NCBI GenBank assembly: GCA_013115145.1 | Contig: JAAPAO010000259.1 | Coordinates: forward strand, 1 to 46,069 | Direction of reading: 5' to 3' | DNA: 46,069 bases | DNA from: Perkinsus chesapeaki ATCC PRA-425 | Lineage: Eukaryota > Protista > Perkinsozoa | Shown here: one piece after another, positions 1 through 46,069 of the stretch | Numbering within the stretch: the first letter of the stretch is position 1 | Layout: the number at the start of each line of letters is the position of its first letter | Translations under genes and position numbers: made by a program | Notes under the pieces: generated by a model | Seen by the model: the letters and a program-made list of their open reading frames with translations, nothing else | Database searches by the model: none | Told to the model about the DNA's origin: nothing

Positions 1-129
1 CTCGAGGGAGTCGGCGGCCCCGTATTTGTTTTTGTTGTGGTCGTTGAAGTTTTTGTTGTTATGGGTGTAGTGGTTTTAAGTTGGGGGGGGGCTGTTTTTT
101 TTTAAACCCCCCCGGGGCGACCTGCCGTC

Positions 130-599
130 CCTGTCGTCGTCGACGCCTCGAAAGTTTCAAGGCTCACAGATGACGCTCGATCGCGAGGGACTTCAAAAGA
201 TTCTCGGGAACGTTTTGATCACAATATGACTTGTATTAAAAACATCTCCAACTCTCCCTATGACACGTATTCCTTAATAACGGAGTCGTCCGTAAAACTC
301 CGTAAAATTCCGCGAAAAGGGATAACCTGGAAACGCCAATTCAGGAAGTTGCGCCTGGCACGGTCGGCTAAGTCGGACACCCCCCTCCCTGGGAGTCCAG
401 TACTGCATATTCCCTGGGTGAAATCAGGAATTTTCCCTGCTTTGTTCGAATTTTTCCGAAATTTTCCCCAATTTTCCCGAAATCTTTCCTGTCACTTAAC
501 AGCCTTTTCAACACGCAGATATGAAATCCACGGGCCTACCTCAGATTCCTCTTCCTTTCCAACAGAATTATCTTCTTTAACACGACTTCGCGGAGGCAT
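130..599 (-). CDS. Possible 5' part of a multi-exon hypothetical gene running off the window start
   Basis: ATG near 599 opens MPPRSRVKEDNSVGKEEESE, followed by a GTAGG donor and further GT-AG-bounded segments. No recognisable domain. Confidence 0.25.
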
Positions 600-1426
600 T
601 GAGAAATATAGATCACTTGCGATTGAGGAACCCACTCACCGAAAGACAGAGGAAAATTCCGGGAAAAAAGCGCAAGATTCTTCATCCAGAACGCACGCTT
701 CTTAACAACTCAGTCATTCACTAAGTACAACGAGTTTTCGATTAATTTCTTCACTATATACCTTAGAAATGCCCCTAATACCAAAAAAGAAATTTCCTAT
801 TGTGCACTTAATGGATTTTATTACGTGGAATCACCGACTCCGGTCCCGTACTCGGTTTAAACGGATAAATCTATCCTTATCCAGAATATGACTTACAACC
901 CTTGCCACTGTATTTCGAGCATTAACTCAATAACAGTATTAATTACTAAATTACACCACACAAATTCTGTCTCTTTGAAACTCCCCTTCGATACATGCTT
1001 ACCACACCTCACTGAAATCGTACATGTTACTACCCAAGGAAAAGTCACTGCGCCACGAAATTCTTCGGGGAAAAACAAAAAACCGAACAAGAATACTCAT
1101 TCGGGATTATCAAAAAAATAACATCAATCAGTCGCGTTCACTTTTATACGCTAATTCGTGGCGCGTGACATAAATCAAGAATGAACAGTTTATAGTGGCT
1201 CCGTGAATAATAGAATCTTGCAATCTTGACAAATCTTGCAATTCCTCAATTATTTCTACACTTATTGTCCATGCAGCTCTAAACATGTTTAACCGATACA
1301 GGCGGGGCATAGCAATCCATTCTAGCCTCCGAAAGAACCTATGTAAATCGATTACCATGGCGCGCGCTTTTTACACAATTACAAATCTGATTCCCGGTCA
1401 CTTGCTGAATAAGTGGCTGTGAAGCT

Positions 1427-4340
1427 TCACCACCTCGAAGCTGAAAAAGTTGAAAAAATAATCGCAAAGCTAAGAAATTCATCGTGAACAAAAATTTTCG
1501 TCGGTTGATAACTTTTCGGGGAATCGAAAAATTCCGGGGTTTTAGGCTGTTTTCATCAACTCGCGGTCTGCCCGAAAAGCTGATTCCGATGTGGAGTGGT
1601 TCCGGATTAACCATCGAAGTTCATGATCTTCTTAATCCGTCTCCAGATTGTTCGATGTGGCAACTTTGCTTTCTGTCAGGGAAAAAGAGGAAAAGGCAAA
1701 ACTTTTTTTCATGACGATTATTCCGGCAATTCACCGATTTGGAAGAATTCGGCCTAGTCGGCAAAATATTTTTACCAGTCCAAATCTTTTTGAAGCATAA
1801 TTTCCGAAAAGGAAAAAATCGGAAAAATGAGACCTCACCTCACTGCCAAGATTCTTTTTACCAACCCCCTCAGGGCTCGGCTTCGGGCACACCGTGCCGG
1901 ACTTCAACCGCCCAGTTGGTCTAGCGGGCGAGGGATAAACCATGGCTCCTCGCTGAACCAAAAGGTATCCGGTTCTATTCCCAGCGATGACACTCACTCT
2001 CGACGGCAGGGGCACTTGTACATTCATTCTGTCGGACCGTTTCGGACGGCTACTTCGCCCGTAACGCTTCTTTGAGCTGCTCACCGGGAGGCCACTGTAC
2101 GCGGGCGGTGACGAACCTACGAGCAATGCTTCGAGCTCGGATTCTGTTGGTAATTTCAGCATCTAAATGCTGCTAATAAACTTCCTGTCAGGTGGACCAC
2201 TGACATCCCCGCGGCGGTTAGTGAACAACTTAATGTGAGCATAAAGCCGGGTAGAGCTTCCCTCCATGCGCGGTGGCCTCACAGCAGATGGGAGTTCGGT
2301 GGTATAACTGGTATCACTCGAGAGCTCTCGACATGGCCTTGCTGGTTTCCTACAAAATATCTCGAAAAGATTGAACTCCGAATCATGGTTGAGCTAAAAA
2401 ACGGTTACATGGTTTGATTTCACCAACTGTGATATGTACGGAAGATTTCGCCTGCCAGCGGAAATTATCGCGAAGTTACTCGAGAAGAGTGTCAGTTTTC
2501 AAAGCCAAAAATTTCCGGAAAAAAACAGCATTTTCCCAGCCAAGGTCCTCACGCTCACCTAGACCAGGCGCCATCGGCCGCACCAATTTCTTTCCCAGCG
2601 TTGGCGTTGACAGTCGGCTCGAACCCATACTGCCAACGTTCAAGTCACTACAAGGGGATGTGCCACTCATCGGAGGCGATGCGGCAGTCAACAGTGTATC
2701 GAAGGCTGAAAAGATACAACAATAAAGCCCCTTCAGTTGTATATCTCAATAGTTACAAATATCACTTTGCACGCCTACTTCATAAATTTTGTGTAAATGC
2801 ACTTGTCTTCTTTGGTCTGTGAATGTACTCGTTCAATTATTAGCTTAATCGTATGGATCGTAATTATACTGTATATAATTGTATCTCCGAACTCAATCAA
2901 AATCTTAATTCGTATTCAGCTCTGATACTCAACCCTACAGCCAGGCCGATTTCCGAGCGCTAGATTAGTCCGAGGCTCTCGAGCTGCTCGAGTATCGTTT
3001 GCTTGGATTGCGTCGCAATCAATGCGATCCCCCGATTCTCACTTTGTCTTTCGTCGGCAGGAATGACGTGTCGTTGAACTCGACTGGCACTTGGGCGAAT
3101 GGGCGATTTTGAAATCTGAGAAAATCCGAAAATGAAGAAACAGCATCTTCGACCCAGCAGAAAAAAAATCAACTTTCTGCTGAAAAAACGAAAATCAGAT
3201 TTTTTCCATTAACAATAAATTAACGATATAGTCTGCGGGCGGCGAGAGAGATCTGCCACACAGTATAGAATGTCTCCCGCTCGAACCGTAGTAGTCTCCC
3301 TTACATGGCTGCCCACTGAGAGCCTCATCGCCGAGGAGCCTCCTGACGGTCGACGGTCTCCGCTGCTGCAACTCCGACCAAACAGCATGTCCATATCCTC
3401 GTACTCCTCCGCACAGAGCTCGAATGTGCCTTAAAAAATACTACTTCCTGAAGGAATGTTCATGCAGTGAAGTTTGGCCAGCGATATGTCAAGCGTTATA
3501 GAGAGGAGAATAATCTACATATCGGACTTCGTATTGAGTAATTAGCAAAGTGCAGTCCCAAAGTCCCGCGTATCTAGAATTTCGCGTATACCCGCTCACG
3601 AAATACACAAAGTCTTCCTATAGAAGTGTGGCCGATAAAGGAATTCTGGTCGATTTCAGGGCGCCCAGTGTTTCTGTGATACCTATTGTTGAAAAGTTCA
3701 CCTAAGCTGACAAGCTTCCTTTTTCAAACTATTCTCGAATGGGAAATTATTCGCAATTATCGAGCTTAACTCACTCAACTCTGTAAAACGCAGAGCTTGC
3801 TAGTTTGTAAACATACCATCAACTCAACTACCGAGACACAGTTACCAAAATCACTTGAAAAGCAAACTAATCAGTTGACCTGCCTGAGTTATTGTTAAAG
3901 TCACCAGCAGTCGCCTCCTTCCGCCGACCAAGCTGAGCATCAGCATCATCATCTTCACCAATCTCGCCTTCCTGCAGGACTGCATCGCCCTCGAGTAAAA
4001 TAGGCGACGATTGCAGCCTTCTCACATCCGCGAGGGAACGGGATTCTTCGAACAAAAATCGTCCATTGTCACGAAGCGTGTGTAAATACCTCGGAACGGG
4101 TTTTCCTTTTCCGATCTTCGAAGTGCGGCTTGATCCCGGAGCTGGCCGCGGGCTTGCCGAATCAACGCTGCAGCTGTATCAGCCGAAAGTCTGATCAATC
4201 GAGCGAGCTGCTTTAGATAATCTGCACGCATGCACATGCCTTAGGTTATTTTGCTGCGAAGTCGGTGGGGGCGGTGTGTCTGCACTATCCATCGAAAGTT
4301 GAGAGTAGTTGCCATCTTGCAGTGTCGTGAGACCTGAATC
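1427..4340 (-). CDS. Multi-exon hypothetical protein (possibly more than one gene), low-complexity Ser/Pro/Arg-rich
   Basis: Chain of open segments bounded by GT..AG, e.g. DYLKQLARLIRLSADTAAALIRQARGQLRDQ, GDAVLQEGEIGEDDDADAQLGRRK, GTFELCAEEYEDMDMLFG, FQNRPFAQVPVEFNDTSFLPTKDK, ..RRGD|MLKLPTESELEALLVG and KAKLPHRTIWRRIKKIMNFD. The exact exon chain and ends are not resolved. Confidence 0.45.
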
Positions 4341-4724
4341 GGAAATATATGCGAGATACTCAGAAATGGAGTTATAAAAGGTCCATCACCTGACATTGGT
4401 ATTCCCTGAATTTTCGATAGGGTTGGCGATCAAAGCCACGCTACAACACCACCAGTGATTGACAAACGGAAACTGTTAAGTCTAGATGACGACGCTACCG
4501 AATCCTCGAGGATACGCTTCCTTATGAGACTTTCTGAATTCTCAAAGCGTGTAGTGATAACCAAGCACCAATGATGCTCGACAGGAGGCTATCCAAAGTC
4601 CCACGTACTAGGTCTTGGCCTCTCAGACTTTGCATACTATACGTAGTATAGTATGTAGTACGTAGTACTATAGTATACTACGTCAGCCTCTCAGACTTAC
4701 GAGTAGTATAGACTTTGCACGATA

Positions 4725-5070
4725 TGACTTAAAGCGTGGCACCTTCCTCCAACTGGCGACATCTTAGCTGGGCACCGATGAAGTCGTCGCCCAGCAGGAT
4801 TAACTCGCGTAACTTGTAGCATGTGAGCATTTGTGCCAGCAACGTTGCCAAGCCTAGAGTAGCCTATGTTCAGTACGGTGTTGAATAAATCGGTGAACCT
4901 CATGCCGGTGCAGAAGCCCGTGGTCAATCTGAACCCTCTTCTCTACTTGCTATGCCTGGCGTATAGCGAATGATTGAGTGGCGAATAACCATCACAATAC
5001 GCCACAAGATGATAAGTGCTGTGTGTTGGAGTCGTCGTAGTCTAAACAAACCCCTCTATTAAATAGCCCA
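4725..5070 (-). other. Endogenous viral element: decayed toti-like dsRNA virus RNA-dependent RNA polymerase fragment
   Basis: Minus strand gives GVCLDYDDSNTQH (5016-5054; motif A, cf. DYxDFNxQH). The same frame continues through two stops to QIDHGL. A frameshift leads to CTGMRFTDLFNTVLNIGYSR (motif B, cf. SGxRxTxxxNTxLNxxY). A second frameshift leads to LATLLAQMLTCYKLRELILLGDDFIG (GDD at 4783-4791, motif C). Confidence 0.8.
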
Positions 5071-5416
5071 AATTATCGGATTGAAGCTACTACGTAGACA
5101 TCTTCAGTGAAGATATGAAGATTCTTCAGAGGTGTCCTTTTGTCCGAAGCCCAATGAGATTATCATTGGCCTCGCACGCCAATGAGGTAACCGTAGCGTT
5201 GTCGAAACAGCTGCTATCTCGACAGCTATGACAGCTACGCTTGCTGTCAGACAGCCCTCAAGTTGAACACCTTAACTAAGTCATACTATCACTCAAGTTG
5301 AACCGTAATAATATAACAGCCTAATACTATATAACGAAGCATAACCGCTACAGTTATTTTAGATGCATATGGGCATCATGCTCGACTGTAACGAAATGCA
5401 GCACGTGCGGCGCCAA

Positions 5417-7127
5417 TCATTCTACGTACACGATAACCTTCTGCCTCAGGAAAGTTACAGCCGGGCTGTAGTGCTCTGAGCTAGCTCGGAGACTGTGGAA
5501 GAAACGAATCCGGTTCGTCGAACCGGCGGTTACCGGGGCAGCTTTCAATTTCGACAGAGAGGTGTGGGCTAATAGGGGACCGCCTTCGGTCATGCCATGG
5601 CCGGCATGGAGGGATTTCCGGAATTTGAGATCCGAAGAGGCCGAAGAGGCCGAGGAGGCATGGGGTGTGAGATCCCACCTGGAACTCTCAAGCAATTTGC
5701 TTGAAGCAAAACTGAGTGGACGTCCAAAGCGTCCAAATGTAGGGCTACTCACCTCGCGGCGGGGCCAATATTCTGCCGCTAACCGACAGAACCTTGCCAG
5801 GTGCCGACGCCCGCAGCGCATTGCTATTTTCATTGCTGGTGCTCTGAGGCAAATCCGATGAGAGAGCTTGCAGCAGCCCGCCCGGCATAGCAGTCGACAA
5901 CGAAAGTGATTTCGTATTAGACGGTATTGAGGTCTTCAACAGCTCAGCCAGGGCCGCCTGTGAAGGGGAAACTTGCAACCGAAAGGTCTTGCGTTCGAAC
6001 CAGCCTACATTCTTTTTCTCCAAGTCTCGCGCTGTACTCCAAAGCTCAGCGTAGTCGCGCTCGAGGTCCTTTAATTTCGACACTACTTCGTCCTTCTCAT
6101 GCAGCGCTCTCGTTAACTGCAGCAACACGGCCACCATCCGAACACTCCTTCCCACGATAATCCGACTAACTATCCGAATCGGCTACATAATCACAACACT
6201 TCGATCAGGACTATAACGTACAACGCAGGTTCGATCCCGAGTACAAGCTCACTTGTTGCTTAATTTTTGCAGTCTCTTCCGCCTTTTCTTGTATCCAAAA
6301 CTCTCTCTCCAGGGACTGATCATCAACCTGCACACTGTCAAATCTCATACCACTCATTCCTCAAATCGCCCACCTGTCGCTGTATTAACGCACGCGCTGC
6401 CTTCTCCTTTTCAACTGCGTGCCGTAGCCGAGTAACCTACGCCACGCCTCCAATTCGCACTTCCCAGTGATCCCCTCCTGTCTGCGCACTGTGAGTATTG
6501 CGTTTTCTTAAACCGTTTCGCGTTTCTCCACAAGACAAAGAGCGTTCCTTCTATATGATATAAGCTGCTCTTGTCGAGGCGTAAACCGATATGCGTATAT
6601 GAGCACTAGAGCATTGGAGGAGAGCACTAGGAAGAGCTGTAGATTCAACGCCACATGCGCGCCTCTCGGAGCCAATCTTGCCACGCTCAGTATCGATTTC
6701 TCGTCCGGCTTTCTCCACCACCATCCCTAGTCCGTCTCAGCATTGTGTATTTTCGTAACGGTATTCACACCGATTTCAATTTTGGCCGAGTGTGAGCATC
6801 ATCATCATTATCATCATCCGGCCGGCGCCAGAGACTGGGGGTCAAGACTGTACTAGAATTCCGCCAATAATCTTTAACTCTTGTTCTGTTCCGCTCCCAG
6901 CTAGCCTCCGAAATTTTGAAGCTATCGGTGAACACATCGAAAACATCACGAAAAATCGCGCAGCATACCAGCTCGGAAACGGCACAAGTTCTGTCTCCCC
7001 AGCAGCCCACCTCCTGCCGTAGTAATTCCCTATCGCCAACTTTATCATTCGATGCACTCCGAGAACTCACAGAGAGATTCCGAGCACGAGCTGGGGAGGA
7101 GACAGCAGACAGGCTTGCCCGGGGCAT
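5417..7127 (-). CDS. Multi-exon hypothetical coiled-coil protein
   Basis: ATG at 7127 (MPRASLSAVSSPARARNL). Exons include VEKEKAARALIQRQ, VDDQSLEREFWIQEKAEETAKIKQQ and LQLTRALHEKDEVVSKLKDLERDYAELWSTARDLEKKN (heptad-like). The last segment ends at the stop at 5417. Introns are short GT-AG. Confidence 0.6.
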
Positions 7128-7181
7128 CAGGCAAGGATAAAAAACTGTCAAATCAAACTCTACTATCAGTAGTGTCGAATT

Positions 7182-7220
7182 GGTGGTGACTAATCAGTAC
7201 TCTACTGATTAGTCACCACC
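7182..7220. repeat. Perfect inverted repeat (18-bp stem, 3-nt loop)
   Basis: ggtggtgactaatcagta-ctc-tactgattagtcaccacc, 55 nt upstream of the ATG at 7127. Confidence 0.95.
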
Positions 7221-7700
7221 TATTTGCGAGTGTTAGAACTTCAATTGGGTCTACTAAGTAGACACTCGACTCTGCACTCGGAAAACCGTGTGAAGTAGAC
7301 TCTACTTTTTCGAGTGCAGCTCTTCATCAGGCTTCACGAGGCATGCCAACGCAACGCATTCGTCCAACACAAATTTACGCTGCTCGTCACAGTAGCAGAT
7401 TCTCCAACGACTCCTGTTATTTCTCCTTCCGGCTTCTTCGCAGAAATCATTTATTCACTTTTTATTTATCATTCAATTAAAGTATGGTGAAGACGACGTA
7501 AGTGATCCATTCTAAAGTTTGGAATTTGAAAAGCCTCATCCTCGCAACTTCTCAACGATGATGTATTATACGCCGATCGAAAGCCCTTATCAAGATCTAC
7601 ACAGAGATGGTTTACTGTGCATGATTCATATTAGCATTCCTCGAGTCGAGACCCCGATCTACGCCGCTCAAACTCGGGTTCATATTTCCCGAGGAATGCA

Positions 7701-7928
7701 ATAGGATAGGCCACTCTCAAAACTGCCGTGGCATTACTAAATCGAAATAGGATAGGCCACTCACAAAACTGCCGTGGCATTACTAAATCGAAATAGGATA
7801 GGCCACTCACAAAACTGCCGTGGCATTACTAAATCGAAATAGGATAGGCCACTCACAAAACTGCCGTAGCATTACTAAATCGAAATAGGATAGACCACTC
7901 TCAAAACTGCCGTAGCATTACTAGATCG
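7701..7928. repeat. Tandem minisatellite, 46-bp unit x5
   Basis: Unit ataggataggccactcacaaaactgccgtggcattactaaatcgaa starts at 7701, 7747, 7793, 7839 and 7885, with few substitutions and no spacers. Confidence 0.95.
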
Positions 7929-8109
7929 TTTTTATGAAAAGTCGGCAAAACACAATCGTTGCCAATTATCCCCTCCCCTCCAATTTAAAATGGACTAACT
8001 CTCAACAACGCCACTCAACAACGACTTTCATCGAACATGCCAATAATAACAATAGTGAGCTTACCTCACATTATTAGTAATCGATCATCTGGGCGAGCGC
8101 TACTTACAA

Positions 8110-9990
8110 TCATGTATCTGTCGATATATGCTTGATGTTAATGCATAGCTGATCTTTGCAGGTCTGACAGAAGACGAAAACGTAAATCGTGCAACACTTC
8201 GCTCCGCTCAAATATTCAGTATACATAATGCTTTCACCGAACAGCTCTGATGAGACAATTCCCTCCGCACGGCAGTTTCTCAAGTTTCAATGCCCACCAA
8301 CCGTTCCCTCACTTCTCAAATGCCGACCGCAGCAAGCGTTGATAAGGCAACATTCAATAGCGGGGATGTATATCATTAACTATATTATCACCAGGCATAC
8401 ACAAATTAACACACACAACCTTGTTATAGTTTGGTAATGTTATTTATATGCCAGAACATGTAGAGACGAGCTCATCTCACAAAACGAGCGAGACCATCTA
8501 GTGTCCCCAGCAGTGGCGATGAGAAGGACTAATTTTGAGAGAGTGATTCACTCAACACTACGTGTAGCTATCAGTAACTGTCACACATTTTCTCGATCAT
8601 TAATGTGACATTATACCAAAGTTATCATTTGCATCCAGTCCGCTAAACCAGCATGCCCCCTCGATGCCCGTAATTCCACTCATCTGCACTATTTCAGTGC
8701 CTGCGGCACGGCTGCTGTATGCAACATAATGATTGTTCCACAATTACGGCGACACAAAGTGTTGTCCCGTTTTCACTGTATTTCCGTTGCCTAATACTTT
8801 CGGATTTCCTCTTGTTGGAAAAGATCCTTTTCGTTGACTTTATTACAGCACATTCCAAGTTCCTCCCCCCCTCACCATTTTAAATGCAACCTTCGGCAAC
8901 TGTAACAGCCTCTCGAAGCTCTTCGTATTTGCAAACATAAAAGCAAGTAGTCGATTCACAAATGTCTCTGTCTGATGTTCCTGATGATAAATCTCCCATT
9001 AGCAGCGGTCCAACGATATTAATTTGATTAATGCACATTAATCATATCAATATAAATATTACAGCATGACCCAATGAAATAGAATAATTCTTATTTTTCA
9101 ATTTCTCGCTCGGCGTTCACACAATTATACAGGTGAAGAGGTATCCCACGTCGGTTCGAATCCCAGCGAGGGCACCAATGAACTACCGCAAATGTTAGCA
9201 GTGGAAAAATACCATTACAGACGTTCTGTATAAAAGCAATGCACACCCGCACGAGTAACATTTGCTGTCGCTCGAAGACCACATTCCCCCCAAATTGTCC
9301 CACGCCGGTTCGAATCCCCCCCCCCGCCATTTTACCTCTCCTGGCTTCACAAACCGTATCACCGCTTGTTCCACCGACCCCACATCCCTACTCGCTTCAC
9401 CATACCAATACACACAGTCGCTTCCTCCCTATTGTGAAAAGCGCTCGCCCGATTGATCGATTTATAACTCACCAGAACCGGGTCGGAATTCTTGTCGATA
9501 TTCCCGCCAATTAATCGGAGAATTTCCGCCACTTTCTCATCACTTTTAAACATGTCTATTGCACGCGGATGAAGATGCTCCTTCCAACGACTGATCGGAA
9601 ACCACTTGAACTCACTAGCGAACACTGAGTGTGACTTCTGAAGGTGTACCGTTCCTTCACGCCGTACGCCAGGAGCAGATCACCTGGCTACCCTGTTGAG
9701 ATAGAACTGCCTTTTCACAATCGTTTTCCCGTACGGAAGCCTAGCCTTGCAGAAAAGTATTGGGAAAAACAATTTGTGACTAAATCTAAAGTGTTTGTGA
9801 ACACTCTGTTATTCACCCAAATCAACAGCTCCGAATACCGAAGAGACGGCAACCCAGCCAAGTAAGCCAAATACATCACCCGGCGAGACACGTAGCCTAC
9901 CCAACTAAATCATCCAAATCCGCGCCTCGCCTTGGATGATACCCTCCAGAAGCCTCTTCCCTGTCCCGTGATACACCACCACGATTCCGC
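8110..9990 (-). CDS. Conserved alveolate-type protein with degenerate His-Me finger (HNH/homing-endonuclease zinc-loop-like) C-terminus; 5' end uncertain
   Basis: In-phase exons 9637-9473, 9428-9336, 8980-8876 and 8163-8110 splice to KSHSVFASEFKWFPISRWKEHLHPRAIDMFKSDEKVAEILRLIGGNIDKNSDPVL|GGSDCVYWYGEASRDVGSVEQAVIRFVKPGE|EHQTETFVNRLLAFMFANTKSFERLLQLPKVAFKM|TCKDQLCINIKHISTDT*. The pattern CxxWxG..NRL..CxxxLCINxxH resembles His-Me fingers (recalled, not searched). Confidence 0.75.
9141..9177 (+). pseudogene. tRNA 3'-end relic ending in CCA (isotype unclear)
   Basis: gtatcccacgtcGGTTCGAATCCcagcgagggcACCA: T-loop/B-box plus an acceptor-like 3' strand. It lies in intron 8981-9335, antisense to the host gene. 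Confidence 0.5.
9298..9329 (+). pseudogene. Second tRNA 3'-end relic ending in CCA followed by TTTT
   Basis: tcccacgccGGTTCGAATCCccccccccGCCAtttt. It shares 20/21 nt with 9144-9164 and ends 4 nt from the splice donor (AC at 9334-9335). Confidence 0.5.
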
Positions 9991-10444
9991 CTGTAATGAA
10001 AATAAGAACACTTCATAAAGTGACGGAAAGCTTATACAGGCAATTAGTATAACTTAAAAAACAATATGTACCAACGACACCTAAACGTCGATACACATTT
10101 TCCACAAGAGCCATCTCAAAGCAGAAAAATGAGGCTAGTGGCGAGCAGTACCCCTGCCATGCCCTTACAGGCCCTTTCGACCCTAGTAAGCTGTACCAAT
10201 GAAAGTCTGCTCCCTTCTAGGACCTTAGGGAATTATTCATTTCTCGTCGTGGTTCCCCCCCACTCATTGAGTGCCAAAATGCCCACCGCTATTTTTCGCC
10301 TCTATCTCTCGTACGATCCTCCTCCCCTTGAGTTGAAGCAAGGAAACATACCCCTTCTAAGGTATTGATTCATACTCATTATTTTCTAGTATTTTTCCGT
10401 CCATTCGATGCATTTTCCATTTCAATAAAACCTAGCGATACCAT

Positions 10445-10600
10445 TAATATAATAATATTAGTAATATAATGATAATAGTAATATAATAATAATAGTAATA
10501 TAATAATAATAGTAATATAATAATAACAGTAATATAATAATAGTAATATAATAATAATAGTAATATAATAATATTAGTAATATAATAAAATAAGTAATAG
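10445..10600. repeat. AT-rich degenerate minisatellite (~17-bp agtaatataataataat unit)
   Basis: Repeated taatataataataatag-type units, about 8-9 copies, almost no G/C. Confidence 0.85.
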
Positions 10601-20800: not shown

Positions 20801-21298
20801 TGTAGGCCCATAATTGCGAGTCCTAACGAACATCTCAAAAGCTTATGAATAGCTCCCGGTGAGTTGCCAGGCAACTGTTGCCTCACGTCCATGCTCTGCA
20901 GTGAGTTGTCGTGCATTAGAGTACGTACCACGGAAGAGAACCCGACTGGGGTTCTCACAACGAACGTGTACATTCGCAATTGGAGCCCGCCCTTTCCTAA
21001 TCACCTAAGCGCGGGGCCGTTTCATGAGCTGCGTGAAACTAGCCAAACCTGATAAATTGTGCTTGACAGTCGAGTCTCGGACTTCAGGCCGGACAGAGGG
21101 TTTTGCGATATTGTGGGTTGATCTTATCTTTGGCTGCGTCGTCTCCCACTCGTGTTCGAGCAGTGACTCCTATCCACCCCAAATTAGGGGTACATCTTCT
21201 CTAGCTTTGAGCTTGAGTTTTATGACGGTAACTACAACGCATCCAATCTAGGACAAGAGTTGATGAATTCTTCAGACTTCTCCCTTCCCTTTTCGACC

Positions 21299-22096
21299 AT
21301 GGCTGCTACTCGTATCATCATCTTTGGTTCACTATTCGTTGCTTTGCAAGCATCCTCACCATTTGGGTTGCGAGGCATGTATTGCACTGATGACTTCACC
21401 TCCCCTGGAGGAATGAGACTGGTCATGTCGTTTACAGAGTATAGTTATGAGCCTGGCTCAGAGGCCCAACCTAGAACGTTTGCAATTGGAGACGTACTTC
21501 TTTACGGGCTTGGAAAGAACATGTCTGTTGTTAGCCACAAGACTCATTACTCTACCACGACCCCACAAGGGCCTAATGAGCCTAACCTAGGCTTATCGGC
21601 TGATGTTAGGAGCTTTTCTGATGCTATTGGAGCTGATGAAACCTTTCTACAACCTGGAGGAATATATGAGTATTCGACCGACGTTGCGACATTCGGTATT
21701 GGGTCGACGAAGGAGACTAAGCTCGACTATGAGTCCTGCTACATTATCTTGGGGAACGAGAATTTCTGCTCCTCTTCCAGGAAGCTAAAGTTGAGGTTCG
21801 GCGTTAATCCCGCGGGTGACATAGTAGAGAGGAGGCTGACCATCCTTCATAATGATGAAGTTCTGACTACTCTCGAGTATGGGTTCAATGGTACGTCATA
21901 TCCATTTCGACTCTCACTCGTTAAAAATAAACCCCGACAGTTCGATAAGCTACTCACGCTCATGGATAGAGGCACACCAGCTTCCACTGAGAACTTCTGG
22001 ATGAATGGTGAAGCACTTGCTTACGATCCCATTAGGTCGGAAGTAAAGCTCTCTATTGGAGGTGGAATGAAGGACGATGTTTTTACTCTATGTTGA
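21299..22096 (+). CDS. Lineage-specific secreted hypothetical protein (265 aa, intronless)
   Basis: Longest local ORF. ATG at 21299 gives a signal-peptide-like MAATRIIIFGSLFVALQASS followed by GMYC. A pyrimidine-rich AG lies 24 nt upstream. Confidence 0.75.
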   Translation: MAATRIIIFGSLFVALQASSPFGLRGMYCTDDFTSPGGMRLVMSFTEYSYEPGSEAQPRTFAIGDVLLYGLGKNMSVVSHKTHYSTTTPQGPNEPNLGLSADVRSFSDAIGADETFLQPGGIYEYSTDVATFGIGSTKETKLDYESCYIILGNENFCSSSRKLKLRFGVNPAGDIVERRLTILHNDEVLTTLEYGFNGTSYPFRLSLVKNKPRQFDKLLTLMDRGTPASTENFWMNGEALAYDPIRSEVKLSIGGGMKDDVFTLC

Positions 22097-23174
22097 TTTT
22101 TACAAGTTGGATGGAGGTGTTGTATGTTGGCGAATATCCAGAGGGACTCTCACAACTTTTTTCTCATAAATTACATGTGTGGGTTCTGAAGACTAATAAA
22201 TCTATTGGTTCAAAGCTAAGTTGCCTTAGCTAACCCCTCCCACTACTGAGGCTTATTATTATATCCCGATAGTACGAATGAAGATGCTATCTCCCAGACA
22301 AGTGTTTGACTTTAGTTTTGAGTTCACACGAGTAGTTATTGTCCATTAGTAATGTACAGTAAATCCCGAAGGATCCCCTCTTGCTGGAGTCTTTCGACAA
22401 CGAGCTAGATCAAGACTTACTATTCCGGCTTCCAGAGTTATGTTTTCTAGATAGCCGATCACACTGCCGAAGACTGCCAACACGAGCTCATAAAGGCTTG
22501 CATCTTCAACGAAGATCTACCTTTTTCCTGACGTTTGAGCCTGATTCGAAACTCACGAACTTGTCAGTTGTTCGATTCCCCCTGGATAAGTTGGCCTCGT
22601 AAGTGAATTTTCCATCTGCAAGTTCGTTCTATTCAAAAAAGAGAATTACGGAAGCTTCAATATCCCCTCTGACAGGAGGCCTCTGTACTAAAAGTGCTCA
22701 CAGGACTCCGTAATAGACTCAACTAGAGTCCCTAGTCTAGGGGGGCATCATCGCCTGTGCCGCGGGGAGAAGACAAAAGCAGCCGCCACGCAGAGCGATC
22801 GAGCGCTCTCCTGGCGAACGTGTCGAAACGCGTATGTAGCAAGTTCTCTGTTGTAGGGTTGCAACACAAGTAGACAGGTAGGGATCCGAGTCCCACTCGA
22901 ACTGTACTTCCAAACACTTGTGCTCTACAATCCAGTTTGTACTTCATACAACCAAACGCGACAGACAGTAATGAAAAAGGACTGAAATACTCACGGTTCG
23001 ATCCGCACTGAGGAGGTTTACTACTAAAACTATATATGGAGCAATAAAGCACTCCTTATATGGCGGCACCGACTATACGATTCGTGATCTATAGATCTAT
23101 TGTGAGTCATGGATTTCTCGTGACATAGAGTGGAGCCCATGTCGCATAACGGTAAAGTGGTGGCATCAAAGAGA

Positions 23175-25411
23175 TCACAGCAGAATCCGCGGTCTGGCAA
23201 TGCCAGGTTCGGAACCCAACGTGGTATCAGTAGCTTTAAGCCATGACTGCACAGTTACCACTGTCTTAGTAAGCACTTCCCTGAAGTAGCAGTAGAAGGT
23301 GGAAGGTTGGAGAAAGAAAACTCACTTCACTCCTGGAAGTTCCGTTGACCCACGCTTTGTCCAAAAACAATGGCTTGCTTTAGGAACCTGAACGATATTA
23401 AATATATTCACAGTAATTTTCATTTTTTTATTCTTTGAATTTTCATGATAAGCTGTATCGCTTACGACGGCTAAGAGCTAAAAGCAATAACATAACATCT
23501 CATATGTGTTTCTCACCTCATATTTTATAACACCCACCACAGAAGTGTCAACTTCACCTGCGGCCTTCCAAGGATCCATTTGTCCAAGAATGACGACAAT
23601 ATTTCCAGTCTTCTTCAAACTCCTGCCGCCGAAATCTTTCATCGTCTCAGCTATCTTCTTCTTAATCTGAAACGACAGCTTCTTTCATTGCCACAAAAAA
23701 CGCGTGTCACATCAGATTGGGACAATCCGAATGCATCTTGACAAAGTGCTTGCTTGATCGCCAGTAGCGCTGGGCTTTGTACAAATGGGCAGTTGCTACC
23801 GAGGTTACATGAGATAAAAAGAACCCATTGTGTACAAATCTGAAACTCCTGAAATCTTCTCTGATCGATATTAGACCTCTCCTTCAACCTAGAATAAGAA
23901 TAGATGGTCTGCTATGCCGGCAACTCGTCATTTGATAGCTCTTACCATGATATGTACGTGCTGTAGCTTTGCAGCTTCTTGGGTTGTTCTAGCTGGGTAC
24001 CAATGCGAGTGAAAACTTTTAGGGCATTTTCCCTACAAGTAGTCCGAGTGTAAAATCCTATTCGAGCTGGTGACGTGTGTTTACTCCGATGATACATCAC
24101 TGCTGGCAACAAACTTGCATTTCTTCTCGATGTTGCATAGGTCCTTCGAACAAAATGGATTATTAGACTGAGTCCCGTTTAAATCTGTAGATCGATCTAA
24201 CCTGAATAACGAAAAATCGAGACTAACAATCAGATAGATACCGTCGAGGTTGGTGAATGGATGGCTTAAAGCTTACCAGAGCTGCCTTGTCCTAGCATCT
24301 TCCAAGTAGTTTCCTCGGAGACCAAAAACTGTTTCAAGTTCACGCCGTCCAGCAAGAGTGGATAGCTTTGCTTTTATAATACCGCTTGCTCTCTTTATCT
24401 GGTAGTGAATGTGGAAAACGCAGAAATAGGTCTGTAGACCTATTACGAATGCAAGACATGCTGGACTGCCTCCGACGCTTGGCTGAGCAAACGCAGCTCC
24501 GACCGCATCTTGATATCTACAAAAAGTGATCCAGCAAATGGAAGTGTGTTGTTAGAGTTACTCAGGGAAATCATATTTAAGATCTATCACGGGGCAGCTT
24601 GCTATAGCACCTAGGAAGAGATCAGGGTGTTGAACACGCGCCCATGCTGCAAGGCTCTGAGGGAAGGGACAAGCGCTTGACTTGCTGGCATACGATAGTA
24701 GAGAATACCCCGGCATAGCTGCAGCCCATCAAAACAAACTTGGGGCCCGTTAGAGCATACTTCTTGACTAGATACTCTCGAAACGTAACGATATCAGCGA
24801 TCGACTGTTTGATCGTGAGGAGTTTATTAAGATCACTTGTTGTTGGGGAGGTTGATGGCAAAGATTGTCCATAGAACCTGCAATAACGACGATGAAACAG
24901 GATGATAGAGTGCAATAACGACGATGATAACGGCGAGGAAAAGTTGCAAAAGCTAGCGTCGTCGACTTGTACGATGGGATTCCCACCTGTGCTCCAGAGA
25001 AGCTACAATGCTTTTAGTGTTGAATCCGAGATGGAATACATCCAAAGGAAAGTCGGACATCTCTTTTTCACCGGCTTCACCTCGTATGTGTATGATGACT
25101 AGCTAAAACACTAACAGTAAGACCGTTGCTGTAGATCATAAGCTGTATGCCGCCTCATGCCATTCTATAGTTTGCCACACACCTGGGATTTCGCAGTCGT
25201 CACGAATTTATCGGAGTAGATGTATCGTTGTTTGAAAGTACCTGTGCAAAGGCGGGAATATAGGATATCTCATTCGAGTCAGCAAAGGAGTGAAGTTACC
25301 AGATCCTCCGAAATGGTCGACAAGCTGGTCGAAGACTAGCGATGGAACTCCCGAGCAATATGGGAGTAAAAGCAAGGACAGGAGCACATGAGAAGCGTGG
25401 ATATGGATCAT
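23175..25411 (-). CDS. Serine carboxypeptidase S28 family (prolyl carboxypeptidase/DPP-II/thymus-specific serine protease-like)
   Basis: Spliced product: signal peptide, FDQLVDHF..TFKQRY, IRGEAG, SLEHR|FYGQS, LTIKQSIADI, GCSYAG (nucleophile Ser), AWAR..HPDL..GAIAS, GQMDPW (Asp) and KASHC (His). Stop at 23175. Confidence 0.92.
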
Positions 25412-25811
25412 TTTATAGAGGTAAAGACTCCGAAACAAAATAGATATAAATTTGCATATGCATCGGAGATGGAGACGCTCCGTCTACAGATTCCTGCGGG
25501 ACCGTGGCTCGCGCGGGATCTCGTATTCCATCTCTTCTCATCCGACAACCGTCGTTGGTCGGGTGTGTTCAGAGCAGTCTCGGTGATCAAGTGAGATCGT
25601 CCAGAACTGAGTTCCGAGAACTCTTACCTTCAACAGAGAAATGTAGACGAGTTGAGTCACTCAACTTGAGTGCGCCATGAAGGATGCAGTCACGGGCCAT
25701 GACTCCATACATGATGCTGTGCGGGTGGCGCAAGTTGGCATGAAACGACAGTGTGTGTGCAGCACAAGGTGTCCTGCACAACAGTAGTTGTGATGCGCTC
25801 GGAACTCGAAG

Positions 25812-26370
25812 GTGACAATTAAAGATAAAGACTGTATACTGTATATCAAAAGGATAATCCAAAAGGCGGCAAAACGAGTTCGAGCCCAAGAATACCAACG
25901 ATCGCGTTGGAGCGCTAGAGGTCTCGTCGGTTTTTATGTGTTACAGGTATTCTGTTTGTTCGTGGATCGTCTATTCGATACCCCGTATTTCCGCGAGCAA
26001 GGCCCCTCGGCCTTACGTGCAGTGTGAATGCTTGAGAGTGCTTGCAGTGCGTTGTGTGGACCATCAAGAGCGGTGCTTTTTTACAACTCTTATCTGGGCA
26101 CTCTCCTCTGTTAAACGCCTATGGGTATCTGCCCAGCATCAATGTCGCGGTTCATGATTTGAACTGTAACCACTGTGGAGTAAAAGATGATAGCTCACAC
26201 TTACTGCTCGATTGTAAGCGACCGGACCGGTCACGTTTTGTGGACGAGAACGGAACTCGAGCAGATAACAATCTGTGTGAAGCGATGTGCAGCGGTTGCC
26301 AGCTTTTGTGAGAAAATATTTTTAGACACTTGCAGGATGGAGGTTGAGAGCATTGAACAGCCTTACTGAG
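25812..26370 (+). mobile_element. Decayed 3' end of a non-LTR retrotransposon (LINE) ORF2 with CCHC-type knuckle
   Basis: FLQLLSGHSPLLNAYGYL..CNHCGVKDDSSHLLLDC matches the LINE C-terminal pattern QLxSGH..YL..CxxC..HxLxxC. It is preceded in another frame by IKRIIQKAAKRVRAQEYQRSRWSARG, with intervening stops/frameshifts. Confidence 0.55.
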
Positions 26371-26611
26371 CTCATTGCTCAGCCTAATCGAGTGAAGCTG
26401 TGTGGCAAGACTGAATACTTCGAGTCCTAGAGATGAAGCTTGTGGTCTCGCACCTTGGGAGCCATTGTGTTATGGTAGTTGTACACAGGCCCTTGGATGC
26501 GTAAGTGAATTCTGCTAGGAGGAGTAGGATCTCTTGAGACTAGCTACATTCGTTTTTGGTAAACCCTACAGTGACAATAACAGTATAAGTATTAAACTGT
26601 TGCTCGTAAGC

Positions 26612-27138
26612 TGCACATAGAATGGATAGTCTAACTAAGCCAATTTCGGCGTTGGACTATGAACTCACGTACACGACCCTCGGCCAACGGCGCGATGTAC
26701 GGCTCCAAGGCCGCTCTGCGGATAGCCCAGGCGATGTGTGTAGAAACACTCTGTCATCATCCATAGTTCGTCCAGTTGTAGGCGCTGTGCCTGATATCTG
26801 TGCTCGCATTAGTCGTTATTCCTCCCATTTCCTAATCAGTAACCAAAACATCCCCGAAGCGCTAGAGTTGTCACTGGGAAGTCACTTGTAGCATCTTGTG
26901 GCTCTAAGCCCAGTATCACTTTTAACAAGCAAAAACTTGTTAAGACTCTAACACTTTAAACCCGAATGATACCCCATCACATCGCAGGATGAAGCGCATG
27001 TATCGTCAGTTAAGGTTCTCCTAGAGGTTTGCTCTGCCATGGTTTACTCATCAGGAGATCAGGAGAATAGTAACTTATATACGCTTTTGTTCAGTAGAGT
27101 CTCAGCTAATGTGTGAGTGAGTGTATAGTCCAACGCCG
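26612..27138. mobile_element. Possible MITE-like element with ~22-bp terminal inverted repeats
   Basis: 26647-26668 cggcgttggactatgaactcac versus the reverse complement of 27117-27138 match 20/22. The left-end 56 bp recurs at 40811-40866 (50/56). No TSD was found. Confidence 0.35.
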
Positions 27139-27179
27139 GATATGACATAGTCGGACTATGCATGCTCCATTATAGCGAT

Positions 27180-27224
27180 TTGTCCTCAATTGCAGTCGGG
27201 AATCCCGACTGCAATTGAGGACAA
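27180..27224. repeat. Perfect inverted repeat (22-bp stem, 1-nt loop)
   Basis: ttgtcctcaattgcagtcggga-a-tcccgactgcaattgaggacaa. Confidence 0.95.
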
Positions 27225-27402
27225 TTGAATCCCGACTCGGGATGTTTTGCACAATGATTGTTCCACCGTTTCAGACTCTCTATGGCGTGCGTTAAGAATC
27301 CAGTGGCATGGAGGCGTAACTATCAAATCAATGAAGAGGCCAAAGTAAATTAGTCGGCTTGACTGAATTGCTACAATCGATTTATTTCTCAGCTTCTTCA
27401 TC

Positions 27403-27774
27403 ATGCGCATTCTCGCTCTCATCTTCCTCTATTGCGTGTCGACTACAACAGTCTATGGCCAAGGCTGCAAGTATTCCCATGAGTACTGCAAGACTATGAC
27501 TGGAGACTCCAAAGCCATTTGTAACAATGGGCATGGGACTTGTCAAATTCAAGGCCTCCAAGTCCCTGTGCCCTGTAGCTGCTCACAAAGCTCGGCTCCG
27601 CCTACCACTGCTCCTCCACCACCTACTACTACTGCCCCCCCCACCGCCTACCACTGCACCTCCACCACCACCACCTACTACTGCCCCCCCACCGCCTACC
27701 ACTGCTGCTCCTCCTACGACTGGTCCTACCCCTCCACCTCCAACATTCACCCCTCCATAGATCGACAGATATGA
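27403..27774 (+). CDS. Secreted Cys-module + Pro/Thr-rich (extensin-like) protein, paralog of the 16402 gene N-terminus; +1 frameshift in a C-run
   Basis: MRILALIFLYCVSTTTVYGQGCKYSHEYCKTMTGDSKAICNNGHGTCQIQG..VPCSC aligns with MHIFALLSLYCVSTSRRVSGQGCSDAHDLCKTITGNSLAICNNGQGYCQIQG..VPCSC. An 8-C run at 27635-27642 shifts the frame. The PPPPTTA frame continues to a stop at 27760. Confidence 0.8.
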   Translation: MRILALIFLYCVSTTTVYGQGCKYSHEYCKTMTGDSKAICNNGHGTCQIQGLQVPVPCSCSQSSAPPTTAPPPPTTTAPPTAYHCTSTTTTYYCPPTAYHCCSSYDWSYPSTSNIHPSIDRQI

Positions 27775-30050
27775 TGATATGACAATGACAGTAGAAGTGT
27801 TTTGATAGTCTTCATTATAACTTATCTGACGTGTTGTGTATCAAGTTATGATATCGGAGATCTTCCCTAGATCCACAATTCGAACAGCGTCCTCCCTAAC
27901 ACGCACAAAAAGCAAGTTATCATTGTATGTCGACAGAACGAGTGAATATGGAAATTCAAGGAAATCTCAAGTGAATTAAATTCCTCAGTTGGACTTCAGT
28001 TCTGACTTCACACGGCTGATCATAGTTTTTGGTAATGTATAGTAGATTCCAATGCATCCTTTCCAGATGGAGTCTTTCGACAACAAATTAGCGATTACTA
28101 TTCCGGGCCGGAATTTGCGGCTTCCCAGTGGTCATTTTTTAAATAGCTGAATACGCGATTGGAAAGACATTGATTCGATCAATTCATCCACTTGTACATC
28201 AAGTTGTACAGTACAATTGTACATCAATTTATCCACTTGTGGTTTTTCTCTGCCGATGGATAGTGTCTTCGGCAGTTGTCTCAAGAACAAGAAAAATGCA
28301 ATGACAAGTGTTATACCGCATTCACGAGAATCTCGCCTGGGAGGATTCAATGAGGTGAAGCTCCGAGAATATGACTGATTCACACACTGCTGAATCAGAA
28401 CATTGTGGACTCGAGTGCTGGTATTGTGCGAACAGAGCCTGATTCTCGTCAGCGAATGCTTAAACGAGCTAACACAGACGTGCAGCTCCGACGAAGAGTT
28501 GTTCGAGTCCAGCGTTTAGGGATTTCTTTCTTGAGCCTGCATAATTTCACATTCACGGGCTCACTGTATCAAGTTGATGCTGTCGCCTAGTTCCGGTGGG
28601 CCTCATTTACTGGCTTGAAATTGGAAATTTTTCCGTGAGAAGCTCGATGAGAAAAGAGCTTTAGAGAAGATTAACAATCCCACGTGTAATAGGAGCGTGA
28701 GATTGTTAATTATCGCCCTTTTAGTCTTATTAGTGGTAGTAGGTACGACCGAAGCCAGATGATGTCAAGAATAATCGAAAATTAGAACACTCCTCCCTCT
28801 ACATGAGGAGACAAGCGTCAATGAAGAATCGACAAGAGAGGAAAGGAAAGCCCCAATTTATTGAATTCTTTTCTGTCCCATAAACTAACTACTTAGACTA
28901 ACTACCATATGCACTCCACGAACAATGTTGCTTTGCTTGCATGTCATATCACTGCTTCATATTCCTTTGATATTGGACTGCATTCTACTCTAGCAACTGC
29001 ATTACTGTACTCTGCTCGCCACTTGCGAGTTTTCACTTAACCCCACAAACCATTGAAATTCGCAAGTGGGCTCACATAAGATTTTCCTAAGCAGTAATTT
29101 GGATCTCTCTTTACCGCGGTTACGTGGTATGAAGACTTGATACTCTCCAACGTAATATTTGATACTCTTCACTTAGCATACTTTTTATTTGTTATTTTTT
29201 GATAGAGTTCATCGTTAGTTATCTCATCACTGTCCATTAATAATCCGTCTTCGTACTTTTCAATTCCCTATGCTTGTATATTTTTATAATGTAGTGCTTG
29301 TAAGCTGCTAGAATCTTTCAGTGCCCGATAGTCACGACCTTGCAAGTTGCGCGAGATAAGTCTTAAGTGCTCTTGTATTTGCGGAACATTACGATTTCTT
29401 ACCTCAACCGGACTAGTTACCCCCTCCACCCCGATTACGGTCTTCACGTTTCCCCGGAATGCCGCAAACGCGCGCATACCTGAGTCACGTGAGGTGACCA
29501 TCTGTAAGCGCGTGCCCTCCAATACAATACGTTGATTGCTGCGTGCGTTCGAAAACGGTGCGAATAGTTCGCCACAAGGTTCCTGACGCAGTACTTTCCA
29601 TCGTTCGCTGGTTTTAGCAAATGCAATAATGCTTTCTCAGTCGTGACTCACTCCCTATTTCTGTTAGTCGTGTCTCTATGCTGTTGAAACGGGCGATAGT
29701 GCCTATAAAATCTATAGGCTCGACTCGGCTCTCATATATCATAACGAGCTAGTCTATTTCGTAAACCTTACATATATGAGATGAGTAGATGGCAGCTACT
29801 ACCTCTCAGACCAACGTGTGGAGACTAATGATGGGGCATTTGCTCTATTACATGCATAAACAAAGGGCGTACGTACAGAACTGTGACAGCAGAATTGTCT
29901 ACTTTTCTATTCATGTGGGAATGACTGCCCAGACTATTAGGAGACTATATCAGGACAATCCCCAAGGAGGATTCCCCATGGTGTACTGTAACTGTTCGCG
30001 GATATGCTTGCGAACATGACAAGAGTCCGCGATCGTCTTTTGATTTTGTA

Positions 30051-30122
30051 ACTTTTTAGCTCAGCACGTTAGGACCCCTGTTTTTCACTCATCTGACCCA
30101 GGTTCGAATACCAGAAAATGAC
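30051..30122 (+). pseudogene. tRNA-Glu(TTC) pseudogene followed by T5
   Basis: GTTAGGAccCCTGtTTTTCACtCAtcTGaCCCaGGTTCGAaTaCCaG aligns with eukaryotic tRNA-Glu GTTAGGATTCCTGGTTTTCACCCAGGTGGCCCGGGTTCGACTCCCGG. The anticodon and T stems are broken. TTTTT at 30124-30128. Confidence 0.7.
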
Positions 30123-30179
30123 ATTTTTGAAGCATTTTTAATTCTTATAACTCCAGTTTCTCCCGCCTTATCAATTTTA

Positions 30180-32076
30180 ATGGATGATATTCCCAACGCC
30201 ACCGAGAGACCTCGACGAGATTCTAAAGTTAAATTCGATGAGCATGTCCTTGCCGAACACGACAAGCTGAGGTACTAAATCGGTCATCCTTTCGACTCGT
30301 CTTCGGGCATTAGAATTTTCTCAACAGGGAGGCATTCGAGGCTGATTCTAGAACACAAAATCGATTCTGGAAAATGTTCTCATTTAGCATTCTCCCATGC
30401 AAGGCTCCTCTTCGAGCTGCTCCGTACTACCATTGACTGGTAGGGAGATCTAAGAAAGTGTACTCTTCACAAAAGTGGCGGCCCGTCAATTCTTCGTGAC
30501 CGAATCCTCTGGTATTATATTCCTTCTCGATTCGGGTATTGTTTTCGCGGAAATAATTTCTCCCTAGTCTATCTTCCGGGCGGTTCGAAAGAGAGACCCA
30601 CAAACGAGCGGCGCCCGTGCCGATGGTCTTAATCAAACCAGAGCGACGTATCGGGCATTGTCGAACCTATACTATTGGTGCCGCTGGCGAATCTGACAAT
30701 CTCGGTTTCGGTATTTCTCGAGGGAATTTTCAGAAGTAGAAATCTTTATATCAAGAAATATAATTATTATGTAATTAAAGTATCACAACTAGGCCTTCTC
30801 GAAGAAGGTGCTGAGATCTCGCGCTCCTGACGAGTACGTGGAGAGTAATTTTATTATTTCGCCTATCGTAACTAAGTTATTGATTATCAACTATATCCAC
30901 TACAGTATACTGTTGAGGTTGAAATAATAATAGAAGTCAATTTAAGTTATTTGATTACAACTTGTAAATCTATCAGAACTGGTTTCCTACTGTCTGACAT
31001 TTCTCGTCTCAGAGGTACTCGAATGACGATAAACGAGCCGGATACCCCCTTCATAAAGGAAGTGCTGCACGATAGCGAGGAGGAAGATACGCCTGCGCAC
31101 TGTGAAGAATTTGGGGATGCCCTGGCCGATAAGCTAACAAAGCTGAATGTTAATGAAGATGGCACGGTAGCAGCGGGGAATCAAAGGCACCACGGGGCGG
31201 GTTTAATGGGACTTCACTAAACTACATCGTTTATTAATCGATCATCGGTAAAGGTGAAAATTTCTATCGAAGGTGGATTCCTTGAAGTTTGGTAATAGTT
31301 TGGCCCTGAACCCCTAGAAATATATAGGTCTGGGCGCTGCTTCCGAATGTCGCCTGATGGAGTGATATTGAAACCTGCAACTGTTTCGGTTTTTTGAAAT
31401 CGCTCGTTCAGGCTGCTCGAGGTGATAATGAAAATGATGGGGAGAAGTCTCGGAAGGCATTCGAACAGAAGAGGAAGAATCACTATAATGAGTTCAAGGT
31501 GGCGATCGGACAGTTTCAAAATCGATCGGTTTGTATAATAATGCATTGTCAAGTCATTGGGAACCGCTAGCCGACCTCTTCCTTATCAAGCTTGTCTGGC
31601 AGTGCATCTGGGGGGTGTCGTAGAGGAAAGGCAAATGCTAGGTGCAGAAGGAGTGCGTTTAATTTGTAATTTTGGGTTTGTTACTGAAGTTAGAAGGTTA
31701 CCTTCCAAGGTAGTTGGGAATATATCTTCCATACTAGATCATCACCGGATTATGTTTTGGTTAAGCTAGAGTGATTCCTGTCGGAGCAAGACTTCTATCT
31801 CTTTGGGAAATTTCCAGTCTCTGGTCGATGCCCAGTGGGCTGCTTAAAATCCCGACAACTTGGGAGATTGAGCGGAGTGTGAGGCAGGCACTTTGATGTA
31901 CGGTCATCGCAGGAGATAGCTAAAACTATACTGTCACAGTGCTTCTGTGGTCCACAGTCGGTGGAATATTTCGCAGCTTCCTGGAGCCTAGGGAGTTGAT
32001 GATCAATACGGTATTTTATCAGGCAATGAAGGCACTTGGAGACGGCAGCGTCGAGGTTGAAGAAGACGACGAGTGA
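30180..32076 (+). CDS. PPP1R2: Protein phosphatase 1 inhibitor-2 (IPP-2/Glc8 family)
   Basis: Exons 30180-30271, 31013-31166, 31412-31498 and 32023-32076 splice in phase to MDDIP..SKVKFDEHVLAEHDKLR|GTRMTINEPDTPF..DALADKL..|..FEQKRKNHYNEFK|AMKALG..EEDDE*. This contains the I-2 motifs IxEPxTP and KRKxHYNE. Confidence 0.9.
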
Positions 32077-32504
32077 AATTAATGATAGTATTTTCATGTA
32101 GCATGCTCACGTAGCTTGTCGTCGTTACCGATACGATTGTGTTGGACAGTATGAATTGGTTCAGTCTTGGATGTGCTCACGGAGGCAGCACTGTGCCTCT
32201 GGGAGATTGATCATGACTTAGGGAGTTAGTAAACGGTGAAATCGGCTTGACTGTTTCTGTGATCATTGAAAAAAACGAATAAAGAATTAAAACAGGAAAA
32301 AATAATTTTCATATCACTCGTGGCGATTTTTATGGCTTTAAAGGTGCCACGTTTCTGGTGTTTCAGAATAATCAATTTGCCAATCGGGAAAAGACCGATC
32401 TCAGAGCCAGGTCATCCAAAATCCCTGGTGAAACCTGATTGTTGTACTTCAACGAAAAAGCGCATTTTCGAATGTTCCTTTCCAGCTTGAGTTCGTTATC
32501 TAGG

Positions 32505-35500
32505 ATGATATCGACCCTCTCTTCCGTCACGGAGCTCTCGCAGAATCTTCAACCCAATTCATCCGAGGCTCGAGAAAATGTGGCAAAAATTATCGTTAGC
32601 GGGATGACAGTTTTACACAAGGAAGCGTTCGTGGATGAAATCGCCGCTGCTGTTTTGAGTGAAGAAGTTAAACTGGTCAACGAACTCACAGCGACGATCG
32701 CCGCGCGTATCTTGGACGAGTTGCGCACTGCGAAGATTTTGGATATCTTTGGGGTTTGCGGGAAATTACAGGTCATGGCGAGCAGACGACCAGAATGCCA
32801 GGTGCCGTTCAGCTCGCTCTACTCCAGATTAGTTTGCTTCGGAGAGACTGTCGATTGGGGGAAAGTTGTGGAAAGTTTGGTATCAGAAAACTCACTAACA
32901 GACGTGCAGGAAGCCCAATTCGCTAGCGCGGCGATTGTTGAAATATTTCGGCTTTGCGGCGATGGGAGAAGGGAGATTGTCGAGAAGTTGAGGAGGAGGA
33001 TAATCGCGAGCTTGCCGGACACTTCTGGGGAGGTGAGAGAAGTCATTTACTGTCGGATTCTGCCGTTGATTTCGGATGGAGAATTTATGCGGGAAATCTT
33101 GGAATTCACCGAGGGCAATCACGAGGAGCGCATGATACTGTATTGTCAAGTTCCAGAAATAATCGATCACGCGATCGATTGGGATGATGTGCGTGCGTGC
33201 ATATCAAGAAGCGTTGCAGTGATTCATAGAAAGCGAGCTCGATGGCTGGTCGAGCGCCTCGGTGGGGCGGAGGCTCTTGGCAGCACTACCTGGCAGTGGT
33301 ATTGGGCTCTGGTGGAATCCTTGGACGAGTTCGCGTGTCATATGTAAGCGGTTGGTCGATTGGATGAGGAGCTTACGAGCTTTACCGCGCAGGATTGTAT
33401 GCACCGTTTCGAGATTCAATTAGTAAAAACCTGATCATCAGAGATCTAATTAGATTATGAGCCGCTTGAATTGTTGTTGGGGGAGTGGATTTGTGCGCAT
33501 CTCCGCACCGTGAAGAATATTTTGAAATGTAACTTGCTGTGACAGAGTAGCTCGCTCGGCTGTTTTTCGGATGTCGCTACGACTTTGGCGCCAGTGAGAT
33601 CCCGACGCTCTCGGTCTCATCTGCCCAGCTGATCGTCCTGCTCGTGAGCTCATCATACTCCCCATGATGGCAACGAAGAATCACGATATGGAGAGCAATA
33701 TAAGACAACTAGTGCCGTAGGAGCCTATGTGGAGCGGAAAGGTTCCATTGGATGTGGATAGCCCGGATAGTTAGCTCCAACTGGATGACAAAAATTCAAC
33801 CACTGGGGAGGGTTTCGATCATAAAAACTGCTGCCCAAGGTTTGGTCCCTTTTAAGGTTCAAAGAACTCTTCACACCGAAGCTGCGACGGGTAGCCATCG
33901 AAGCGGCCAAGGTCGATAGGGACGCAGCTAAGGGATGGGAGATGTCACCAAAGTGGATTGAAGCGCTGCTTGATGCATGCCTTAGTCGACATGACAATGA
34001 AGCTATACCAAAGTAAGAGATATTCTTGCGCGCCGTAAAACTAGTGATTTATAGAAGACCTGCGATGTGTGCAGAAGACCTAAAGCCTTGAGTGCTAACA
34101 ATCCGCTTTTTTCCTGGCGGAAAAATTACACACAATTGCGCAGCACATCCTTTCCATAAATTTTTCCATATTTTCTGGGTAATAACAGAGATACTCAGGC
34201 ACGTCCTGACGGAGTTAGGCGCTCATCCGGACCTCGCCCAGGCTGTCCTCAAGGCTGTGGATCCGGAATTTTTCTGTCACAAAATCGTCCGAGGCTTCGA
34301 TGAGAATCTCACGGTGTTCTGCAATCAACTTGGATGGTATGCCCGGCCAGAGAAAGCGGTTACAAGCCATGGGGGTGCGGAAGGTGAGCTAAGAAATATC
34401 TTTTCGAACAATCTTTGACGGTTTCCTAAAAGTTGACCTGTTGGTCGAGATATTCACTAGTGGCACTTAGATGGCCCAGAGGGGAAAATAACGAGAAGTT
34501 TTTGTCAAACTTTTCGTACTCAAGAATCGAAAGAACCTAATAATTCCTAGTATCTTTTGTACCACAAATGGACTTTATAGAATTTCCTCTATAATTTTCG
34601 TCTTACCGTTTTTTTTCGCGATTTCGTCAATCATTTGCCACTTCCTGGTCACTTTTGATCTCGATGGTTTAGGTCCGGAGGCACCAGCTGGCACAGTGGA
34701 GGACTCTCGAGCTTGTCAGGACTTGGTTAATTCTTACGTCACCTCGGGAGGGAAGATCAGCATGCTTCTGAAGGAGGTTCTTGAAGGTAAGTTTGCAGAG
34801 CATTCGCCTGGTGCTTGTTGCACACTGATGATATAAAACCACAACAAATCGAGTCGATAATCAATTATCATTATCACTACTGAATATATTAGCGTCTAAA
34901 GCCTTCCTGCGTCTTGGCGGCGCAATGGGCAGCGTATCTTTTGTGCTTGATGTCTCCTTTTGTGTGAAGGTGCGCACTGTGAAGGTTTTTTGTCAGGGTT
35001 GGTGAATTACACTTCGACACGAGTTTTCTTGGAGGCCATCGGAAATGCTGCAAATGTCCGGAAGGAAATATTCGATGAAAATATCTTGATGGTCTGCTTA
35101 CGGTTCGCAACAACTCGGGTTAAATACTTCAAAACCGCGCTTCGGCCTAAGATACTCTCCTTGTTCACGTCAGCCATCTCACGGTAAGTGGGGTGAGTCT
35201 AGCGAGCGCGCTGGGAATATCCTGATTTAGCTGAGAAACGATAAGTTCTTCGGGGACTAGCTGTTATTGAAATTACAACAATTTCTCATGATTGCGGAAA
35301 TGTACGCCCCAACTTAGCTGTTTCATACATCAACCTTTCAAATACTATATGTGGAGAATTTTTTAAACCTCCTCCTTGGACGGTAATACACTACCTTTTA
35401 TCGGTCGGCCTTCTTATGTGAAAATGCTGCTTGATATTCCTCCTGCGTCGATTGTGGTGAGACTGAAATTGTCTCATTCGTGGTTCGGTAAAGTTTGATT

Positions 35501-38500
35501 CCAAATCGATTACATGATCGATTATCATTTCAGGTCGTTTGAGCTGCCTTCGGAAAGTGTCCTCAGTATTCCCAAGTACCAGGACAATCTTATCAGATTT
35601 TACTCTGTCCTTTGCGCGTTCACCACTCCGGTGCCCCCGAGTCTCATCTGGGATCAAATTCATGGCATCTATCTCCCCAAGGTAAGAATAATTTCGTGGC
35701 GCGTGAACTTTATTCGTTGTAAGATACTTTCTGACACCGCTAGCGAAGCGCTAACCGTCGAGATGATATCTGGTTTGGTTTGGACGCTCCCCGCAAACTC
35801 CGCGGAGCTCGAAGATACCCTTCGGGATCTCGAATCCAACCTCCAATCGATTCCAGCTCGAGCGTATCTTCCTGAATCGGCGATCATTCGTTGGTTGGCT
35901 CTGACCTTGTTTTTGGACCAATACCACGGTGTCAAGATCTGCAGTGAAGCCCTCGCTAGGGGCTTGCCCGAGTTAACCTCTGAAGAATCTTTCCCGCGTA
36001 TGGGTTGGTTGGTGGCTAGCTTGACAGAAAGATATCAGATAAAATGTAAGGATAATTTCGTGGCGAAAGTGACGAAATTGTCGGATCCGAGAACACCGTT
36101 GCTGGAGCAAGTGCACTTGGTTCAAATGCTGGCGGCCGAGTCGAGCTTCAACAAGATTCCCGAGAAGCTTGCAAAGATTCTCTTTCGGATGCGCCCGCGC
36201 TCGACCTCTGATCGGTCCCATACATACGCACTTGGGATCTGCGACACATTTTCGTGGCGCGTGACGGATTTGTTCCATCCGTGGCGAGTTTGCGATGATG
36301 TCATTGATGTATTTTATCGCTGTAAATGGATCGCTATACGCAGCATAATTTCGTGGCGCAGTGACGATTTCATCTCCGTGGACGACGCCAAAACACTCAT
36401 GGAAGAACTGGAAATCGCAGATCCTGCGGTGCTTGTCGATCTTTGCGAGGTTATTAAGACTGTGGCAATTCCAGCAGTCGCCACGAAATTAGACAAAGAT
36501 TTGGCCGTCCAGACGGTCGCCGAGCTTGCAAGATACGCGGGAGGTTACATTTATGGCACTGGAAATCAATACGTGACCGAACAAGCGATGGCCAGCTTGA
36601 TGGGCTTGGTTATGGATGCGAAGTTGATCGAGATTGGGGGGCCAGAAGCTGTGAGCGAAGTGAAACGGCTGATGAAACGGTTGATCGATATTGGGAATGG
36701 TGGGCAGAAAAATGTATTAAGAAGCGGATTGAGTAAGCCGTTAGTGGCAATGCTCAGAAGCGTCAGAAGTAAGTAAAAACTTTCCGATATTTTTGGAAAA
36801 TCTGCGCAATTTTGGTATAATTTTTCCAAAAAATCAGCTCAAGATCAGCTCGTTTGAATACAAATTAATAGGCATGCGGCATTCGATGGTTATAAGCTAT
36901 CCAGCTCGAACTCATACTTCCGGCGTTCTCTTCGTTATTTTATCAAATTCTCAGGAGGCGAAGTCGGCGAGTCGCTCCGTCTCGACTTTATAGAGATTCT
37001 GGCTGCCCTCTGTGTGTGCTCCGACTCCACCAGTAGAACGGAAACCCTGACGTTCATCAGCGCCGTCGGTGGAAAACTCGCCGAAGAAGTAAAAAATGCC
37101 CTACAAGGAATCGAACCAGGGACCTTTCGATTGCGCAATAGGTGCTCCTCGCAACCCTTGCTCATCTGGAGAAGACGCGTGTTTCAATCTACACGACCGA
37201 GTCGGGTGCTAAAGGTCCAGCCACACCAATGCCATTCAGTGGCCATCACAGAGCTCAACTAAGAGGCTGGCAGGTGGAAATCGATCACTCGGACGCGCTT
37301 TTTGCAATCGACTTTCAGGTTGTCATGTGCTTGGTCGAGAATTTGAGGGAGGAGGCGTATAGGGATGAAGTGGCTCCGATACTTTATAAGCATCTTATGT
37401 GGCCGCATCTACCGGATATTAGGGATTATCAAGTAAGATGAAATTTTACGAAAAATTTCGCCGAAATGCAGTTTGGTTTTTTTCAGAAAGGGGGTAGATT
37501 TCAGGAACTTTGTGGAACTTTTTACGCGGGAAAAATTAATTCCTCTCACTTTTTAAGAAACTAAGTTGACTCCGCGGAGAAAGTTCCAAAACTGAAAGAG
37601 TGAAATAGGGGAAGTGGAAATTTGCGGTGCAAACAAAATTACAAGTTGATCGAAAATTAAATTTAATTTTAAATAATCAATTTATCCTGTTTTTTCCGGC
37701 AAAAAAAGTTATCGTTTGACTTCCATCAGGAGACCGTGGCGTGTTATCTGGCTGGTAAGTTCAAAACCGAAACGCTGGACCGTTACCTTCTGCCTGCACT
37801 TGAGCAGTACGATGCCACACCGCAATGCATTGCTAGTGTCTTGCTGGTAGCCACTTATCTGTAAGGGGGGCTTCGCGGGACTTTTGTGACGAGTGATTGA
37901 TTAGTAATACCCAACACCTGCACTAAACTTATTACTTTTATACTGTTTTTCAAGAAATGATTTTCCAATAGATGGTCTTTAATGAACAGTCTGTCTTTTT
38001 AATAGACGTCGATAATGATAACGATTCGGTCCTGCTATCTGAGGAATGGTTGCAATCATCATCATCGTCGCATTTCAGATACTCCATCGATCGTGGTAAC
38101 TCCAAAGTATTCAATCACTTAGTACCGTATCTTTCCTGTAACACAGCTTATATCAGGGGGATTGCTCAATACGCGATTCACACTTTCGGTTTGCCAACTG
38201 ACGGGTCTGATTACTCGGAGATCAAAGGTAGGCGGCTCGTGCATTGGCGAGGGGTCACCGGAACGTCTAGAAATGTCTCTCGGAAAGGTACGCCCGTTTC
38301 ATTTTCGTCGTCTATTTCTGAGTGGAAAAATCTAAACGTCGGGTTTAGATTCTCACTGCAATTTCACATTTGAACCGTTTCATGATTCTCACTTTTGGCA
38401 GTGACATTCTCACTGCTAAGAAAATCAAAAGGCTTCTCCGCCTAAGTGGATGATCTGGCGATCTGTTTGGTACCGCAAAACAACTCTGTATGATATAGCT

Positions 38501-41500
38501 AAGCGTCACATAATCTGATTTCACGACTAAATTCGCTCTGTTATGAGCATGGACAATTTTTGGTTATGTTCCAAGTTAACTTGGTACACTGTACTGCCCT
38601 CCGGTTTATGTCTATCGAATCAATACAGCTTCATGATCGAGGCGTTCTCCTACAGACTGGGTATCTTTCAATTCGCCGCCATAATGAACGGAACACACTC
38701 CTCCAAGTTCAAGAAAAACATCAAATTTTTCTGCTTGCTCGATTTTTCTCATTATTTTTTTATTTTGCGGAATTTTTTTAATAGTTGTTCAATTTTGTCG
38801 TTTGCTCAACATCATTGTTGGGCATACGAATTCTTTGCCATTCAGGGTGCTCCTTCACTCTTCCATTGTTTTAGGTTTGTTCGACTTCATGGCAAAGAAT
38901 CGCGAATGTGTCAAGTTGCGTAGCAGACAAGTGCCGGTTTATGACAAATGGAACATTAATCGTTTGGTTGGCGTTCAAGGACTGCACGCGCAGATATGCA
39001 AGACTAGCGTGGAGGAGATGCTACCGAACCAGATACTTATGCAGGTAGGAATGTGCTTTGAACAACTGTAGATAGATTTAAGAATAAATAATATATATAT
39101 TAGAAAGTTATTATTAAGACTACTACTAAACTATACTTAACTGACGTAAAATCGTTCATCTCGTTATATTGAAAAAATGGGTTGGTCGTATAATTCTGTA
39201 AGGCGGTTCATATATTCCACCTGCAATCACTATTTACTAGTATTAATATAAATAATTACTTTTGACACATCACATACGCGCACTTCGTATCACCATGTCC
39301 CTCAATTCCACTCGGTCTCGTAATCGCTGTTTGATACCAAGCATTGCTTGGCAAGCAGCACGGAAACCAAGGTGATCTCGGCAAGACCTCAGATATCGGT
39401 TGAAGGTTATTTTCCAATATTCGCATTCGTGAAGGAACTCGTGAGAGTTACACCATGAAAGCTGCAATGGATGCAATGGATGGAATAATTATGAAAATGC
39501 CAAGACTTGTTCATTACTGTTATTGTAACGAGACTTTGATCATTGAGTCGACTATGAACCTTATCTAACCTGAAATCGTAGAACCAGAACTGCAGCGTGA
39601 ACCATGTAGCATGACCAAGCTTCGGATGTGTCTTCAAGTATGCGGCAGGCGTATCGAAATTGGAAACGGATAGATTCAGAAAATGTGAACAAAACGTGAA
39701 ATGGGAAATCAGTGTTAAAATATGACTCTGTGACTGAGAAAGCTCGCCGTTTGATACCAAAGCGGGGCTGCGTGATGTTCGTTGGTCCACCAGGTGGATC
39801 AGATTTCACGGTTAGTCTTCCGTAGGACCTTCGGGAGGCAGTGGCCACTGCGATGGCTGAGGAGTGGCATTATACCCCAGACCTCGAAGTAGCACATATG
39901 TTCAACGAAGGAATAGATCCACTGAAGATTCCAAAGTCCAGCGCATCACAGATGGAGGTGAGTTCATCTCGTAGTGGTAGTTGCGAATCAGAGTCGGTTA
40001 TCAGGTTAGCAGTGACGACGAGACCGCTGCCGGGCATCAGAGGAAATATGTGCCTCTGATGGCTACCGAGTTGTTCCCTAAGCTTCACAATAAATCAGTC
40101 CCTCCCAGGTGAATCTGCATTCATCTTTGGCTGGTATAATTAGTTTTTTTCCGGTGAATTTCGGTATTCTTAATTGTTACTAACCCCTTGAGTCTCGAAC
40201 GGCGGTATGTACTTGTTCGGTTTCAATTCGAAATGAAGTACAGATTGATTGCTAGCGTTTTCTCGTCATACCAGTCATCGTCTAGCAGAGGAGAGCTGAA
40301 CAGCTTCTCGCGCGGCGGCCAACGCATTTGACTATGCTACGACTCACGTTCAGGTCCGATCTTATAATTGTGGCTTCTTTCGTCGATAAAGCGCCGAATC
40401 TCGCCGGTCTTTGTCGGACTGCAGAGGTGAGGTGTACGGGAACTTTGCTGATTTAGATTGGGGTGGCTCTACGGCGCAGTTTTTCAAGGGCGTGAATTGT
40501 GGAAGAAACTAGCCGCATAGGAAAACGCGAAATGGGAGGAACATTGCAGAACCATCAGCGTGTTTGGAACACACAGTTTGCGGCACGCTCCTGTGCAGGT
40601 GTTCGGTGCATCGAGACTCGTTGTTGCTAACAAACTGAGAGTCCTTCGTGACCAGACATTCAAATCGGTGGCAGTGACATCTGAAAAGTGGATGCCGATC
40701 GAAGAGGTTCAACCGGAAGATTTGCCCGAATGGTTAGGGAAACAGAAGGACAACGGGTAGGTCACAGCGGGATATTATCACTTCGACCATCACAGTATGA
40801 TAAATAAAGTTGCACATAGGATGGATAGTCCAACTAAGCCACATTCAGCGTTGGACTATAAACTCATAAAGTTCTTACGTCTGCAATATATAACTCAACA
40901 AAAGGGTCCCTTATGACGGGGAGGGAATCCAAGATTTATAGGCCAAGGCAATATAATGGAACGGGACAACACTTTGGGACTAACAAATTCTGCCATACAG
41001 ATAAGCCTGGGATAGTCCACGTTATCAGATCCTCGTTGGTGGGTGTTGAACAAACGACTACAAGCAAGCAGATGGAGCGCTTTGCTTTCCCAAAGAAGAC
41101 TGTGTTGGTTCTTGGAGCAGAGAAAGAAGGTGGGCAGTGAGATATCTTTAAGCGCACTGGGGAGATTTTCTCCGCTCTCCTATTTAACATTTTCCCTCCG
41201 ATTTCAATCTTTATCTCATCGAGTCCTGTGGACTGCACAGTTTTGTGAATGCGAGAAATAAACCTGACCTCACTGGCTGGAATCGACAAGAACCGTTGTT
41301 GCATTGAGAACTGCTCAGTGTCACCAATGGACGGTGGAATCGTACACATGGGGGAATATAAAATCTTATCAGTGCGAAGGCATGAGGGCGACTTGTTGAA
41401 GAACCATTCTCCTTCACTCTCTACGAACACACTTCTCGAGCCTACAGGGAATACTGTAGGTTTTCAGCAAAGCCTTGACCCATGGCTGTGCTGAAAACCT

Positions 41501-42151
41501 ATTTCCTAAGCATCTGAGGTAAATCCCTCAGATGCGACGGAGCACTATCTGAAGCACTACCTAGATCCCTCCTGATATGAGGAATATCCCTACTGGAGGG
41601 TCTTCAATGACACGAAGTGAGATACGTTATTTTCAGGCCTTCCCACATCGTTGATTCCTTTACTGGACAACTGCGTGGAGATTCCCCAGTTTGGTGTGAT
41701 ACGGTCGCTCAATGTCCACGTCACGGGAGCGTTGTGTATTTGGGAGTAAGTGATTCGGGAGTTGATAGAAGAGGCGAAAAAAAGCAGAACAACTGTTTTT
41801 TAAAGTGTGCATTTTTCTCAAGCAAATCAACAATTATTAGTTATCTCCCGAAGTAGTTTGCCTTGCGGTGCCGAAATTGAAGGGTATATGTGTTTTTGCT
41901 AGAGTAGCTCAATAAGATATCGATCAACCGTTTCATTGGCCGTTAATATCTTCAATGCAAAAGATTTACTAGTACAAAGTTGAGGTTAATGAGTACGATA
42001 GATCAGTGGTGACACCGAGGTATCCCATGTAACCATGTATACGAGCTGAGGTTGCCGATGATAATAGGCGGAAGGCGTTGCAGTTGGTCTGTTCAGATAC
42101 ACCCGACAGATCCGTTGTGGCTGCTCCGTACCAACTGATAGTAGTTGTTAG
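32505..42151 (+). CDS. TRM3: tRNA (guanosine-18-2'-O)-methyltransferase, Trm3/TARBP1 type (large helical N-terminus + C-terminal SpoU domain)
   Basis: C-terminal exons give [22 protein letters not shown]|[20 protein letters not shown]..|[26 protein letters not shown]|[36 protein letters not shown]|YTRQ, a diagnostic SpoU/TARBP1 C-terminus. Long upstream exons (32505-33344, 35514-36770) and HRAQLRGWQ fit the N-terminal region. The internal exon chain is not fully resolved. Confidence 0.9.
37091..37141 (-). pseudogene. tRNA 3' half + T6 occupying a whole 53-nt intron in antisense
   Basis: Reverse complement of intron 37089-37141: ctattgcgcAATCGAAAGGTCCCTGGTTCGATTCCttgtAGGGCA-TTTTTT-ac. AAGGTCCCTGGTTCGA is typical of Phe/Cys-type tRNAs and AGGGCA of Met/Lys-type acceptor ends; the isotype is indeterminate. 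Confidence 0.7.
40811..40866 (+). repeat. Dispersed 56-bp repeat (second copy of 26612-26667) inside a TRM3 intron
   Basis: 50/56 identity, with an internal 10-bp hairpin atagtccaac..gttggactat. Confidence 0.85.
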
Positions 42152-42159
42152 ATATAACA

Positions 42160-42183
42160 GAAATCGATTAGCTAATCGATTTC
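42160..42183. repeat. Perfect 24-bp palindrome just 3' of the TRM3 stop
   Basis: gaaatcgattagctaatcgatttc. Confidence 0.95.
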
Positions 42184-42399
42184 GAAAACGTTCCTTGTTT
42201 CTTACTCGCAGTAGGCTTGTGCTGAGTTGTGGCAGGTAAATATCCTCACTTTGATGGGAGTTGATACTTAACGACTACTCTAAAGGGAGTTTTAGTAACG
42301 CCTCCTCGGCCCGCCGTATTAGAGGATGAATCACAGGCCTCTTCAATGTTATAATATCGAGAGACGATCGACTGTCACTGATGGAACAAAGACGATGCC

Positions 42400-42772
42400 T
42401 TATAAGAGGAAAACATAATACAAAGTATATAACTTCCCGTGACTTGAGACGACGACGGCTTTGCCTTTATGGCACGTCACCTTGTATGATTCCCTATGGG
42501 AGTCTGTGTCTCCTCGGCTGTCTAGTGGTCCTTGTAGCCGGGGCTCTTTGGCGGCGAGCTTAACATGCGATGGTTCATACCAGAGCCATCTCGGGTCGTC
42601 GCCCATGGGTGGCCCCAGAGACTCGCGAAACATTGACGAGGGATTGGAAGATTGAGGATCTTTCGACTTGAATCAGAGAAAGCACTGATCCTACTTGGAT
42701 CGTCTCGGCCGTGGAGATTTCCAAGACCAATGGCGGGAAGGCAACGAATGAAAAGCGGCAAAGTCTAGGCAT
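42400..42772 (-). CDS. Possible small spliced hypothetical protein
   Basis: MPRLCRFSFVAFPPLVLEISTAETIQ|gtagg..ag|SLGPPMGDDPRWLWYEPSHV.. is a plausible join with no homology support. Confidence 0.2.
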
Positions 42773-43308
42773 CTGACTCTAACAGTCGAGGCCTCAGGGA
42801 CCCTGAGGTCGCCTTGAACCGCTAGAGACTTGGATCGAAGTGGCTTGGAACGATTCGTTCGGGGCGAGCCACTAGTATTCTTGCTCACAGTCCAAGATGC
42901 GAAGAAAAAGCGCAGGCAGAATGGTCAGAGGATGCCGTCTATTGTTCAATCGGTTAATATATGGAATCTACATGCCGCCTATGTCGATTGATCCGAGCTA
43001 TAATCGAACATGATACACGTATTATTAATTATGGGCCTTTCCTTATCGATCGTGACCAAGTATACGGGCAGCGTCTGTTCTCGATAGCATGTTTATAATG
43101 TCTTATATATCCTTCACAGCATCCTTCTGCCACATCCCATCGGTGACGAACGCAACCTCATTCCATCTCCGCTGGAGTGCGAGAAAGATTTGTACGTTAC
43201 TACTCAGATGACTTCTACGAATTAACGGCGTTGCCGTGACGACCAGACTTGAAAGGAAAAACATTAACATTATTTCTTCATTCCACTATGCACACAAACT
43301 CTTCCTCA

Positions 43309-44560
43309 TCACGCAAGAGCGCCTAAGAGCTCGTCATCAGAATCATCACTCACTCTGCCCGCATCCGCCGCCTCCTCTTTCCATTGGCGCCGGTGCCGAT
43401 CATACGCTTCTGCATCAGCTGCATCTTGAGCAGCGTTGTAGTCATCAACAACGGTCTCCGACTCGGCCGTTGTCCAACTGCGATAGCTCTTCCAGCTGTC
43501 TTGAGATTCCCACTTGTTATTATTCCATCTTCCTTGGCCGTTTCCCCACCTGAGATCAATCTTGGACAATCTTGCATTTCCTCAACGCCTACCAGGATTT
43601 CTGTCTATAAGTGTTGTTGTTGTTCCACGAATGGCCGTTACTTTCGGGTCTGCTCCATTTCCTATCACTTTGCCATCCTTGGCGAGAATACCCAGGATAC
43701 CTAAGCGGACTCCATACCGCTCTCGCCTCCAGCAAAGGGATATCCGCAGACACACCATGAAGTTTCTTCGCTGAAAGTGTAAAGTGGAGATTGGACATTT
43801 CTTAAGTTTCATTTCCTGTTCAACATGCGTTTCCACAACTTCCAAGGTTTGCCGGGACTGCTGACCACTAAGCCTTTTGCCTATGATGGAATGGCGGTCC
43901 TTTAATGGGGCATCTTAATATCAAAGGATATCGGCAGCTGTATCAAAAACACCTATCATTCACTCGGCGCAGCGACAGAGTCATTTGTCACCAGTGCTGT
44001 GTTTTTATTCTTTCTAGAGCACACATCAGCCATATGCGCCCGGGCGAAACACTATTCTTGTCTCCCCAAGCACACTCTGTCGGAAGCGTGGAGAGCCTAA
44101 TGAGTGTCTCAGCCAGCTCTGGGCGGTCGGCTGCACTAACCTAAGATATGCCCTCCCCTCGAAATGCGAGCGGAGCGATGTTCCTTTGTCCCCGGCTTAC
44201 GCATTATAATCGCTCCGCTGCCTCTTCATGTCCTGAAAACACACAAGTCCGTCAACATTTCTATCCTCTTCACCATTCACCTCATCTTTGGATTCGTTCG
44301 CCGGAGTCATTGTAACACTCCGGGGCGTGTCCACCGTCGATGCCTCCGACACACGACGCTTTCGGCCACTCCATGACTCGCTGGTCATCGCCGAATTGCC
44401 ACCGAAATGCTTCCTACGATGGAACAAGTCTTCGTACAAGTCGGGAAATCCTCACCGCTCAAGAACACCGCAATTCACTGAAATTTCCTAAGTCTTCCAT
44501 TTCTGCGGAATTTCCGAATCGCGTAGCCATTTGCCATATGACACTGTCGAGATAGGTTTC
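43309..44560 (-). CDS. Multi-exon hypothetical protein with Trp/Asn-rich and acidic C-terminus
   Basis: GT-AG-bounded segments SESWSGRKRRVSEASTVDTPR.., KRLSGQQSRQTLEVVETHVEQEMKLKK, KKLHGVSADIPLLEARAVWSPLR and WNNNKWESQDSW..SDDSDDELLGALA* (stop at 43309). The start is not resolved. Confidence 0.5.
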
Positions 44561-45150
44561 ACCACTGCCGAATACGCAGCAAAGTTCTAACACGCGATTT
44601 CACCACACTCCCGTTCACTCAAAGAAAAAAGTAAAAGCTGTGCAACTGTATACAAAACAACGTTAAAAAACTATTGTTCTATCTCCACGAGTCTACAAGT
44701 CAACCCGACTAGCGTACTCTTATATCCAAAAAACATTAAATTCTCCCAGCGGCAGTCGATTATGCGCATCGACCACCTACAAGATCCGAAACGCTGCATC
44801 CTGCAAGTATCCGCGAAAGCGCCGCCGTGCATTCGTATTGAAGAGCCGAAAGCCTATAGTATGCAGTTCTTACTCTAGTCTATGTCTTCGGCCTTTTATA
44901 TGAATGCTGATCTTCTCTGGAGTTTCCATTGAAACTTTGCAAGTTGTACAGTAGTACCAACCAGCTGTCACCCCAGGGACATTCTGACCTGCAGAAAATC
45001 AGCTTTTCTTCAAAAATGCCCAAACCACTTGTTAGGAAGTTTCCTCTTGAGATTCCTTACCAAATTATTATTGCGCGATTATAAAACCAAGGGTAAGTTG
45101 CAGAGATCGATCACAATAAATGTGCGAGTGCGAACATCAGATCTGAGTTA

Positions 45151-45900
45151 TCATTGATTCTCGTCATCGTGCGGATTAGCACCGGCTAGCTCGGTCAGGG
45201 AAGGTTGAGGTGCAATTCCACTGTGCTTTATTTTTTCGTTTAACACATGGGCCGGATCAACAGCTCGATTTTCATTTTTCCATCGATACTGAAACCCACC
45301 ATCGGTGCGGATTATCCGTTCCTGTCGAAGTTGATGCTTGGAAGGCAAATGGCTGATATCCGGTGCTGTAGGCCAATCCAAGTCCTCAGTGTAGTCAGCC
45401 AGTAGACCTGATTAAGATCAAACCATCCAGAAGCAGATTCCAAGAGCAGATGAGGTTTATCTTACTACTAGGAAATTGAGCACCTCCTAAAAAACTAGCT
45501 TACTATTATATCTTCTCACTAGAAGCAAATTTTGTTTAGTTTATTTTTGCAACTACGGATAATCTGAGAGAATGCGTCACAAGTGTCGTTTGGACTGGAA
45601 GATGGCAAGCTCATACAGATAATCGATCGGCCGATCTATTTGTGAGCGAATATTCTCACTTCCGAATTCCTCCTGTTCCCAGCGCCTTCTAGTGGCATTC
45701 TCCTTGTGACGGTGAGTTCCACAATGATCACGCGCCTGAAAATGCTCGGTATCTTAGCTCGAAGCGTGCAAGATACTAGATAGGTCAATACCTCAGATAC
45801 AAGCTTAAAATAGTCTTGGCACCATTCACAATGATATCTCCTCCATGTGCCAGCCTCCTTCACACGTATTCCCATATCCTTCAAATAATCGAGTCCATAC
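45151..45900 (-). CDS. U1/matrin-type C2H2 zinc-finger protein (5' end unresolved/off window)
   Basis: Spliced YHCEWCQDYFKLVSE|ARDHCGTHRHKEN gives C-x2-C-x12-H-x5-H. The last exon LLADYTEDLDWPTAPD..HDDENQ* ends at 45151. Confidence 0.65.
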
Positions 45901-46069
45901 CTACAGCAATATAAAGGGCGCTCGAAAGCTGTCGATTAGTATGCGAGAAAGGACGTACCGGCAAAGCACACAAACGATTGATACTGGGATGTGATCAAAT
46001 GTTATTATATAATGTTGTTCGATTGTCCTTTATTTTTACACTAGTAAAATGTTATTATATAATATTGTT

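Follow-up and report, generated by a model that had tools for sequence, protein, structure and literature searches.

What is a piece of double-stranded RNA (dsRNA) virus polymerase doing in the DNA of Perkinsus chesapeaki, a clam parasite from a phylum with very few known viruses, and did it arrive there as a copy that was later broken, or does the pattern have another source? The window, that is, the whole stretch of DNA that was analysed, is 46,069 nt long, and the locus occupies a few hundred nucleotides of it, on the minus strand. The reading favored here, at a probability of roughly 84%, is that positions 5054-4774 hold a broken fragment of a Ghabrivirales-type RNA-dependent RNA polymerase (RdRp), which would have been reverse-transcribed, inserted once into P. 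chesapeaki DNA and left to decay without function.

Polymerase motifs, frames and scores

By six-frame translation of positions 3500-6500, RdRp motifs A, B and C were found on the minus strand, in that order, within 5054-4774 and in three successive frames (Table 1). The core of motif A, LDYDDSNTQH, lies at 5045-5016, motif B (GFCTGMRFTDLFNTVLNIGY) lies at 4918-4859, and the core of motif C, LLGDDFIG, lies at 4797-4774; the frame changes by one step from A to B and by one step again from B to C. The first-pass annotation of this DNA had reported three RdRp palm motifs in the right order on this strand, and all three are present where it placed them. Its quotation of motif B is correct for the motif itself, and the prefix "GL-" that it carried belongs to the neighbouring frame. 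It had also linked the motifs across two stops and two frameshifts. Both frameshifts are there, but on the best-supported path a single stop (4945-4943) falls between A and C, and the other stops, at 5075-5073 and 4731-4729, flank the fragment and close it on either side. The secure extent of the fragment is 5054-4774, and 4555 is a possible lower end.

Table 1. Positions of the viral fragment, its parts and the neighbouring host genes in the window.
Feature	Positions	Strand	Remarks
RdRp motif A region	5016..5054	-	GVCLDYDDSNTQH; profile rank 1 of 92,068
Shortened A-B linker	4946..5014	-	likely internal deletion of ~20-25 codons plus first frame change (putative)
In-frame stop codon between motifs A and B	4943..4945	-	in frame of B
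RdRp motif B region	4859..4942	-	RRGFRLTTGFCTGMRFTDLFNTVLNIGY; hmmsearch 14.8 bits, i-E 4e-6; profile rank 1
RdRp motif C region	4774..4803	-	LILLGDDFIG; one frame on from B; profile rank 3 of 92,080
Possible further decayed RdRp sequence	4555..4773	-	D/E-like residues; not significant
Exon of FOL47_004547 (KAF4665482.1)	4743..4928	-	motif B in frame, then leaves viral frame
Upstream host gene, coiled-coil-like	5590..6436	-	conserved in P. olseni; predicted last intron 5752-5679, stop 5592
Downstream host gene	1282..4396	-	conserved in P. olseni; predicted ATG 4396, 56-nt intron 4389-4334, exon 4331-4239

The motifs were scored against a panel of viral polymerases gathered from IMG/VR by motif pattern (131 rows, some of them duplicates), from which 112 general-pattern rows were used to build position-specific profiles. 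The panel contains Ghabrivirales-type sequences only, with other RdRp orders not scored alongside, and all seven of the panel proteins that were scanned were assigned to Pfam RdRP_4. Motif A scored 32.5 bits, the highest of all window positions (next best 8.1). Motif B scored 24.9 bits, first of 92,020 positions with a runner-up at -3.7, a result with some circularity in it, as a motif-B pattern had served to gather the panel; the scores of A and C are independent of that pattern. Motif C scored 8.9 bits and ranked third. As an ordered triple, A-B-C reached 61.0 bits, compared to a mean of 1.7 and a maximum of 13.1 in 100 shuffled windows, and the best ordered triple in the window minus 4601-5200 was 3.9 bits. 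The triple test used 34 of 55 dereplicated representatives, rows picked by TDL or motif-A patterns being excluded. A chance pattern in non-coding DNA would agree with the position of motif C, which taken alone lies within background, and with the linkers, which, like a downstream G-x-W, carry no signal above background; by the triple score, in the shuffles and in the rest of the window alike, such a pattern is for practical purposes refuted.

When hmmsearch was run on the six frames, just two domains were reported, B (i-E 4e-6) and A (0.064). Pfam gave no match on five single-frame pieces of the element. A read-through of B to C (69 residues, with X at the frame change) matched RdRP_1 with 13.3 bits (E 0.036) and RdRP_4 with 11.5 bits (E 0.14), the latter below the formal cut-off of PF02123 (22 bits) and the former below that of RdRP_1, and the fragment is not filed as a formal Pfam PF02123 member. 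The first-pass annotation had made its reading depend on a hit of the repaired peptide to RdRp profiles; such hits exist in the panel profiles, with A and B in first place and the high triple score, and the B-C stretch stays under the Pfam cut-offs.

Virus group and relatives of the source virus

The N-x-Q-H ending of motif A is typical of Ghabrivirales, and the order-level call rests on motif A together with this typicality. Motif A fits the panel pattern D-Y-x-D-F-N-x-Q-H save at one position, where its Ser sits in place of the aromatic residue carried by 91 of 91 panel rows. Motif B agrees with [ST]G-x-R-x-T-x-x-x-N-T-x-L-N-x-x-Y. Its T-G start had been called atypical, and Thr as the first residue is indeed uncommon but not unique, being seen in 6 of 107 panel rows. 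From the Thr of B to the Gly of C there are 118 nt (39 codons plus 1 nt), a distance that falls within the 39-43 class, to which 39 of 129 panel rows belong, and not within the 31-35 class of 89 of 129 rows. The residue before GDD is Asn in 51 of 107 panel rows and Leu in 6 of 107, and the fragment has L-L-G-D-D. On these measures, the fragment has the B-C spacing of the long-spacer group, of which botybirnaviruses are a part. A classical short-spacer totivirus (B-C 31-35, H-N-G-D-D) was considered as well and rejected, since the fragment has 39 or more codons and L-L-G-D-D.

Motifs A, B and C each follow the pattern of a putative Ghabrivirales-type (RdRP_4-like) RdRp. The proposal of the first-pass annotation, an endogenised and decayed Ghabrivirales-like dsRNA-virus RdRp in a protist genome, gains support from the motif ranks, the triple score and the A-B spacing described below. 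It is worth considering whether the fragment is instead an endogenous viral element (EVE) left by RNA viruses of a different group, be they picorna-like, Durnavirales or an unclassified clade, with Ghabrivirales-like motifs. RdRP_1 does score slightly above RdRP_4 on the B-C stretch, and a panel of Ghabrivirales-type sequences offers no side-by-side scores. On the other hand, motif A, which lies outside the Pfam B-C query, reaches its 32.5 bits with the RdRP_4 panel profiles and has the N-x-Q-H ending, and true RdRP_4 proteins match RdRP_1 too (4 of 7), so that another virus group is unlikely.

Regarding the relatives of this Ghabrivirales-type polymerase, the best panel rows share 24-25 identities with the fragment over the three motif blocks (49 residues), and the best block scores are 115-118, compared to a mean of 91 (sd 12) over 85 rows. 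The top rows are L172, L062, which is Botrytis porri botybirnavirus 1, and L043, a short-spacer row (B-C 33, score 115). The cap-pol of Botrytis porri botybirnavirus 1 (YP_006390636.1; rows L062 and L240) and L172 have the joint-best block similarity with the fragment (24-25 of 49); like it, they have VCLDY in A and LGDD in C, and their B-C spacing is 40. Unlike the fragment, Botrytis porri botybirnavirus 1 is without T-D-L in motif B and has a fungal host, and the botybirnavirus rows are not set apart from other rows by score (115-118 against 115 for the unrelated L043). The T-D-L of motif B is common to the fragment and panel rows L001-L009.

No closer relative emerged from the database searches, whose sensitivity is low with so short a query. 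A protein search with the window's own sequence returned no RdRp, the sole hit among 33 candidates being the window's own gene model. Among representative proteins, the 81 residues of the natural frame matched two entries, both of them unrelated repeat proteins on the off-frame part, and the B-C stretch had two weak, unrelated matches among solved structures. A pattern search of viral contigs produced 23 matches, none of them confirmed; the DNA pattern for G-x-R-F-T-D-L-x-N-T-x-L-N had zero matches in metagenome contigs, and a looser T-D-L pattern hit 10 viral and 18 metagenome loci, none of them close. Since no close relative was found (at best 25 of 49 identities in the motif blocks), placement in a family is not possible, and some 50 alignable residues are too few for a tree. 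Either the source virus is not described in the searched collections, or its remnant has decayed too far for placement, and no family is assigned. As a separate observation, L136, a 1,717-nt public contig listed as viral and equal in length to L002, has several stops (standard code) in its RdRp motif B-C region (1383-1421); it may be a further relic or follow a different genetic code.

Integration, decay and origin of the fragment

A single 7,030-nt Logan contig covers 718-7747 at a depth of 59.6, with neighbouring long contigs at 49.7-59.3, and it spans the fragment as well as host exons on both sides. At 80% likeness, 4200-5900 is covered by that one contig alone, without joints, gaps or loose ends; at the same likeness, neither a second copy nor an empty allele is visible in that run, in which contigs can drop variants. 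The run is the only one with the stretch, is presumed to be of DNA and possibly supplied the reads for the assembly, so its contiguity is not independent confirmation; no RNA run with the stretch is listed, which has no bearing on expression. The viral sequence is contiguous with host genes in that DNA contig, and the fragment is a probable non-retroviral EVE. An assembly chimera, named by the first-pass annotation as something that would overturn its reading, or contamination from viral RNA could draw on the fact that there is one run only, possibly the assembly source, with its library type off record. Both are extremely unlikely when the separately assembled contig crosses both junctions at flank-like depth without loose ends, and a replicating virus would not have a stop and two frameshifts in the palm of its polymerase.

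The inserted fragment also appears to have lost sequence. From the Asp of A to the Thr of B there are 133 nt (44 codons plus 1), compared to a range of 56-107 residues over those panel rows, 112 of 131, in which A was located; the distance is at least 12 codons below every one of these 112 rows, and so short a distance occurs in no panel row. These figures agree with the earlier suggestion that the short A-B spacing points to an internal deletion. The alignment of P0017 (5014-4859, 29% over 52, E 0.068) starts, in the frame of B, right behind motif A; a single deletion at that point may therefore account for the first frame change as well as for the short spacing, with the block scores leaving the frame inside the A-B linker ambiguous. 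A deletion after insertion is the likely cause of the short linker, the alternative being a virus lineage that had a short linker of its own.

Downstream of motif C, a Lys at +31 and Leu-Arg at +42/43 from GDD stand at the positions of motifs D and E in the panel, where Leu-Arg falls at 41-43 in 49 of 49 rows with the motif; the D/E block is in the top 6.4% of window positions, which is not above background. Between perfect 13-nt direct repeats (4618-4630 and 4686-4698) lies a TAGTA/TACTA-rich, partly palindromic patch that is unique in the window, and this low-complexity patch (4618-4698) may be the scar of a repair or have arisen by local duplication within the fragment. Upstream of motif A, no motif F was found. 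As no frame holds more than one of motifs A, B and C and no motif F was seen, the fragment, judged by its translation, cannot yield a working polymerase.

Ghabrivirales have no DNA stage, and a DNA copy therefore needs a borrowed reverse transcriptase. According to PMC2805616, Totivirus is likewise without a DNA stage or an integrase of its own, and fungal toti-like EVEs also need a borrowed reverse transcriptase; P. marinus has many retroelement polyproteins (PMC2868825). It is likely that the RNA of a dsRNA virus was copied to cDNA by the reverse transcriptase of a host retroelement, and the cDNA would have been captured at a DNA break during repair. Insertion by break repair is suggested because neither a target-site duplication nor a poly(A) nor a retroelement piece was seen around the fragment. 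A 12-nt near-repeat (4571-4582/5375-5386) was not accepted as a target-site duplication: over a 1.4-kb interval, a match of this kind is estimated to lie within chance. The one likely insertion would have been followed by the deletion after motif A and by neutral decay without function, and the virus would have replicated in Perkinsus itself, rather than in its mollusc host or food. Biologically, the fragment is an ordinary, short, dead, single-copy EVE.

Similar elements are known elsewhere. The fungal totivirus-like integrated sequences (Taylor and Bruenn 2009, PMC2805616) are the same kind of element, a Ghabrivirales-type RdRp in a nuclear genome; they are long, often open and under purifying selection, whereas the P. 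chesapeaki fragment is ~280-500 nt long, frameshifted and single-copy in an alveolate host. The Mononegavirales-like EVEs of P. olseni (Brown and Firth 2025, PMC12548735) are also fragmented RNA-virus RdRps among host genes, in the same genus, and were presented as the first in the phylum. They derive from a negative-strand virus, comprise nine sequences in three assemblies and were found as annotated proteins, whereas the present fragment is dsRNA-type, comes from another species and is mostly hidden across frames. A single toti-like RdRp fragment of P. chesapeaki is also cited in PMC12548735, with Charon et al. 2022 as its source, and this fragment and the P. olseni EVE set are the Perkinsozoa RNA viruses listed as known in that 2025 survey. 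The fragment of Charon et al. comes from the same host species and the same broad virus group as the EVE, likened by its description only (PMC12548735); it could be transcribed from this EVE or from a different one, stem from a related virus that is still alive, or have no connection with the EVE. The novelty implied by the first-pass annotation is thus reduced, since both Perkinsus EVEs and a toti-like P. chesapeaki fragment are already in print (PMC12548735).

Three Ghabrivirales-like matches in MMETSP transcriptomes have been reported in PMC9752661. Perkinsus is unnamed in the main text of PMC9752661, PMC9927876, PMC9599419 and PMC10101049, and likewise in the supplements covered for PMC9752661 (legends), PMC10101049 and PMC12548735; the toti-like fragment may be in the data files of these papers. 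In the literature on Perkinsus viruses and protist EVEs, with subscription papers mostly outside reach, no description of a toti-like EVE in Perkinsus was found, and the six-letter motif A string had zero matches in published papers. Toti-like EVEs are a known kind elsewhere, and for Perkinsozoa no earlier report was found. Reads of Rudphi_virus3, a bivalve-associated RNA virus, were described in a P. olseni trophozoite RNA sample (PMC6466128, in part), a further hint of RNA viruses in Perkinsus. Virus-like particles in Perkinsus have been reported from electron microscopy without having been isolated (PMC4858233, PMC2868825).

A more far-reaching proposal is that the fragment is the first dsRNA-virus fossil in Perkinsozoa, from an undescribed family-level lineage of Ghabrivirales that infects Perkinsus and still circulates, with the P. 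chesapeaki RNA fragment as its living relative. We regard this as a tentative idea and, taken as a whole, a doubtful one. If it is true, some of the virus-like particles that were seen in Perkinsus cells and never identified might belong to such a lineage. A fossil in the DNA of the parasite binds a Ghabrivirales-like virus to its host more firmly than culture RNA can, and the motif sequences of the fragment are usable for finding the living virus. Given that dsRNA viruses alter the behaviour of other protozoan parasites, a Perkinsus virus would be of interest to shellfish disease research.

Neighbouring host genes and the public gene model

The nearest exons on both sides of the fragment are 59-89% identical to three homologous proteins of P. 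olseni. In the upstream gene, the predicted last intron (74 nt, GT-AG) is followed in frame by a short exon that is rich in Pro and ends in the stop, and in the downstream gene, the predicted ATG and the GT-AG intron behind it lead in frame into the conserved exon that begins at 4331 (Table 1). Two of the three P. olseni models keep the two sides apart, ending or beginning at the gap (contigs of 2.7 and 10.6 kb), and one joins both sides directly. The first-pass annotation had placed the fragment between two host genes. In view of the predicted stop and ATG and of the two separate P. olseni models, an intergenic position is the likelier reading, and probably the right one, without being established; a position in an intron of one host gene, which would follow if the single joined model is right, is the lesser but still appreciable possibility.

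The public gene model FOL47_004547 (hypothetical protein, 1,063 aa) maps to 15103-1282 on the minus strand. It joins an aminotransferase IV gene, a second gene (9992-8873), the coiled-coil gene, the viral exon and the downstream gene, and it skips the exon at 4331-4239, which is 87% identical in P. olseni. The model appears to be a fusion of four neighbouring genes plus the viral exon, and the public record KAF4665482.1 carries a viral motif under the label "hypothetical protein". If the fragment had been exonised, the host would splice 4928-4743 into mRNA as in this model, and motif B would be part of a host protein; the AG/GT ends and the open frame of the exon used there are compatible with such splicing. 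However, the model strings several genes together while omitting a conserved exon, the viral exon is present in none of the three P. olseni homologues, and past motif B its frame misses GDD. Exonisation is therefore very unlikely, and the motif B exon is probably an artefact of gene prediction, as judged from these comparisons.

Elsewhere in the window, 16405-17976 (minus strand) and 27367-27771 (plus strand) encode a pair of related proteins that look secreted, each having mucin-like repeats rich in Thr and an N-terminus rich in Cys, and neither had a Pfam match; the longer of the pair, at 16405-17976, also has three Cys-rich C-terminal repeats. A piece of a serine carboxypeptidase S28 lies at 24625-25002 on the minus strand (E 2e-11), and 30876-31217 on the plus strand gives a weak match to protein phosphatase inhibitor 2 (E 0.002).
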